A DNA stretch of 64,000 nt from Myxococcales bacterium (GTDB lineage: Bacteria > Myxococcota_A > Polyangia > Polyangiales > Houyiibacteriaceae): assembly GCA_029861865.1 (NCBI GenBank), contig JAOTYL010000016.1, positions 15,633-79,632 of the forward strand, in the 5' to 3' direction. Below the pieces are notes generated by a model. That model made no database searches and had not been told where the DNA came from. It worked only from the letters and a program-made list of their open reading frames with translations. Shown one piece after another: positions 1-64,000 of the stretch (the first letter of the stretch is position 1; each line of letters opens with the position of its first letter). Position numbers and translations under genes: made by a program.

Positions 1-260
1 CGCTGAGCCATCGCCTGATCTGCACAGGCGCACCTGCCAACGGCAACCCTCTGCCTCGCGCGCAGTTGATAACGGTCCCCTACGAGCTTTAGAGCGGATG
101 GCTCGGCATAGCCATGGGTTCGGAGCCAGCTCAAGTCACGAACGGCGTGCCGAAGTGTCGCGTGCATTTCCTCAGAGAACAGGGCTGCGTCTTGCGGGTG
201 GGGACCGCGATGGCGTCGAGTGTCCGGCACCCGCCTAGCTTGGTCGTGTCCCAGTGGTCA

Positions 261-273
261 CGCAAAACCTGCG
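261..273. promoter_or_regulatory. CGCA-N5-TGCG box, putative enhancer for the NtrC-family regulator
   Basis: cgca-aaacc-tgcg, with a weaker partner half-site at 290; about 75-85 bp upstream of the sigma-54 promoter at 346. Confidence 0.6.
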
Positions 274-345
274 CAATCCGCCTTCGCCTCGCAACCATTT
301 CCGCAACCATGACCCATCCATGCGTTGTTGGGCGGGTTTCGTCGA

Positions 346-361
346 TGGCACAACCCTTGCT
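346..361 (+). promoter_or_regulatory. sigma-54 -24/-12 promoter
   Basis: TGGCACAACCCTTGCT matches TGGCAC-N5-TTGC, 20 bp before ATG 381. Confidence 0.8.
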
Positions 362-380
362 GCGATTGGTTCAAGTCTTG

Positions 381-887
381 ATGAAACAAGTGATGTCGAC
401 CATCCTCACCGTAACTGACCTCACAACCGCGAGTTACAAATTGGTGGGATTCGCCGCTCTCGTGGCCGGGGCTCCCGACGGTGAGGTAATTTTGGTCTCG
501 ACCTATGGAGGGGGAGGGGGTCGGCGGACACAGCCTCCCTCCGATCGCCCGAGCGGGGGTGGATGGAAGCGGCACGTCGAAGCTCGGCTACGTCGCGAGG
601 GACAGCTCCTCGAGCGTCAACGCCAGTGGTGTGCGGACCAGGGTGTTCTGTGCCGTGCCGAGCTCTACGAAGATGGGCTTTGGCCAGAATTCGTGGTTCA
701 GAGCGCAGAGCGTTGTCGCGCGGATCTGATCATGGTTGGGGTCCCGCTGCTCACCGAGACCACTGAGATACCGCCCGGCGAGATCCGGATTCTCACCCAA
801 GACGCCCCCTGTCCGGTGAGCCTGGTTCGCCTACCCCAGCGGACGCCCTTCTCAACGGGCACCTTTGCCGTCACTGCGGGCGCTTGA
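381..887 (+). CDS. universal stress protein (USP)-like protein
   Basis: USP-type N-terminus (STILTVTDLT), ADLIMVG and C-terminal APCPVSLV; start moved downstream of the sigma-54 promoter (ATG 381 or 393). Confidence 0.7.
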   Translation: MKQVMSTILTVTDLTTASYKLVGFAALVAGAPDGEVILVSTYGGGGGRRTQPPSDRPSGGGWKRHVEARLRREGQLLERQRQWCADQGVLCRAELYEDGLWPEFVVQSAERCRADLIMVGVPLLTETTEIPPGEIRILTQDAPCPVSLVRLPQRTPFSTGTFAVTAGA

Positions 888-919
888 CACGAAGGGCGTA
901 GTTTTCTAGCCCAAACCCA

Positions 920-2110
920 GTGACGGATGTCTCCATACTTTGGCACCTACGCGGCTATGTAGGCTTCGATGCCGAGTCTGCTCAAACGCTCCAGAGCTTG
1001 GGCCCAATGCTCCGTCCTCATTTCGCACGGATTGTTCAAGAGTTCTACGATGCCGTCCTCGCCGACCCTGGGGCAAAAGCCGTTTTGCGGGACGAAGCTC
1101 AGGTCGCCCGGCTGCGGGTGTCTTTGCACGATTGGCTCGATCGGTTGGTGACCGGACCCTACGACGAGGCGTACTTTGAAAAACGGGCGCGGATCGGCCG
1201 GATGCATGTCAAGGTCGGCCTCGACCAGCGTTACATGCTGGCGGCGATGAACTTGATTCGGACCGGGTTGCATCGGGCTGTCTCCGAAACGTCCGGGGGT
1301 ACTCGAGCCTTCTTCGAACGGCACCAAGCCATCGATCAGATCTGCGATATCGAGCTCGCGATCATGCTCGAGACGTATCGCGAAGACTACATCCTCAAGA
1401 AGACCGCCGAGGTCGAGTCGTTGGCGGTCATGGGCAGGTTGACTGCGGGTTTGGCTCACGAAATTCGCAACCCACTCAATGCCGCAATGCTTCAACTCAA
1501 TGTACTTGAACGCAACGCCAAGAGTGTCGGTGATGCTACGACTCGACGCAGAATCGAGCGACGTACCAACATCGTCCAAGACGAGCTCAAGCGTCTGTCC
1601 ATGCTGCTCGATGACTTCCTCAATCTAGCGAGAGCGCGGCGTTTTGAGCCGGTCCACTGTGATGCGAGCGAGCTCGTGAAAGAAGTGATCGAGCTTCGCG
1701 GTCCGGAGATCCAATCCCAGGGCATCGACATTACTTCGGATATCGACCGGAGTCCGGGCCTCCTCTTCGCGGAGCCTGACCGGCTCAAACAGGTCGTGAA
1801 CAACTTGATCACCAACGCGGTCGAAGCCGTGATCGATTGCGAGTCACCCACGATTCGTGTGACGAGCCGTCGGTTGGATCGCGACCGTTGGGAGGTTGCA
1901 GTCATCGACAACGGCCCTGGCGTCGCGTTAGAGATCGCCGATAGCGCCTTCGAATCGTTTGTGACCACCAAAGAGGCGGGCACCGGCTTGGGCCTCGCGA
2001 TCGTGAAGCGCATCGTCGAGCTCCACGGGGGCGCTTCCCAGCTCACGCGAGCGTCCGGAGGCGGCACCCAAGCTTCCTTCTGGATTCCGTTGCGGCGGCG
2101 GTCGCGTTAG
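920..2110 (+). CDS. protoglobin (globin-coupled) sensor histidine kinase, NmpU-like
   Basis: N-terminal protoglobin (FYDAVL, RIGRMHVKVGLDQRYM), H-box AHEIRNPL, N-box NLITNA, DNGPG and GTGLGL. Confidence 0.9.
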   Translation: MTDVSILWHLRGYVGFDAESAQTLQSLGPMLRPHFARIVQEFYDAVLADPGAKAVLRDEAQVARLRVSLHDWLDRLVTGPYDEAYFEKRARIGRMHVKVGLDQRYMLAAMNLIRTGLHRAVSETSGGTRAFFERHQAIDQICDIELAIMLETYREDYILKKTAEVESLAVMGRLTAGLAHEIRNPLNAAMLQLNVLERNAKSVGDATTRRRIERRTNIVQDELKRLSMLLDDFLNLARARRFEPVHCDASELVKEVIELRGPEIQSQGIDITSDIDRSPGLLFAEPDRLKQVVNNLITNAVEAVIDCESPTIRVTSRRLDRDRWEVAVIDNGPGVALEIADSAFESFVTTKEAGTGLGLAIVKRIVELHGGASQLTRASGGGTQASFWIPLRRRSR

Positions 2111-3555
2111 TCGCCATCGGCTCGAGTCGGTGGTTGATAGCCCCACTCCTTGACGCGGTATTGGATCTTACGCTGACTGATCCCGAGAATTTCGGCCGCG
2201 CGAGATGTCGAGCCATCGACCGCATCCAAGGTCCGGAGGATCGCCATCCGCTCGAGCTCCGACATCGTGATACCGGGAATCAAGGCCAGCACCGAGCCGT
2301 TGTCCAACGTCGCGTGTGCCGAAGTCGGTAGGTCGTCGATGTCGATCAGTTCTCCCTCGCACATCACGACGGCGCGCTCGATCGCGTTTTCGAGCTCTCG
2401 CACATTTCCCGGCCATGGATAGATCATGAGGTGTTGAAGCGCACGCTGCGTGAACCCGTTCACCTCACGTTCGTTTTCTCGCGCGTACTTCCGAACGAAT
2501 GTTTGGGCGAGTAGGGGAATGTCGCTTCGTCGAACGCGTAGCGGCGGCACGTCCAATTGGACGACCTTCAACCGGTAGTAGAGGTCCTCCCGGAAACGGC
2601 CCTCTTCGACGCCTTGCTTGAGATCGCGGTTGGTCGCTGCGACGACCCGAACGTCTACCTTGAGGGTCTCGTTGCCTCCAACTCGCTCGAACTCTCGTTC
2701 TTGGAGAAATCGAAGCAGCTTGATTTGCACACCTGCGGGAATCTCGCTGACTTCGTCGAGAAAGAGGGTGCCGCCATCGGCTTGGGTGAACCGTCCGTCG
2801 CGGCGGCCTACCGCACCGGTGAACGAGCCACGCTCGTGACCGAACAGCTCGGATTCGAGAAGGGTCTCACTCAACGATGCGCAGTTCAAACGGACGAAAG
2901 GCTTGTCCTTACGTTGCGAGTTTTGGTGGATCGCGGAGGCAATGAGCTCCTTGCCGGTGCCGGTTTCACCATGGATGAGGACCGTTGCTCGGCTGCGCGC
3001 TACCTGAGCGACATTCTTCATGAGCCGCTGCATCGATGGATGCTCGCCTAGAATGCTGTCGAACTGGAATAGCTCGTCGACTCTCTCTCGAAGCTGCGCC
3101 GCCTCGCGGGAGAGACGCGCCCTCTCGAGACCGCGCCCGACGATCGCCGTGACCGCACTGAGCTCGAGAGGCTTGGTCAGATAGCTGTCCGCGCCGAGCT
3201 TGATCGCCTTGACCGCGGTATCGATGGTGGCAAAGGCGGTCATCACAATGAATGTCGCGTGGGGCGCGAGCGGGCGACCGTGCTCGATCAGCGCAAGACC
3301 GTCCATGCCTGGCATCTTCAGATCGGTCAGCACGACATCGGGATCGAACTGTTCGAGCTGAACGAGCCCAGTCCGGCCGTCCGCTGCCGTGCTCACCATG
3401 TAGCCGGCGTCTTCGAGCAACTCCGCGAGAGCGGTTCGGGCGTTCGCCTCGTCGTCGATCACCAATATGCGCCCAGTCGAATCTGCCACAGTCAGTCTAT
3501 GGTCTGGCAGACGCTGGCCCGTGGGCAACTCGGATGCGATGTTTGCGCTTGTCAT
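2107..3555 (-). CDS. sigma-54-dependent NtrC-family response regulator, NmpR-like
   Basis: Receiver domain (VIDDE, DLKMP), AAA+ [30 protein letters not shown]-terminal HTH; AGGAG before ATG 3555. Confidence 0.92.
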
Positions 3556-3568
3556 GCTTCTCCTACCA

Positions 3569-3584
3569 TGCAGGCTACGTGCCA
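3569..3584 (-). promoter_or_regulatory. sigma-54 promoter of the regulator gene (possible autoregulation)
   Basis: Minus strand TGGCACGTAGCCTGCA; CGCA-N5-TGCG box at 3656-3668. Confidence 0.65.
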
Positions 3585-3659
3585 AGGGATTCGGCGGTCG
3601 CCCCAGTTTTTCTTAGCTTTCAGACCTGGTGCGCGGCGCGGACATGAAAAAGATGCGCA

Positions 3660-5105
3660 TCAGGTGCGCGCCGAGGGCTCTTGGCCATCGGCGGCGCTCC
3701 GAGCTTCTAGGGTCCGCGCCTTGGCGAGCGTCTTGAGCTCATCGAACGAGGCCTCCAGATCCTCGACGAACTCGTGGACATCAGGGAAAGACTCCCAGTC
3801 CGCGTTGAACCCCCAGTAAAGCCCACCGCAGTAGCTGAACAGCGCGATCCCCAGGTTTTGGTTCTGCATCAATGGGACCATGGGGTAGATCGCTTTGAGT
3901 GGCGCTCCGAGCATATACAGCGGAAAAGGTGGCCCCGGCACATTCGTGATGATCAAATTGTAAGTACGGATCCGCATCGCCGTTTTGAACAACTCCGATA
4001 CGATTCGCTTGGTCGTGAGGTCGGCGACCTCTTCGATGAGCTCCGCCCCTCCCGTTTGATTCGATTCGTGCTTCAGCGCGGTGGTGACACGGACCACTTT
4101 CTCGAGCCGACGAAGTGGATCGGGCTCGGACACGGGCAGATCGGCGAGGAGCATCGCAACATGGTTTCCGCCCGACAGGCCCCCCGCTTTTCGAATGTTG
4201 ACCGGAAGCACGCTTCGGAAGCGCTCGATGCCGTCGACATCCGTCTTTCGCCGCTGAAGAAACCGACGCACCGCGCCGGTCGTAGCGGTGACCACCACGT
4301 CGTTGATGGTGCCGCCTAGTGCTTTCTTGATCGATTTGACGTCGGCGAGATCGAAGCTCGTCCAGTCAAAGCGCCGGTAGGGGCTGATGTCCTGCTCGGT
4401 AAAAGGGGTGCGCGGGGTGGGCTTGAGCCCGGAACGAAGCACGCTTTCGAGGCCTCTCAGATTCTCCCGAACGCGCGGCGCGTAACCCGCGAGCTTGCGC
4501 ATACCATCGATGCGGTGCCTCACCTCGTCGCGCAGGAGCGCAACTCGGCTTGGAGCCGGGCGCGCCTGCCAACCTGCGGGCTCGCGAACGGTGGCATCGG
4601 GAGTGGGCTGGAGGAGCGCTTGGAGCAGCTGCACCCCCGCGACGCCGTCCACCATGCAATGGTGTGTCTTCACGATGAGGGCGAACATTTCGTTTTCGAC
4701 GCCCTCGACAGCCCAGAACTCCCAAAGTGGCCGGCTTCGGTCCAGATGTTGGGAAAAGAGGCGCCCGACCAATCGCTTGAGGGTGCGCTCATCTCCTGGG
4801 AGCGGCAGGCGAGTGTGGCGCAAGTGAAACCGCATGTTGAAGCGGTCGTCGTCGATCCAAACCGGGTGCTCGAGCCCCGGGACCCATTCCAGGCGCTGCC
4901 GGTAGCGCGGAATGCTGTCGAGGGCGGCCTCGGTGTATAGGGTCAGGCGCTCGAAATCGAGTCCGCCATGCTCGAGCTGCAGCGGCTTGGCATCGAACAG
5001 AAGGGCAGCCCCCACGTGCATGGGCGCGGCTCTACTCTCGATATCGAGAAAGGTAGCGTCGAGCGCACTCAAGCGCTCAAAAAATGGCGTTCGCTTGGCT
5101 GTCAC
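3660..5105 (-). CDS. wax ester/triacylglycerol synthase (WS/DGAT) acyltransferase
   Basis: ERLSALDATFL, PMHVG, catalytic HHCMVDG, TINDVV, ITNVPGP; GTG start at 5105. Confidence 0.92.
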   Translation of the reverse strand: MTAKRTPFFERLSALDATFLDIESRAAPMHVGAALLFDAKPLQLEHGGLDFERLTLYTEAALDSIPRYRQRLEWVPGLEHPVWIDDDRFNMRFHLRHTRLPLPGDERTLKRLVGRLFSQHLDRSRPLWEFWAVEGVENEMFALIVKTHHCMVDGVAGVQLLQALLQPTPDATVREPAGWQARPAPSRVALLRDEVRHRIDGMRKLAGYAPRVRENLRGLESVLRSGLKPTPRTPFTEQDISPYRRFDWTSFDLADVKSIKKALGGTINDVVVTATTGAVRRFLQRRKTDVDGIERFRSVLPVNIRKAGGLSGGNHVAMLLADLPVSEPDPLRRLEKVVRVTTALKHESNQTGGAELIEEVADLTTKRIVSELFKTAMRIRTYNLIITNVPGPPFPLYMLGAPLKAIYPMVPLMQNQNLGIALFSYCGGLYWGFNADWESFPDVHEFVEDLEASFDELKTLAKARTLEARSAADGQEPSART

Positions 5106-5118
5106 GCATGGTTTTCGT

Positions 5119-5251
5119 AGCAAGATGCGCGCCCGCCCCGATGGCAGTATTGTCCGGTTTGCCCCAAGCCCGCTGGCGCACAATATGCGTCAAGTCGCGG
5201 GGTTAACGAAGAGAATGCATAATCGCTGGAAAACCCTGGCATGGAACGTGC
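5119..5251. promoter_or_regulatory. divergent sigma-54 promoters sharing CGCA-N5-TGCG boxes
   Basis: Minus GGGCGCGCATCTTGCT (5119-5134, weaker); plus TGGCATGGAACGTGC (5237-5251); boxes at 5177-5189 and degenerate 5207-5219. Confidence 0.6.
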
Positions 5252-5290
5252 CTTGTCTCATAGGCGTAGAGTAGAGGAGGTGAGCAACCC

Positions 5291-5722
5291 ATGACCCAGC
5301 TCTTGGTCCGGGATTTGATGAGCGAGCCGGTGAAGACAGTGGGGCCGACGCGCCCGCTTCGGGAAGTGATTCGGTTGATGGAAGAGGGCCACATCCGGCA
5401 CGTCCCGGTCGTCGACGAAAATCACCGACTGCTCGGGATCGTGTCACATCGAGATGTGCTGCGAAGTCAGGAAGGCTCGTTGTCGGGCGCGCCAACCGTC
5501 GAGCAGTCCCACATGAACCGGTGGATCGAGGCTCGCTGGCTGATGACAAAGGAAGTCCGGACAGTCAATCCCGATACATCGGCCCTCGAAGCGGCATTGA
5601 CTATGCGTTCCCACGGGTATGGCTGTGTTCCGGTAGTCGAGCGTGGGGTCCTGGTCGGGATGGTCACCGAGGCGGATTTCGTCGAGTACGCGATCCAGTC
5701 GCTTTCGGACCCTGGCGCCTAA
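5291..5722 (+). CDS. CBS-pair domain protein
   Basis: VRDLMS, HIRHVPVVD, LLGIVSHRD, GCVPVVE, GMVTEAD; GAGGAGG RBS. Confidence 0.9.
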   Translation: MTQLLVRDLMSEPVKTVGPTRPLREVIRLMEEGHIRHVPVVDENHRLLGIVSHRDVLRSQEGSLSGAPTVEQSHMNRWIEARWLMTKEVRTVNPDTSALEAALTMRSHGYGCVPVVERGVLVGMVTEADFVEYAIQSLSDPGA

Positions 5723-5741
5723 GCGATGCAGATCCGGGGTC

Positions 5742-5757
5742 TGGCACGGGGTTTGCT
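5742..5757 (+). promoter_or_regulatory. sigma-54 -24/-12 promoter
   Basis: TGGCACGGGGTTTGCT upstream of ATG 5771. Confidence 0.7.
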
Positions 5758-5770
5758 GCGAATTTGAGCC

Positions 5771-6679
5771 ATGGCGATCAGAACGGCGATTAAGACGATT
5801 GTGGTGGGCACCGACCTCGGCGAGTCAGGCCGACGCGCCCTACAACTGGCGGTTCCGACGGCATTAGCCACCGAGGCAACGCTTTGGCTGGTGCACGCCA
5901 ACGAAATCGGTTTGGACCATGCGTGGCCGGATCTTCCTTTCGGCGCGAGGTCCGCCGCCCACGCGCTTCGAGAGCGTTTCAAAGGTCGGTTCGAAAACTG
6001 CATGCAGATGTTAGAGGACGAGCGTCGTCGCTGTGAGGAAGCAGGCGTTGCTTGTCACACCTCGTGCGAGGAAGGGCAGCCGTGGGAAACGATCCTTCGT
6101 ACTGCGGTGGCGGTGAACGCCGATCTGATCGCAGTGGGTGACCCCGCCGGCGCCGTGGGTCTGCCTGAGCGGCTTCTCGGCACTACCGCTGAGCGGGTCG
6201 TCCGACAGGCGCCGTGCTCGGTCGTCGTCGCATGCGGCCGCGTTCAAAAGAGCTACCAGGGCGCGCGAATCGCCGTCGGTGTGGATTTCTCGGTACACGG
6301 CATCGAAGCGGTTCGTTGGGCCCGAGATGTTGCGGCAGCTGTCGAGGGCGAGGTGGTGCTTCTTCACGTGGTTCCGCATCCGATCATGGAAAGCGTCCTA
6401 CCGCGCGAGTGGCCAAGCGTTCTCGAGGGGCTTGCTTCGGCTGCGCGGTCGCGACTCGAGCAGCTTATCGTGAGCGAAGGCTTGCACCCCGACACCAAGG
6501 TGCAGGTGCTCGATGGGTCGATCGGAAAGAAGGTGTGCAATGCAGCCGCCGATCACCAGGCGGATCTGTTGTTCGTGGGGTCGCGTGGTCAGGGAAGGCT
6601 CCGGGGTATGATGTTGGGCAGCACGCCTCAATACTGTCTCCGCTATTCTCCCGTCCCAGTGCTGGCAGTCCGGCCGTAA
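5771..6679 (+). CDS. tandem-domain universal stress protein
   Basis: Two USP domains (IVVGTD...LGTTAERVVRQAPCSV; IAVGVDFS...GSRG...LGST...PVPVLAV). Confidence 0.92.
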   Translation: MAIRTAIKTIVVGTDLGESGRRALQLAVPTALATEATLWLVHANEIGLDHAWPDLPFGARSAAHALRERFKGRFENCMQMLEDERRRCEEAGVACHTSCEEGQPWETILRTAVAVNADLIAVGDPAGAVGLPERLLGTTAERVVRQAPCSVVVACGRVQKSYQGARIAVGVDFSVHGIEAVRWARDVAAAVEGEVVLLHVVPHPIMESVLPREWPSVLEGLASAARSRLEQLIVSEGLHPDTKVQVLDGSIGKKVCNAAADHQADLLFVGSRGQGRLRGMMLGSTPQYCLRYSPVPVLAVRP

Positions 6680-6686
6680 CCCGATC

Positions 6687-8225
6687 TCAGGAAAAGAGCT
6701 GCTCGATACGCCTCTGAGTTTCGAGGGGGGTTCGAGACGTGTCGAGACGCTCGTGCTCGGCTCCGGGGAGCTCGACTACAGGCTCGTATTTCTTCGCGAA
6801 CTCATCGAATAGGGCAGAGCGCGCATCGCTTTCGTGCGGTCCACCACGTTCGCGTTGCTTCAAGCGGGCGAGGCAAACTTGGCGCGGGGAAACGCACTCC
6901 ACGAACGTGAATGGAACACCACGCTGTGACGCGAGTTCGTGAATCGACTGCCGCATGGCGCGCGTTCGAAACGACGCGTCGACGACGACGGGACGCCCCG
7001 AGTCGACGACGACTCCAGCCCGGCGTAGGAGCTCATCATACACTTCGTGGGTGGACTTTTCCGAATAAGGCCCCGACCAGACGTCGCTCTTCATCGTTTC
7101 GGTAGGGCTCGTGCCCCTCAGGCGCTTTCGCGTTCGATCGGAGCTGATGACCGGCGCCGCCAAAAGCTCTCCGATCGCGTCCGCCGCGGTGCTCTTGCCG
7201 CTCGCGATCATCCCGCCGACGGCGACTACTCGCGGGCTCACGAGCGGAGGTCTTTCGAAGGCTAGCGACAACACGAAGTAGCGCCGGGCCTCCCGCCCTG
7301 CGCGGTCTCGCGCCTTTAGAGAGGCTTCTGCGTCCGCGGCAAAGATCGCCGAGACCTTTCCACGGACGAAGGCTCGATAGCTCTCATAGAAATTGACCAC
7401 CGAGTAAAGATCGTAGTCATCGGACTGCCGCGCGTAACCGGCAAGAAGCCTTTCCGCGAGGTCGACGTGCCCGTGCCAGGCGAAGTCCATCGAAAGAAAC
7501 GCGATGTCTGCGCAGACATCGGCGTAACGAAAGCGTTCGTTGAACTCGATGCAGTCGATGATCGCAATAGAGTCGTCACCTCCGAAGTACACGTGTTCGA
7601 GCCGCAGGTCGCCGTGCCCGTCCCGAACACGGCCTGCGGCCACGCGCGCTGCAAAGCGGGCTTCGTCCTCCAGGGTGGCGAGCTGCCAAGCCTCCACTTC
7701 ACGGGCCTCGTCCGCACTGAGGTATTCGTGAATCACTCCGCGCGTCTGTTCGAAATTTTCACGAACGTTGCGACGGATCACCTCTACCTGTCCGTACCGC
7801 GAAGTCTCTGCGTCACAGCGAGCGCCTGCATGGAAAGTGACGATATGCGAAGCGAGCCGGTCCACGTCTTTTGGCTGGAGCTCACCCGCTTGAAGCAATA
7901 CATCGGCCCGCTGGTCGTCAGGGAGTCGTCTCATGTGAACGGCCCAATCGACTATTTCGCCGTCTCCGGACAAGCGGTGGACCCCGGATGCACTTCGCGT
8001 AACCGGTACGACGCCCAGATAGACATCGGTCGCCAGTCTCGCGTTGAGTTGAACTTCCGCGTGACACGCATGGCGTCGCTTTTCGATCGTCGTGAAGTCG
8101 AGAAAGCCGAGGTTCACGGGGCGCTTGATCTTGAAGACCTCAGTATCGCCCAAGAACACCCACGAAATGTGAGTTTCGATCAACTCGAGGCCGGTGGCTT
8201 CGAGGTCGGCTTTCAGCTTTTCCAT
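6687..8225 (-). CDS. aminoglycoside-phosphotransferase-like kinase fused to a P-loop kinase (Rv2004c-like)
   Basis: IETHISWVFL, RDGHGDLRLEHV, DCIEFNERFRYAD, C-terminal GGMIASGKST. Confidence 0.88.
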   Translation of the reverse strand: MEKLKADLEATGLELIETHISWVFLGDTEVFKIKRPVNLGFLDFTTIEKRRHACHAEVQLNARLATDVYLGVVPVTRSASGVHRLSGDGEIVDWAVHMRRLPDDQRADVLLQAGELQPKDVDRLASHIVTFHAGARCDAETSRYGQVEVIRRNVRENFEQTRGVIHEYLSADEAREVEAWQLATLEDEARFAARVAAGRVRDGHGDLRLEHVYFGGDDSIAIIDCIEFNERFRYADVCADIAFLSMDFAWHGHVDLAERLLAGYARQSDDYDLYSVVNFYESYRAFVRGKVSAIFAADAEASLKARDRAGREARRYFVLSLAFERPPLVSPRVVAVGGMIASGKSTAADAIGELLAAPVISSDRTRKRLRGTSPTETMKSDVWSGPYSEKSTHEVYDELLRRAGVVVDSGRPVVVDASFRTRAMRQSIHELASQRGVPFTFVECVSPRQVCLARLKQRERGGPHESDARSALFDEFAKKYEPVVELPGAEHERLDTSRTPLETQRRIEQLFS

Positions 8226-8281
8226 GGCGTCCGTATGCTGGACGACACCATACCAGTCGAACGCAAATCACGTCGACGCGA

Positions 8282-8399
8282 CGCATTTCTCGCGCAGCTC
8301 GTACTGTCGACGCAGCGCTTGCGCTACGATCATCCCCGCGACCTCCAAGGACGGGTTCCTGTGGCGCGAAGGCCGACTTCAATGGGCACGGCCTTTGCT
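8282..8399 (+). promoter_or_regulatory. paired CGCA-N5-TGCG boxes plus sigma-54 promoter
   Basis: Boxes at 8282-8294 (1 mismatch) and 8311-8323; GGGCACGGCCTTTGCT at 8384-8399. Confidence 0.75.
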
Positions 8400-8422
8400 T
8401 AGGTAGGATCGAAGGGTTCGAC

Positions 8423-8872
8423 ATGGCAACGACATGGGTATTGGTTGCACACGGGGCAGGTGCTCGTGTGTTTGAGAATTTGGGGCCCGGGAAGGGGTTA
8501 CGGCTGTTGGAGGGGATCGACCACCCAGAAGGGCGCCTCCAGGACGGTGATTTCGACGCAGATCGGCCTGGGCGATCGTTTCGGCGGGATGCGGGGGACG
8601 CTCGGCGGGCCGCCATGAGCCGTTCCGAGGGGCCTCACGAGCGCGCGGTTTCCGATTTTGCGCGGGAATTGGCCAGCAGGTTGCGGCAGGCTCGCACCAC
8701 GGGTCAGTACGACCGTCTGGTGCTCGTCGCTCCTCCAAAGTTCCTGGGGCTGCTGCGGTCTTCACTCGATGCGCCGACTGAGCGGTGCGTCGTCGGAACG
8801 CTCGACAAGGATCTCGCTGCGAGCGACGAAGAAGAGCTCACCAGGCAGCTTGGTGAGGTGCTCGCGGTCTGA
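8423..8872 (+). CDS. host attachment protein (AtsE/baeRF-like)
   Basis: TWVLVAHGAGARVF, DRPGR, LVLVAPPKFLGLLR, KDL signature. Confidence 0.85.
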   Translation: MATTWVLVAHGAGARVFENLGPGKGLRLLEGIDHPEGRLQDGDFDADRPGRSFRRDAGDARRAAMSRSEGPHERAVSDFARELASRLRQARTTGQYDRLVLVAPPKFLGLLRSSLDAPTERCVVGTLDKDLAASDEEELTRQLGEVLAV

Positions 8873-8915
8873 TTTTCAATCGTCTGCGAACAAATGACAT
8901 AGGTGAGGTAAAGAG

Positions 8916-9680
8916 ATGGCCAACTTCGAAATGCCCGTAACCGAGTACATGAGCAGCCCCGTGGAGACAATTCGCATCGGCGAAAGCTTGATCGCAGCCA
9001 ATGAGTCGTTCTCGAAACAAGGGGTATCCGCCCTCGGCGTCGTCAACGATGAAGGGAAGCTCAAGGGTGTCGTTTCGCGAACCGACATCTTGCATGCAGC
9101 CGTTTTCACCGAGGGACAGACGTTCCGAGTGCCAGACCGGCCCGTCGAGGAAATCATGCAATCGCCGGCGATCCAGCTGACTCCCGACGATCCGCTCTCG
9201 GCCGCCGCCAAGGCAATGCTCAAACATCGTGTCCATAGAGTGTTCGTCACGCGCTCGGGGAAGCTGGAGGGCGTGGTGTCGACTCGTGACCTGATGCGTG
9301 CGGTTCGTGAGAAGCGCATCAAGACACCGATCGCCGAGATCGCGTCAAGCTCCGTGGTCAAAGTGAAGGCCGAGGACCCGATTGCACTGGCCGTCGACCG
9401 CCTCGATCTATCGAACAAGCACGGCCTCGTGGTGGTTGAGGGCGACTTCCCGGTGGGTATTTTCGATCAGGTGTGCGCGTTGGAGTCGCGCCGCCTGCCC
9501 CCACAGACCGCCGTCGAGCACGCCATGAACGTCCGCATTCTAATTCTACCTGCCGGCATCGGAATGGGTCGAGCCGCGGCGCAGGCCCTTGGGATGAACG
9601 TGCGCCGAATCCTGATCGAAAACCAACGGGGAGTGACTGGGATCGTAGGTGGATTAGACTTCGCAAGAGTCATGACGTAG
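8916..9680 (+). CDS. CBS domain protein (multiple CBS repeats)
   Basis: VTEYMSSPV, LKGVVSRTD, VHRVFV, GVVSTRD. Confidence 0.85.
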   Translation: MANFEMPVTEYMSSPVETIRIGESLIAANESFSKQGVSALGVVNDEGKLKGVVSRTDILHAAVFTEGQTFRVPDRPVEEIMQSPAIQLTPDDPLSAAAKAMLKHRVHRVFVTRSGKLEGVVSTRDLMRAVREKRIKTPIAEIASSSVVKVKAEDPIALAVDRLDLSNKHGLVVVEGDFPVGIFDQVCALESRRLPPQTAVEHAMNVRILILPAGIGMGRAAAQALGMNVRRILIENQRGVTGIVGGLDFARVMT

Positions 9681-9689
9681 CTGGCTCTG

Positions 9690-9751
9690 CGTCGACCGGT
9701 AACTCGGACCCCGGCGCGGGACGGGCGTGCTCGCAATGGGGCCCCTCGGAA
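9690..9751 (+). repeat. conserved leader preceding a hexamer array (copy 1)
   Basis: cgtcgaccggt-aa-ctcgg...cggcgc-gggacgggcg-tg-ctcg...gaa(cagtg); aligns with 31208-31258. Confidence 0.65.
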
Positions 9752-9859
9752 CAGTGTCAGTGCCAGTGACAGTGCCAGCGACAGTGTCAGCGACAGTGCC
9801 AGTGTCAGCGGCAGTGCCAGCGCCAGTGTCCGTGATGCTGTCAGCACCAGTGCCAGTGT
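9752..9859 (+). repeat. CAGYGN hexamer tandem array (about 18 units)
   Basis: cagtgt/cagtgc/cagtga/cagcga units in strict 6-bp register, three degenerate. Confidence 0.9.
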
Positions 9860-9877
9860 GATCTATCTTGGATCATC

Positions 9878-9955
9878 GTGATTTCCTTTCCGAGGGCCTT
9901 GGACCCCGGGCTTCGCCCTTCTGCGAGGGCCCAAGGCCCTCGGAAAGGAAATCAC
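9878..9955 (+). promoter_or_regulatory. 25-bp perfect inverted repeat whose 3' arm contains the RBS of the downstream gene
   Basis: gtgatttcctttccgagggccttgg (9878-9902) pairs with ccaaggccctcggaaaggaaatcac (9931-9955); inner gggc-ttc-gccc mini-hairpin; ATG at 9958. Confidence 0.85.
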
Positions 9956-9957
9956 TC

Positions 9958-10284
9958 ATGGGACTCATCGTTCAGCAAAAGGCACTCGAGGCCGCGGCGG
10001 GGCTTCAGCCTCTTCTTCCGGTCATCAGAAAGGCCGATAGGGATCTGTTCGACCAGGTGCGACGGGCTATGAATAGCGTGGTGCTCAACATCGCCGAGGC
10101 CGAGGGGAATGACCCGGGAACGGCGAGGGCTCGATTCGCGAGCGCGTGTGGGTCGGCGAAAGAGGTGCGTGCGGGGCTCCAGCTCGCAGCGGCCTACGGC
10201 TACGTCGGCCCGAACCAATGCGCAGAGCTCGACATCGCGCTCGATGAGGTCTGCGCGATGTCGTGGAGACTCTCCGGGCGTTAG
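9958..10284 (+). CDS. four helix bundle protein (23S rRNA IVS / bAvd-like family), paralogue 1
   Basis: 108 aa with family motif DQVRRAMNSVVLNIAEA...F..A.GSAKEV...GY; AAAGGA RBS. Confidence 0.88.
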   Translation: MGLIVQQKALEAAAGLQPLLPVIRKADRDLFDQVRRAMNSVVLNIAEAEGNDPGTARARFASACGSAKEVRAGLQLAAAYGYVGPNQCAELDIALDEVCAMSWRLSGR

Positions 10285-10610
10285 CGTTTGGCCAAACACC
10301 ACGTGATGGCACACACCTCGTCGAGCCTCCGGTCGAGGTGGGTCGCCGTCTCAGACCCGATGTACCCCCAGTCACTCGCGATATGAAGCGCGGCGCGGAC
10401 CTCTTTGGCCGACCCGCAAGCGGTGGAAAACCGGGCCCGCGCATTCCCCGCATCACTCCCCCGAGCCTCCGCAATATTGAGCACCACACTCTGCGCGGCT
10501 CTCTTGAGCTGATCCGCCAGCGCCTTGTCCTGCCTCCGCACCACCCGGAGGAGCGGAGCGACTTCCTGCACCACCTTGCGGGCTCGAATGTAAACGTTCT
10601 CTGATCCCAT
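10281..10610 (-). CDS. four helix bundle protein (23S rRNA IVS / bAvd-like family), paralogue 2
   Basis: 109 aa, DQLKRAAQSVVLNIAEA...GSAKEV...GY; AAGGAG RBS; stop codons of the two paralogues overlap. Confidence 0.88.
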   Translation of the reverse strand: MGSENVYIRARKVVQEVAPLLRVVRRQDKALADQLKRAAQSVVLNIAEARGSDAGNARARFSTACGSAKEVRAALHIASDWGYIGSETATHLDRRLDEVCAITWCLAKR

Positions 10611-10616
10611 GATTGA

Positions 10617-10693
10617 ACTCCTTGTGTTGGGTTTGGGCCCTGTTGGCCTCACCCCGCTGTGGTCAACAGGGCGCAAACCCAAAAACAAGGAGT
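10617..10693 (-). promoter_or_regulatory. about 32-bp imperfect inverted repeat whose 3' arm (minus strand) contains the RBS of paralogue 2
   Basis: actccttgtgttgggtttgggccctgttggcc (10617-10648) versus ggtcaacagggcgcaaacccaaaaacaaggagt (10661-10693). Confidence 0.8.
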
Positions 10694-10701
10694 CCCTAGG
10701 A

Positions 10702-10893
10702 CAGTGCCAGTGACAGCGACAGTGACAGTGACAGCGACAGCGACAGTGACAGCGACAGCGACAGTGACAGTGACAGTGACAGTGACAGTGACAGTGCCAG
10801 CGCCAGTGCCAGTACCAGTGCCAGCGACAGTGCCAGTGCCAGTGCCAGTGCCAGCGACAGCGACAGTGCCAGTGTCAGTGCCAGTGCTCGTGC
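10702..10893 (+). repeat. CAGYGN hexamer tandem array (about 31-32 units)
   Basis: Uninterrupted 6-bp periodic cagtga/cagcga/cagtgc units following ctagga. Confidence 0.92.
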
Positions 10894-10905
10894 CAGGTCA
10901 GTGGC

Positions 10906-13900
10906 TCATAGCCACTTTTGGATGTGCATGCCTAGTGTTCCTGCGCGCATCTTCGTTCGTTGTCTGGGTCGCACTCGGAACCTCAGCTCGTGTCCACCGC
11001 TCGCTTCGACCGTGAAGGCTCCACGCCAGGTGCTTCGGTCTTCTTTCCCCTTAGCCTCGAACGGCACCAGGATTCGCGATGGCCTGTCGTGCGTCCGTGC
11101 TCCGAAAGCAACCACCGCTTCCACGTCGAGTTCCCGCGCGTCGAGGCCCGGGTGGTGGAGGGAGAGCTCGGCTGAAACCGTGGTGCCGACGATGAGCTCG
11201 TCTGCGCCGAGGCCTCCGAACCGCACGCTTTCCATTGCGATCTCGCCCCAATGCGCGCGCAGCCTCTCGGCGAGATCGGCCAGCGCAAAGAGTGGCCGGT
11301 AGTTCGATTCGCGGAGCGCCACCGCGTCTTTCATGGCCGGTTCGTAGAACATATCGGCATAGTCGGTCACCATTCGGCGAGATGAAAAGCGAGGAATGAT
11401 ACTTGCCATACTGGCCTTCATTCGCTCGACCCATTCGAGCGGTATGCCGGCATCGTTGCGCCGCTTGTAGGTGGGAAGAATTTCCGACTCAAGTAAGGCC
11501 ATCGTGACGGCGCGATCGTATGCGCTCGGGTCGTGGATGGTCGTTGCCGGCAAGTCGATGACCCAGCCATTGTCACCCTCGTACCCCTCGATCCACCAGC
11601 CGTCGTCGACGCTGAGGTTCAAGCAGCCGTTCATCGCGGCCTTCATGCCCGAAGTACCGCTTGCTTCGAGCGGGCGGGTTGGAGTGTTGAGCCAAACGTC
11701 GCACCCGGCGACCATTCGGCGGGCTTCGTCGATCGAATAGTTCTCGATGAAGATGACTTTTCCGACCAAATCGGGGTGTTTGGTGGCTTGATAGACCCTC
11801 TGCAGTAGCGCCCTCCCTTGCCCGTCGGCGGGATGTGCCTTGCCGGCGTAGATCAGCGTGGCCCCGGGGTTTCCATCGACGAGCTTGGCCAGCCGTTCGG
11901 GCTCGCTGAGCAGAAGGTCTGCACGTTTGTAGGGTGCAAACCTGCGCGCGAAGCCGATGAAGAGTCGATCCTCGTCGAGTTGGGCGAGAATGTCCTGAAG
12001 CACCGAAAGGTTTTCGCGACGACGAGTCCACGTCTTGGTGAGGTGGTCCTTGAGCCAGCCGACGAAGTCCTGCCGAAGCTCCTGATGCACGCTCCATACC
12101 TCGGCGGGGTCATGGTGACGCAGCCACTCCCACCGGTCGGCGTCTTCGATCGAATCGCGCCAGTTTGGGCCCATCTCCCGCTCGGCCAATCGCTGCCATC
12201 GAGGAGCAAGCCAGCTTGGGACGTGGACACCGTTTGTGATGCTGGTGGACGGGACGTCGTCGGCGCTGTCCATATCGGGGTAGAACTGGAGAAACATCTG
12301 GCGGGCGACCTCGCCATGCTTCGCACTTACTCCGTTGATGCGCCCGGAGCTCCTGACCGCCAACGCAGTGGTGCCGAACTCGTTGGGCTTCCCTTGGGGG
12401 GTGTGGCCCATCGCCATGAGGCGGGGCCAGTCTAGTCGCAGGACGTGCTCGAAACGTGACAAAAAAGGCCGCACCATCTCCTCGGGGAAATGGTCGTGCC
12501 CGGCCGGCACGGGTGTATGGGTCGTGAACACGGTCGTGTTGCGAATGTACTCGAACGCTTCCTGCGAGCGCAGGCCGTGCCGTTGAATCAGGTGCGCGGC
12601 ACGCGCGATGAGCAGAAAGGCGCTGTGTCCCTCATTCATGTGAAACACGTCCGGATCGATGTCGAGTTCGGTGAGGAGCTGGTAACCTCCGAGGCCGAGG
12701 ATCATCTCCTGCCGCAGCCGATGTTCCGGGTCACCGCCGTAGAGTCGATTGGTGATCGCGCGGTCCTCTGGCTTGTTGTCCGAGATGTCCGTATCGAGCA
12801 AGAAGAGCGGGATCCGCCCGACCTTGAGCTGCCAGGCTTGCGCGTGCACGGGGCCTGTCGGCAGGGGGACGGTCACCTTGAGGGGCGCATAGGCGCCTGC
12901 CATGACTTGCTCGAAAGGTGGGTTCTGAAAGTCGTTGTTGTCTCCCCAAGCTTCCTGTTGACCGTCACGATCGATGAACTGGTGGAAGTAGCCCTCGTGG
13001 TAGGCAAGCCCAACAGCACACAATGGCAGGTTCAAATCGCTGGCGGCCTTCAGATGGTCGCCTGCGAGGATCCCGAGGCCACCGGAGTACAGCTTGAGAA
13101 AGCCTGCAATCCCAAACTCCATGCAGAAGTAGGCGATGCGAGGCTCCGGCATCTCGGTCGAGCTCGGCAAGCGCTGATGAACTTCTTCGACACTGCGCAC
13201 GTACTCCGCGTCCATCGCGAGGTTCATGAGCCTGTCTGGCTTTACCTGGTCGAGAAGCGCGTGCGGGTTCTCCTCGAGCTCGAACCAGAGGGTCGGGTCG
13301 AGACGCTTGAAGAGCGCGGCCGCCTCGGGATGCCAGCGCCACCATAGGTTCGCCGCGATGTCTTCTAGAGGTTGCAGCTCGTCCGGGAGGGCGTTGGCGA
13401 CGTTGAAAGTCCGAGTGTACGGCGGTGCCTCCTCTCCTTCGGCGCGGGGTAATCGTTCGACCAGGCCGAAAACGCCCGAGGTGTCAGTCGCGGCCGGCAT
13501 CGACGGCACGCTGAGTCGCTCCATGGGGAGCTCTTTTCGCCTGGCCGCGCCTGCCGCTAATGCCCGGTGATGCGCGTCTTCGTAGTGGTCCATGAAGTTG
13601 GACCACGCGGTCAACGCAGCCGTCGCGAGGGATGCCCGCCGCAGGGACTCCCGATCCTCTGGAGAGAGATCGATGAATTCGACCAGAGCCGCAGTCAGGG
13701 TGTCGCTCACTTCATCGAAGGGAACCCCCTCTCGTTTGAGCACACGAACCCCGGTTCGATCACCGTCTCCCTGGCGGGCGACCCACCGACCAAAACCCGC
13801 GCGATCCGTCGTGATGGCTGGGACGCCAAAGGCTACAGCCTCAAGCGGGGTGTATCCCCAGGGCTCGTAGAACGAGGGAAAGACACCGAGGTCTGCACCG

Positions 13901-15159
13901 GGCAGGAGGTCCCAGTACCTCTGGCGGATCAGCGGGTCGGTGCCGTCGAGGTAGATCGGCACGTGAACGACGTGTACGCGGGCGCCCGGATTATTGTCGA
14001 AGCTGAGCGCGTTCAACTTATTGGTGATCGGGTCGTTGGCCTCATCGACGAGGTCGTGTGTGCATCGAAGCGGCGGCCCCGCAGAACCGCCATGGGCCCT
14101 GTCCCAGAGTTGTCGCTTTGGCTCGGCATGTCCGGCAGGCAGCATCGCGTACAGGATGATGCGCTTCCCATCTCGGGACTCGAGCTCGGTCCGTAACTTT
14201 GCAGACGCATTCAGATAAACGTCCACGCCCTTGTTGATGTATTCGTAGCGTCCGGCCAGCGCGAAGATCAGCGTCCCGTCTCGATCGTAGGTGTCCCCGG
14301 TGGTCAACTCCGCGAGCTTGAAAAGCTCGTCTCGCGCCCGTGTACGCTGCTCGGGCATAACCGGACGAGCGCCAAAACCATTGGGCAAGATCACATCCGG
14401 TTTGCGCTTGAGAAGATGGTCGCATTCGAGGGCAGTGATCTCACTCACCGTCGTGAACACGTCTGCCGCATGTGCGGCAACCTTTTCCATCGAGTGCTTC
14501 GACGAAACCTGGAGCTCCTTGGCCGCGGCTTCCACGTCTACGCTCGGCAGAGACTGGTAGAAGTTTGGGTCGGCCTTTCGCCCCGCGAGGGAGCGTCCGA
14601 GCATTGTGGCGTGCGTGGTGAACACAGTGCCGATCTCGGGCGCTGCGGTCTTCAGGTGAAGGATGGCAGCGGCAGACATCCACTCGTGAGCTTGGACGAT
14701 CGCTGCTTGGCGAGCTGGAAGAAGAAATCGATCACGAATGTGCTCGATCACCATCCCCGTACCGTGTGCGAACAACACCGGGTCGTAGTAGTCCCAGGCG
14801 CCAAAGAGCGAATCGAGCCCGAACTCTTCCCAGTAGCGGCCGAGGATTTCGTCTTTGCGCTGGTAGAGACGCGACTGGTTGATCAGAAGGCAGCGAGGCT
14901 CGCCTGGTACCAGCCAACGCCCCATCACGACTCCGACCTCATGGTCTTTGAGAGAGTCGAGTAGCTCGGGGTCCCACACGTCCGCGCGGAACTCTGGAAC
15001 AACCCCTTCGGCTCTCGGAATGTCCGGACCAAAAGTGATATATCCGTCTTCGCCGTGTCTCTCCTGAACCTCGCGAACCCGGCTGGCCAAGACGGTGTGA
15101 ATCCCGCCGACCATGTTGCAGACCTCCCACGAGATCTCGAAGAACGCGGGCTTGCTCAT
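10906..15159 (-). CDS. glgP: fusion of GT3-type glycogen synthase-like domain and alpha-glucan (glycogen) phosphorylase
   Basis: N-half FEISWEVCNMVGGIHTV, FTTHAT, GRYEYINKG, YEPWGYTPLE (GT3); C-half AYFCMEFG, YSGGLGILAGDHLK, EASGTSGMK (PLP lysine, GT35). Confidence 0.92.
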   Translation of the reverse strand: MSKPAFFEISWEVCNMVGGIHTVLASRVREVQERHGEDGYITFGPDIPRAEGVVPEFRADVWDPELLDSLKDHEVGVVMGRWLVPGEPRCLLINQSRLYQRKDEILGRYWEEFGLDSLFGAWDYYDPVLFAHGTGMVIEHIRDRFLLPARQAAIVQAHEWMSAAAILHLKTAAPEIGTVFTTHATMLGRSLAGRKADPNFYQSLPSVDVEAAAKELQVSSKHSMEKVAAHAADVFTTVSEITALECDHLLKRKPDVILPNGFGARPVMPEQRTRARDELFKLAELTTGDTYDRDGTLIFALAGRYEYINKGVDVYLNASAKLRTELESRDGKRIILYAMLPAGHAEPKRQLWDRAHGGSAGPPLRCTHDLVDEANDPITNKLNALSFDNNPGARVHVVHVPIYLDGTDPLIRQRYWDLLPGADLGVFPSFYEPWGYTPLEAVAFGVPAITTDRAGFGRWVARQGDGDRTGVRVLKREGVPFDEVSDTLTAALVEFIDLSPEDRESLRRASLATAALTAWSNFMDHYEDAHHRALAAGAARRKELPMERLSVPSMPAATDTSGVFGLVERLPRAEGEEAPPYTRTFNVANALPDELQPLEDIAANLWWRWHPEAAALFKRLDPTLWFELEENPHALLDQVKPDRLMNLAMDAEYVRSVEEVHQRLPSSTEMPEPRIAYFCMEFGIAGFLKLYSGGLGILAGDHLKAASDLNLPLCAVGLAYHEGYFHQFIDRDGQQEAWGDNNDFQNPPFEQVMAGAYAPLKVTVPLPTGPVHAQAWQLKVGRIPLFLLDTDISDNKPEDRAITNRLYGGDPEHRLRQEMILGLGGYQLLTELDIDPDVFHMNEGHSAFLLIARAAHLIQRHGLRSQEAFEYIRNTTVFTTHTPVPAGHDHFPEEMVRPFLSRFEHVLRLDWPRLMAMGHTPQGKPNEFGTTALAVRSSGRINGVSAKHGEVARQMFLQFYPDMDSADDVPSTSITNGVHVPSWLAPRWQRLAEREMGPNWRDSIEDADRWEWLRHHDPAEVWSVHQELRQDFVGWLKDHLTKTWTRRRENLSVLQDILAQLDEDRLFIGFARRFAPYKRADLLLSEPERLAKLVDGNPGATLIYAGKAHPADGQGRALLQRVYQATKHPDLVGKVIFIENYSIDEARRMVAGCDVWLNTPTRPLEASGTSGMKAAMNGCLNLSVDDGWWIEGYEGDNGWVIDLPATTIHDPSAYDRAVTMALLESEILPTYKRRNDAGIPLEWVERMKASMASIIPRFSSRRMVTDYADMFYEPAMKDAVALRESNYRPLFALADLAERLRAHWGEIAMESVRFGGLGADELIVGTTVSAELSLHHPGLDARELDVEAVVAFGARTHDRPSRILVPFEAKGKEDRSTWRGAFTVEASGGHELRFRVRPRQRTKMRAGTLGMHIQKWL

Positions 15160-16358
15160 GCTGGTATCCGCTTCTCCAGTGGGCCCAGCACCGAGAGATT
15201 CAAATCCTTCAGCACGTTCATGTAGTGGATGAACGCGTCGTAGGGCCCCTCGTATGGACTGAAGTAGTCGTGCACCTCAGCGTCGGAGGCGGACTTGGTC
15301 GCCATGTAATAGAAATGGTCTGACGTCTGTAAGCGCCGCCAAAGCGCCAACAAGTGCGAATTGTTTCGGCGCTTCACGTCCGTGCCGAGGGCGTAGATTT
15401 CGGCAAGGGCACGCTGCTGCATCGCGTTCCCGCGCCACGCGCTGATATCGCGGGCTTCGTCTGCCCACGAGACGGTTCTGTGAAACGAAAGGTCACCAAG
15501 CGCGGGGTAGCGTTCGATGACCTGGCCTGGCGTGAGAATGTCCCAGTGCGGGTGGGTGAATAGCAGGTCGGGAAGGTGCTCGAGGAAGTCGAAGATGCCG
15601 GTTTCCCTCCATTGGTGCTCGCCAAAGGTCTCGTAGTCCATGAAGAGGTTGATCACGTCACCGGCACCGCTGTGTTGATGGACCCATTTGGCAAACTTGT
15701 CTGCCGTGAGCGGGAACTCGGCCCATGCTCGATTCGAAAACCTGAATGCGATGTCGTCGGAGAGACGGTAGTTCTTCGTCAATAGGCGCGTTTCTCTTCC
15801 GGGAACGCGATAAACGAAGTTCGGGCTTCGCCAGTCGAGAATGTCATCGGCGCCTTCGATCAGAATCGCATCGAAGCCGAGATCCGAAATAAACTGACCG
15901 ATCTCGTCGTCGTAGATGAGCTCGGTATTGCGGAACACGCGCGGCGTCTGTCCAAACTCGGACCGAATGAGGTCGACCTCGAGATCGATCTGCGCCTTGT
16001 ATTCATCCTTGTCGTAGAGCGCGGCAAGGCTGTGATAGTAGGTCTCGGCAATGAACTCGACGGCACCCGTCTTGGCGAGCCTCACGAAGCTGTTCATGAC
16101 CTCCGGCGCGTACTGCTTCATCTGTTCGATCGCTACACCGGTGACGGCATACGAAATCCGAAAGCGACCGTCGGTGCGTTCGATCAGCCGCAGCATCGAT
16201 TCATTCGCCGGCAAGTAACATTTGTCCGCCACCTTGCGGAACACTTGTCCGTTTAGCTTGGAGTCGAAGTACTCGTGGTCTTGGCCGACTTGAAGCGCCC
16301 CGTACGGCTTCAAACGGTAAGGCTGGTGCACCTCGAAATAGAAACAAACAGACGGCAT
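15156..16358 (-). CDS. glycoside hydrolase family 57 (alpha-amylase-like)
   Basis: FYFEVHQPYRL, ETYYHSL, FRNTELIY, MDYETFGEH, LQTSDHFYYM. Confidence 0.92.
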   Translation of the reverse strand: MPSVCFYFEVHQPYRLKPYGALQVGQDHEYFDSKLNGQVFRKVADKCYLPANESMLRLIERTDGRFRISYAVTGVAIEQMKQYAPEVMNSFVRLAKTGAVEFIAETYYHSLAALYDKDEYKAQIDLEVDLIRSEFGQTPRVFRNTELIYDDEIGQFISDLGFDAILIEGADDILDWRSPNFVYRVPGRETRLLTKNYRLSDDIAFRFSNRAWAEFPLTADKFAKWVHQHSGAGDVINLFMDYETFGEHQWRETGIFDFLEHLPDLLFTHPHWDILTPGQVIERYPALGDLSFHRTVSWADEARDISAWRGNAMQQRALAEIYALGTDVKRRNNSHLLALWRRLQTSDHFYYMATKSASDAEVHDYFSPYEGPYDAFIHYMNVLKDLNLSVLGPLEKRIPA

Positions 16359-16366
16359 GGTTTCTC

Positions 16367-17821
16367 CTAGGCAGCGCTCACCGATTGATAGATCGGAATG
16401 AGTTTTTCTGCAGCAGCATCCCAATGGATATGACGAATTTCTTCTCGCGCGAGGTCGACGATGACGCGCCGAAGCTCGGGCAGCTCGAGCAAGGCCACGA
16501 TCTGACTGGCCATCTTGTCGACATCCCAGAAGTCGACCTTCAAGGCGTTCCTAAGGACCTCGGAGACACCCGACTGCTTCGAGACGATGACGGGCCGGTC
16601 GTAGCTCATCGCCTCGAGCGGAGCGATCCCGAACGGTTCGGATACCGAGGGCATGACGTATACGTCGGCGGTGGAGAAGGTTCGCTCGAGATCGGCGCCT
16701 CGAACGAATCCGGGGAACCGAAACGCGTCCTCGATGCCGAGACTCTCCACCATCGCCTTCATGCGAGGCAGCATGTCTCCAGACCCGGCCATGACGAACT
16801 TCGCGTTGGGGACGTGCTGTAGCACTCGGGCGGCCGCCTGGACGAAATACTCCGGCCCTTTTTGAAAAGTGACTCGGCCAAGGAAAAGGACCACGGGCCC
16901 CGTCGATTTGCGCTGCTGTGTGTATGCCTCGACCGTTGCGCGCGTGTACACCCCGTTGTGCACTACCGAAATCTTGTCGAGGGAGGTGCCATGGACTCGG
17001 TTGATGAGGCTTCGGGTGTAGTAGCTGACCGCGATGACTCGCTTCGCGCGCTCGAGCCCCTGGCGTTCGACCGCCACGATTTCGCGATCTGCGCCCTCAG
17101 CAGCTCGATCGTACTCGAGGCTGTGGACGTGGGTGATCAGGGGAGCATTGGCGCGGGCAGCGATCTCGATGCTTGCCGGAAACGTCATCCAGTCGTGGGC
17201 ATGGACGATGTCATACTTACGTCCCCGCACCCTCCGGGTGGCCGCGGCAGCATAGCGTGCGACTTCCGCAAACAAGTCGTGACCGTAGTGAGCCTCGGTC
17301 GTTGGCTCAGTGCTCCATTCCCAGAGATCGTCTCCCAGAAGGTGTGCGTGCTCGGGCTGCCGGTGGGGGGGGCCTGGTAGCTCATGTGCTAGCCGCGCTA
17401 CGGCGGCTTCGTCGAACCCGCCGGCTGCGAGCAGCTCGAGATACGCGGATGGATCGAGATACGGCTTCAACATTGCTGGCACCTGGATCGTGCGTATCCT
17501 CGCGGAGGCGGCTCCTTCGCTTGCCTGGGCTGCCGCCGTCAGAATCGGGTCCGTCGAAAGAGACGGCTCATTCGCGATCGCCTCTTGCAGCGGACTCTCC
17601 TGGCTCTGCCAGGTCTTGACGGGGACTCGTTCGATCGCTTCGGATCCAGAAGCCCCGAGGAGGTGCATGTGTGGCGCGTCCTCTTCACCGTAGAGGCGCG
17701 GTAGCAGGAAGTCGATTTCGATGCCTCGACTCGCGAGCGCCGTCGTCAGCCCTTGGCATGCGGTCCCGAGCCCGCCGCTGATGTGCGGTGGGTACTCCCA
17801 TCCCAACATCAGCACCTTCAT
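16367..17821 (-). CDS. glycosyltransferase family 4 (glycogen-related)
   Basis: MKVLMLGWEYPPHISGGLG, HAHDWMT, FLGRVTFQKG, SEPFGIAPLEA; ATGA overlap with the upstream gene. Confidence 0.9.
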   Translation of the reverse strand: MKVLMLGWEYPPHISGGLGTACQGLTTALASRGIEIDFLLPRLYGEEDAPHMHLLGASGSEAIERVPVKTWQSQESPLQEAIANEPSLSTDPILTAAAQASEGAASARIRTIQVPAMLKPYLDPSAYLELLAAGGFDEAAVARLAHELPGPPHRQPEHAHLLGDDLWEWSTEPTTEAHYGHDLFAEVARYAAAATRRVRGRKYDIVHAHDWMTFPASIEIAARANAPLITHVHSLEYDRAAEGADREIVAVERQGLERAKRVIAVSYYTRSLINRVHGTSLDKISVVHNGVYTRATVEAYTQQRKSTGPVVLFLGRVTFQKGPEYFVQAAARVLQHVPNAKFVMAGSGDMLPRMKAMVESLGIEDAFRFPGFVRGADLERTFSTADVYVMPSVSEPFGIAPLEAMSYDRPVIVSKQSGVSEVLRNALKVDFWDVDKMASQIVALLELPELRRVIVDLAREEIRHIHWDAAAEKLIPIYQSVSAA

Positions 17822-19809
17822 GGGACGGCCGTCTTGGCGATTCGAAGCACCTCGGCGACGCTCCACGCCTGTGCGGGGGCGCCGCCCGGGCGGTGCGGAG
17901 GGTCGCCATCGAACACCTCGCCGATCTGACCGATACAGCCTTCTGTGCGGAAGTGGGCGCAGAGGCTCGCGAGGACCGGCAGAAGCTCGGCGTTCACCGA
18001 CTTTGGCCCGTCGATCGCGCGAACCGCATCGGCATAGAGGCCTAGCAACCATGGCCATACGGTCCCCTGGTGGTACGCCAGGTCTCGATCGGCTTGTCCC
18101 CCCTCGTAGACCGGTCGATAGTCGGGGTCATCGGGAGACAGGGTGCGAAGGCCAACTGGCGTGAGCAGCTTGGTACGCACGGCGTGCAATGCTCGGCGCT
18201 TGTACGATTTGTCGAGCGGGACTCCAGGCAAGACGAGTGCCCAAAGCTGATTGGGTCGCAGCTTGCGATCGGGGTTTCGGCCGTCGTGTGTGTCGGTCAA
18301 GAAGCCCAGATCTTGAAGCCAGAATTTTTCCTCGAAGTGATCCGAGAGTTTCTTCGCGGTTTCTTCGAGTGTCTTGCCGAGCTTGGGGCGGAGCTTTTTG
18401 GCCCACCGGCCCGCGGTGATCAGGCTGGACAGCCAAAGCGCATTGAGGTCGACGGCATAGCCCCACCGTGGCGTGACTGGGCGCTGATCGACGATGGCGT
18501 CCATCCAGGTGAGCGCCCAGGGTCCTTGGTCGACAAATAGAAACCCCTGGCGGTCCAGATGCACTCGGGCATCCGCCCCGGCGATGATGCACTCGATCAG
18601 GTCGAGGCACGCTTCTTGAAGAGCCACCACTCGCCGGCTCCGGGTCCGTCTGGAGGTGAGTGCGGTCGCCCGGATGAACAAGAGCGAGGCGTCGATCGCG
18701 TTCTTGTTTGCGGGCACGTCGCCGCTCTTTGGAATGTTTGGAATCAACCCGCCTTCCAGGCGCTCAGCCAGCGATTCGAGTATCGCCAAGGCGTCGTCGA
18801 CCTTGTCCCGGGCGAGGCACAGTCCTGGAAGTGAAATGAGCGAATCACGAGACCACTCGCCAAACCACGGAAACCCGGCGATCACGCCGGTCCGATTTCC
18901 GTGGAGCTTCACCAGATAAGCGTCGGCAGCATCGTCGAGCTCCTCGAGGAACGAACGGCCTTCGCGCGAAAGAGAGACCAGTACCTGCGGTTCGGGGCTC
19001 TCCGTGGGTGTCGTCCCGAGGCGCATGCTCAACGAAGTGTCACCGTCCAACGTGATGCAAAACTCTCCGGGCGTGAAGAGGTCCTCGGCGTCGTCGTAGC
19101 CGCGGGTGTTCTCCCATTCGTAGTGGACGCCTTCGTACCAATGGCCGTCCCTCCCGAATGTGCCCTGGGCACCGTGAAGACTGACCACGAGTGGAGGAAC
19201 GTCTTTGTAGGGTCGCAGCGTAGCCTGTAGGAAGCTCCTGTCGTCGACGTCGACCTCTCCGTTCAGGAAAGGATTCGCGAACGTGAGTTTGTGGATTGGG
19301 CGGCATCGGATCAAGGGCCGCAACCTGAGCTGGACGGGTTCGGTGAGGCCTTCGATCGAGTAGCGAAGCCAGACCGCGTCGGTGCCGTCCTCCAGCCAAA
19401 GCTCGCGGATCACATCGAGGCCGGCGAACCGGTAGGTCCATCGCGGTTGGGGATCGAACTCGACCAAGTACTGAACCCCGTTGGGCTCCACGGCGTTTCC
19501 CCAGTCGTAGCTGTGAAGCGCGAACGTCTCGCCACCCACTTCAAACCATTCCTCGAGCTCCGCGGCGATGTTGAGTGGCCCACCAATGCCGGGCTCGCGC
19601 ACCGTGAGAAGGCTGTGGTACTTGCGGCGTGGGCGTCGATCGATTGTACCCATCGCGAAGGAGCCGCCGGCGTTCGTGCACAACCACTCTGCGTCGGGCC
19701 CAGCCTGCAAAACCGGCATCTCATCCGCGGCGTCGCTCGATGCGCGCGTGAGAAGACGGAGCCCTGCCGGGCTGTCAGATCGACTTGGAAACCAACTCGG
19801 GAGAATCAC
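17818..19809 (-). CDS. amylo-alpha-1,6-glucosidase (glycogen debranching enzyme, archaeal/GH133 type)
   Basis: EWLCTNAGGSFA, RKYHSLL, IAGFPWFGEWSRD, LTWMDA, YHQGTVWPWL, QAWSVAE; start uncertain (19809 or 19719). Confidence 0.88.
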   Translation of the reverse strand: MILPSWFPSRSDSPAGLRLLTRASSDAADEMPVLQAGPDAEWLCTNAGGSFAMGTIDRRPRRKYHSLLTVREPGIGGPLNIAAELEEWFEVGGETFALHSYDWGNAVEPNGVQYLVEFDPQPRWTYRFAGLDVIRELWLEDGTDAVWLRYSIEGLTEPVQLRLRPLIRCRPIHKLTFANPFLNGEVDVDDRSFLQATLRPYKDVPPLVVSLHGAQGTFGRDGHWYEGVHYEWENTRGYDDAEDLFTPGEFCITLDGDTSLSMRLGTTPTESPEPQVLVSLSREGRSFLEELDDAADAYLVKLHGNRTGVIAGFPWFGEWSRDSLISLPGLCLARDKVDDALAILESLAERLEGGLIPNIPKSGDVPANKNAIDASLLFIRATALTSRRTRSRRVVALQEACLDLIECIIAGADARVHLDRQGFLFVDQGPWALTWMDAIVDQRPVTPRWGYAVDLNALWLSSLITAGRWAKKLRPKLGKTLEETAKKLSDHFEEKFWLQDLGFLTDTHDGRNPDRKLRPNQLWALVLPGVPLDKSYKRRALHAVRTKLLTPVGLRTLSPDDPDYRPVYEGGQADRDLAYHQGTVWPWLLGLYADAVRAIDGPKSVNAELLPVLASLCAHFRTEGCIGQIGEVFDGDPPHRPGGAPAQAWSVAEVLRIAKTAVP

Positions 19810-19857
19810 GTTAGAACCCTGGGCCCAATGAATGGCCCGGACCAGGCACACCGCCTA

Positions 19858-19978
19858 AGCAGAAGGTATGCCAAAGCCTGACGCGAACCATCGCGTCATT
19901 CCGTCACAACTCGCCAACAATATCACTGTCGACGCGCATTGCATGCGGCTCGTAGCATTTTCTGGCGCAACTTGTGCG
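19858..19978 (-). promoter_or_regulatory. sigma-54 promoter and paired CGCA-N5-TGCG boxes of the glycogen operon
   Basis: Minus TGGCATACCTTCTGCT (19858-19873); perfect boxes at 19935-19947 and 19966-19978. Confidence 0.75.
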
Positions 19979-19985
19979 GATCGCC

Positions 19986-20804
19986 TCACGGTGACGGCTC
20001 CCGGGGGCCTTTGCTCGTCAGCGCCGGTGTGACATCGACCAATGTGTGGCACTGGCTGCACGCCGATAGGAGCTGCCCGAAAATTTCAGCCTGACCGCGA
20101 GTCGTTGGCTTCGCCTCGCGAGGCTCCCCAGGGCCCGGGACATAATCGTCTTCCGCGGTACTTCCCTCGATTGCGGCCGAGAAGGCGAGATCATGGACCT
20201 CGTAGGCAAGACGAGTCGCTCCCGGAGGACTTTCGGCGTCCGGTTTTTCCGGCCCATGAAGAGGTGCCTCGGCCAACACACGCGCGGCCCTTTGAAAGGT
20301 CTTCGGAGAGTCGCTCAATAATGCCTCCCACATTCTCTCGACCGCCCAGTAGTGCCGTCTCATGTGCATCGTGAGGTCGTGTCCACCCGGAGCAGGGTCG
20401 AGCTTGATCGGGGGTCCACGGTCGAGGGCGTGATGGCACTGCCCGCATGCATACGACAATCGGGCAAATGCCATGCAAGCCTCCTCGAGATCGCTACCCT
20501 CGCGCACCTGTTCGGCGAGTTCTTTCGTGATGCGTGCGTATTCCTTGCCCTGATCGGGGAACGGCACGTGTTCCATGAAGAATGCGAGCTTTCGCATCGA
20601 TTGCCGGGCCATCGCGAGGTCGCCTCGAATCAGTGCATTCCTCGCCACAATCGAAAGTCCTGCGTGATCGGCCATGACTTGATCGAAATTTGCTGGGAGC
20701 TTCGTCGCGGAAAGGTCTTCGACCTCGGTCTCGTCCTTCGAGCCGCATTCGCAACCGCTGAGCGCCGCAAGCCAGAGACTCAGTAAGACGATTCGCCCGA
20801 CCAT
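19986..20804 (-). CDS. diheme helical (cytochrome c'-like) lipoprotein
   Basis: Lipobox LSGC; CGQCH and CSQCH each at the end of a helical repeat. Confidence 0.75.
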   Translation of the reverse strand: MVGRIVLLSLWLAALSGCECGSKDETEVEDLSATKLPANFDQVMADHAGLSIVARNALIRGDLAMARQSMRKLAFFMEHVPFPDQGKEYARITKELAEQVREGSDLEEACMAFARLSYACGQCHHALDRGPPIKLDPAPGGHDLTMHMRRHYWAVERMWEALLSDSPKTFQRAARVLAEAPLHGPEKPDAESPPGATRLAYEVHDLAFSAAIEGSTAEDDYVPGPGEPREAKPTTRGQAEIFGQLLSACSQCHTLVDVTPALTSKGPREPSP

Positions 20805-20851
20805 GATGCGCGTATGATGCCCTCTAGGGACGCATATTCAAGTTGGGTCTT

Positions 20852-21745
20852 TCAGCCCTCCTGGTGGGTCAGCAGTAGCGGAATCTCGCTGTCGTGGAGG
20901 AGCCGCCTGGCAACGCTGCCGATCAGGAGGCGCTCGATGCCGCTCTTTCCGGTGGTGCCCGCGCATATCAGGTTTGCCCCTACGTCGTTGGCCACTTTGA
21001 GGATCCCCGCAGTGGGATCCCCCGTCACCAAGTGCGTCTGAATGGCTTGCGCGTCGATCGAAAAAAGCTCGTTGGCATCGTCTTTCAGCATCCCTTCGAG
21101 CCCCCGGTGCAGGGCCTGGCGACGCTTTTCGGCGGCCTCACCGACGACGGCTCCTCGATCCGTGTATTCGCCCCAAACGTCGAGGTAGCTGTGCACGAGG
21201 TGAAGAGACCCGTGGCAGACGCCATGAATAGCTCGCGCAACCTCGGCCGCGTGTTTGGCCGGCGCAGAAAAGTCGTAGGCGATGACTATCGAGCTCGGGA
21301 CTCCATCGCCCTTTGGGGGAACGACGATGATCGGTGTGTGCACGGTCTTGAGAACCCGCTCGGTAATGCTCCCGTACATGAACTTCGAAACGCCGCTCCG
21401 ACCATGCGTCCCTACGACCACCAAGTCGACATCGTGCTCTTTGGCATAGTCACGAATGACCTCGTGGACCGTGCCTTCGCGGATCACCGTGAAGTGCTCC
21501 AACCCTGCTGTGTCGATCGTTTGAGACTGCTGATCGAGAGCCTCTTGCGCGTCGTTGAGGATGCGGGTGACGGCCTCCGGGCCCGGGCTGTACGAGAGAT
21601 CCATCAGCAGATAGTTGGGGATGACCGGCGTGTGCAACAGATGGAGCTTCGCAGAGCATTGTTTCGCGAGCGCGATTGCGTAATCGAGCGCGAGGTATGC
21701 ATTCTGGGAGAAATCGGTGGGGACGAGGATTTGATTGATCTGCAT
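20852..21745 (-). CDS. tandem-domain universal stress protein
   Basis: ILVPTDFS...GTHGRSG...GSITERV; second domain IVIAYDFS...IGSVARRL. Confidence 0.93.
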   Translation of the reverse strand: MQINQILVPTDFSQNAYLALDYAIALAKQCSAKLHLLHTPVIPNYLLMDLSYSPGPEAVTRILNDAQEALDQQSQTIDTAGLEHFTVIREGTVHEVIRDYAKEHDVDLVVVGTHGRSGVSKFMYGSITERVLKTVHTPIIVVPPKGDGVPSSIVIAYDFSAPAKHAAEVARAIHGVCHGSLHLVHSYLDVWGEYTDRGAVVGEAAEKRRQALHRGLEGMLKDDANELFSIDAQAIQTHLVTGDPTAGILKVANDVGANLICAGTTGKSGIERLLIGSVARRLLHDSEIPLLLTHQEG

Positions 21746-21781
21746 CTCGGGCCTTCGGTTAGATACTCTGGAGCTTACCCT

Positions 21782-22243
21782 TCAGCCGCCAAAAGTGTCC
21801 GTTGGCATGAGGCTATCGCGGAGAAGTTTCTCATTGACATAGTGTTTCTCTTCTTCCTCGATGTCCTTGCGCAGCATCTCCGCAAGGTCGGCGATCCCCT
21901 TTTCGATTTCGGCAGGAGACTTCGCGTCGAGGATGGCGTGCAACAAACGGTCGAGGTGCGCTCGTTGCTCGGCGTGTTCGGCGTGGAGGTGGCGTGCGCG
22001 TTCGGGTCCAAAGCCGTCCGCTTCGCTTATCGCCGGCACCATGTGGGTTTCCTCGAAGGTCATGTGAAGCTCGAGGATTCCTCGTAGGGCATATGCGGCG
22101 CGCTTAACCCGATCCTCCTCTTCTTCTCCCTCTCGGAGTTGTCGCGCGCCAACCTCCAGCTCCGCTAGCATCTTTTCGATCTCCCGGTGCTGGGTCAAAA
22201 CCTTCTGACGAACTTCGGAAGGCATCAACGGATCGTCGCTCAT
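21782..22243 (-). CDS. hemerythrin-domain protein
   Basis: QH..I, HMTFEE, HAEHAEQ, D..EEE; GGAGG RBS before ATG 22243. Confidence 0.75.
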   Translation of the reverse strand: MSDDPLMPSEVRQKVLTQHREIEKMLAELEVGARQLREGEEEEDRVKRAAYALRGILELHMTFEETHMVPAISEADGFGPERARHLHAEHAEQRAHLDRLLHAILDAKSPAEIEKGIADLAEMLRKDIEEEEKHYVNEKLLRDSLMPTDTFGG

Positions 22244-22273
22244 GTCATCCTCCCTTTTGACCGATCGAAGTCG

Positions 22274-22421
22274 TGCAAAGACTGAGCCAGAAGCCTTTAG
22301 CAGGATTTGCCCCGACCCGGCACGCAACTTCTGCGTGGCCTCGGAATCTTTCGCAGAACATGCGTGTTCTTGGATACGCTTTCGGCTTGATTCCGCTGCC
22401 CTGATTGGCACGGAGCTTGAT
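22274..22421. promoter_or_regulatory. divergent sigma-54 promoters sharing paired CGCA-N5-TGCG boxes
   Basis: Minus TGGCTCAGTCTTTGCA (22274-22289); perfect boxes 22323-22335 and 22352-22364; plus TGGCACGGAGCTTGAT (22406-22421, GA at -12). Confidence 0.75.
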
Positions 22422-22438
22422 ATAGAAAGGGTGAGCTC

Positions 22439-22915
22439 ATGGATCAGCCCAAGACGATTCTCGTCGGCACGGACTTCTCGGACATCTCCGACGAAGCGCT
22501 TCGTACGGCGGCACTTTTTGCCAAGACGTTTGGCTCGCGAGTATTGGTGGCTCATGTGTTCGATCCGACTCCGAACGTGCCGCCCGTCGTTTGGTCTCGG
22601 CCCGACCTTCTAGAACGCAGCATCAGAGTCGAGATCGAACAGGCGATTCGAGAAACACTCAGCGGAAAGACCGCGTCGCTCCTCAAGGACGTCCCCGAGG
22701 TGGAGCTGAGCGTGTGTCAGCATCCTTCGGCCGGTCGCGCTCTGTGCGAAATCGCGGAGGACGAAGGCGCGGATCTTCTCATCTTGGGATCTCACGGTCG
22801 AAGCGGGTTATCCCGCGCTTTTCTGGGAAGTGTTGCCGAAAAGGTCGTGCGTCACGCCCCATGCCCTGTGTTAGTCGTGCGCGAACGGCGAAAAGAAAAG
22901 AAGGGTGGTGGATAA
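22439..22915 (+). CDS. universal stress protein
   Basis: ILVGTDFS, GSHGRSG, LGSVAEKVVRHAPCPVLVV. Confidence 0.95.
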   Translation: MDQPKTILVGTDFSDISDEALRTAALFAKTFGSRVLVAHVFDPTPNVPPVVWSRPDLLERSIRVEIEQAIRETLSGKTASLLKDVPEVELSVCQHPSAGRALCEIAEDEGADLLILGSHGRSGLSRAFLGSVAEKVVRHAPCPVLVVRERRKEKKGGG

Positions 22916-22918
22916 CCG

Positions 22919-23332
22919 ATGGCGCTCATTCCGCGATTAGTCGTTGCTTACGATTTTTCGGATCCCGCACGGCGTGCCTTCGAGCTCGGTGTGTTCATGG
23001 GTCGACAGCTCGATGCGGAGGTCCACGTGATCACCGTGCTCGACTCCGGCGACGAGAAAGACGCGTCGAAAACCAAGCGAGAGCTCGAGGATCTCAGAAA
23101 ACTTCTCGAAATGCAGACCTGTGGTGCCGTCAAGAGCGATGACCTCCGAATCGAGTGTCATGCTTTGGCCGGCGACCCTGCCGAGGCGATCGTGGCCAGG
23201 GCTCGAGAGATCGACGCGCCACTGATCGTGTGCGGGACCACCGGCAAAGGAGCTGTCGCGCGCACTCTCTTAGGGAGCGTTTCTCACGAGCTGGTCCACC
23301 GAAGCGGGGCAATCGTCATGTCGGTGCCTTAG
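22919..23332 (+). CDS. universal stress protein
   Basis: LVVAYDFS, GDPAEAI, GTTGKG, LGSVSHELV. Confidence 0.9.
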   Translation: MALIPRLVVAYDFSDPARRAFELGVFMGRQLDAEVHVITVLDSGDEKDASKTKRELEDLRKLLEMQTCGAVKSDDLRIECHALAGDPAEAIVARAREIDAPLIVCGTTGKGAVARTLLGSVSHELVHRSGAIVMSVP

Positions 23333-23371
23333 GCGCTACCCAAGCGTCACAAGCCCGTTTATGACCAAATA

Positions 23372-23470
23372 CGCAGTGCTTGCGCGACACGCTTCGGTAA
23401 ACGCACAAAATGCAGGGATTCGTGTAGAACGAGGCAGGATATGCTCCTGATCGCTGGTACGCTCCTTGCT
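23372..23470 (+). promoter_or_regulatory. paired CGCA-N5-TGCG boxes plus sigma-54 promoter
   Basis: Boxes 23372-23384 and 23402-23414 (tgca); TGGTACGCTCCTTGCT at 23455-23470. Confidence 0.75.
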
Positions 23471-23487
23471 CGTCCTCCCGAGCGCAT

Positions 23488-24402
23488 ATGTCTCTGGAAC
23501 ACACCGACGCGCTTTCGGATTCCGTCGGGCCGTCGATGCGACCGGTCGCGCCGCGAAATCGAGCTCGAAAGATGATTCCGCGAGAGCACGGCGCTTATGC
23601 AGAGCTGTTGTTTCCGATGACGGCTGTCTTCTTGGGGGGCTCACCGACCACCTCTTCGTTGTTGCTAGCCATCGCCGCGATCGCCTGCTTCATCATGAAC
23701 GAGCCGCTTCTCGTGCTGTTCGGCCAGCGGGGCGCGCGCATGCAGCGTGAACAGGGTGGTCGAGCACGGCGCGCACTGGTCCTCTCGATGTTGGTCGCGA
23801 TCGGTGCGGGCATCTCGGGGCTGTGGCTCGCTCCGCAGCACGCTCAATACGCGGTTGTCCTACCGTTACTGCTCGGGGTCGGCGTCATGATGATGGCCAT
23901 TGAAGGGCTCGAGCGCAGCGGGATGGGCGAGACGATGGCTGCCGCGGCCCTGTCTTCGGTGGCACTGCCGCTTGGGCTCGCGTCAGGGTTGGGCGTGCTT
24001 GCTTCGTCGGCCGTTGTGGGGATTTGGCTGGTGGCCTCGCTCTTGGGAACGTCCGTGGTACGGCTTACCGTCGCGCGGACTCGGGCCAAAACCGACGAAG
24101 AGTTTCGCCGCGTTCGCGCCGCTAGGGCACTGGTCATCCTCGCATGCATCGCCGTGATCGGGGTCGGGGCCGCAGCGCCTCTCACGCCGCGCGGTCCGTT
24201 GTGGATCCTGACCGCGGCGGTCCCCGTTGCATTCGTCGTCGCGATTATCGCGATAGCTCGTCCCACCGCACGGAGTCTACGATCGATCGGGTGGGGGCTC
24301 GTGCTCGCCAATGTCTGCACCCTGGTGGCGGTCGTAGCCGCCCTGAAGCTGGTTCAGGATTTCCAGGCAGTAAAATCGACCCTACCATTTCCCATGTTTT
24401 AG
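23488..24402 (+). CDS. YwiC-like membrane protein
   Basis: PREHGAYA N-terminal motif, many transmembrane segments, RSIGW near the C-terminus. Confidence 0.75.
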   Translation: MSLEHTDALSDSVGPSMRPVAPRNRARKMIPREHGAYAELLFPMTAVFLGGSPTTSSLLLAIAAIACFIMNEPLLVLFGQRGARMQREQGGRARRALVLSMLVAIGAGISGLWLAPQHAQYAVVLPLLLGVGVMMMAIEGLERSGMGETMAAAALSSVALPLGLASGLGVLASSAVVGIWLVASLLGTSVVRLTVARTRAKTDEEFRRVRAARALVILACIAVIGVGAAAPLTPRGPLWILTAAVPVAFVVAIIAIARPTARSLRSIGWGLVLANVCTLVAVVAALKLVQDFQAVKSTLPFPMF

Positions 24403-24431
24403 CTTGGCGACGTTCAAGAGAGGAGAGTTTC

Positions 24432-24845
24432 GTGCTCGCAAAAGACATCATGACCGAAAACCCTGTGACCGCGACCGAGCTCATGTCGGTTGCCGAAGCG
24501 CTTACGCTACTCTACGAGCTCGATGTTCGGCACCTGCCTGTCGTTCGCGGTAGCGAGCTGGTCGGGATCATCAGCGATCGAGATCTCCGAAGCTTCTCTG
24601 GTACAGACGAAGAAGGAGAGATCGACAGCGTGGAAAACGCGCGCACCGCGACCGTAAGCAGCTTCATGAACACGAGCCCCATCAAAGCCAGTCCCGAAAC
24701 CTCCGCCCGCGAACTCGTGGAGCTCATGTTGTTGCATCGCGTGGGCGCCATTCCCGTGGCGGATGTCGACACCGGCGATTTACTCGGCATCGTGAGCTAC
24801 GTCGATCTGTTGCGCGTGCTCCAGGAGACGTTGGAACCTGCGTGA
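24432..24845 (+). CDS. CBS-pair domain protein
   Basis: GTG start after GAGGAG; AKDIMT, VRHLPVV, GIISDRD, GIVSYVD. Confidence 0.88.
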   Translation: MLAKDIMTENPVTATELMSVAEALTLLYELDVRHLPVVRGSELVGIISDRDLRSFSGTDEEGEIDSVENARTATVSSFMNTSPIKASPETSARELVELMLLHRVGAIPVADVDTGDLLGIVSYVDLLRVLQETLEPA

Positions 24846-26146
24846 AGCTGATCACCACACACGAGACCGCCGATTTCGACGCCCTGGCATCTTGTGTGGC
24901 TCTTCAAAAGCTTCATCTAGGTGCGGAGATTGGCGTTGGCGGTGGGTTCGCGCCCAACGTGCACCAGTACTTGACCCTGCACGGCAACCGCTTCCTCACC
25001 CAACGGTGCCAGGATGTCACTCTTTCCGACGTGGATCTGTTGGTCGTGACCGACGTCCGACGAAGAAGCAGGCTCCGTCACGTCGAACAAGTGCTCGAGC
25101 GTGCGATCCGGAAGCCGAGCAGTGTCCGCATCGTCGTCTGGGACCACCATCCGAGCGCGCCTGATGACTTGATATCGGACGAGGAGCACGTCCAGCCCGT
25201 GGGCGCTGTGACCACACTCGTCGTCGAGGAGCTCGTTGCGCGAGGTGCAGACATCGACCGGGAAGAGGCGACGCTCTTCTCGCTCGGCATTCACGAAGAC
25301 ACCGGCTCCCTCGCGTACTCTAGAACCAACTCACGAGACGCCAAGGCGCTCGCGTGGCTCCTCGGTCACGGGGCCCGGCCGGGACTGCTACAGCGATTTC
25401 TCAGACCCCCGCTCGACGCCATAGAACGTTCGCTGCTCATTTCGATCCTCGACCGAATGGAGGAAGTTCCCACGTTCGGCACTCGGATCGGGGTTTCTGC
25501 ACACGAGATCGACGAGGCGCCGGCTGGGCTTGCGCGCGTGACCACCGAAGCGTTTCGCATGGTCCCTCATGACGCCCTCTTTTGCGTCTACCGACTTCGA
25601 AACGGCAAAACGCACATCATTGGGCGTTCGCAATCCGATGCTGTCATGATCGGTGACGTCCTCGGCGAGCTCGGTGGGGGCGGCCATCCAGGCGCTGGAT
25701 CGGCGATCGTTCGGGAGGGTTCGCTCGCAGACGTGGTATCTCGCCTTCACTCTGCGATCGAGAAGACCTGCCGCCGTCCCGAAATCGTTCGCGATCTCAT
25801 GTCGAGTCCCGTCCGGACCGTGACCCCGAAAATGCCTTTACGCGAGCTCGCCCACTCCCTTCACGAATGGGGCCACGCCGGCGCGCCAGTCATCGAAGCC
25901 GGAAAGCTCGTCGGTATGGTCTCTCGACGCGACGTCGAACGGGCGAAACGCGACGGCCGTGATTCACTGACGGTTGCGAGCTGCATGGCGCATCCCGTCC
26001 ATACCGTAGGCCCGGACAGCCCGCTGAGCGATGCGCTCGAGCAAATGAAGGCTCACAATATCGGAAGGCTGCCTGTGCTGGACGGGACGAGAATCGTCGG
26101 AATCCTGTCTCGGGACGACGTGCTCGACTACCTCTACGAGGGATGA
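24842..26146 (+). CDS. DHH/DHHA1 phosphoesterase with C-terminal CBS pair
   Basis: THETADFDALAS, WDHH, HEDTG, GGGGH, then a CBS pair ending GILSRDD. Confidence 0.85.
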   Translation: MKLITTHETADFDALASCVALQKLHLGAEIGVGGGFAPNVHQYLTLHGNRFLTQRCQDVTLSDVDLLVVTDVRRRSRLRHVEQVLERAIRKPSSVRIVVWDHHPSAPDDLISDEEHVQPVGAVTTLVVEELVARGADIDREEATLFSLGIHEDTGSLAYSRTNSRDAKALAWLLGHGARPGLLQRFLRPPLDAIERSLLISILDRMEEVPTFGTRIGVSAHEIDEAPAGLARVTTEAFRMVPHDALFCVYRLRNGKTHIIGRSQSDAVMIGDVLGELGGGGHPGAGSAIVREGSLADVVSRLHSAIEKTCRRPEIVRDLMSSPVRTVTPKMPLRELAHSLHEWGHAGAPVIEAGKLVGMVSRRDVERAKRDGRDSLTVASCMAHPVHTVGPDSPLSDALEQMKAHNIGRLPVLDGTRIVGILSRDDVLDYLYEG

Positions 26147-26197
26147 GAGCTTTCCGGACCTCTCAATCGGATCTATAGGATTCTCAAAGGAGAGCCT

Positions 26198-26644
26198 ATG
26201 CGTGAAGAAGGAATTTGCGTCGCCGCGCTGGTCGTGTGCCTGGCAACCTTTGGGTGCACCTCCAAGGAGGCGGCTCCCGCCGAACCCGAACCCGCCGCAG
26301 AGCCTACACCCACGCCGGAGGCAGCCCCCTCCGAGCCGGTTGCTGCCAAAGATCCTGCGGTCGAAGCCGAAGAAATCTTCAAAGCGCGCTGCGTCACCTG
26401 TCACGGAGAGAAAGGCAAAGGAGATGGACCCGGCTCCGCAGCCCTCAACCCGAAGCCGCGCGACTACACATCTGCCGAGTGGCAGAAATCCGTCACCGAC
26501 GAGCACATCGAGAAGATCATCATCGGCGGTGGGACTGCGGTGGGTCTGAGCGCGCTGATGCCTCCAAATCCTGATCTCACCGACAAGCCAGAAGTGGTGG
26601 CCGCCCTCGTCGCCGTCGTCCGGAACCTCGGCAACGATCAGTAG
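26198..26644 (+). CDS. monoheme cytochrome c lipoprotein
   Basis: TFGC lipobox, Pro/Glu linker, CVTCHG..GKGDGP, distal LMPP. Confidence 0.88.
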   Translation: MREEGICVAALVVCLATFGCTSKEAAPAEPEPAAEPTPTPEAAPSEPVAAKDPAVEAEEIFKARCVTCHGEKGKGDGPGSAALNPKPRDYTSAEWQKSVTDEHIEKIIIGGGTAVGLSALMPPNPDLTDKPEVVAALVAVVRNLGNDQ

Positions 26645-26664
26645 TCCCATGGTAGTCTCGGCGC

Positions 26665-26937
26665 ATGCCGATGCTGGTAGGGTGTCTTGCGCTCGTAACC
26701 CCACGGTTTGCGATCGTGTTGGTCTTTCTCTTGAGTGATTACCTCGGGCGCGCCTACGAAACGACTTTGTGGCCGCTCCTCGGCTTTTTCTTCATGCCCC
26801 TGACGACGCTGGGGTACGCGTTTGCGATGAATAGCCACGGCTCGGTCGATGGGATGTACCTCGTGATCGTCGTCGTTGCCGTGCTCCTCGACCTCGGGCT
26901 GGTCGGTGCGGGCTCCAGGACGCGCTGGCGAGATTGA
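26665..26937 (+). CDS. small hypothetical membrane protein
   Basis: 90 aa, about 3 hydrophobic segments (PR...LLGFFFMPLTTL). Confidence 0.7.
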   Translation: MPMLVGCLALVTPRFAIVLVFLLSDYLGRAYETTLWPLLGFFFMPLTTLGYAFAMNSHGSVDGMYLVIVVVAVLLDLGLVGAGSRTRWRD

Positions 26938-27066
26938 GTTCGGGTATTCACCCTGGCGAGTCGTGTGCCGCCCAAAGGGTTAGGGCCTCAAGATCGTGAG
27001 CGACGGGATCGGGCTTCCTGAAGGGTCGGTCGATCAGGTAGGCTCTGAGATCAACCGGAGGCACGT

Positions 27067-28893
27067 ATGACCCTTCAAGGAACGATGCTCTCGAACATCG
27101 AGCGCTGGGCGAAGACTAAAGGTAACGCGAATGCGCTTTACGACCTGAACGCCGACGGCACGTGGAAGAGCACGACGTGGGCAGAGGTTTGGGCGGACGT
27201 TCGGCGAGTCGGCAAGGGACTGATTTCTCTCGGCTTCGAGCCCGGGGGCTGCGTCGCGATCGTCGGCAAGAACCGACCTGACTGGGTGATCTGCCAACAC
27301 GGCATCAATGCGGCCCAAGGGATCCCAGCACCGCTCTATACCACGCTCCTCCCCGATCAAATGGCCTACATCATCGACAACGCGCAAGCAAAAATCGTCA
27401 TCTGCGACGAGCAAGACCAGCTCGACAAGTACCTGACCATCGCAAATCGCGACAGCACGATCGAGCACATCATCACGATGGACGACCTCGGATCAAACGA
27501 TCCGCGTGTCCATACGCTAGCGGAGTTGATGAAGCTCGGGGATGCCGTGGACGATTCGGCGCTCGACACACGGCTTGCTGCGGTCGACCAAGACGACGTC
27601 GCATTGCTCATCTATACCTCTGGAACCACTGGGCTTCCCAAAGGGGCCATGCTGACCCATCGCGGGATCGAGCTCATCGGCAACGCGGTCAAGGCCGTGT
27701 TTCCGACACTCGTCGAGCGCGAAACGCGCTACGTGAGCTATCTCCCGTTGTGCCATGCCGCCGAGCAAGGGATGCTCAATTTTTCCGGGCTTACAATCGG
27801 TTGTGAGGCCTATTTCTGCCGCGACCTCACGCAGATCAAGGACTACCTGGTCAAGGTACACCCCACGATGTTCCTCGCCGTGCCGCGGGTGTGGGAGAAG
27901 TTCGAAGCTGCGCTTCGCGGGAAGATGGCAGAGGCCACCGGCATCAAAGCGAAGCTGGCCAGCTGGGCCAGGGAAACCGAGCTGGCCGCGTTCAAGCGAG
28001 AGTCGGCCACGGGACGTCCGGTTTCGACCTTTTCGCGTCGGCTCGCCAACAAGCTCGTCATTTCCAAGATCAAAGAGGCGCTTGGACTGGACGCCTTGGA
28101 CATCGCGGTGAGTGGCGCGGCGCCGATTTCGACGTCGACGCTCGAGTTCTTTGCGTCGATCGGCATTCCGATTCACGAGGGATACGGCATGACGGAGACG
28201 ACGGCGTTCGCCTCGGTGCAGCCGTACCTCGAACCCAGGTTTGGCACGATCGGCAGGCCCCTCCCGGGCGTCGAGGTGAAGATCGCGGATGATGGTGAAA
28301 TCCTGCTCAGGGGTGAGAACATGGTGAAGGGCTACTTCCGGCTTCCCGACAAGACCGCGGAGCTTTACACGCAAGACGGTTGGCTGCAGACCGGGGATCT
28401 CGGCCGCATCGACGATCAGGGCTTCATTTCGATCACGGGTCGAAAGAAGGATCTGATCATCACGGCGGGGGGAAAGAATGTCGCCCCAGCCGAGATGGAA
28501 GGGTACCTGCAGGCGATTCCCGGTATTGGCCAGGCGGTGGTCGTGGGTGACCGGCAGCCATTTCTCTCAGCGCTCATCGTGCTCGACCCTGAGGCATTGC
28601 CAGCGCTCGAAGAGGCATCGGGCATTTCGGGCCTCGCCGACGTCGCGATCGCTGCGAAAAGCTCCGAGGTCAAGAGCTTCATCGAGGAACACATGCAAAA
28701 GGCTTGCAACGCCAAGGTAGCCCGGTATCAGACCATCAAGAAGATTCACATCTTGCCCACGGTCTTCAGCGTCGACGGCGGCGAGCTCACCCCCACGCTG
28801 AAGGTCAAGCGCAATGTCGTGAACGAGAAGTACGCAAAGGAAATCGCCTCGTTTTACGCGGGGGGAACTGTGCAGCAGCAGGCGAGGGCGTAG
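27067..28893 (+). CDS. long-chain fatty acid--CoA ligase (AMP-binding)
   Basis: YTSGTTGLPKG, SYLPLCH, EGYGMTE, TGDLG, ELTPTLK. Confidence 0.93.
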   Translation: MTLQGTMLSNIERWAKTKGNANALYDLNADGTWKSTTWAEVWADVRRVGKGLISLGFEPGGCVAIVGKNRPDWVICQHGINAAQGIPAPLYTTLLPDQMAYIIDNAQAKIVICDEQDQLDKYLTIANRDSTIEHIITMDDLGSNDPRVHTLAELMKLGDAVDDSALDTRLAAVDQDDVALLIYTSGTTGLPKGAMLTHRGIELIGNAVKAVFPTLVERETRYVSYLPLCHAAEQGMLNFSGLTIGCEAYFCRDLTQIKDYLVKVHPTMFLAVPRVWEKFEAALRGKMAEATGIKAKLASWARETELAAFKRESATGRPVSTFSRRLANKLVISKIKEALGLDALDIAVSGAAPISTSTLEFFASIGIPIHEGYGMTETTAFASVQPYLEPRFGTIGRPLPGVEVKIADDGEILLRGENMVKGYFRLPDKTAELYTQDGWLQTGDLGRIDDQGFISITGRKKDLIITAGGKNVAPAEMEGYLQAIPGIGQAVVVGDRQPFLSALIVLDPEALPALEEASGISGLADVAIAAKSSEVKSFIEEHMQKACNAKVARYQTIKKIHILPTVFSVDGGELTPTLKVKRNVVNEKYAKEIASFYAGGTVQQQARA

Positions 28894-28896
28894 GGA

Positions 28897-29028
28897 CAGT
28901 GACAGCGACGGTGTCAGCGACAGTGTCAGTGTCAGTGACAGCGACAGTGCCAGTGTCAGCGACAGTGTCAGCGACAGTGTCAGCGACAGTGTCAGTGTCA
29001 GCGTCGGTGTCAGTGTCAGTGCCAGTGA
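28897..29028 (+). repeat. CAGYGN hexamer tandem array (22 units)
   Basis: Begins TAG-gga-cagtga right after the ligase stop codon. Confidence 0.92.
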
Positions 29029-29042
29029 GGGAGTAAGGCGTT

Positions 29043-29726
29043 ATGGCGAAGCCGGTTTGTGTGGTCATTGGAATCGGGCCGAAGAATGGACAGGCGTTTG
29101 CTTCTCGGTTTGCCAAAGAGGGGTACGCGGTCGCGCTTTTCTCCCGTTCGACCGATTACTCGAGCGGTCTCGCCAAGGAGCTTGGCGGCAAGGCCTACGC
29201 GTGCGACGTCACCGACCCAGCAGCGATCAAGAACGCCTTCGCCCAAGTGCGCAACGACCTCGGCGATGTCGATGTGCTGCTCTACAACGCGGGCTCCGGG
29301 CAGTTTGGCACGTTCGAAAACGTTCCGGATGAAGAATTCGAAAAAGGTTGGCAGATCAATGTGCGCGGGCTCCTGCAGAGCACCCGCGAGGTCGTCGGGT
29401 CGATGCGAGAGCGGGGAAAAGGCACCATCATCGTCACTGGCGCCACCGCGTCCCTTCGCGGAAAACCGTTTACCGCAGCCTTCGCATCGGCCAAAGCCGC
29501 CCAACGCAGCTTGGCTCAATCGTTTGCCCGCCAGCTAGGGCCCGAAGGGATCCACGTCGCGTTGGTGATCGTCGATGGCGGCATTGGCACCGACGAGCAG
29601 ACCGGCGACGAAGGCACTCACCTGCGACCAAGCGATATCGCCGAAACCGTGTACCACTTGGCAACGCAGCCCAAGTCGGCATGGTCCTTCGAGGTGGACG
29701 TTCGGCCCTTCAAAGAAACCTGGTAG
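29043..29726 (+). CDS. SDR family oxidoreductase
   Basis: VIGIGPKNG, YNAG, TGATASLRG, FASAK. Confidence 0.9.
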   Translation: MAKPVCVVIGIGPKNGQAFASRFAKEGYAVALFSRSTDYSSGLAKELGGKAYACDVTDPAAIKNAFAQVRNDLGDVDVLLYNAGSGQFGTFENVPDEEFEKGWQINVRGLLQSTREVVGSMRERGKGTIIVTGATASLRGKPFTAAFASAKAAQRSLAQSFARQLGPEGIHVALVIVDGGIGTDEQTGDEGTHLRPSDIAETVYHLATQPKSAWSFEVDVRPFKETW

Positions 29727-29801
29727 TGGAGCGGGTGAAGGGATTCGAACCCTCGGCCTCGACCTTGGGAAGGTCGCACTCTACCACTGAGTTACACCCG
29801 C
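29727..29801 (-). tRNA. tRNA-Gly (anticodon CCC), CCA encoded
   Basis: GCGGGTG acceptor stem, D-loop AGTGGTA, anticodon arm CGACC-TTCCCAA-GGTCG, GGTTCGAATCC, ends TCCA. Confidence 0.97.
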
Positions 29802-29813
29802 AAGTGGAAGCAA

Positions 29814-29842
29814 GAGGTAGCTTTGCCGGGTCCACCCGTCAA
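29814..29842 (-). promoter_or_regulatory. putative sigma-70 promoter for tRNA-Gly
   Basis: Minus strand TTGACG-N17-TACCTC. Confidence 0.5.
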
Positions 29843-29859
29843 GCGAGGCCGTGCCAGCG

Positions 29860-29961
29860 CCGCTGGCACTGACACTGACACTGACACTGACGCTGACGCT
29901 GACGCTGGCACTGACACTGACACTGACGCTGACACTGACGCTGACACTGTCCCTGACTCTG
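29860..29961 (-). repeat. CAGYGN hexamer tandem array on the minus strand (15 units plus 2 degenerate)
   Basis: Plus strand acactg/acgctg/gcactg units; follows the SPFH gene stop. Confidence 0.9.
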
Positions 29962-29965
29962 CCCC

Positions 29966-30784
29966 CTAGCGTGTGTGGACGAGCGGCAAGCCGTTCGGGC
30001 CCACAGGAATGTACACCGTCGTGTGGTTCGGAGAGTTTGCCATCGTCCGCTGCGCCTCGATCGCTTCGTGTTGCAGGTAGTTCGCGGTCAGCGTTTCGTT
30101 GATGATCTTCTGCGCCGATGCGATTCCTTTGGCCTCCTCGATTCGAATCTCTGCATCGCGCTGGGCGATCTCTTTTTGGGTTGCCTTCTCCTCGAGCAAC
30201 TGCTTTGCCGCGAGCTTCTTTTCGACTGCCTGCGAAACGACCGGCGGATAATCGATGTTTCCAACGGCCAACCGGACCACCTCGAAGGGGGTCTTCTCGA
30301 GGTACGTATTGAGCGCAGTCTCTATCTTCTTAGCGATGGTTTCACGCTCCGCCTTGAGCTCTCGGCTCGCATACTCCTGAACGGATTCGCGAACGATCGT
30401 TCGAAACGGCTCTTTCAAGAAACGCAGGTACCAATTTCCGGCGCCAAACTGCTCGACGACAGCTTGGACCTGGCCTTGCTCGACCAGAAGGACGGCGTGG
30501 ACTCGGAAGGCCACGTTGAGATCGTCTTTAACGAGGATGCTGAACTCCTCGGTGTAGGTCGTCGGTCGTGTGTCGATGTTGATGATGCGGTTTCGAAAAG
30601 CGCTGATGCCGTAGTTGCCGGGTCCTTTGACTGCGCCACGAAACCCACCTTCACCGATCATCCGGGGGTCTTCGAAGACATAGCCTTCGTGTCCGGCTGG
30701 GGCGTGGGGATTGGTGCAGCCGGCTACTCCTAAGCCGGTTGAGATCAAAACCAGGGTAAAAAGGGCGATGATTGGGCCGCGCAT
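29966..30784 (-). CDS. SPFH/band 7/prohibitin-family lipoprotein
   Basis: VAGC lipobox, PAGHEGYV, AVEKKLAAKQ, EAKGIASAQ, LTANYLQHEAI; AAGGAGG RBS before ATG 30784. Confidence 0.88.
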   Translation of the reverse strand: MRGPIIALFTLVLISTGLGVAGCTNPHAPAGHEGYVFEDPRMIGEGGFRGAVKGPGNYGISAFRNRIINIDTRPTTYTEEFSILVKDDLNVAFRVHAVLLVEQGQVQAVVEQFGAGNWYLRFLKEPFRTIVRESVQEYASRELKAERETIAKKIETALNTYLEKTPFEVVRLAVGNIDYPPVVSQAVEKKLAAKQLLEEKATQKEIAQRDAEIRIEEAKGIASAQKIINETLTANYLQHEAIEAQRTMANSPNHTTVYIPVGPNGLPLVHTR

Positions 30785-30810
30785 GATGGCCTCCTTTATG
30801 GTATTCGTGT

Positions 30811-30890
30811 GATGTTTATATATAAGTATATACTCATATGTCGTCAATAATAATTCGCCATATTCATATACTTTTGTATATACTCGCACA
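30811..30890. promoter_or_regulatory. AT-rich divergent promoter/operator with repeated GTATATAC palindromes
   Basis: GTATATACTC at 30826-30835 and 30876-30885 (50 bp apart); TTATATATAA at 30816-30825. Confidence 0.6.
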
Positions 30891-30910
30891 CTAACCCGAG
30901 AGGAGGGGCG

Positions 30911-31204
30911 ATGACCGAGGCTTTTCGGCGAATCAGCTTGATGATTCGCGAAGACCAGCACGAGCAGCTCGCAGAGCTGGGCGTCAATATGAGCGGCCTG
31001 GTTCGAAGCCTGATCGACGATCATCTGAGCGAGTCGAAGATCACCCTTGCTGTCTCTTCGGAGACCGCCGACCTCTACCGGGAGATCGTTTCAAACACAG
31101 GTAGCACCGACGCAGACATCGAGCCTCATCTGCGAGCAGCGCTCAAGAGCATGCTGAAGGATCGCATCGCGCGCATGGAGAAGCTCCACCGAACGATCAA
31201 GTAG
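30911..31204 (+). CDS. small putative ribbon-helix-helix DNA-binding protein
   Basis: RISLMI strand then helix and NMSGLVRSLID; second strand-helix KITLAVS..TADLY; AGGAGG RBS. Confidence 0.65.
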   Translation: MTEAFRRISLMIREDQHEQLAELGVNMSGLVRSLIDDHLSESKITLAVSSETADLYREIVSNTGSTDADIEPHLRAALKSMLKDRIARMEKLHRTIK

Positions 31205-31207
31205 AAA

Positions 31208-31258
31208 CGTCAACCGGTGGCTCGGGGCGCGGCGCGGCACGGGACGGGCGCTCGAGAA
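31208..31258 (+). repeat. conserved leader preceding a hexamer array (copy 2)
   Basis: cgtcaaccggt-gg-ctcgg...cggcgc..gggacgggcg-ctcg-agaa(cagtg); aligns with 9690-9751. Confidence 0.65.
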
Positions 31259-31378
31259 CAGTGACAGTGACAGTGCCAGCGTCAGTGCCAGTGCCAGTGT
31301 CAGCGCCAGTGCCAGTGCCAGTGCCAGTGCCAGTGACAGCGCCAGTGTCAGTGACAGCGTCGGTGTCAGCGGCAGTGA
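31259..31378 (+). repeat. CAGYGN hexamer tandem array (20 units)
   Basis: 6-bp periodic array between two convergent stop codons. Confidence 0.92.
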
Positions 31379-31379
31379 G

Positions 31380-33314
31380 TCACCAGGGATCTATGCAGGG
31401 TCGCTTTTTGCCTTTGCGTCGCTCTGGCCTTGGCGCTGCTTGAAGGGCGCTCATGATCCACTTCCTCGAGTCGACGGGGTCGATCACTGCGTCGATTTCA
31501 AACTGTGCGGCCATGTTGATGGCCTTGCCCATGTCGTAGGCCATCGCGACCATGTTTTGGTAGGCCTGCTCGCGTTGCTTGGGGTCTTCGATCGCTTCGA
31601 GCTCCTTTCGATAGCCGAGCTTCACGGCCCCCTCGAGCCCCATTCCACCGAATTCGCCCGTGGGCCAAGCGACGGTGAAACGCGGCGCCTTGAAGCTGCC
31701 GCCGGCCATCGATTGAGCGCCTAGGCCATAGCCTTTCCGTACGACGATTGTGAAGAACGGGACATCGAGGCTCGCCCCGACGACGAACATACGGGCCGCG
31801 CGGCGAACCATCGCGGTGGCCTCGACCTCGGGGCCGACCATGAAACCCGGGGTGTCGCATAGAAACAAAAGAGGAATGTCGAACGCGTCGCAGAGCTGCA
31901 TGAAGCGGCTTGCTTTGTCGGCCGCGTCTCCGTCGATCGCACCGCCAAGATGGGTCGGGTCGTTGGCGATGATCCCGAGAGGCCGGCCCTCGACCCGCGT
32001 GAGCGCAACGACCATTGCAAGGCCAGAGCCTGAGCGAAGCTCCAGAACCGACCCGGTGTCGGCAAGGGTGTCGATCACGGTGCGGATGTCGTAGACGCGC
32101 AGCCGATTCTCGGGGATGAGCGTGCGCAAACGACGTTGGTCCGCGTGCTCCCAACTTTCGAGTGGGCCTTGAAAATACGAGAGGTACTTCTTTGCGGTGG
32201 CGACCGCTTCGGCCTCGTCTTCGGCGAGGATGTCGATGACTCCGTTTTCGAATTGGACGTCGGAGGGTCCAATCTCCTCGGGCTCGAATACGCCAAGACC
32301 GCCGCCTTCGATCATTGCGGGTCCGCCCATCCCGATGTTGGAGTCTTTCGTTGCGATCACGACATCGCAGCAGCCGAGCAGGGCGGCGTTTCCGGCAAAG
32401 CACCGGCCCGAGTTGATGCCCACCAGTGGTACCAAACCCGAGAGCTCCGCGAAATACTGAAAAGCCCGGCAGTCTAGACCGGCAACCTGAGTGCTATCCG
32501 TGTCTCCCGGCCTGCCACCACCACCTTCGGAAAAGAGCACGACCGGCAGTCGAAGCGTCTCTGCGAGCTCGAACATTCGATCTTTCTTGTAGTGGTTCAT
32601 CACGCCCTGCGTACCCGCCAACACGGTGTAGTCATACGACATCACGACGCAGCGGGTCTCGGCGTCTCCGAATAGGTTGCCGTTGACAGCACCGAGGCCT
32701 GCAACGAGCCCGTCCGCCGGGGTTCGAGCGATGAGATCTTGAACCGACCGACGCTGACGTTGTGCAGCGATGACCAGCGCCCCGTACTCGACGAATGTGC
32801 CCGCGTCGACCAAGTCCGTCACGTTTTCGCGCGCCGTGCGCTGGCCGGTCTTGCGTCGCCGCGCGACGGCTTCAGGACGGTTTGCGTCGAGCCCGATGTC
32901 ATGACGTGCCCTAACCGCGGCGAGGTCTTCTCGAATCTCGTCGAGGTCGATCTGGATATCCGCCGTATCCGCCTCGTCGATTGCTTCGCGTTCCTCCAAT
33001 TGGAGCAACACCTCTCCTTTGGCCACGGTCGCCCCTTCCTCGGTGGAAATCGACGAAACGACTCCCGCGCGGTCAGCAGCGACCACGTGTTCCATCTTCA
33101 TCGCTTCGAGGATCACCAACGACTGACCCTTTTTCACGACTTCCCCCTCAGAAACAGCGAACCGAACGACTACACTCTGCATGGGGGCGGTAACTCTGCG
33201 CATCGACGAAGGTTTGACCGAAGCTGGGCGAAGCGCCACGTCAACCGGTGAGCCAGGCCGGTTTGCCACCGATGGGGGCTTTTGTGCTGAGGCTACCGCT
33301 GGCTCCGCACGCAT
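31380..33314 (-). CDS. biotin carboxyl carrier + carboxyltransferase fusion (acyl-CoA carboxylase)
   Basis: EAMKME biotinyl motif, YDYTVLAGTQG, GMGGPAMIEGGG, CDTPGFMVG; start uncertain. Confidence 0.88.
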   Translation of the reverse strand: MRAEPAVASAQKPPSVANRPGSPVDVALRPASVKPSSMRRVTAPMQSVVVRFAVSEGEVVKKGQSLVILEAMKMEHVVAADRAGVVSSISTEEGATVAKGEVLLQLEEREAIDEADTADIQIDLDEIREDLAAVRARHDIGLDANRPEAVARRRKTGQRTARENVTDLVDAGTFVEYGALVIAAQRQRRSVQDLIARTPADGLVAGLGAVNGNLFGDAETRCVVMSYDYTVLAGTQGVMNHYKKDRMFELAETLRLPVVLFSEGGGGRPGDTDSTQVAGLDCRAFQYFAELSGLVPLVGINSGRCFAGNAALLGCCDVVIATKDSNIGMGGPAMIEGGGLGVFEPEEIGPSDVQFENGVIDILAEDEAEAVATAKKYLSYFQGPLESWEHADQRRLRTLIPENRLRVYDIRTVIDTLADTGSVLELRSGSGLAMVVALTRVEGRPLGIIANDPTHLGGAIDGDAADKASRFMQLCDAFDIPLLFLCDTPGFMVGPEVEATAMVRRAARMFVVGASLDVPFFTIVVRKGYGLGAQSMAGGSFKAPRFTVAWPTGEFGGMGLEGAVKLGYRKELEAIEDPKQREQAYQNMVAMAYDMGKAINMAAQFEIDAVIDPVDSRKWIMSALQAAPRPERRKGKKRPCIDPW

Positions 33315-33321
33315 AGGGTGT

Positions 33322-33339
33322 CAGCGCCAGTGCCAGTGT
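33322..33339 (+). repeat. short CAGYGN array (3 units)
   Basis: tagggtgt-cagcgc-cagtgc-cagtgt filling the short intergenic gap. Confidence 0.55.
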
Positions 33340-34295
33340 TACTCGGCGGTGGGTCTCTGGCCGTAGACTTTGGTCCGGACTGCTCTGGCGGCTTCGACGA
33401 TCCCTAGACCTCCACTGCTCAGCAGCTTGCCGTCGATCTCGATGATCCCCTCCCGCCCCTGCGCGCATGCGCTCAATTGATTCAGCGCAGACATGGCGCA
33501 GAGCTGCTCTCCTGTCCCAGTTCCTGTCACGATGAGCGGAGGGTTGAGCTTCAGCAGTTGCTCGAAACTGTAGTTGGGCCATCGGTCGTACTCGTCGGCC
33601 GCGATGTCTATGATACCGGCGTACGTCAAGACGTCGTGGTAGCTCGAGCCCATCGTGCCGCCATAGATGCGGTTGCCGACTACGGTCGCATAGATTCCGT
33701 GCTTTCGTTCCGTGGGAGGGATATCGCTGGCGATCACATCGAGGTCCTCTTCGAGTTGCAAGGCGAGCGCAGTGCCACGTGCGGGGTGGCCCACCAAGGT
33801 CGCGAGAGTCTCGATGTCGTCGAAGAGGCTGCTGAGCCCGTCGATCGAGCCAAAGTCGAACACGTGGATGCCGGCCTCTCGGAGTCGCTCGACGTGTCGC
33901 GGATCGGTGAGGTTGTGGGCGAGCACGAGGTCAGGATCGAGGGTCAAGATCTGCTCGATGTCGGTGACTAGCTCGATCGTGCCTTTGCCATGATACCGGT
34001 AGCTTCGGACGCCTTCGCGCTGGCTGTAGCCCGTGAAGGCGACGATGCGATCGGGCTCGCAAAGCTCGAGAAGAAGCTCGTCTGCGACGGGGCTCGCCGA
34101 GGCGATTCTTCGGTAGTCTTGGGGTCTGAAAACGACCCCGGAAGCATCTCGAACCGAAGGCCTGGCCGAATCCTCCGTTTCCTCGATGGTCGTGGACGCC
34201 TCCCCCCAGGGCACGATCCCGATCGCGAGGGCAAGCGCGCCGATCAGCGCGCCGAGGTTGATCAAGGCCGTCCGCACTATCCTGCGATATCGCAC
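33339..34295 (-). CDS. ABC transporter substrate-binding protein (BtuF/hemin/iron-chelate type)
   Basis: VRDASG, RIASASP..DELL, EQILTLDPDLVL, EQLLKLNP. Confidence 0.82.
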   Translation of the reverse strand: MRYRRIVRTALINLGALIGALALAIGIVPWGEASTTIEETEDSARPSVRDASGVVFRPQDYRRIASASPVADELLLELCEPDRIVAFTGYSQREGVRSYRYHGKGTIELVTDIEQILTLDPDLVLAHNLTDPRHVERLREAGIHVFDFGSIDGLSSLFDDIETLATLVGHPARGTALALQLEEDLDVIASDIPPTERKHGIYATVVGNRIYGGTMGSSYHDVLTYAGIIDIAADEYDRWPNYSFEQLLKLNPPLIVTGTGTGEQLCAMSALNQLSACAQGREGIIEIDGKLLSSGGLGIVEAARAVRTKVYGQRPTAE

Positions 34296-34363
34296 GGGAC
34301 GGCGGGATCAAGGCGGCGCCCAGCCACCTCTGCCAGTGATAGAATGTGCCCCCCGGAGGTCAC

Positions 34364-35029
34364 ATGGCGCATTGGAAGCATCGAGACGAAGCGAAGTGGA
34401 AGAACTTCGAGTTCAATCAGCCTTATGCGAAGGGCCTCAAGCGACTCAAGGAAGAGGTGCTCGCCAAGACCGACTTCGACCCGGCGACCCTGTGGCAGTG
34501 GGGGACTATGCAGGCGATGGCGCTCATCGAGATGCTCAAAGAGAACGAGCGTACGTTTGGCGAGGCTGGCCAGAAGGCGGCGTATCGAGCTCTTCGCAAG
34601 ACGGGCTACGACGTAGGGCGGCAGATCCTCGACGGCACGACCATTCCCGAGGACATGACCGACACGGAGTTCACGTCGTTCTACGCAACCGTGATCAACC
34701 GCATCGCGTACGCATCGCTCGAGGACCCGAAGATCGACCGCGAAGGCCAAGCAAGCTTTCACATCCTTTGGTGCCCACATCAGGATCATTACGAGGCGTT
34801 TGACTGCCGAGTACAACGGTATTTCGTGCAAGGCATGATCGATGCGGCCCAAGACCATGCCGACCGATTTGGATTCCAGGTTCGGTTCGATTCCACCATC
34901 CCTGCCGGTGCGGAGACCTGCCACTTCACGATGTGGGACGCGGATGATCAAGAGCGTGAGCAATGGGAGCTATTGACCGAGAAGCTGGAAAAGAAAGCAC
35001 TCCAAATCGTGCGAGACGAGCCTAGGTGA
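34364..35029 (+). CDS. hypothetical protein, V4R/ATC-hydrolase-like fold
   Basis: GGAGG RBS; WCP...DCR...TIPAGAETCHF Cys pattern resembling V4R/ATC hydrolase-like domains. Confidence 0.6.
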   Translation: MAHWKHRDEAKWKNFEFNQPYAKGLKRLKEEVLAKTDFDPATLWQWGTMQAMALIEMLKENERTFGEAGQKAAYRALRKTGYDVGRQILDGTTIPEDMTDTEFTSFYATVINRIAYASLEDPKIDREGQASFHILWCPHQDHYEAFDCRVQRYFVQGMIDAAQDHADRFGFQVRFDSTIPAGAETCHFTMWDADDQEREQWELLTEKLEKKALQIVRDEPR

Positions 35030-35131
35030 TAGCGCGGGGGCGGTGGGGCGGGACCAACTGAGGCCGCAGGCCGTCTAGGTGATAGCGCGGGGGCGGTGGG
35101 GCGGGACCAACTGAGGCTGCAGGCCGTCTAG
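35022..35131. repeat. 53-bp G-rich tandem duplication delimited by CTAG
   Basis: Units 35022-35074 and 35075-35127 differ at one base; CTAG at 35022, 35075 and 35128. Confidence 0.92.
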
Positions 35132-35877
35132 CCGGGCAGCCGAAAACTCAAAACGGTCTCTTCGTCCATTTCGACTCCGTACACGTCGCGGATCGGTTCG
35201 GCCGAGATCACGTCTGCCGTCACGCCTTGATGGGTCAGGCGGCCGTCTTTGAGCAAGATCGCTCGATCGGTGAATCGGGCTGCGTCGTCGAGCCGGTGGA
35301 GCACGGCGACGATGCAGTATCCGTTTGCTGCGAGCTCTCGCAGCAATTCATAGAACGAAAGCGCGTGACGGATGTCGAGCGATGCGGTGGGTTCGTCGAG
35401 CAGGATCAGCCTGGCTTCCGTGGCCAGCGCGCGAGCGAGCAAGACGCGACGTCGTTCGCCCCCGGAAAGCTGGGTGAACGACCGTTTTCGCAGGTGCGCG
35501 ATGTCAACCACTTCCATGGCGTGCTCGACTGCTGCATGGTGAGTGTGCCGGTCCGTGTGGAGGCTATACCGGGCTTGCTGCACGACGTGCTCGACCCTGA
35601 ATGGGCTAGCGAGCAACGATACCTGGGGCACGTACGCGATGAGTCGCACCCGATCGGATCGGTGCAGCTTGCGGAGATCCCGGCTTGCCACCTCGATTCG
35701 GCCCGCATGCGGAAGAAGTCCTGCGACCGCCTTGAGCAATGTCGTCTTGCCGGCGCCATTCGGACCCAGCACCGCAGTGATCATGCCGTACTGCGCCTGG
35801 AACGAAATATCGCGTAGCACTTGTCGCGCGCCGAGTGTCACTTGAACGTGCTCGGTTCGTACCGCGGACTCACCCAT
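35128..35877 (-). CDS. ABC transporter ATP-binding protein (BtuD/FecE type)
   Basis: GPNGAGKTT, LSGGE, LLDEPT. Confidence 0.93.
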   Translation of the reverse strand: MGESAVRTEHVQVTLGARQVLRDISFQAQYGMITAVLGPNGAGKTTLLKAVAGLLPHAGRIEVASRDLRKLHRSDRVRLIAYVPQVSLLASPFRVEHVVQQARYSLHTDRHTHHAAVEHAMEVVDIAHLRKRSFTQLSGGERRRVLLARALATEARLILLDEPTASLDIRHALSFYELLRELAANGYCIVAVLHRLDDAARFTDRAILLKDGRLTHQGVTADVISAEPIRDVYGVEMDEETVLSFRLPG

Positions 35878-36853
35878 CGTAGGCCTCCCGTTGCATCCGG
35901 AGGAGTAGCCAGAGAAACAAAGGCGCCCCGATCAGACCGGTCACGATGCCGAGAGGGATTTCAGAGCGGCCCGGCATCGCGCGGCCGAGCGCATCGCATG
36001 CGATCAGAAACGCCCCACCAAGCAGGGCAGCGCTCGGCACAAGGCGGCGGTGCTCCGCCCCGACGATCGGTCGAAGCGCGTGTGGCACGATCAGCCCAAC
36101 GAACGCGACCCCGCCGCCAACCGACACTGCGGCGCCGGTGAGAACTGCCACCCAGACCACGACCCATCTCCGAGTTGCTTTGACGTCGACACCGAGGCTT
36201 GCCGCCTCTTCCTCCCCGGAAAGCATCACGTCGAGCGCATGCCCCCAACCCCAAATCGCGACCGTGCCCGCGATGATCAACGGGAGCGCAAACAGAACGT
36301 GCCGCACACCCGCTCCGCTGACGCTTCCGAGCGACCAGGCTACCATCGTGCGCCCGAGCTCCCAGGAATCTTGCGCCATGCTCGTCAGGAAGCTTCCGAT
36401 GCTGAGAAACAGTGATGACAAGATGAAGCCGGTGAGAAGTAAGGTAAGCAGGTCGGCGCCTGCGCGGAGAAACATCACCAAGATCCCGAGCGCCACGAGT
36501 GCCCCGAGCAGGCTGCCAATGGGCAGCACCATTTCGATCGTGAGGGCAGCGGTGGCCCCGGAGAATGCGCTTGCCGTGAGGAGCGCAATTTGACCGCCCA
36601 GGTTGGCGCCGGCGGTCGTGCCTAGAATCGAAGGGCTCGCGAGCGGATTTCGAAAGAGCCCCTGAACCGCGACCCCTCCGACGGACAACGCAGCGCCGGC
36701 GAGGAATGCCGCAAGCAGACGCGCACCTCGGAGTTGCAAGAGCGTCGCGCGTAGACTCTCGTCACCGAGCGAGGCAGTGCCGGTAAAGAGGGCCAGCGCT
36801 CCAGCAACGACGACCGCGAGCACGAGCGCAACATGTAGGCGGGTGGCGGACAT
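35870..36853 (-). CDS. FecCD/BtuC-family ABC permease
   Basis: QGLFRNPLASPSILG, GEEEAASLG, FVGLIVPH, EIPLGIVT. Confidence 0.93.
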   Translation of the reverse strand: MSATRLHVALVLAVVVAGALALFTGTASLGDESLRATLLQLRGARLLAAFLAGAALSVGGVAVQGLFRNPLASPSILGTTAGANLGGQIALLTASAFSGATAALTIEMVLPIGSLLGALVALGILVMFLRAGADLLTLLLTGFILSSLFLSIGSFLTSMAQDSWELGRTMVAWSLGSVSGAGVRHVLFALPLIIAGTVAIWGWGHALDVMLSGEEEAASLGVDVKATRRWVVVWVAVLTGAAVSVGGGVAFVGLIVPHALRPIVGAEHRRLVPSAALLGGAFLIACDALGRAMPGRSEIPLGIVTGLIGAPLFLWLLLRMQREAYDG

Positions 36854-36947
36854 TCGAGGCTCGCAGAGGGGTTACGCGTGGTGCGACTTCCCGTCAATCG
36901 GCGCCTTTTTCCACAGGCAGAGCTCGATCCCATCTACTATCGAGATC

Positions 36948-39266
36948 ATGCGGTGGCTTGGGCGCTCGGCGCCTTGCTTAGCTTTGAGCTTGTGTGTGTG
37001 GGCTGGCTTGGCCTCCGCACAAGACCTCGTGCCGCCCAGGGTCAAGAGCCTGCCCGTCGTCGAGGTGCCTCCCGGGCTCGAGGTGCCCGAAAGCGCGACT
37101 GTACGATTGCTGGTGCGGATCGAGCCCGAGGGTTCTGCAGTGGTCGAACGGTGCGATGCGGAAAGGGCTCTATGCGACGTCATCGACCAGGCGATTGCCG
37201 ATTCGGAGTTCGTGCCCGCAACCCGCGACGGGAATCCCGTTTCATCTCGCGTTCAGGTCGACATTCGCCTCACCATCGCGCCTGCCGCGGAAGACGCGTC
37301 AGACTCGCCTCCCGAGACCGAGCGCGATACCGCCGATGCGTTGGTGTTCTCCGAAACCGCCGAAGTAGATGCACGCACCCGCCAAGCGATCGAGCTTGAG
37401 CTCGAGGGCATCCGGAACATCCCCGGAACGTTGGGCGATCCCTATCGAACGCTCTTGCTCATGCCGTGCGTCGTTCCGATCGCGAACGGTCAGCCTTACG
37501 GTTACGTGTGCGGAGCCCCCCCATCTGGCACCGCTTACCTCTACGACGACCTCCGAATCCCCCTGCTTTTTCATTCTGCGGTCGGGGCTGCAACCATCCA
37601 TCCTGCGATCATTCGAGAGGTCAATCTGTACCCGTCTGCACCGACGGCCCGGTACGGTCGTTTCACGGGGGGTGTCATGTCTGGAGACCCCCGCACGATT
37701 CCGAATGATCGGGTCCATGGCGAGGCCGAGCTTCGCACGATCGACGTGTCCGGGATGCTCAACGTTCCGCTTCCGAAAGAGGGATCGATGACGTTCTCAG
37801 GCGCCTATGGGTTTCCTAACCTCTTGCTGGGAGCTCTCAACGTCGATGCCACCGTGGACTACTGGGACTATCAATACAGGGCCGATGTTGCGATGAGCGC
37901 GCGGTCGCGCTTCCAGTTGGTGGCCTTTGGTGGGCGCGACAACTCGGTCGTCGACGAAAGCCAGCCGAGTGAGCGGCTCGCGCTGGGCCTTCAGTTTCAT
38001 CGCGTCGAGACACGGTTCGTAGGCCAGCTAGACAAGTGGGAAGTCGTCGGAACGATGCTCTACGGCTACGATTTTTCGAACGTCGAGGACAGCTCCGCCC
38101 AGAATCTTTCGAACGCCAGCGCAAACATCCATCGCTTTGGACCGAGGCTCTGGGCGACTTACACGGCACCGAAGTTCCAAGTGCGTCTCGGGGGCGATGT
38201 CGCCGGCTTGTTTGGCCCGATTCGCTGCAATGAAGATCCCATCGCGGACATCCCGACCCCATGCGATCCTGATTTCGCGGCCCAAACACGGAGGGTCATT
38301 GGCGGCGTCTATGTCGACGCCAACGTCGCGCCCATCAAGTGGCTGGATCTTTCAGTCGGGGTCCGCGGTGACGTATGGAACACCGCCGGCGAGCGTGATG
38401 CGGGGGTGAGTCCCCGCGCTCGCGCGACGTTTCATGCTTTGGACATTGCCGACGTGTTTGTGGGTTGGGGGTTTGGAATCCTGCCTGCAGTCTATTCAAT
38501 TCCGCTTCCGGGACTCGGCGATGTGCCGCTCGAGCCCGGCCTTCAGCGCGCGAATCAAACCGAGGCCGGGGTGCGCTTCTTTCTTCCCTATGAGCTCACG
38601 CTCGAAGCACGCGGCTATATCAATTTGTACCGCGATATTCGCTTCGTCGACATATTCACCAACCCCGAAATCAACTCGCAGGGTGGGATCCTCGAGGGTT
38701 TCATCGACGACGCTGCTGACGGCAAAAGCTATGGAGCGACTCTGTTGCTTCAGCGACCTTTCCAGATCGGCTTTTCGACGTTCTTTGCCTACACGCTTGG
38801 CTTCAGCGATCTGACCGCGACTGCACTCGCGTTGGACGGAATCACGGTGATTCAGGACTTCGACTACACGCCGTCGTACGACGTGAGACATGTCTTGAAT
38901 GCCGTGCTGGCGTGGCAGGCGAAGTTTGGGCTCATCATCAGCGCGCGCATGTCGACACGATCGGGCCGCACCGAAGGCTGGGTGTGGCTCGACGACAACG
39001 GTGTCGTTCAGCAGTATATCCAGCGGGTCCCTTGGTTTACGCGGCTTGACGCTTCAATTGCCTACGAGTGGGCGAAACCGGGTCGACGCATGCGGATCGC
39101 TCTCGAGTGGGTGAACATCACGCAGGCTCGGGATGCCCAGGAGCTTTCCGAGCAGTCGACCGAGGAGGCGTGTCGGAGCCGCAGCGGTGTCCCTGCCGAG
39201 CCCTGCCCCTTGGTCTTCACGACCGCGATCTGGTTTCCCAACCTGTCGTTCCGGACCACCTTTTGA
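36948..39266 (+). CDS. TonB-dependent receptor with N-terminal TonB-C-like domain (myxobacterial type)
   Basis: Signal peptide, FVPATRDGNPV TonB-C-like segment, plug IPGTLGDP...YGRFTGG, SPR, C-terminal F. Confidence 0.82.
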   Translation: MRWLGRSAPCLALSLCVWAGLASAQDLVPPRVKSLPVVEVPPGLEVPESATVRLLVRIEPEGSAVVERCDAERALCDVIDQAIADSEFVPATRDGNPVSSRVQVDIRLTIAPAAEDASDSPPETERDTADALVFSETAEVDARTRQAIELELEGIRNIPGTLGDPYRTLLLMPCVVPIANGQPYGYVCGAPPSGTAYLYDDLRIPLLFHSAVGAATIHPAIIREVNLYPSAPTARYGRFTGGVMSGDPRTIPNDRVHGEAELRTIDVSGMLNVPLPKEGSMTFSGAYGFPNLLLGALNVDATVDYWDYQYRADVAMSARSRFQLVAFGGRDNSVVDESQPSERLALGLQFHRVETRFVGQLDKWEVVGTMLYGYDFSNVEDSSAQNLSNASANIHRFGPRLWATYTAPKFQVRLGGDVAGLFGPIRCNEDPIADIPTPCDPDFAAQTRRVIGGVYVDANVAPIKWLDLSVGVRGDVWNTAGERDAGVSPRARATFHALDIADVFVGWGFGILPAVYSIPLPGLGDVPLEPGLQRANQTEAGVRFFLPYELTLEARGYINLYRDIRFVDIFTNPEINSQGGILEGFIDDAADGKSYGATLLLQRPFQIGFSTFFAYTLGFSDLTATALALDGITVIQDFDYTPSYDVRHVLNAVLAWQAKFGLIISARMSTRSGRTEGWVWLDDNGVVQQYIQRVPWFTRLDASIAYEWAKPGRRMRIALEWVNITQARDAQELSEQSTEEACRSRSGVPAEPCPLVFTTAIWFPNLSFRTTF

Positions 39267-39274
39267 GCGGTGAG

Positions 39275-41533
39275 CTAGTCTTCGGCTAGCGTGGTCTCCG
39301 TCGCGGCCTTGCGATCTGTCGCTTCTCGTCCGATGCCGGACCAGTGATGCGGGTTGAGCGGGCCGGTGGCCGGCTGCACATCGACCAAGAACCCGGTGAG
39401 ATGCGCCATGCCGGAGACCTTCTCGAGGCGATCGGGGCCATCGGCGGCCAGCAGGTTGACGTTGACGCCGGTGGTCTTGCGAGCGACGCCGAGGGCGCTG
39501 TCTTGGTGCCCCCAGCCATGCGGGAGCGCTACGGTGCCGGGCATCAGCTCAGCGTGAATCTTCACGGGTATGCGCACGGTCGCCGTTTCGGTGGACACGT
39601 CTGCAAGTCCGCCTTCAACCACGCCGATTCGCCCCGCGTCGTCTGGGTGCACATAGAGGTGGTTGGTCGTCCGGTCGCCGGTCACGAATTCTTCTATGTT
39701 GTGCGTCCACGAGTTGTGGGTGGTGATCGCACGTTTGGTGATCAGCTTGAGCTTGTCGCGGGTGTCGAGCTCAAGTTGAAAGTCAGCTTCGAGCTTCTTG
39801 GCTTGCTCTATGAGCACTGGGGGCGCCAGGTGCACTTTCTTGTCTTCGTGAATGACGCGTTTTCCGAGAAAGCTACCGGGATTGTGCTGTGGCCTCAGTC
39901 GTCCATGCTTCTCTTCGAGAAGCTTCTTGAAGCTTCCTTGCTTGGTCACTCGAAGCAGGCTCGAGAGCAAGAATTCCTGTGGAATGGAGGGTTGTTCGCC
40001 GCGGCGGCGGAACGAATGCAATGCCTTGCCGATCTCCAGCGTGCGCTGTGCGACGGCCGAGCCCCAAAGGTTGATGCCACTGGCTTTGGCGATGTCGAGG
40101 TAGATCGTGGCCTCATCGCGCTGCTCTCCTTGCGGTGGCACAATGGCCCGCGTCGCCTGGAGATAAGGTTTGCTTTGCAGCCCCAGCATCAACGGAAACA
40201 CGAAAGGAAGGTCCGGGCGCTGAAAAGAAGAAGTGCACGGAAGAACGTGCGTCGCGACCGACGCAGTTTCACTTGGTTGGATGTCGAGAACGACCAGCAG
40301 CTCGAGCTCCTTGAATGCGTCTCGCAGTCGTTCGGAGTTCGCCATCGTGATGAGGGGATTTCCTCCGGTTACGAACAACGCCTTGATCTGTCGATCCCCA
40401 GGCGTGAGGATCTCGTCAGCGAGAATGCCCCCCGGCATCGCATCGTTTACCGACTTGAAGTCTCCGATACGGCTGTCGTTCTGATGCAGGAGTGTGCCGG
40501 TCTTCTTGCCGAAAGCCGCGAAATCGATGACGCCCGTGCTCACCAAGGTCCCCCCGGGACGATCGAGGTTTCCGGAAATCGCATTGATGCACTCCTGAAG
40601 CCAGAACGCGAGCGACCCGTTGGTGCCCATGTTGACGCCGGTCGAGCAGTAGAGTGCAGCACCCTTCGCCTGGTGATAAGCGCGCACCATCGTGCGCAAG
40701 GTGTCTGCGGGGATCCGTGTGACCTCCGCGGTGCGCTCGGGCGGCCATCCTTCGGCGACACGGCAGATTTCGTCGAACCCCGTCATGTGCTCGTCGATGC
40801 GTGTGCGATCGATCGTTGCGGTCGCGAGCAGCTCGTGAAGGAAGGACAAGTAGAAGAACACGTCCGTATTGGGGCGTATGAAGACATGCTCGCCAGCGAC
40901 TTTGGCCGTCTCCGTCCGTCGGGGATCGACGATGAAGATCTTCGCACCGCGCGCTTCGATCTCTTTTAGTCGTCGAATTGGGTTAGAGACCTGTAGGAAG
41001 CTCCATTTGGAAATCGCCGGGTTTGCGCCAACGATGATCAGACACTCCAAGTTGTCGAGATCGGGGAAAGGCTGTGTAAACGGAAATCCGTAGACCTGAT
41101 GCGCGACGGCAAACTTGTTGGCGCAATCCTGGGTGGCGGACGAGAACATGCTGGCCGAGCCGACACCTTGCATGAACCCCTGAGCAAATACGGGATGAAG
41201 GACGCCGAATCCCGCTGCGGTCCCGACGTACATCGCGATGCTGTCGCGGCCATGATTGTCGATGAGCTCGCGCACTTTGCTGCCGATGCTGCCCAAGGCG
41301 TCGTCCCAGCTGACGCGCTGGAGCTCGCCTCCGATTCGCTGCATGGGGTAGAGCAAGCGGTCGGGGGTGTCGTACATCCGGTGTTGCTTGAGTCCCTTGA
41401 GGCATCCGTAGCCTTGCGTCGCCACGTGCTTTGAATCGGGCTTGATGTCGATGATCTGATCGCCATCGACTGTGACCTCGAGCCCGCAGAGGGCCTCACA
41501 GATTCGGCAGAAGGTGTGCTTCGTTTCGGTCAT
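39275..41533 (-). CDS. molybdopterin-dependent oxidoreductase (DMSO reductase superfamily)
   Basis: CRICEALCG...C Fe-S motif, GANP, VDPRRTETA, HNSWTHN, LPHGWG. Confidence 0.92.
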   Translation of the reverse strand: MTETKHTFCRICEALCGLEVTVDGDQIIDIKPDSKHVATQGYGCLKGLKQHRMYDTPDRLLYPMQRIGGELQRVSWDDALGSIGSKVRELIDNHGRDSIAMYVGTAAGFGVLHPVFAQGFMQGVGSASMFSSATQDCANKFAVAHQVYGFPFTQPFPDLDNLECLIIVGANPAISKWSFLQVSNPIRRLKEIEARGAKIFIVDPRRTETAKVAGEHVFIRPNTDVFFYLSFLHELLATATIDRTRIDEHMTGFDEICRVAEGWPPERTAEVTRIPADTLRTMVRAYHQAKGAALYCSTGVNMGTNGSLAFWLQECINAISGNLDRPGGTLVSTGVIDFAAFGKKTGTLLHQNDSRIGDFKSVNDAMPGGILADEILTPGDRQIKALFVTGGNPLITMANSERLRDAFKELELLVVLDIQPSETASVATHVLPCTSSFQRPDLPFVFPLMLGLQSKPYLQATRAIVPPQGEQRDEATIYLDIAKASGINLWGSAVAQRTLEIGKALHSFRRRGEQPSIPQEFLLSSLLRVTKQGSFKKLLEEKHGRLRPQHNPGSFLGKRVIHEDKKVHLAPPVLIEQAKKLEADFQLELDTRDKLKLITKRAITTHNSWTHNIEEFVTGDRTTNHLYVHPDDAGRIGVVEGGLADVSTETATVRIPVKIHAELMPGTVALPHGWGHQDSALGVARKTTGVNVNLLAADGPDRLEKVSGMAHLTGFLVDVQPATGPLNPHHWSGIGREATDRKAATETTLAED

Positions 41534-41594
41534 TCACGTCTCGACGAGGGCATTGCCCTCCTTTTCTGGACCAAGTTGACAGACTGTATAGGGC

Positions 41595-43745
41595 TCAGTC
41601 CTCGTGGATCAACTCGTCGAAGGCACGATTCACGTCGTCCATCGATTCGAGAAGCAGATCCTCGGACTCCCCAGAGGGCCCGCCGAGCCGCTGAAGCCGC
41701 TGGCCGACCTCGCGAAAGCCAGGCTCCCGCTGGAAAACGAAATCGTAGTGGAGTCGAGCTTGATCGGGCAGCCCGCCCACCTCGCAGGCGAGGGCCAGCT
41801 CGTAGTGGAGCCCGACCGCCTCGGTCTTGGTCTTTTCCGGACTTTCCAGACCAGACTGGAAGGCCTCTATCGCATCGTGCGGCTGACCTTCCTCCATGTA
41901 GATGAGGCCGATCATCGTCCAGCACAGGCAGCGCCTTCGCGGGTCAACCATCGCCACTTGGAACTCGCGTCGAGCATCCGGGAACAGGCCCATCTCTTTG
42001 TAGGCGATGCCCAGATCGAAATGTGTGTCGCTGTCGTCTTCGGCAACCTGCTCGGCCACACCGCGTTTGAATTGCTCGAATACGGTCTCGACGTCGATCA
42101 TCTCGGCGCCTTCGTCGACCGGCGCGATTTCGGCGACCTCGGCAAGCTCTTCGGCGAGCTTCTCGGCGAAGTCGAAGCCCTCGTCACCAGGCTCGAGCTC
42201 CTCGTATTCGAGCTCGTAGTCCGGTCCGTCATCGAATGCTTCGACCGGTGCCGCGACCGGGACAGACGACAGAATCGGTTGGGCGACCGCGGACACACCC
42301 GATGACGCGTTCGCAAGCTCTTCGATCTCGCGGGCCTTCCCGATCACGAGCGCATGGTCCGGGAGCGTGAGTTGAAGCTCGCTAATGACTGCGCGAGCCT
42401 GATCGAATAGCCCTTCTACGAGGTATGCATCGGCCAACTCGAGCGTGCGTTCCATCAAGCTGGGCGCGACCGCGGCTGACATCGGAGTTACTGCCTTGCT
42501 AACGAGTGGCAATGCTTGGAACTGCGCGAAGGTCATGGGCTCGAGCGCCGGCAGAGGGATCACGCGGCCGCCTGAGGACGCTGGTGTTGGAGGCGCCGTG
42601 GCGCGCGTGTCCATCGAAGGCTGGGACACTGACGGCAACATTCCGAGAGAGCTTTCATCCTCGAGCTCTTCCTCGAGATACATGATTCCCGAGGCGCCGC
42701 TCAGGCCCGACCCGCTGCTGAGTTGTGACGAAGGGCTCATCCCGGAGGTCGCACCGAGCCCAGACATCGAAACCGATACCGAGCCGGTCGGCGCGGGCGG
42801 CTGGTGAGCCGGGGCCGCTGGCGGCACGAAGTGCTGGCCTGAAGCCGAGGCGGTCTTCTGCAAGGCTCTTTGCGCTTCCTTGTCGTTCGGATTGATCTCG
42901 AGAATGCGGCGGAGCGCGCTCATCCGCTCCTGCGGGCGGTGTGCTTCCCGGTGGATTCGCGCGATTTCCCGATAGACGCTGGTCGCCTTGTCGGTTTGAG
43001 AAAGCATCAAGAAAGCTTCGGCGAGGAGCGAGAGCGTCGACACGTCGCGAGGGTCCGCCTTGAAGCAGATCTGCAGTTTTGCGAGAGCACGCTTGGGGTC
43101 CCGCCTGGTGATATATGTTTCAGCCAGCTCTTTCGCGACACGAACGTCGTTGCCGCGGTGGTAAAGCAATCGCTCGGCGACCTTGATGTAGTCATCGAGG
43201 CGGCCTTGATCCCGCAACAGCAATGCCCCTTGTTCGAACTCGTCGGCTGCGGGCTGCGTTCGTCCCGCTCGCGAGAGCGCCTCGGCATACTTGATCCGTA
43301 CAGGAATGTGCTCCGGATCGAGATCGACCATCTTCTTGAGCATCTCGAGCGCCATGTCGGTGTCGCCCGCGCGCATGAAGCCATTGGCGACGTCCTCGAA
43401 CACGCTCATCGCGTCGCTGATCAACTGAAGCTGCTCGTACATCTCACCGAGCTGCACCTGCGCGTCGAGCCGCGCGGGGTCGAGCTTCAAGATCTGCTTG
43501 TAGACCGCGATCGCCTTCAGGAAAAAGCCTTGTTGGGCGTAGTGGTTGGCAACCCGTTCGTAGGTCTCGATCGCTTTGCCGCGATCACCCTTGCGCACGT
43601 AGAGGTCACCGACTTTCAACAGCGAACGAACGTCACGCTTGTCGGCCGCAACCAGCTTCTGGTACTGCGCGATCGCCTTGTCGTATTGACCGCGGGCCTG
43701 GTACTTCCGGGCCGCGTCCAGAACCTTATTCCGATTGATGCTCAA
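41595..43745 (-). CDS. sgmX: TPR protein, SgmX-like (type IV pilus/social motility MglA effector)
   Basis: N-terminal TPRs (GFFLKAIAVYKQILKL, KKMVDLDPE), acidic linker, C-terminal THFDLGIAYKEMGL; synteny with accC-accB-mglC; TTG start. Confidence 0.78.
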   Translation of the reverse strand: MSINRNKVLDAARKYQARGQYDKAIAQYQKLVAADKRDVRSLLKVGDLYVRKGDRGKAIETYERVANHYAQQGFFLKAIAVYKQILKLDPARLDAQVQLGEMYEQLQLISDAMSVFEDVANGFMRAGDTDMALEMLKKMVDLDPEHIPVRIKYAEALSRAGRTQPAADEFEQGALLLRDQGRLDDYIKVAERLLYHRGNDVRVAKELAETYITRRDPKRALAKLQICFKADPRDVSTLSLLAEAFLMLSQTDKATSVYREIARIHREAHRPQERMSALRRILEINPNDKEAQRALQKTASASGQHFVPPAAPAHQPPAPTGSVSVSMSGLGATSGMSPSSQLSSGSGLSGASGIMYLEEELEDESSLGMLPSVSQPSMDTRATAPPTPASSGGRVIPLPALEPMTFAQFQALPLVSKAVTPMSAAVAPSLMERTLELADAYLVEGLFDQARAVISELQLTLPDHALVIGKAREIEELANASSGVSAVAQPILSSVPVAAPVEAFDDGPDYELEYEELEPGDEGFDFAEKLAEELAEVAEIAPVDEGAEMIDVETVFEQFKRGVAEQVAEDDSDTHFDLGIAYKEMGLFPDARREFQVAMVDPRRRCLCWTMIGLIYMEEGQPHDAIEAFQSGLESPEKTKTEAVGLHYELALACEVGGLPDQARLHYDFVFQREPGFREVGQRLQRLGGPSGESEDLLLESMDDVNRAFDELIHED

Positions 43746-43820
43746 CGCCCTCGCTCAGCCCCCATGCGTTCAGTACACCCACACAAGTCTACTAATGCCG
43801 CACCCACGGGGTCAATACGG

Positions 43821-45155
<1,335 letters not shown>

Positions 45156-45158
45156 GGC

Positions 45159-45584
<426 letters not shown>

Positions 45585-45607
45585 TCCGAGCTCCCCGCCG
45601 CGATGAA

Positions 45608-46063
45608 TCAGGCAGCAGGGTTCAGATAGTCGATCAGCGCGCGAAGTCCAAGCGCGTAGCTGGTCTTTCCAAAGCCGATGACCGAGCCGATACAGACGGC
45701 GGCGGTGAGTGACTCGTGACGAAATGGCTCGCGAGCCGCCGTGTTCGAAATATGAACCTCCACTGTCGGAAGCCCGCACGCAGCGATCCCATCTCGGAGC
45801 GAAACCGACGTGTGCGTCAGGCCCCCGGGGTTGATGATGACGCCATCGAACGAGTCGCGCGCGTCGTGAAGCCAGTCGATGAGCTGACCCTCTTGATTGG
45901 ATTGTCGGCAGTCGACGGTGGCGCCGAGTTGTTTGGCGAGCGTCCGAAGGGTTTGCTCGATGTCTTGCAGCGTGGTCGACCCGTAGACATCCGGCTCCCG
46001 CGTACCCAACAAGTTGAGGTTGGGGCCATTGAGCACCAATACTCGTTTCGTCGAGCTCGCCAT
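45608..46063 (-). CDS. aroQ: type II 3-dehydroquinate dehydratase
   Basis: LNGPNLNLLGTREPDVYG, QSNQEG, EVHISN..AREPFRH. Confidence 0.95.
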   Translation of the reverse strand: MASSTKRVLVLNGPNLNLLGTREPDVYGSTTLQDIEQTLRTLAKQLGATVDCRQSNQEGQLIDWLHDARDSFDGVIINPGGLTHTSVSLRDGIAACGLPTVEVHISNTAAREPFRHESLTAAVCIGSVIGFGKTSYALGLRALIDYLNPAA

Positions 46064-46068
46064 GACGC

Positions 46069-46428
46069 CTAGAGATTGTCGATCAATTCGGGTGCTTTGA
46101 CGCGCAGAAGATACCGAGCCTTGCCGACGTTGCCGCCCGGTTCGAGAGTCAGCGCGACGAAATACTCGTCCGAGAGCAGGCGGACGACGGTCGTGAGGCG
46201 TTCTGTCTTGAGCGACACTTCGTTCGTCATGCCCGTGTCGAGCATTTCAGCGGCGCGCTGCAAGCCCTTGAGCACGACCGTGTACTCCATACCCACCGAC
46301 TCGATGTCGAACGGACTGTCGCCTTTCGTGTACTGATCGATTGCGATCCCGTCCGAAGCCATCAGCAGCCCCGCTACTCCGCCGTCCGTTCTCTCGACAA
46401 GGTCTTGCAGAATTTCTCTGAACATCAC
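46069..46428 (-). CDS. mglC: roadblock/LC7 protein, MglC orthologue
   Basis: DGI motif, MEY...AAEML.TG..NEVSL, YFVAL...GNVGKARYLLRV; synteny with accB/accC/sgmX. Confidence 0.8.
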   Translation of the reverse strand: MMFREILQDLVERTDGGVAGLLMASDGIAIDQYTKGDSPFDIESVGMEYTVVLKGLQRAAEMLDTGMTNEVSLKTERLTTVVRLLSDEYFVALTLEPGGNVGKARYLLRVKAPELIDNL

Positions 46429-46467
46429 GCCTCCGCTTCGTAATCACCGCATGGACACGGCCCCGGG

Positions 46468-47868
46468 TCAAGTATCGCGCCGGGCCCCGGCCGCGTGATC
46501 AAACGATACTGTCAGCCCGCCGCCTTCGGTCTCGGAGAGAGTCAAAGTCAGGCCGTGACGCTTGGCGACGTCGCTTGCGATGTGTAACCCGAGCCCCATG
46601 CCATGCGGGTGGCGTGTACGCGCGTCGCCACCCCGAAACGAGGGCGTCAGAACACGTGCCCTGTCGACTTCAGGAATGCCCGGTCCGTCGTCCACGATCC
46701 GGAGCGACCAAGTTTCGTTGCTTCGGTCTAGGACGACCGCCACGTGCCCGCCCGCGTGGTTGTATCGCACGGCGTTTTGCACGACATTGCCGAGCGCCTG
46801 CTCCAGCAACGTCAAATCCCCGGGAAAATGGACCGGGTGTTCTGGCACGGCGAGCTCGAGGGCGACCTGTTTGCGTTTGGCGATTGGACGGTGTCGCTCC
46901 ACTACGCGCTCCACCAGGCGGTTGAGGTCGATGGGGTCGCGATGCCCGAGGCCCGTATCGGCTTCGAGACGCGCTGCGGCATTGAGGTTGTGGAGCAGGG
47001 AGCCGAGATACTGGGACTCCTCGATGCTCGGGACGATCGCCTTGGCGTCCAACGCCTCACCGGCTTCGATCCGCTGCTGGAGAGAAACGAGATGGCCTTG
47101 CAGGACGCTGAGCGGCAACATGACGTCGTGGGTCGTGTTCGCGATGTAGTTCCGTAGCGCGGCTTCACGTTCCCGAAGCGTCTCGAGGTGCGTCTGGATC
47201 GTCTGCCTGCTCTGTTCGAAGGCCCGGCCGAGGTCGGCGATTTCGTCGTTGCCAGCGACTTGAATCGGCTGATCGATTCCTTTGTCGATCCTTGCGACCG
47301 CTTCCGTCAGCTGACGTACACGGCGAACGATCGGGCCGGCCGCCAGCAACGAGACGATGATCACCATGATCGAGATCAAGAACGCTGGCATCAGGACCGC
47401 ACCCGAGAACCATGAGGGCGGTCCCTTGGCGCGTAAGAGAACGATCGAGCAGGGCCCCTCGTCCCAGGGCATGCGGACCGCGACTTGGGTCCGCCGTCGA
47501 TCAAACGACCGAGTGGTGGCCACCCGGTTGCCAGCCTCGAGTTGCTTGGCGAGCGCTTTCGGAAAGGGTGGGCTGTTCGGGTTGAGGCTCGTGAGATTTG
47601 CGTCGTAAGCAAACACACGGGGCTCGGCGAACGGATGGCCGGGCCGGTGCGTTCCCCTGCCGCGGCGCCGCGGATGGTTTCCGGGCCAACCTCCCGGATC
47701 AGCCTCGCACCGCTCGCGCCCCCCCGACTCCATCCGGTGCACAGCGCCCTCGGCAAGGGCCTCGATGCGCACTTGCGAACGGAATTTCGACTGCGCCCAC
47801 CCGAGCAATACCAGCATTGAAATGGTCGCAAGGCCCAAGGTTACCGCGAGTCGAGTACGGAGCTTCAT
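46468..47868 (-). CDS. HAMP-domain sensor histidine kinase
   Basis: 2 TM, HAMP (NDEIADL), THDVMLPL, NAVRY, DDGPG, GMGLGL. Confidence 0.9.
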   Translation of the reverse strand: MKLRTRLAVTLGLATISMLVLLGWAQSKFRSQVRIEALAEGAVHRMESGGRERCEADPGGWPGNHPRRRGRGTHRPGHPFAEPRVFAYDANLTSLNPNSPPFPKALAKQLEAGNRVATTRSFDRRRTQVAVRMPWDEGPCSIVLLRAKGPPSWFSGAVLMPAFLISIMVIIVSLLAAGPIVRRVRQLTEAVARIDKGIDQPIQVAGNDEIADLGRAFEQSRQTIQTHLETLREREAALRNYIANTTHDVMLPLSVLQGHLVSLQQRIEAGEALDAKAIVPSIEESQYLGSLLHNLNAAARLEADTGLGHRDPIDLNRLVERVVERHRPIAKRKQVALELAVPEHPVHFPGDLTLLEQALGNVVQNAVRYNHAGGHVAVVLDRSNETWSLRIVDDGPGIPEVDRARVLTPSFRGGDARTRHPHGMGLGLHIASDVAKRHGLTLTLSETEGGGLTVSFDHAAGARRDT

Positions 47869-48533
47869 GGTGTGTCCGTGAGGCGGTACCCGATGCCCCA
47901 GACGGTTTCGAGTTGAGCCGCTGCGTCTCCCAGCTTGCTCCGGAGTCTAGAGATGTGGACGTCGAGCGTGCGTCTGCTCCCATGGTGTGCACGGTCGAGG
48001 GCAGCGTCTACGATCGCGTCTCGGCTCACGGCTGAGCCTTTCCGGCGGGCCAGCAAAGCGAGGATCTCGAACTCAACTCGCGTGAGGGAAATCGCACCCG
48101 TCTTGGTCCGCGCCTCTCGGCGTTCGAGATCGATCTGAATCGAGCCAACGGCGAGCCGTTGCGTCTCGAGGAGATTGGGTCGCCGCAAGCAGGCCTGGAT
48201 GCGCGCGATGAGCTCTTCCGGGAAGAAGGGCTTCGTAACGTAGTCGTCGGCGCCGAGCTTCAACCCGCGGATTTTGTCCGAAGTGTCGTCACGCGCGCTG
48301 AGAATCAACACTGGAACTTCGGACCTCAGACGGTACCGTTTGAGCAAGTCCATGCCATAGGTTCCCGGCAGCATCAGGTCCAAGATGATCAGGCGATAGC
48401 TGTCAGGATCGATCTCGCGTGCCGAGTCACCATCTTGAACCCAATGCGGATCGAACCCTGCCTGCGAAAGGGTCTGCACCACTTGTTGACCAAGCGCTAC
48501 GTCGTCTTCCACGAGCAGGATTCGATTCGGCAC
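47865..48533 (-). CDS. OmpR-family response regulator
   Basis: LLVEDD, LDLMLPG, GADDYVTKPF, DVHISRLRSKL, TVWGIGYRL. Confidence 0.95.
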   Translation of the reverse strand: MPNRILLVEDDVALGQQVVQTLSQAGFDPHWVQDGDSAREIDPDSYRLIILDLMLPGTYGMDLLKRYRLRSEVPVLILSARDDTSDKIRGLKLGADDYVTKPFFPEELIARIQACLRRPNLLETQRLAVGSIQIDLERREARTKTGAISLTRVEFEILALLARRKGSAVSRDAIVDAALDRAHHGSRRTLDVHISRLRSKLGDAAAQLETVWGIGYRLTDTP

Positions 48534-48544
48534 GGGTTCTCCGG

Positions 48545-48976
48545 TTACTTCGTGTCGTCAGCCTGACGGCGTTCCCGATGCTGTTGCATTCGCTCCGCCT
48601 TGTGCTCGCGCTTCAGCAATCGAAGCTGCTCGCGTTGGTCACAGCTCAGGTTCGCATAGATTTGATCCTCCGTCGCGAAACGAAGATCCCGGAAGGCGGT
48701 GAATTTCTCAGGTCCCCTCGGCATTTCTTTGATCTCCTGAGCGCGTGAGCGTGCCTGCTCCATGATCGTGCGGATCTGGGCTTCCTGGGCGGTGCTGAGA
48801 CTCAGCCGCTCGGTCATCTCGGTGAGATGCTCCTCCATTTTTTCGGGCGTCCAATGGTGGCCCTTGGCATGAGGCCCATGTGGGCTTGCAAACGCGACCG
48901 CGCCGATGGTCAAAGCGAGGCCAAACGCGCCTCCTATCAGTGCTCCGATGACCGTTCCCTTGTTATACGACTTCAT
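48545..48976 (-). CDS. Spy/CpxP-like exported protein
   Basis: Signal peptide, LSLSTAQ and LSCDQRE LTXXQ-like motifs, upstream of a two-component system. Confidence 0.7.
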   Translation of the reverse strand: MKSYNKGTVIGALIGGAFGLALTIGAVAFASPHGPHAKGHHWTPEKMEEHLTEMTERLSLSTAQEAQIRTIMEQARSRAQEIKEMPRGPEKFTAFRDLRFATEDQIYANLSCDQREQLRLLKREHKAERMQQHRERRQADDTK

Positions 48977-49028
48977 GAGTGTTCCTTTCTGGGAGGTCTT
49001 GCCTCCTCATGAAGTAGACACTGCGGAC

Positions 49029-49044
49029 CTTAAGCGATTCTTAA
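49029..49044 (-). promoter_or_regulatory. TTAAG-N6-TTAAG direct repeat (OmpR-type box)
   Basis: Minus strand TTAAG-aatcgc-TTAAG about 52 bp before the Spy-like ATG. Confidence 0.65.
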
Positions 49045-49126
49045 CGCGGTCCCGGATTTGTGCATCGCCCGAGCAGAGACGGTGCATCCGGGTGAATTGA
49101 GGGCGCTTTTCGGGTAGGTTCCCCGC

Positions 49127-49843
49127 GTGGCGCGCTCCTTTCTCGTTCTCGACATCGAAACCATCGCCGACCCCGAGCTGGTTTGGGACGCCGCGGTGGA
49201 TGGATTCCCACCGGCTCCGTTCCATCAAGTCGTGGCGCTTGGGGTGCTCTGGCTCGATGGCGACTACGGGTTCCAGAAGCTCGGTGCCTTTGGGGGTGAA
49301 TCGGATGCGACTCCGGACGAAGCGACGGTGCTTCGGGAATTCTCGGACTTCGTGGGGAAACGACACCCCACAATGGTGACTTTCAACGGTCGCCGCTTCG
49401 ATTTGCCCGTGCTCGCGAACCGCATGCTCAAACACGGTGTCCCGTTTCCCGCCTATTACGCGAACCGAGACTATCGCTATCGCTATAGCGATGACGGCCA
49501 CATCGACTTGGCAGATTTGCTGACCGACTACGGCGCGAGCAGGATGCCGAGTCTCGACGCACTAGCTCAACTCGTTGGGATGCCCGGCAAGATGCAGGTC
49601 GATGGCTCGAAAGTGCAAAGCATGTACGAGCACGGACGTCACGCCGAGATTCGCAACTACTGCCTGCACGACGTCGTCCAAACGACTTTCGTATTCCTTC
49701 GAGCGGAGCTGCTGCGTGGGCGCCTCGACGAGCAGGCTTACCGCAAACGCGCGAAAGCTCTGTGGGATGCGCTCGAGCAAGATGTGCGAGTGGCAACAGT
49801 GCTGGAAAAGGCAAACAAAGCCAGCGCTTTGCTCAGTGAATAG
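49127..49843 (+). CDS. 3'-5' exonuclease (PolB exonuclease-like, DEDD)
   Basis: LDIETI, TFNGRRFDLP, HIDL.D, NYCLHDV. Confidence 0.85.
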   Translation: MARSFLVLDIETIADPELVWDAAVDGFPPAPFHQVVALGVLWLDGDYGFQKLGAFGGESDATPDEATVLREFSDFVGKRHPTMVTFNGRRFDLPVLANRMLKHGVPFPAYYANRDYRYRYSDDGHIDLADLLTDYGASRMPSLDALAQLVGMPGKMQVDGSKVQSMYEHGRHAEIRNYCLHDVVQTTFVFLRAELLRGRLDEQAYRKRAKALWDALEQDVRVATVLEKANKASALLSE

Positions 49844-49870
49844 CCTCACATTTCCGTATTCTCCCAGGGC

Positions 49871-49886
49871 TTAAGATTTTTTTAAG
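49871..49886 (+). promoter_or_regulatory. TTAAG-N6-TTAAG direct repeat (OmpR-type box)
   Basis: TTAAG-attttt-TTAAG about 68 bp before ATG 49955. Confidence 0.65.
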
Positions 49887-49954
49887 GTTTGGCTTCGTCG
49901 GAGTGAACAAGAGCGCGGAAAAGCCCGTTGCTCACACTCGAAGGAAGGGAAGCC

Positions 49955-50575
49955 ATGCGATATCTATTTCACTTGGGATTGTTTTTGGGGGCACTAGGCG
50001 TCGTCACTTCAGCTGAAGCTCAGCCGAATAGGCGTGCCGACCGAGAGGTCACCGTGGTTGTCGCCGGCCACGGGCACCCCAAGTACGACGACTCTAAGCA
50101 TTACTCTAAGCATCACTCTAAGCATTACGGCAAGCATAAGGCCAAGAAGGGTGTCTATCGAGCGCCGCCAGGGCGAGCTTACGGTCACTACAAGGGTGAC
50201 TATCGATACCGCTTGCATGACGCGCGTCGCGACCTGCAACAGATCGTCGGCATCTCACGCGCGTGGCGGCGTGCCACGATCATCGGTGATTACTACAGGC
50301 AGGCGATGATCGATCGGCGTCTCACGGTGTGGATCGAGCGAGAGCTTTACGAGGCTCGGCGCGATCGTTACGACCACCGCTACGCGCGACAGGTTCGGGA
50401 GCTGAGTCGAGAGATCGAAGCGTTGAATCGGCGTTTCGCGACCGGGCGTGCTCGACGTCATGACTACGCGAGGAAGGCGCAGATCCTCGACCACCTGGTG
50501 GAGCTCTCAGAACGACAAGTCTATCTCGCCGAAGCGCACGAGAGACATCCGAGGCGGCCATACGCCTTCCGTTAG
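49955..50575 (+). CDS. hypothetical secreted His/Arg/Tyr-rich protein
   Basis: Signal peptide ending SAEA, PPGRAYG motif, purine-rich RBS. Confidence 0.7.
   Translation: MRYLFHLGLFLGALGVVTSAEAQPNRRADREVTVVVAGHGHPKYDDSKHYSKHHSKHYGKHKAKKGVYRAPPGRAYGHYKGDYRYRLHDARRDLQQIVGISRAWRRATIIGDYYRQAMIDRRLTVWIERELYEARRDRYDHRYARQVRELSREIEALNRRFATGRARRHDYARKAQILDHLVELSERQVYLAEAHERHPRRPYAFR
50091..50137 (+). repeat. in-frame 12-bp tandem repeat (SKHY/SKHH x3 plus GKH)
   Basis: actctaagcatt-actctaagcatc-actctaagcatt-acggcaagcat. Confidence 0.85.
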
Positions 50576-50683
50576 TCCTCTCCTGCGAGAGGGGATCCGA
50601 GCGTCCCGGCTTTCGCTGGGGCGCTCCTTCTTCTTGGGGCTTGGCGAGCGTCCCGGTCGGTGAGATAAAGCGGTCACTCGTAG

Positions 50684-51040
<357 letters not shown>

Positions 51041-51044
51041 GAGA

Positions 51045-51740
51045 ATGGTGACGAGTTCAGCTTACCTTAGGGGCGTTGTCGCGACAGGGGTGTTCATCTG
51101 TTGCGTCTGCACCGCATACGCGCAGGACGATGCTGGCGTCGAAGTCATCGAGGATGAGGGCGTCGAAGTCATCACCGAGCCGCCACCACCTGCCGAACCG
51201 CTGGAACCCCCAGCGGTAGAGCTCCCGCCCGTCGAAGAAGAGCCACTTCCGATCGAGATACCGTCGGAGCAGCCACCCGAAAAACCCAAAGAGCCGATCG
51301 GCCATCTCCGTGTAGGTGGAGGGATCGGCTTCGGCTTTGGCTCAAACGTGACGTCGTTCGGGATCGCGCCGCAGGTCTCGTACATCATCAAGCGCATCGT
51401 CGAGCCCGGTGTCTCGGTCAGCTATCAGTTCACCAAGGACCGGTCCCAGATCGAAGACATCTCCTGGCACACCTTCGGTGCATCCATTTTCACTCGCCTG
51501 TATCCGATACCAGCGTTGTTCTTCTTGATCGAGGGTGAGCTCATCAACACCGGCTTCCGTCAGGGAGGCTTCACATCCGGTCGAAACAACTACGGCAACC
51601 TGCTGCTCGGGGGCGGTTTCCTCCAGGGTGTCGGAAAGGGTGCGTTTGTTGGCGTCTCGTTGAAAGTGAACGTTTTCACAAACCCGTTCTACCCGAATCA
51701 CTACCCGATCATTTCTGTCGGCGGGGGCTACGCCTTTTGA
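51045..51740 (+). CDS. putative small outer-membrane beta-barrel protein
   Basis: Signal peptide (AYA), Pro/Glu linker, alternating beta strands, C-terminal GGGYAF. Confidence 0.7.
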   Translation: MVTSSAYLRGVVATGVFICCVCTAYAQDDAGVEVIEDEGVEVITEPPPPAEPLEPPAVELPPVEEEPLPIEIPSEQPPEKPKEPIGHLRVGGGIGFGFGSNVTSFGIAPQVSYIIKRIVEPGVSVSYQFTKDRSQIEDISWHTFGASIFTRLYPIPALFFLIEGELINTGFRQGGFTSGRNNYGNLLLGGGFLQGVGKGAFVGVSLKVNVFTNPFYPNHYPIISVGGGYAF

Positions 51741-51772
51741 CCTTCGCGTAGGGAGCACCTACTCCGCGAAGG
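51741..51772. terminator. hairpin between convergent genes
   Basis: ccttcgcg...cgcgaagg stem with inner tagg/ccta; no U-tract. Confidence 0.45.
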
Positions 51773-51775
51773 CAC

Positions 51776-51799
51776 TCGCTGGCACTGACGCTGGCACTG
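51776..51799 (-). repeat. short CAGYGN array on the minus strand (4 units)
   Basis: tcgctg-gcactg-acgctg-gcactg just after the stop of the 51802 gene. Confidence 0.6.
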
Positions 51800-51801
51800 A
51801 C

Positions 51802-52932
51802 TCACGGCGCGCCGTCGAACAGATCCTTAAATCCGCTCGGTGCATGCCTGCCGAAGACGAGGGTTTCTAGGATGCCGATGCCGGTTTGGTCGCCCATCTT
51901 CGCGCGAACCACGTTGTGCACGTGAATCGTGCAGTATTCGTCGGGCTCGACCTCGTCTAGCTTCCAACTCTCGTACCCCGTATCGAGCTCGTCACGCCAC
52001 ATCGCGTGACCCCACTCGGGATGCTGGTAACCGATCCCCATCATTTGAAAGCGAAGCATCGGTTCCAACTCGATGTGTCGCTCCGTGCCGTCCCGTGCGA
52101 TGAGATCGAGGGTCGCGGCCTCGGGCCACCTGGTCCCGCTGCGCCATCGGATCTGGTGTCGCGCGGTCGCCATCACCTCTTCGTCGGCCTCGGTGACGTG
52201 TTTCGGTACTTCTTCGTCGTCGCTGTACGTCTTGACGATCGACGCTGAAAGCTCCTGGGGATGGCCGTTCGGCATCTCGCGGGTCAGGAAGTGCGTGCAG
52301 AATCGATCGAAGTGAAGCGGAGACCAAACCCAATAGACCCCAGGGTCGGTCGTCAGCTTGCTGGGGGCGCCGTCCTCATATTCGCCGACGGGGCGCATCC
52401 CCCACGACTTGTCTCGGTTCCCAATGACTTGATTGCGCGTGACCTCGAAGCGGCGGCCCTTGATCGAAAAGAAACCCTCCCAAGCCCCATACTGGGTGAA
52501 TCGTTGTGTGTCCATGATGAGCCGAGCGCCATCGTACATGACGTTCTTCGGCTCTTGGATCGGTGGCGCTTTCGCGTGGAATGAGAGATCGCATTCGACT
52601 TCGGTGTCGTTGGGCTCGATCACTACGCGAACGATCCGCATGGGCTGGGCCACTTCGACGCGTAGCGGCCCCGCAGTGGAATCCATCGGGTTGTCGGCCA
52701 CCCTTCGCGAGGCGTGGAATGAATGCTGAACCCCTTCGACCGTGACGCTGAAATGGCCGTCCTGCACGAAGCGGTGTGGATAGCGACCGAATCCGATTTC
52801 GAACAGAAACTTCCCCGCTTTATCGAAGCCGCTGAACCAGTAACGATCGTAAAAGTTGCGGTTTGAAAGGCCTGGTTGGTTGACCGGGAAGGGCGCCTGG
52901 TGGATCAGATAGTCATCGAAGTCGGTGATCAC
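51802..52932 (-). CDS. hypothetical protein (AttH/tocopherol-cyclase-like beta fold)
   Basis: DDYLIHQ, NFYDRYWF, RDKSWGMRP motif of lipocalin/AttH-like hydrolases. Confidence 0.6.
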   Translation of the reverse strand: MITDFDDYLIHQAPFPVNQPGLSNRNFYDRYWFSGFDKAGKFLFEIGFGRYPHRFVQDGHFSVTVEGVQHSFHASRRVADNPMDSTAGPLRVEVAQPMRIVRVVIEPNDTEVECDLSFHAKAPPIQEPKNVMYDGARLIMDTQRFTQYGAWEGFFSIKGRRFEVTRNQVIGNRDKSWGMRPVGEYEDGAPSKLTTDPGVYWVWSPLHFDRFCTHFLTREMPNGHPQELSASIVKTYSDDEEVPKHVTEADEEVMATARHQIRWRSGTRWPEAATLDLIARDGTERHIELEPMLRFQMMGIGYQHPEWGHAMWRDELDTGYESWKLDEVEPDEYCTIHVHNVVRAKMGDQTGIGILETLVFGRHAPSGFKDLFDGAP

Positions 52933-52933
52933 G

Positions 52934-54046
52934 TCATTCTCCAGACTTGGTCAACGTGATGCCGCACTCACGCAGAATGTCTTCGGTGTCAGCGCCCCGT
53001 TGCCGCGCGGGCTTGGGGTCGTCCGGAATCGTTCTCGAGAAGCGCGGCGCGGCAACGGCCTGCTTCACGCCCCCGATGTCGACGAAGGAGCGGCGGGCCA
53101 CGTGGTGCGGATGCTCGAATACTTCGGCAGTCGCGAGAACGGGTGCGAAACACGCATCGGTTCCTTCAAGGAGCTCGCACCACTCGTCACGAGTTCGTTG
53201 TCGAAATAGCTCTTCGAACTCGGGGCGGAGCTCCTGCCATTTGTCAGGCCTCAGGTGCTCCATCGGCGCGGGCGCGTTTTCGAGGCCGAGCTTTTCAACC
53301 AGGACTCGATAAAACTGCGGTTCGAGGGCGCCGACCGAGATGTATTTTCCATCGCTCGTCTCGTACACATCGTAGTAGGCTGCGCCGGAGTCGAGCAGGT
53401 TTTCGCCTCGCCTATCCGACCAAAACCCTTGCTGCATGCCGGCATACACGCTTGCCATCAGCGCGGCGACACCGTCGACCATCGCGGCATCGACGACTTG
53501 CCCTTTCCCCGACTTGCCCGTTTCGAGAAGCGCTGCAAGGACCCCATAAGCGAGAAGGAGCCCACCGCCCCCGAAGTCCCCCACCAAGTTGATCGGTATG
53601 GTGGGGCGCTCCCCTTTGCGCCCGATGGCGTGCAAGGCTCCAGCCAGCGCGATGTAGTTGATGTCGTGGCCGGCGCTCTTCGCGAGCGGGCCACTCTGTC
53701 CCCAACCGGTCATCCGTCCGTACACCAAGCGAGGGTTCGCCTCGAGACAAACCTCGGGGCCGGCGCCAAGCCGTTCCATGACGCCGGGTCGAAAGCCTTC
53801 GATCAGAGCGTCCGCGGTTTTCACGATCTCGAGCAGGGCGTTTGTCCCTTCTGGGCTTTTCAAATCAAGGACGACGCTCTTCTTGCCGCGGCTGAGCAAG
53901 TCGAAGGCAGCCTGCAGGTGCGATGGCTCGGGACGCCCAACACGGATCACCTCCGCGCCCAGATCGGCGAGCATCATCCCGGCGAACGGGCAAGGACCGA
54001 TGCCGTCGATCTCGATGATACGAAGTCCCTCGAGCGGACCCATCAC
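52934..54046 (-). CDS. CaiB/BaiF CoA-transferase family, alpha-methylacyl-CoA racemase-like
   Basis: GIGPCPF..MLADLGA, EGFRPGVMERLG, GHDINY, GDFGGG. Confidence 0.92.
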   Translation of the reverse strand: MMGPLEGLRIIEIDGIGPCPFAGMMLADLGAEVIRVGRPEPSHLQAAFDLLSRGKKSVVLDLKSPEGTNALLEIVKTADALIEGFRPGVMERLGAGPEVCLEANPRLVYGRMTGWGQSGPLAKSAGHDINYIALAGALHAIGRKGERPTIPINLVGDFGGGGLLLAYGVLAALLETGKSGKGQVVDAAMVDGVAALMASVYAGMQQGFWSDRRGENLLDSGAAYYDVYETSDGKYISVGALEPQFYRVLVEKLGLENAPAPMEHLRPDKWQELRPEFEELFRQRTRDEWCELLEGTDACFAPVLATAEVFEHPHHVARRSFVDIGGVKQAVAAPRFSRTIPDDPKPARQRGADTEDILRECGITLTKSGE

Positions 54047-55119
54047 CGCACCTCCGCGAGCGCACGACGCAGGGTGACCGAGGCCAGGTTCTCGGCGTCG
54101 AACTCGTTCTCTTCGTCGATGATCTCGATCTTCTTCATGTACTGCCCAACTCGCGCCATCTGCATCGAAAAGCGTGTTAGCGCGAGTACCGTGTAGTAGT
54201 CAAAGCTCGATACGTCGAAGCCCGTGATCTCCGTCCAGCGCGCGATCGTTTCAGCGGCGGAAGGGAAGCCTGCAAGCCGTTCGAGCTCGAGGCCTTCGGT
54301 GAAGCATCGGTCGGACGCGAGCCACCAGGCGAGGTCTTGCACCGGATCGCCAAGGCGCACCATCTCCCAATCGAGGAGCGCGACGCATTCGAGGCCGTCG
54401 AAGACTTGGTTCGCGAGACGCGAGTCACCCCAGCACAACGCGAGAGGTTGCTTCTTCGGCTTGTTGGCTTCCAGGTATTCGAGGGCCTTCACGATGTCGG
54501 GATGTCGCGATGCCGCCATGCCCCAACGGAAGTAGCCCTGGTAGTAGTCGAGCTGCTGCTCGAGTGGGGTCTCGCCGCGCTCGGGCTCGAGAAGGAAGTC
54601 GAAGTGGCCCTGCCATGAAATACCATGAACTTCGCACATGGCATCGAAGCCGTTCCACCAAAGCCTCTCGCGCTCGCTCTCGGAGAGCTCTTCGGCAATC
54701 CAGCCTTCATCATGCATCGGCGGGTGGTCGCTTGGGATGCGGCCTTCGACGCGCTCCATGATGTAGAACGGGACCCCGAGAACCGACACGTCCGGTTCGA
54801 ACCAGCGCACTTTGGGGACCGGTACAGGGGTTTTCTCGAGGCCTTGCAACACGCGTGCTTGAAGCGCGATGTCGTACGTCGGAAACATGACGTATTCCTC
54901 TGGCTCGAGCCGCGCGACCAAGCCTTCCTCATGTGTCTTGCCGTCCTTCGCGCAGGTCAAGTCGAAGAGGAGGGTGTCGCTCGAGAACCCGGTGCTTAGG
55001 GGCGCTTCCAAATTCTCGATGCGAACGCTGTCTCTTGGGAGCGACAGCTTCGGGGCAAGCCAAGCGACTAGCTTGCGCGCGGTCTCGTCGAGATCCCTCT
55101 CCTCGTCAGCAAATCCCAT
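54043..55119 (-). CDS. phosphotransferase (APH/ACAD10-like kinase)
   Basis: TGFSSDT, PFYIMERVEG, WGDSRLAN, LDWEM..LGDP..DL; start moved to ATG 55119 to clear the divergent gene. Confidence 0.85.
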   Translation of the reverse strand: MGFADEERDLDETARKLVAWLAPKLSLPRDSVRIENLEAPLSTGFSSDTLLFDLTCAKDGKTHEEGLVARLEPEEYVMFPTYDIALQARVLQGLEKTPVPVPKVRWFEPDVSVLGVPFYIMERVEGRIPSDHPPMHDEGWIAEELSESERERLWWNGFDAMCEVHGISWQGHFDFLLEPERGETPLEQQLDYYQGYFRWGMAASRHPDIVKALEYLEANKPKKQPLALCWGDSRLANQVFDGLECVALLDWEMVRLGDPVQDLAWWLASDRCFTEGLELERLAGFPSAAETIARWTEITGFDVSSFDYYTVLALTRFSMQMARVGQYMKKIEIIDEENEFDAENLASVTLRRALAEVR

Positions 55120-55173
55120 GACCCATGCGTCTGCTTGTGTTGTAGTCCCATCGTGGCTATGCGCCACGTGGTC

Positions 55174-55833
55174 ATGTCGAGTAAGACGCTTCGCTTCTAT
55201 TTCGACTATCTCTCACCGTACAGCTACCTCGCATGGCAGGAAATTCCTTTGGTCGCGCGGCGGCACGCCCTTCAGCTCAAGCCCACGCCCGTGCTCCTGG
55301 CTGCGCTCCTCGATCACCACGGTCACAAAGGCCCCGGCGAGATTGCACCAAAGAGAGCCTATGTGTTCAAGGATTGCGTTCGGAGAGCCGCGACCCTCGG
55401 CGTGCCCTTCGAGCCACCGTTCTCCCATCCCTTCAATCCGCTTCCAGCGTTGCGCGTGACGATGCTCGATATGGGCGAAGAACGACGCCTGAAATTGATA
55501 ACGCGGCTTTTTGCAGCGACGTGGGCTGAGGCGCGAGACGTCAGCTCTCCTGAGGTCGTCGGAGCCATCTGCAACGAAGTAGGGGTACCCAATGCGCTCG
55601 AGCGTGTTCAGGATCCGGTCATCAAGCAGCGTCTCAGGGACGTCACGACCGAAGCGATCGAGCTCGGGGTGTTTGGAGTTCCGACGATGCTCATCGGCGA
55701 CGAGCTATTCTGGGGTACCGACAGCCTGCGGTACTTCGAGAGCCACCTGGCCGGCGATGACCCGGTCTCTACGATCGATCCCGCGGCCTGGGATGCGGTT
55801 CGGGCCTCCGCCATGCGCAAACGATCGCGATGA
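55174..55833 (+). CDS. 2-hydroxychromene-2-carboxylate isomerase / GST-kappa (DsbA-like)
   Basis: FYFDYLSPYSYL, HPFNPL, GVFGVPT, FWGTD. Confidence 0.9.
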   Translation: MSSKTLRFYFDYLSPYSYLAWQEIPLVARRHALQLKPTPVLLAALLDHHGHKGPGEIAPKRAYVFKDCVRRAATLGVPFEPPFSHPFNPLPALRVTMLDMGEERRLKLITRLFAATWAEARDVSSPEVVGAICNEVGVPNALERVQDPVIKQRLRDVTTEAIELGVFGVPTMLIGDELFWGTDSLRYFESHLAGDDPVSTIDPAAWDAVRASAMRKRSR

Positions 55834-55838
55834 GACCA

Positions 55839-56573
55839 TCAGCTCCGCACAGCCGAGATGATTAGGTACACCGCCAAGATGGCCAGGACCACTTGGAACC
55901 AAAGCACGAAGCGCTCTTTCGAGACCATGCTCAATAGGTGCTTGCCGAAATAGGTGCCCCCGATGACTGCGGCGATCAGGGCGAGCAAGAGAGGCGCGTA
56001 AGGAGCATAGTCGAACCCCAACGCCAAGAACGCGGGGATCTTCAGCAAATGGAGCCATGTTTGGCAAACCGCTTTGGTGGCGATTACCTGCTCGTTGTCG
56101 AAGTCGTCCCGCAGAAAGAACGGCGCGAGAAACGGTCCGGTCGCCCCGACGAAGATGGTCAGGAGGCCCGCCGCCAACCCGAGAACACCGTAGGACCAGA
56201 CCGGAGGATTTCGGAGGGTCGGCTTGTATCGACGCCATAGCAGGAAGAAGAGAATGAACGCGCCGATCCAGGCGCGGAACCAGGTGAGCTTCGCCTCGGA
56301 CCAAAGCAGGCTTCCGATCGCGATACCGACCACCGCTGGGACCATGAATGTGAAGAAGATCGACCAGCGAACGTGTCGGCGAAACGCCCAGGTGCGCGTC
56401 CAGTTGGATGCTAACTGGACGACGCCATGAACCGGGACGACCACGCGCGCTGGCAGCAATGCGGTCATGACGCCCAGCAGCGTCACGCCTCCAGCCATCC
56501 CGAGGATCGCCGAGATCGTCGCGGTCGCGAAGCACGCGAGCACCAGCGTGATCACGGTGATCAGGTCGAGCAC
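55839..56573 (-). CDS. TauE/SafE-family sulfite exporter
   Basis: GMAGG, VPVHGVVQL, VGATGP, IATKA. Confidence 0.85.
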   Translation of the reverse strand: MLDLITVITLVLACFATATISAILGMAGGVTLLGVMTALLPARVVVPVHGVVQLASNWTRTWAFRRHVRWSIFFTFMVPAVVGIAIGSLLWSEAKLTWFRAWIGAFILFFLLWRRYKPTLRNPPVWSYGVLGLAAGLLTIFVGATGPFLAPFFLRDDFDNEQVIATKAVCQTWLHLLKIPAFLALGFDYAPYAPLLLALIAAVIGGTYFGKHLLSMVSKERFVLWFQVVLAILAVYLIISAVRS

Positions 56574-56645
56574 CAGCGGAGGCTAGCATCAGCCAAGCCG
56601 CGCGGGAGTGATTTACATCCGGCGTTGGATCTCGCACAGTAGGGC

Positions 56646-57962
56646 GTGGCAAAAGCGGACGCGGCAACGCTGCTCGGGCTCGCGCTTGAACAGGCGATCG
56701 GCCCCGCCCTCGTGCTCGATCACGATTTGCGGATCGTTGCAGCCACTGGCGATGTAGCCGGGCTTCTCGGTTCCAACGTACCGATCGGAGTAGCGGCTCC
56801 AAAGATCCTCTGTGGCACCAGTGATCATCGACCCATCGCGGAGGCGATGACAGAGGGGCGGCCGGTGTCGGCCGACGTTCCGCGGCCTGGCCGAGATGGC
56901 GCAATGGTCAACATCCAAGTGCGGGCGGTGCCTCTGCTCGATGGCGAGGACCGCATCGGGTGGCTTCTTTCTCTGAGCGCGGACTCTTGGGCCAGCGATC
57001 AGCACAGCGACGCGGTGGAGGTTCATGGAATCTGGACGCGTGACCCTTCCATGAAGACGCTCTTGCGTGATGTGGGGCGGGTCGCTCGGCGCGACGTGAC
57101 GGTTCTCGTTCGAGGTGAGACAGGGACTGGCAAGGAACTGGTGGCTAGAGCGATTCACCTCGAGTCGCCTCGCAGTCACGGACCGTTCGTCGCGATCAAC
57201 TGCGCGGCGCTGCCGCCTCAGCTTCTCGAAAGCGAGCTGTTCGGTCACGTGCGTGGCGCGTTTACCGGGGCCGTCAAGGATTCCCCTGGGCAGTTTCGGG
57301 TTGCCGACGCGGGGACGATCTTCCTCGACGAGATCGGGGAGCTTTCGCTCGATCTGCAGGCGAAGCTCCTACGCGTGCTGCAAGAGAAGTCGGTGATTCC
57401 CGTTGGGGGTAGGGCTCCGGTGCCGGTCGATGTGCGGATCGTATCGGCGACCCATCGATCGTTGCGCGAGGCGGTCGAGGCCGGCGAGTTTCGGGCGGAC
57501 CTGATGTACCGCATTAGGGTCGTACCGCTGTTCTTGCCGCCACTGCGCGAGCGTCGCTCCGACATCATGCTGCTCGTCGACAAGTTCATCGAGACGCAGA
57601 GCAGTCGAGGCGAGCGTGAAATTCGGGGTGTATCGCCAGGCGGGAGATTGGTCCTCGAGGGCTATGACTGGCCGGGAAACGTACGCGAGCTCCAAAACGT
57701 GATCGAGTACGCCTTCGCCATGGGAGAAGGACCGATTCTCACCGAGTCCGATCTTCCCCCAGAGCTCCTCGGCGAAGAGCCGGGGCCGCGTCTTGCGAAT
57801 CTCCCGCGGTCGCGAGGCGGGAGTGCAGGCTCGCCCGAGGCCGAACGCATTGCAGTCGCGTTGGAACGCGCTGCCGGCCACCGAGGTCGGGCCGCCCAAA
57901 GTCTCGGGATGAGCCGTGCGACGCTTTGGCGAAAGATGAAGCAGCACGGCCTACTCGACTGA
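56646..57962 (+). CDS. sigma-54-dependent transcriptional activator with PAS-like input domain
   Basis: [22 protein letters not shown], Fis HTH (GMSRATLWRK). Confidence 0.9.
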   Translation: MAKADAATLLGLALEQAIGPALVLDHDLRIVAATGDVAGLLGSNVPIGVAAPKILCGTSDHRPIAEAMTEGRPVSADVPRPGRDGAMVNIQVRAVPLLDGEDRIGWLLSLSADSWASDQHSDAVEVHGIWTRDPSMKTLLRDVGRVARRDVTVLVRGETGTGKELVARAIHLESPRSHGPFVAINCAALPPQLLESELFGHVRGAFTGAVKDSPGQFRVADAGTIFLDEIGELSLDLQAKLLRVLQEKSVIPVGGRAPVPVDVRIVSATHRSLREAVEAGEFRADLMYRIRVVPLFLPPLRERRSDIMLLVDKFIETQSSRGEREIRGVSPGGRLVLEGYDWPGNVRELQNVIEYAFAMGEGPILTESDLPPELLGEEPGPRLANLPRSRGGSAGSPEAERIAVALERAAGHRGRAAQSLGMSRATLWRKMKQHGLLD

Positions 57963-57972
57963 AGCGCGCGCC

Positions 57973-59022
57973 CTACTGATTGTTCCAGGCGACCATTCCA
58001 CCCCGCATCGAGGCGATCCGCTTAAATCCGAGCTTCTCGAGCTCGAGGGCGACGCGGCCGGATCTCCGGCCTGACCGGCAGATGGTGATAACCGGCTCCT
58101 CGCGATCCCAACCCTTGGACGCCTCGTCTACCGTGCCCATCGGGATGATCTCGACGCCTTCGATCGCTCCATCGGTCTCGGCTTCATCGAACTCGCGGAC
58201 GTCGACCATTCGAATCCCCCCTCGGTTTTGTGCGACCCATGCTGTCGTGACCTCGGGGACCCCTTCTGGAGTTCGCTCGATGGCGGCCCAGCCTCGCTCC
58301 GGAAGCGGATCGCCGGACATCGATGCCGCGGGGACCAGGCCGCAATGGAGGTTTGCGGGCACCGCTTCGTGAAGCTTCTTCGGAGTCGGCAGGTGGAGGC
58401 TGTTCATGATCTCCACGAACTCGGCCTCGCTCTTGCCGTCGCCGACCCTTGGGTTGAACTTCTTTTCTTCGCCGACGGTCGTGAATGTCCGCCCTCGATA
58501 GTCGTGGCCGGGCCAGATGATCGTGTCATCGGGGAGGGTGAAGATCTTGTCGTGGATCGATCGGTAGAGCCTCTGTGGATCACCCTGCTGAAAGTCAGTG
58601 CGACCCGTCCCACGGATGAAGATCGCGTCGCCGGTGAAAGCGTTCTTGTGATCCGACGTGACGTACGTGACGCACCCATCGGTGTGTCCCGGGGTTGAAC
58701 GGACTTCGAACTTCAGACCGCCTGCCTCTAATGTGCTACCGTCTTCGACGAGCACGTCTGCGCAGACCGCACCCGCGTTTGCGCCTACCACGGCCTTACT
58801 GCCGAGCCGCTCCCGCAAAAGCCCCGATGCCGTGATGTGATCGGCGTGGGCGTGTGTGTCCATCGTGTAGACGAGCTCGAGCCCGAGCTCATCGAGGAGT
58901 TGGATGTCGCGTTCGATTTGATCGACGACCGGGTCGATCAGCACGGCCTTACCCGACTCCTCGTCGCCAATGAGATAGGTGTAGGTCCAGGTTTCGTGAT
59001 CGAAGAGTTGGCGAAGCAGCAT
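57973..59022 (-). CDS. persulfide dioxygenase (ETHE1-like MBL) fused to rhodanese
   Basis: RQLFD..TYTYL, THAHADHIT, GTGRTDFQ, PGHDY; C-terminal CRSGRRS rhodanese loop. Confidence 0.92.
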   Translation of the reverse strand: MLLRQLFDHETWTYTYLIGDEESGKAVLIDPVVDQIERDIQLLDELGLELVYTMDTHAHADHITASGLLRERLGSKAVVGANAGAVCADVLVEDGSTLEAGGLKFEVRSTPGHTDGCVTYVTSDHKNAFTGDAIFIRGTGRTDFQQGDPQRLYRSIHDKIFTLPDDTIIWPGHDYRGRTFTTVGEEKKFNPRVGDGKSEAEFVEIMNSLHLPTPKKLHEAVPANLHCGLVPAASMSGDPLPERGWAAIERTPEGVPEVTTAWVAQNRGGIRMVDVREFDEAETDGAIEGVEIIPMGTVDEASKGWDREEPVITICRSGRRSGRVALELEKLGFKRIASMRGGMVAWNNQ

Positions 59023-59085
59023 CGGATACCTCCTAGGGGATAGCGTGGGGTACGCTGCGGCGGTAGCCCCTCAGCCCATATCTAC

Positions 59086-59268
59086 TGCAACGTGCGTACC
59101 AATGCTAACCATATGATTTAACGGCTTTCTAAGCTCTTGTTGAAACATGTTGAAACATCGAATGAAACAGTCTGACTCGCGGTGCAACCATCCTTGAAAC
59201 AGTCCAGAGGCCAAAAAGCCCGCAATGTCGGGCGAAGCACCTGCTGTACCTTTGGCACGCCTGGTGCT
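59086..59268. promoter_or_regulatory. divergent sigma-54 promoters with central TGAAACA repeats and an IHF-like site
   Basis: Minus TGGTACGCACGTTGCA (59086-59101); plus TGGCACGCCTGGTGCT (59253-59268); TGAAACA at 59141, 59151, 59163, 59195; AATCA-tatgg-TTA on the minus strand near 59106-59118. Confidence 0.75.
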
Positions 59269-59281
59269 TTGTAGTTGAGCC

Positions 59282-59713
59282 ATGGATTCATTCACACCAG
59301 TCGCATCGACGCTTGGGGGCCTACTGATCGGCGCAGCCGCTGCCGGTCTACTCATGTTCCACGGGCGCATCGCCGGAATCAGCGGAATCGCTGGAGGCAT
59401 CTTCCGCAGGCAACCCGGTGATGTCACGTGGCGCATCATGTTCCTCGCGGGCCTCTTCACGGCCGGCGTGCTCGGGAGTTGGTTCTATCCCGAAGCATAC
59501 CGAGTCGAGATCGATCGTACCAGCCTCGCGTTGGTCGCTGCTGGCTTGGCCGTCGGCATCGGCACCCAGCTCGGAAGCGGTTGCACGAGCGGGCATGGCG
59601 TCTGCGGGATCGGGCGGTTTTCGAAACGATCCAGCGTCGCCACGCTGTCGTTCATGGCGACCGCCGCCATCACCGTGTTTATCGTCAACGAGATCCTCGG
59701 GGGTGCCGTATGA
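59282..59713 (+). CDS. YeeE/YedE-family sulfur transport protein
   Basis: GGLLIG, GRIAGISG, GSGCTSGHGVCG. Confidence 0.92.
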   Translation: MDSFTPVASTLGGLLIGAAAAGLLMFHGRIAGISGIAGGIFRRQPGDVTWRIMFLAGLFTAGVLGSWFYPEAYRVEIDRTSLALVAAGLAVGIGTQLGSGCTSGHGVCGIGRFSKRSSVATLSFMATAAITVFIVNEILGGAV

Positions 59714-60183
59714 AAATCAAGGTCGGAGCGTTTCTCGGAGGCCTGTCGTTTGGCATCGGACTTGCCATCTCCGGAATGACTCAGCCCGCCAAGATCGTCG
59801 GGTTCTTCGATTTCGCCGGTAACTGGGACCCGAGCCTCGGCTTCGTGATGGCAGGCGCGCTGTTGGTGTACACCCCGATCTATCGCGCGGTCGTCAAGCG
59901 GTGGCATCGCCCGATTTGGGCTTCGTCGTTCTCTTTGCCGACTCGAAAGGACATCGATTGGCGTCTGGTTTCGGGCTCGGCGTTGTTCGGAGTCGGTTGG
60001 GGGCTTGGTGGATATTGTCCGGGCCCGGCGTTCACCTCAGTCGGCGCGCGGTCTCAGGAGGCGCTGATTTTCGGCGCGGCCATGCTGGTTGGAGTGGGCG
60101 CCTACCAGATCTTCACGAGGCTTAGAGAGGCACGGATCGAGGAAGCCGCGGCCCGTGAGACGAGCCCCGTGATCGACGGATGA
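59710..60183 (+). CDS. YeeE/YedE partner subunit
   Basis: ATG at 59710 (ATGA overlap); SGMTQPAKIVGF, WDPSL, GWGLGGYCPGP. Confidence 0.9.
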   Translation: MKIKVGAFLGGLSFGIGLAISGMTQPAKIVGFFDFAGNWDPSLGFVMAGALLVYTPIYRAVVKRWHRPIWASSFSLPTRKDIDWRLVSGSALFGVGWGLGGYCPGPAFTSVGARSQEALIFGAAMLVGVGAYQIFTRLREARIEEAAARETSPVIDG

Positions 60184-61943
60184 CGCAGTCGGTGCCAGCC
60201 GTGCCCATTCTCCGTTGGCTCCCAGCCTATCAGCGGAGTGATCTAGGGGCGGACACCATCGCGGGGCTGACGACGGCGGTGATGCTCATCCCGCAAGCGA
60301 TGGGCTACGCGATGCTCGCGGGGCTTCCGCCGATCCATGGTCTGTATGCGGCGTTGGCTCCGCTGCTGGTCTACGCCGCGCTCGGCACGTCACGACACTT
60401 GGCGGTGGGTCCGGTCGCGATGGATTCGATCTTGGTGGCTGCGGGCGTTGGTGCCATTGCGACCGTCGGCACCGAAACTTACGTCGTGATCGCAGCTGCC
60501 CTCGGGGTGATGGTGGGTGTGGTGCAGGCTGGGCTCGGGTTCTTGCGGGCAGGTTTCTTGGTCAACTTTCTCTCCCGCCCGGTCGTGAGTGGCTTCACCT
60601 CCGCCGCTGCGCTCATCATTGCAGGGAGTCAGCTTGGGCACCTCTTGGGCGTCGAGCTTCCACGAACCCATCACGTGCACTTGGTCGTCTGGAAAAGCCT
60701 CGAACAACTCGCCACGTGGTCCTGGCCGACCATTGCAGTCGGGGTTACGTCCGTTGCGGCGCTGCTGATCCTCAGAGCGAAATGGCCTCGCTTCCCGGGG
60801 GCCCTGTTCGTTGTAGCCGTTGCCACTCTTGCGGTTTGGGGGCTTGGGCTGGGAGAAGCCGGTGTTGCGATTGTGGGCGCCGTGCCCGCGGGGCTTCCTG
60901 GCATGCAGGTCCCCAAGATCGATCCGGTGCTGCTTGCCGACTTGCTGCCGTTGGCGGCCACGATCGCCTTGGTGTCGTTCATGGAAGCGATTTCGGTCGG
61001 CCGTGTATTCGCCACCGTCCATCGTTATGACATCCTGCCCAACCGCGAGCTCATCGCACTCGGGTTCGCGAACGTCGCGGGCGGCTTCACTGGTGGTTAT
61101 CCGATTGCGGGCGGGTTCTCGAGGACCGCGGTCAACGTACGAGCTGGCGCCCGCACCCAGCTGGCTGCGATCGTGACCGCAGGGGTCGTCATCGTCACCC
61201 TCCTGGTTTTCACCGGGGCATTCTATTACCTGCCGAACGCTGCCCTGAGCGCGGTGATCATCGCGGCGGTGCTGGGCTTGATAGACATTCGTGGGGCCAT
61301 GGAGATCTTCCGGGTCAAACGGGAGGACTTCGCCCTTCTCGTTCTCACGTTCGTCGCGACCTTGTCTCTCGGGATCCAGTACGGGATCCTGGTCGGCATC
61401 GGGGCGTCGGTGCTGTTGTTTCTAGTACGCACGACCCGCCCTCACTTCGCGGTCCTCGGCCGAATTCCGGAGTCGCAGACCTATCTGAACATTGCCCGCC
61501 ATCCCCACGCCAAACAAGCGCCTGGCATCGTGCTCGTTCGCATCGACGCGCAATTCTACTTCGGCAATGTGAGCTTTTTGAAGGAGACGGTGCGCGGCGT
61601 GATCGCAGATGCTGAATCGCCCGTACGCTACATCGTTCTCGAGGCGGCAGGCGTCAATCAGCTCGACTCCGCTGCCGCAGCAACCCTGGCCGAGCTCAAC
61701 GATGAGCTCGCATCAGTCGGAATTAAGCTCGTGCTGACGCGCGTCAAAGGCCCTGTCCGCGACGTTCTTCACCGGACCGGTCTTCTCGAGAAGCTCGCAG
61801 CCGAAGGTCGCATCTTCATGTCCACTCACCGGGCGATGGAGGTGCTTCGCTCCGGTGCTGCGCTTCCAGACCTATCCCCCCCGGCCGACGATCCACGCGC
61901 GCCTTCCGATCGTGTGGGATGCGGAATGCTCAACCAAGACTAG
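60180..61943 (+). CDS. SulP/SLC26 sulfate permease with STAS domain
   Basis: IPQAMGYAMLAGLP..GLY, GGFSRTAVN, STAS (FYFGN, DSAA). Confidence 0.93.
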   Translation: MTQSVPAVPILRWLPAYQRSDLGADTIAGLTTAVMLIPQAMGYAMLAGLPPIHGLYAALAPLLVYAALGTSRHLAVGPVAMDSILVAAGVGAIATVGTETYVVIAAALGVMVGVVQAGLGFLRAGFLVNFLSRPVVSGFTSAAALIIAGSQLGHLLGVELPRTHHVHLVVWKSLEQLATWSWPTIAVGVTSVAALLILRAKWPRFPGALFVVAVATLAVWGLGLGEAGVAIVGAVPAGLPGMQVPKIDPVLLADLLPLAATIALVSFMEAISVGRVFATVHRYDILPNRELIALGFANVAGGFTGGYPIAGGFSRTAVNVRAGARTQLAAIVTAGVVIVTLLVFTGAFYYLPNAALSAVIIAAVLGLIDIRGAMEIFRVKREDFALLVLTFVATLSLGIQYGILVGIGASVLLFLVRTTRPHFAVLGRIPESQTYLNIARHPHAKQAPGIVLVRIDAQFYFGNVSFLKETVRGVIADAESPVRYIVLEAAGVNQLDSAAAATLAELNDELASVGIKLVLTRVKGPVRDVLHRTGLLEKLAAEGRIFMSTHRAMEVLRSGAALPDLSPPADDPRAPSDRVGCGMLNQD

Positions 61944-62809
61944 GCATCCACCGCGAGATAGATTACGTCATCGCCTACTTCGACGCTTTCGTTCGGTAAG
62001 ACGGCGTAGCATCGTCGAGTGGCGCGAATTTCCGTGACTCGGTCGCGTCCGACGAGAACGCCCGGCTCGAGCTCTTGGAACCCAGTCCACGGTGAGCCGA
62101 AGCGGAACTCGGCGCTCGGCTTGGTGATCGTTTCGACGACGTGCACGGTACGCACATTGTTCCCCTCCCGCTCGGTTCGGTCGCTCAGCGCGCCGGTGAC
62201 CTGCAAGAAGCTGATCGCGATCCGGTAAGCCTTGTCGGATATCTCAGGGTCGTCGTGCGCCCCGCATTCGACTGAAAGCGCGGGCACGCCTGCAAGCCGG
62301 AGGAAGCCGATGATCACTTTGTCCGCGAGCCCGTACCAGCTCTGCACCAAAAAAGAAACACCGATTCGCTTGGCGACGTCGTCGACCACCGTCACGCCAT
62401 TGCTCACGGCGAAAGGCGGGGTCGAAGTCGCGGCCGAATGAAGGTCGAGGAAGACATCCAATTCACCGAGCACTTCTTTAAGGTCGAGCACTCGGTGATG
62501 CTCATACCCCCATGCTTCTTGGCGCAGTGACTCGGTGAACGAGAAGTCCCATAGGCGATTGAGATCGTCTCCTTCCGGCGTGTGTCGGCAGCCCTGTGTT
62601 ATCGCCTCGGGGTTGCCGAGAATCAAGAACAGGGTCCCGTCGCCAGGTCGAAGCGCACCGTCCTTGAGCTCTTGGGTGATGCGCTCGATGGCGTTGCCAC
62701 CGCAGGGCTCGTTTCCATGCATCGAGCCGCAGACCCCGATATATGGTCTCGGGCAATCCTCGGTTGCCGAGACTTTCACCACGCCGTCCTTGAGCTCTTC
62801 TATGAACAA
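61940..62809 (-). CDS. succinylglutamate desuccinylase/aspartoacylase-family M14 hydrolase
   Basis: HGNEPCG, GNP.A, DLNR, LDLHS, VECG; TTG start after GGAG, overlapping the upstream stop. Confidence 0.82.
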   Translation of the reverse strand: MFIEELKDGVVKVSATEDCPRPYIGVCGSMHGNEPCGGNAIERITQELKDGALRPGDGTLFLILGNPEAITQGCRHTPEGDDLNRLWDFSFTESLRQEAWGYEHHRVLDLKEVLGELDVFLDLHSAATSTPPFAVSNGVTVVDDVAKRIGVSFLVQSWYGLADKVIIGFLRLAGVPALSVECGAHDDPEISDKAYRIAISFLQVTGALSDRTEREGNNVRTVHVVETITKPSAEFRFGSPWTGFQELEPGVLVGRDRVTEIRATRRCYAVLPNESVEVGDDVIYLAVDA

Positions 62810-64000
62810 CTTCGTTTCTCCGTCTCGCGGTCTAGCACCTGTCTGGTCTCGTTGAACCAACGATCTGCTTCGGCCGGACTCTTGCCGACGGCCGTAATGC
62901 CGAACTTTCCGAATTCGCTCAGCGCCCCGGTGAAATGAAACAACACGCCTGACTCGGACCACGCCTGATAGTGCAAGCCATTGACCGCGGCAATGTCGAG
63001 GAGATCTTCGACGAGAAGGCCCCGATACCGGTCTGAGCGCATCGAGTCGGTTGCCACGTAGAACTGGGGCTCGTTTCGCGGGGTGAGATAGAGCCCGGTA
63101 TCGGGGTCATATCTCCCATCGGTCATCATTCGCAAGAGCATCATGGGGTGCGTTGTGCCACCCATTCGCAGGTTGGTTTCGATGGCGTAGTGCTGCCAGG
63201 TGCCGTCGTCTCCTTGCACACACAGAAAGTCGACCGCAAGGCGCGCAACCGCCCCCTTGGCTTGAAGAACTGCGGCGACCCGTTGAGCATCTTGCTGGAT
63301 CACCATTCGATAGGCAGCGTCAGATGGGAACCGGCACCCGGCGTATACTTGGCCGTCTTGGCCTTCGACGAGTTGGTCATGTGTGGAAAGGAGGTCGACA
63401 CCGCCTGAGGGTGAGATTCGCAACTGGCAGCTCGGAGCTCGCTTGTCTGGAGCGTCCACGAATGCTTCGACCACGCCGCCTTCGCGTTCGAGTTTCTCCA
63501 CAAACGTCTTCCAGGTTTGACCGGTATCGACGAAGCGCATGTGGGGTAGCGCATCTGCCAATGCCTGCTCTCGTCCTTCGCGACTCGTGTCGCTCCGTGG
63601 AGACACCTGCGCGAGGTCATGGAGGTCCAGGACAGCGTTGCCTTGGCCGCTGAACCCGGTGTTGTGCTTCACCACGACCCGCTCGAGCGCGGGATCTTCG
63701 GACCAGAGCTCATCCACGGCATCGACGACCTCTCGCTCGCTTTGGAGATCCTCGGCCCCCGGCAGTAAGGGAACCCCAGCTTCGCGAAAGACCTTGCGCG
63801 AACCGCTCTTTGTCCCAAGCCACAGAAGGGCTGGATCGACGCCATAGAGTGGAACGTCCAACGCCGTCGCGAGGCTGCGTTCCGCTTCCGACACGGTAAA
63901 GCAGGTCATCATCGCCTGTTCCGGCCGAATGCACTGCCGAATGCGCTCGAGAAGACGAGGTCGTTGGAGGATCTTCTGGGACAACGGAACTAAAGAGTTG
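62800..64000 (-). CDS. ATP-grasp peptide ligase, Pgm1-related (5' end outside the window)
   Basis: GTKSGSRKVF, VVKHNTGFSGQGN, STHDQ, VDFL, IETNLRMGGTTHP; frame open to the window edge. Confidence 0.8.
   Translation of the reverse strand, partial: NSLVPLSQKILQRPRLLERIRQCIRPEQAMMTCFTVSEAERSLATALDVPLYGVDPALLWLGTKSGSRKVFREAGVPLLPGAEDLQSEREVVDAVDELWSEDPALERVVVKHNTGFSGQGNAVLDLHDLAQVSPRSDTSREGREQALADALPHMRFVDTGQTWKTFVEKLEREGGVVEAFVDAPDKRAPSCQLRISPSGGVDLLSTHDQLVEGQDGQVYAGCRFPSDAAYRMVIQQDAQRVAAVLQAKGAVARLAVDFLCVQGDDGTWQHYAIETNLRMGGTTHPMMLLRMMTDGRYDPDTGLYLTPRNEPQFYVATDSMRSDRYRGLLVEDLLDIAAVNGLHYQAWSESGVLFHFTGALSEFGKFGITAVGKSPAEADRWFNETRQVLDRETEKRSCS

Follow-up and report, generated by a model that had tools for sequence, protein, structure and literature searches.

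Do the tandem hexamer arrays, long hairpins and small four-helix-bundle (FHB) genes that lie together between two convergent genes of a Myxococcales bacterium form a recurring unit? A sequence-only reading of the stretch analysed here (64,000 nucleotides of contig JAOTYL010000016.1, referred to as the window) had inferred that array, hairpin and FHB gene may be a functional or mobile unit, for example one in which a protein binds the repeats and regulates itself through an RNA switch. This core inference was supported, as further copies of the unit exist in the genome and elsewhere in the genus, and diverged versions of it occur across the phylum. The example mechanism remains a proposal only, without binding data. 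The claim of a recurring unit was also refined, since the genes form a pair here but relatives also have gene B alone, and since the association is limited to one subclade of PF05635 and does not include canonical members.

Gene A (9958..10284, + strand) and gene B (10281..10610, - strand) code for FHB proteins of 108 and 109 aa, which scored 50.3 and 64.7 bits against PF05635 and 49 and 63.5 bits against TIGR02436, all above the curated cut-offs of 33.8 and 24 bits, respectively. The two proteins share 54 identical residues out of 91 (59%, E 2e-39, BLASTP). The genes are convergent and their stops share two bases, with TAG at 10282-10284 on the + strand and TAA from 10281-10283 on the - strand; the two paralogous convergent genes with overlapping stops that had been claimed were confirmed, coordinates included. 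The cassette is situated between two convergent protein-coding ORFs, a CBS-domain gene (8916..9680, + strand; PF00571, E 5.8e-32) in the same direction as gene A, and a glycogen-related fusion gene of 1417 aa (10906..15159, - strand) in the same direction as gene B. Reading of the latter's translation, without a family search, suggested a glycogen synthase-like start and an alpha-glucan phosphorylase-like later part, and its C-terminal 300 aa served as synteny probe. The claimed convergence of the CBS and glycogen genes held, and their sigma-54 dependence remains a claim only. A sigma-54 motif was looked for by eye only, without any tool, in the leader and the array, where the GG-N10-GC spacing was off by one base. 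A consensus promoter and terminator scan, uninformative for this phylum, returned no terminator-like site and one promoter-like site, within the CBS gene.

The AlphaFold2 model of the gene B protein (a prediction, not a solved structure; pLDDT 94.8) exhibited an up-and-down bundle of four helices, at residues 3-27, 29-49, 54-80 and 86-108. Its best fold matches in Foldseek were 2GSC and 2RLD at TM 0.85-0.91, and it matched Avd with TM values of 0.82 to 4DWL and 0.84 to 8UB7; 2GSC, 2RLD and Avd are pentameric. By our own count from the printed sequence, the gene A protein has a net charge of about zero, unlike the basic Avd. Pfam searches of both proteins returned PF05635 only, with no transposase or HUH/Y1 domain, and no family of the PADLOC anti-phage defence models matched A or B (0 for each). 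We also observed that the cassette is without a catalytic domain. Both proteins are under purifying selection, strong in every copy, with a dN/dS of 0.14 for gene A over 21 paralogue pairs and of 0.07 for gene B over 15. Between cassette copies of the genome, dS is about 0.45-0.49 with a range of 0.26-0.72, and therefore no recent movement has taken place in this genome.

The long hairpin claimed directly upstream of each gene was confirmed by fold energies and shuffles. Hairpin 1 (9878..9955, + strand) has 29-nt arms that are 97% complementary, and the 111-nt segment 9860-9970, which includes a small 5' hairpin, folds at -65.5 kcal/mol (z -7.0). Hairpin 2 (10615..10695, - strand) folds at -58.3 kcal/mol (z -6.2), and none of 200 shuffles folded as stably as either one. 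The 3' arm of hairpin 1 carries the Shine-Dalgarno sequence of gene A, and that of hairpin 2, in the minus-strand sense, carries the one of gene B. Compensatory changes were present in 9/17 pairs of hairpin 1 (31 sequences) and in 14/15 pairs of hairpin 2 (58 sequences), showing that such changes maintain both stems. The stretch 9859..9877 (+ strand), a leader ahead of hairpin 1 that forms the left end of the cassette, is kept in all seven genome copies and in relatives. Rfam, run on 9300-11300 only, gave nothing at gathering threshold, the sub-threshold hits being microRNA-precursor look-alikes (22-34 bits vs 52-197); no rRNA was found within 9300-11300, and the claim that rRNA is absent held for this interval only. 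In G028 and G032 the array unit is seemingly echoed in the hairpin loop, an observation made by eye, without a test against chance, on which we rest no claim.

The CAGYGN arrays claimed with 18 and about 31 units were recovered by regex scans and by Tandem Repeats Finder. The left array (9751..9858, + strand; 9751-9834 in Tandem Repeats Finder) has 14 clean units and extends, degenerate, to about 18, and the right array (10700..10890, + strand; 10700-10886 and 31.2 copies in Tandem Repeats Finder) has about 31. Both read CAGYGN on the + strand with the same polarity, so that they are direct repeats and not mirrored, and the array part of the claimed symmetric cassette failed. A four-unit CAGYGN pattern matched 73 times in the window vs 0.00 expected (100 shuffles). 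Arrays without an FHB gene are also found in the window, at 28895..29027 (+ strand, between two genes), at 29860..29961 (- strand, adjoining tRNA-Gly(CCC) at 29727-29801) and at 31259..31378 (+ strand, with a MITE-like leader before it), together with a short four-unit run at 51776..51799 that has no FHB gene adjacent. A truncated copy of the MITE-like repeat, a palindrome of about 150 nt when complete, lies at 9683..9750 (+ strand, left arm only) and was common to copies c6a and c10 in a 7-copy alignment. The motif recurs in array flanks and the repeat often abuts arrays; genome-wide it has 46 right-end and 58 left-end copies, with an array directly after 14 of the 46 right ends. The structure of the array RNA does not exceed that of shuffled sequence (z -1.1 for the left array, +2.9 and +1.9 for the two strands of the right one). 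That the arrays are coding sequence was ruled out by their position between convergent genes and outside long ORFs, and by their length differences between copies and species; 23/124 arrays overlapped stop-to-stop ORF calls, which are crude, and these overlaps are unresolved.

The genome of this bacterium (G000) holds seven intact A/B pairs and four fragments, with arrays on 13/13 observable cassette flanks at a polarity constant relative to gene A. The proposed enrichment of arrays near FHB genes held, as 17 of the 124 arrays are at most 350 nt from an FHB segment, a zone of 0.28% of the genome in which about 0.35 arrays are expected. The other 107 are more than 350 nt from any cassette sequence, and since arrays also neighbour the MITE-like repeat, they are therefore not exclusive to the cassette. 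Host genes run in the same direction as the adjacent FHB gene on 9/11 flanks (crude gene calls). The G000 copies form one clade (support 97), and on the copy tree the genome labels need 35 changes vs a shuffled mean of 56, showing that copies cluster by genome. The cassette yielded no recombinase, no terminal inverted repeat and no target-site duplication, the last not being assessable inside arrays; its inverted repeats comprise the hairpins and the pair of paralogous genes with their start regions, and none is located at the outer ends. In public reads, error-free contigs from two runs of different studies cover cassette-specific pieces, which shows only the presence of the locus in the samples concerned; the contigs obtained were fragmentary. 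Two array-to-array skip joints (9745->10857 and 9824->10808) were considered as empty alleles and not counted, being unreliable with one contig each; their sides are only 28 and 25 nt, within repeats. In the single RNA run, arrays and flanks were covered (90-95% likeness) but the cassette was not, so that the run is uninformative on expression.

A survey of 80 loci from related MAGs revealed an array upstream of gene B in 52/57 loci and upstream of gene A in 28/30, compared to 2/53 for a control window, and array polarity was identical in 147/147 arrays. In relatives, 31 pairs, 25 solo-B genes and 11 undetermined forms were counted, and a downstream array at a distance of up to 300 nt accompanies only 8 of the 25 solo-B genes. 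Among 25 genomes of the genus, 18 contain arrays and FHB genes, three contain neither, two contain arrays only (G019 and G020, without any PF05635 match) and two contain FHB remnants only. An empty site between the CBS gene and glgP in relatives had been suggested as a check. The CBS gene has orthologues in 23/24 same-genus genomes, and in the 17 same-genus loci with both genes the spacer is 6-254 nt and holds no FHB gene. The closest relative examined, G014, has four cassette sites, and G000 lacks a cassette at each. One site has syntenic flanks on both sides, and its spacer in G000, of about 40 nt, contains only about three degenerate units; for the remaining three sites a single flank was matched, which is weaker evidence of absence. 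Species differ in whether a cassette occupies an orthologous site, and where it is missing, no more than a few repeat units are found.

Beyond the genus, FHB homologues with 35-50% identity in other Myxococcota families sit in period-6 arrays with different units. In one genome, G036, three subtypes of FHB protein each come with a different unit, consistently so in 3/3 loci, in 4/4 loci and in one two-gene locus, and six further phylum-level genomes display the same pattern; each FHB lineage has its own hexamer unit. One clade (SH-aLRT 99) includes every one of the 17 array-linked proteins, and 0/13 proteins outside it are array-linked; 4/21 of its members show no array in the flanks examined. 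Canonical PF05635 genes of the same phylum had arrays at 0/14 high-scoring loci. The flanking arrays are direct in our locus vs inverted in G091, G045 and G088; one recombination model does not fit all lineages. A metagenome scan with a single G091-type protein found no relatives.

On balance, and with a modest preference over the alternatives below, we read the locus as one copy of a multi-copy gene cassette, mobile on evolutionary timescales, with cognate hexamer arrays. Within the PF05635 FHB family, the cassette falls in a distinct subclade of Myxococcota, and its unit is a hexamer array, a long hairpin with the ribosome-binding site, the FHB gene and a second hexamer array, present here as an inverted duplication, hence the convergent genes A and B. 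How this unit would work and spread (protein binding, RNA processing, read-through, recombination route) is inferred, without experiment or expression data. From its position at the 3' ends of convergent host genes, the cassette would be transcribed by read-through, and each hairpin would block translation of the FHB gene until its stem is opened or cut. Cutting of the stem by RNase III would, by analogy, parallel the 23S rRNA intervening sequences that carry the PF05635 family. The FHB protein is expected to be a pentameric barrel like Avd, although no pentamer was modelled, and to bind the cognate hexamer repeat, the hairpin nucleic acid or both. The flanking arrays would provide the homology for gain and loss by recombination, leaving solo arrays much as solo LTRs are left.

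Several known systems resemble this unit in part. The PF05635 domain is functionally uncharacterised and has been reported in rRNA insertions of CPR bacteria (PMC11270868). 23S rRNA intervening sequences with a PF05635 ORF, of the Leptospira and Coxiella type, share with the cassette the protein family and the combination of a small FHB gene and a long RNA stem in a transcribed region. Moreover, inverted arrays that could pair as a long stem surround the gene in G091, G045 and G088, resembling the intervening-sequence stem cut by RNase III, the cleavage being inferred here. Unlike intervening sequences, the cassette lies between protein-coding genes with no rRNA in 9300-11300, its hairpins are upstream of each gene and do not enclose it, and it is multi-copy with tandem hexamer arrays. 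Apart from Avd, PF05635 proteins are functionally uncharacterised (PMC11270868, PMC10053308); Avd is a positively charged pentameric barrel, and the RNA of diversity-generating retroelements (DGRs) has Avd-binding elements (10.1101/2023.10.23.563531, preprint). The four-helix-bundle fold is common to both, but the cassette has no reverse transcriptase, template repeat or variable repeat, its score in the Avd equivalog model is far below the cut-off, and the sole reverse transcriptase of the genome is unrelated and not common to relatives.

REP/REPIN sequences with RAYT genes are dispersed intergenic repeats, mostly at gene 3' ends, with a gene flanked by its own repeat. The cassette gene is likewise flanked by its own repeat, which is dispersed between genes and lies mostly at their 3' ends, the repeat co-varies with the gene lineage, and the two co-occur at the genome level. 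It differs in that the protein is a 108-aa helical bundle without HUH/Y1 transposase features, the repeats are tandem hexamers and not palindromic REP units, and the gene is multi-copy. Solo LTRs, foldback elements and En/Spm-type subterminal repeats are also known, in which termini of short tandem motifs bind an element-encoded protein. Here too the termini are built of short tandem motifs, and direct flanking repeats could recombine, delete the interior and leave a solo repeat; unlike in these elements, neither a transposase or reverse transcriptase nor a terminal inverted repeat or target duplication was found in the cassette, and its host is bacterial. The STRR heptamer repeats of cyanobacteria are short tandem intergenic repeats at many loci per genome, as are the present arrays, but they have period 7 vs period 6, and are not known to have an associated gene. 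We found no published description of the cassette in the literature searched, most subscription journals and supplements being outside its scope.

A host regulatory system, and not a selfish element, is a possible alternative. Situated at gene 3' ends, the arrays would then act in cis between convergent genes, as insulators, as terminators or as sites of RNA stability, and the FHB proteins would be their trans-acting binders, with genes placed inside arrays for autoregulation and multi-copy for dosage. In favour of it, 34 of 92 classified arrays (37%) are convergent intergenic vs 22% of gene junctions, and only 10/92 are in divergent regions vs 22% (crude gene calls in both cases); many arrays begin within a few bases of a stop codon. 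The strong purifying selection in every copy and the genome-level co-occurrence of arrays and FHB genes also agree with it, and an array RNA no more structured than shuffled sequence is as expected for a binding platform. Against it, loss of a core regulator with arrays retained, as in G019 and G020, is not expected, nor is the absence of both in three same-genus genomes. The two most closely related species examined do not share cassette positions, copies cluster by genome as for amplifying elements or concerted evolution, and one genome contains three cognate protein/array types. We consider unlikely a merely passive link, in which the arrays are recombination-prone satellites that accumulate any DNA and the cassette is a passenger whose protein is unrelated to them. 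It is favoured by the arrays adjoining the MITE-like repeat here and other short elements in G011, G012 and G021, by the 7/46 contig ends that fall inside arrays, by most arrays being solo and by the lack of a catalytic domain. It does not fit the persistence of the association across families and at protein identities as low as 35-50%, the shift of the unit sequence with FHB subtype even inside one genome, the fixed polarity of all 147 arrays, or the canonical PF05635 genes of the same phylum, none of whose 14 loci is in arrays.

The idea of a retroelement relic, in which the FHB protein would be an Avd-type accessory of a DGR or of another reverse transcriptase that makes or uses the arrays, is very unlikely and largely refuted. 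The fold does match Avd and the DGR ribonucleoprotein (TM about 0.8-0.84), and the one reverse transcriptase of the genome lies between two arrays with identical left flanks (C6:85 and C6:6022). The window itself has no reverse transcriptase, as had been claimed, the sole RVT_1 match of the genome being on another contig. That enzyme belongs to class UG4 (E 3.5e-106) and is carried by a mobilisable element that also has a relaxase and NikA. Among the remaining 19 genomes of the genus with arrays, none has a close homologue, and this reverse transcriptase was rejected as the array maker; two genomes have weak matches (E 1e-11 to 1e-12, 31-34% identity), one of them, G013, with a single array match. 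Moreover, NF033474 (Avd) scored 17.1 bits vs a cut-off of 80 for B and did not match A, no template/variable repeat pair was seen, nor was a long direct repeat pair in the cassette.

The mobile cassette with cognate arrays remains the reading that we prefer. A bolder version of it is possible, in which the array-linked FHB proteins are sequence-specific binders of six-base repeats that propagate or maintain their own satellite arrays, within a self-insulating module. On the repeat side, the partnership would correspond to that of REPIN and RAYT, but without a transposase; on the stem side, the cassette would, by virtue of its hairpin or inverted-array stems, insert as a module that insulates itself, a generalised form of the 23S rRNA intervening sequences. 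If true, it would provide the first function of PF05635 outside diversity-generating retroelements and a new class of bacterial repeat-plus-gene element.

PF05635 proteins are widespread, and a role is known only for Avd. The present finding gives one subclade a testable partner, a cognate six-base tandem repeat together with a conserved hairpin holding the ribosome-binding site, for which natural specificity swaps exist, three protein/repeat pairs of a single genome among them. In an uncultured Myxococcota lineage, it also accounts for the presence of more than 100 intergenic satellites per genome, as well as for assembly breaks. Should the proteins drive the arrays, the partnership of repeat and gene would be of a new kind; should the arrays drive the spread of the cassette, genes would have a route of mobility that needs no transposase.

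The sequence-only reading had described array, hairpin and four-helix-bundle (FHB) gene at this locus as a symmetric cassette, perhaps a recurring functional or mobile unit. The elements themselves were confirmed. Gene A (9958-10284, + strand) and gene B (10281-10610, - strand) exceed the curated cut-offs for both PF05635 and TIGR02436; their stop codons have two bases in common, and 54 of 91 aligned residues are identical between their proteins. Hairpin 1 (~9878-9955; -65.5 kcal/mol, z -7.0) lies directly upstream of gene A and hairpin 2 (~10615-10695; -58.3 kcal/mol, z -6.2) directly upstream of gene B; none of 200 shuffled sequences folded as well as either, and each 3' arm contains a Shine-Dalgarno sequence. 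Outside the hairpins are the left (9751-9858) and right (10700-10890) arrays, tandem repeats of the hexamer CAGYGN, for which a four-unit pattern gave 73 matches in the window against 0 expected. The claimed mirror symmetry failed for the arrays: both read CAGYGN on the + strand and are therefore direct repeats, not mirror images. Inverted repeats inside the cassette were limited to the hairpins and to the paralogous genes with their start regions, and no outer terminal inverted repeats were found in the cassette at this locus. On the left the cassette adjoins a CBS-domain gene (+ strand) and on the right a gene (- strand) for a 1417-aa protein, named from its translation without a family search, which we take to be a glycogen-related fusion; each FHB gene thus follows a host gene that runs in the same direction.

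Several other features were observed in the window. Between the CBS stop codon and the left array, separate from the cassette, lies a truncated copy (9683-9750, left arm only) of a MITE-like palindromic repeat of ~150 nt. The source genome has its right-end motif 46 times and its left-end motif 58 times, and beyond 14 of the right ends a CAGYGN array with the same polarity starts within 40 nt. Upstream of the CBS gene, the gene at 8423-8872 matches the Host_attach / bacterial eRF1-like family 12 (E 3e-40, 4e-35). A tRNA-Gly(CCC) (29727-29801, minus strand) is ~60 nt from a solo array, one without an adjacent FHB gene, at 29860-29961. A ~120-nt sharply A+T-rich stretch with TATA-like repeats (30780-30910; surroundings 62% G+C) separates two divergent ORFs, and a 53-nt unit is repeated 2.1 times with 98% identity at 35022-35131 (Tandem Repeats Finder score 213).

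The source genome assembly (4.23 Mb, 23 contigs) gave 17 PF05635 matches, which tblastn resolved into seven intact convergent A/B pairs and four fragments (C1:4159, C3:21698, C5:93428 and C23:301161, by contig). Thirteen of the 14 flanks of these pairs carried an array, always on the same strand as gene A; the 14th is lost to a contig end. Of 124 arrays with four or more clean units found by regex across the genome, 17 were within 350 nt of FHB sequence, where ~0.35 would be expected, as this zone makes up 0.28% of the assembly. Of the 46 contig ends, seven lie within arrays. Alignment of the seven copies shows similarity that starts ~30 nt ahead of hairpin 1 and stops at the base of hairpin 2, with arrays following on both sides; beyond these the flanks are unrelated, except for the MITE-like motif in three copies. 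The genes are 85-91% identical in nucleotides between copies, with dN/dS of 0.14 for gene A (21 pairs of copies) and 0.07 for gene B (15 pairs, leaving out the C5 copy at a contig end), and dS of 0.26-0.72. The copies are thus old and constrained, and none is recent.

Elsewhere in this genome, arrays at C6:85 and C6:6022, with identical 70-nt left flanks, enclose a ~5.9-kb segment (C6:1-6300, L148), outside the window, that encodes a UG4-class reverse transcriptase, a MobA/VirD2 relaxase, a NikA-like protein and a 305-aa ORF with an H-x-H motif and no Pfam hit. It looks like a mobilisable element that either integrated at arrays or has them as its borders.

The association was also found among relatives, uncultured Myxococcota/Polyangiales MAGs from many studies, including some chromosome-level assemblies. 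In a profile of 24 same-genus genomes and the source genome, 18 had FHB hits together with CAGYGN arrays, three had neither (G003, G008, G022), two had arrays without FHB, as confirmed with the Pfam model (G019, G020), and two lacked arrays and had no FHB beyond remnants or distant hits (G010, G015). Related genomes are not independent samples, and repeat-flanked genes can drop out of fragmented MAGs. From relatives, 80 loci were retrieved with protein B. An array (at least three units within 300 nt) lay upstream of gene B in 52 of the 57 loci with enough sequence and upstream of gene A in 28 of 30, compared with 2 of 53 in a control window 801-1100 nt away, and polarity relative to the genes was identical in all 147 arrays counted. 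Of the loci, 31 were classed as pairs, 25 as solo B genes and 11 as undetermined; only 8 of the 25 solo B genes had an array within 300 nt downstream.

Empty sites, which the sequence-only reading had proposed to look for between the CBS and glycogen genes, were found in 17 same-genus loci with both genes, where the spacer is 6-254 nt long without an FHB gene; a few contain between two and four repeat units, or else a different short repeat element. Four cassette loci of the closest relative (G014) were compared with the source genome, and the cassette is absent from the latter at all four. At the one site with both flanks syntenic, the source genome has about three degenerate units in a ~40-nt spacer (C5:128267-128308); at the three others, with one syntenic flank each, next to that flank is an array of four units, four units with a MITE-like repeat, or hardly anything. 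Among 69 B proteins placed on a tree, those of the source genome, six in all, form one clade (support 97). Genome labels required 35 changes, where shuffled labels needed 56 on average and none of 200 shuffles came as low. This clustering could reflect lineage-specific amplification or concerted evolution; the tree rests on few columns and has many unresolved forks.

Two further observations concern the CBS-glycogen spacer. In three loci (L041, L048, L049, from G021, G011, G012) a ~130-nt GC-rich repeat element, its core resembling the hairpin 1 loop by eye, occurs once or twice, bordered by short arrays. In G012 a 3.9-kb insertion at this junction (C13:212482-216382, L153) carries a divergent solo B (66-67% identity) just downstream of the glycogen gene, and may be either an old shared insertion or an independent one.

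Pair-keeping changes on both sides were seen in 9 of 17 predicted pairs of hairpin A (31 sequences) and in 14 of 15 pairs of hairpin B (58 sequences), which shows that the hairpins are selected structures. The Shine-Dalgarno sequence and its spacing to the ATG are nearly invariant. Both leaders have a common 12-nt motif just before the stem, and the start regions of the two genes are 84% complementary as an inverted repeat, which would fit an ancient inverted duplication of one hairpin-gene unit. An Rfam search of the locus gave no family at threshold. The modelled gene B protein has four helices (pLDDT 94.8, 27-row alignment). In structure it most resembles XCC0516 (2GSC) and BT_0352 (2RLD), each of which was deposited as five chains; Avd and the DGR ribonucleoprotein come next. 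A sequence search found only 2GSC (E 1.3e-4). Avd is a positively charged pentameric barrel, and DGR RNA has Avd-binding elements (10.1101/2023.10.23.563531). PADLOC gave no match for A or B. The single reverse transcriptase of the source genome was rejected as the maker of the arrays, to which it is not linked; it has no close homologue in the other array-bearing genomes of the genus.

FHB homologues with 35-50% identity, from three further families of the order, are likewise flanked by period-6 arrays, of different units: CCGYGR-type at 7 of 7 FHB loci in G028, CGGNCT-type at 4 of 4 in G032 and, in G036, each with its own FHB subtype, CGGATT-type (3 of 3 loci), GGGAAC-type (4 of 4) and GGCGTT-type (one locus with 2 genes). 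No array was found at the single FHB locus of G033, at a contig start. All 21 upstream regions in the other-family set fold at or below -57 kcal/mol, without shuffle control, and in several the stem includes the ribosome-binding site. The stems of hairpin 2 in this genus and of the G028 hairpins have a G/T-rich run (GGTTTGGGTT-type) in common; being kept across families at ~50% protein identity, it indicates a stem conserved in sequence and pairing. A degenerate seven-unit pattern matched 398, 3070, 294 and 98 times in four other-family genomes rich in FHB hits, 47 times in a fifth with one B hit (G026), and 0-25 times in the eleven without a hit to protein B, one of which (G040) has 5 PF05635 matches; the reversed-pattern control matched the same arrays and was uninformative. 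In G036 a GGGARC six-unit pattern matched 222 times, at no fewer than 17 distinct loci, and at least five FHB genes adjoin arrays of this unit; solo arrays are thus present there as well.

A phylum-wide draw of 81 genomes gave 26 with PF05635 and 28 loci. No hexamer array lay within 500 nt of the 14 loci with a Pfam score of at least 75 bits, one of which has an 18-nt repeat (2.4 copies); 8 of the 14 lower-scoring loci had one. In a 34-protein tree, the array-linked proteins, 17 in number, all fall in one clade with SH-aLRT 99, together with 4 that lack arrays in the available flanks; none of the 13 proteins outside the clade has arrays. In G091, G045 and G088 the arrays on the two sides of the gene run in opposite orientations and so enclose it like a long potential stem. 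A metagenome scan with a single G091-type protein found no relatives.

Several points weigh against the proposed working of the cassette. No FHB sequence lies within 350 nt of most arrays (107 of 124), 14 of the 46 right ends of the MITE-like repeat also have an array beside them, G019 and G020 keep arrays without FHB, and array orientation varies between lineages; the source genome has no recent copy, and the cassette carries no enzyme for movement. Arrays are favoured at convergent junctions (34 of 92 classified, against a 22% background) and avoided at divergent ones (10 of 92); a host function could explain this, and so could tolerance of arrays at 3' ends. When folded, array RNA showed no more structure than shuffled sequence (left array z -1.1; right array z +2.9 and +1.9, by strand), which is compatible with a binding platform and proves nothing.

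As the most likely way for the cassette to work, we infer that A and B would be transcribed by read-through from convergent host genes, which are co-directional with the adjacent FHB gene on 9 of 11 flanks by crude gene calls. The stems may gate translation of the FHB genes, or be cut, and the proteins may bind their own repeats, stems or both, for which there are no binding data. The arrays would provide homology for gain and loss of the cassette, leaving solo arrays behind. In the open-access literature searched, whose supplements may contain relevant tables, nothing was found that describes FHB genes associated with tandem hexamers. The results support the inference of a recurring unit and extend it to other copies, relatives and other families, with its mechanism open. 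The cassette, which we rate outside the known kinds of element, is a conserved, cognate, multi-copy unit that has been gained and lost over evolutionary time.
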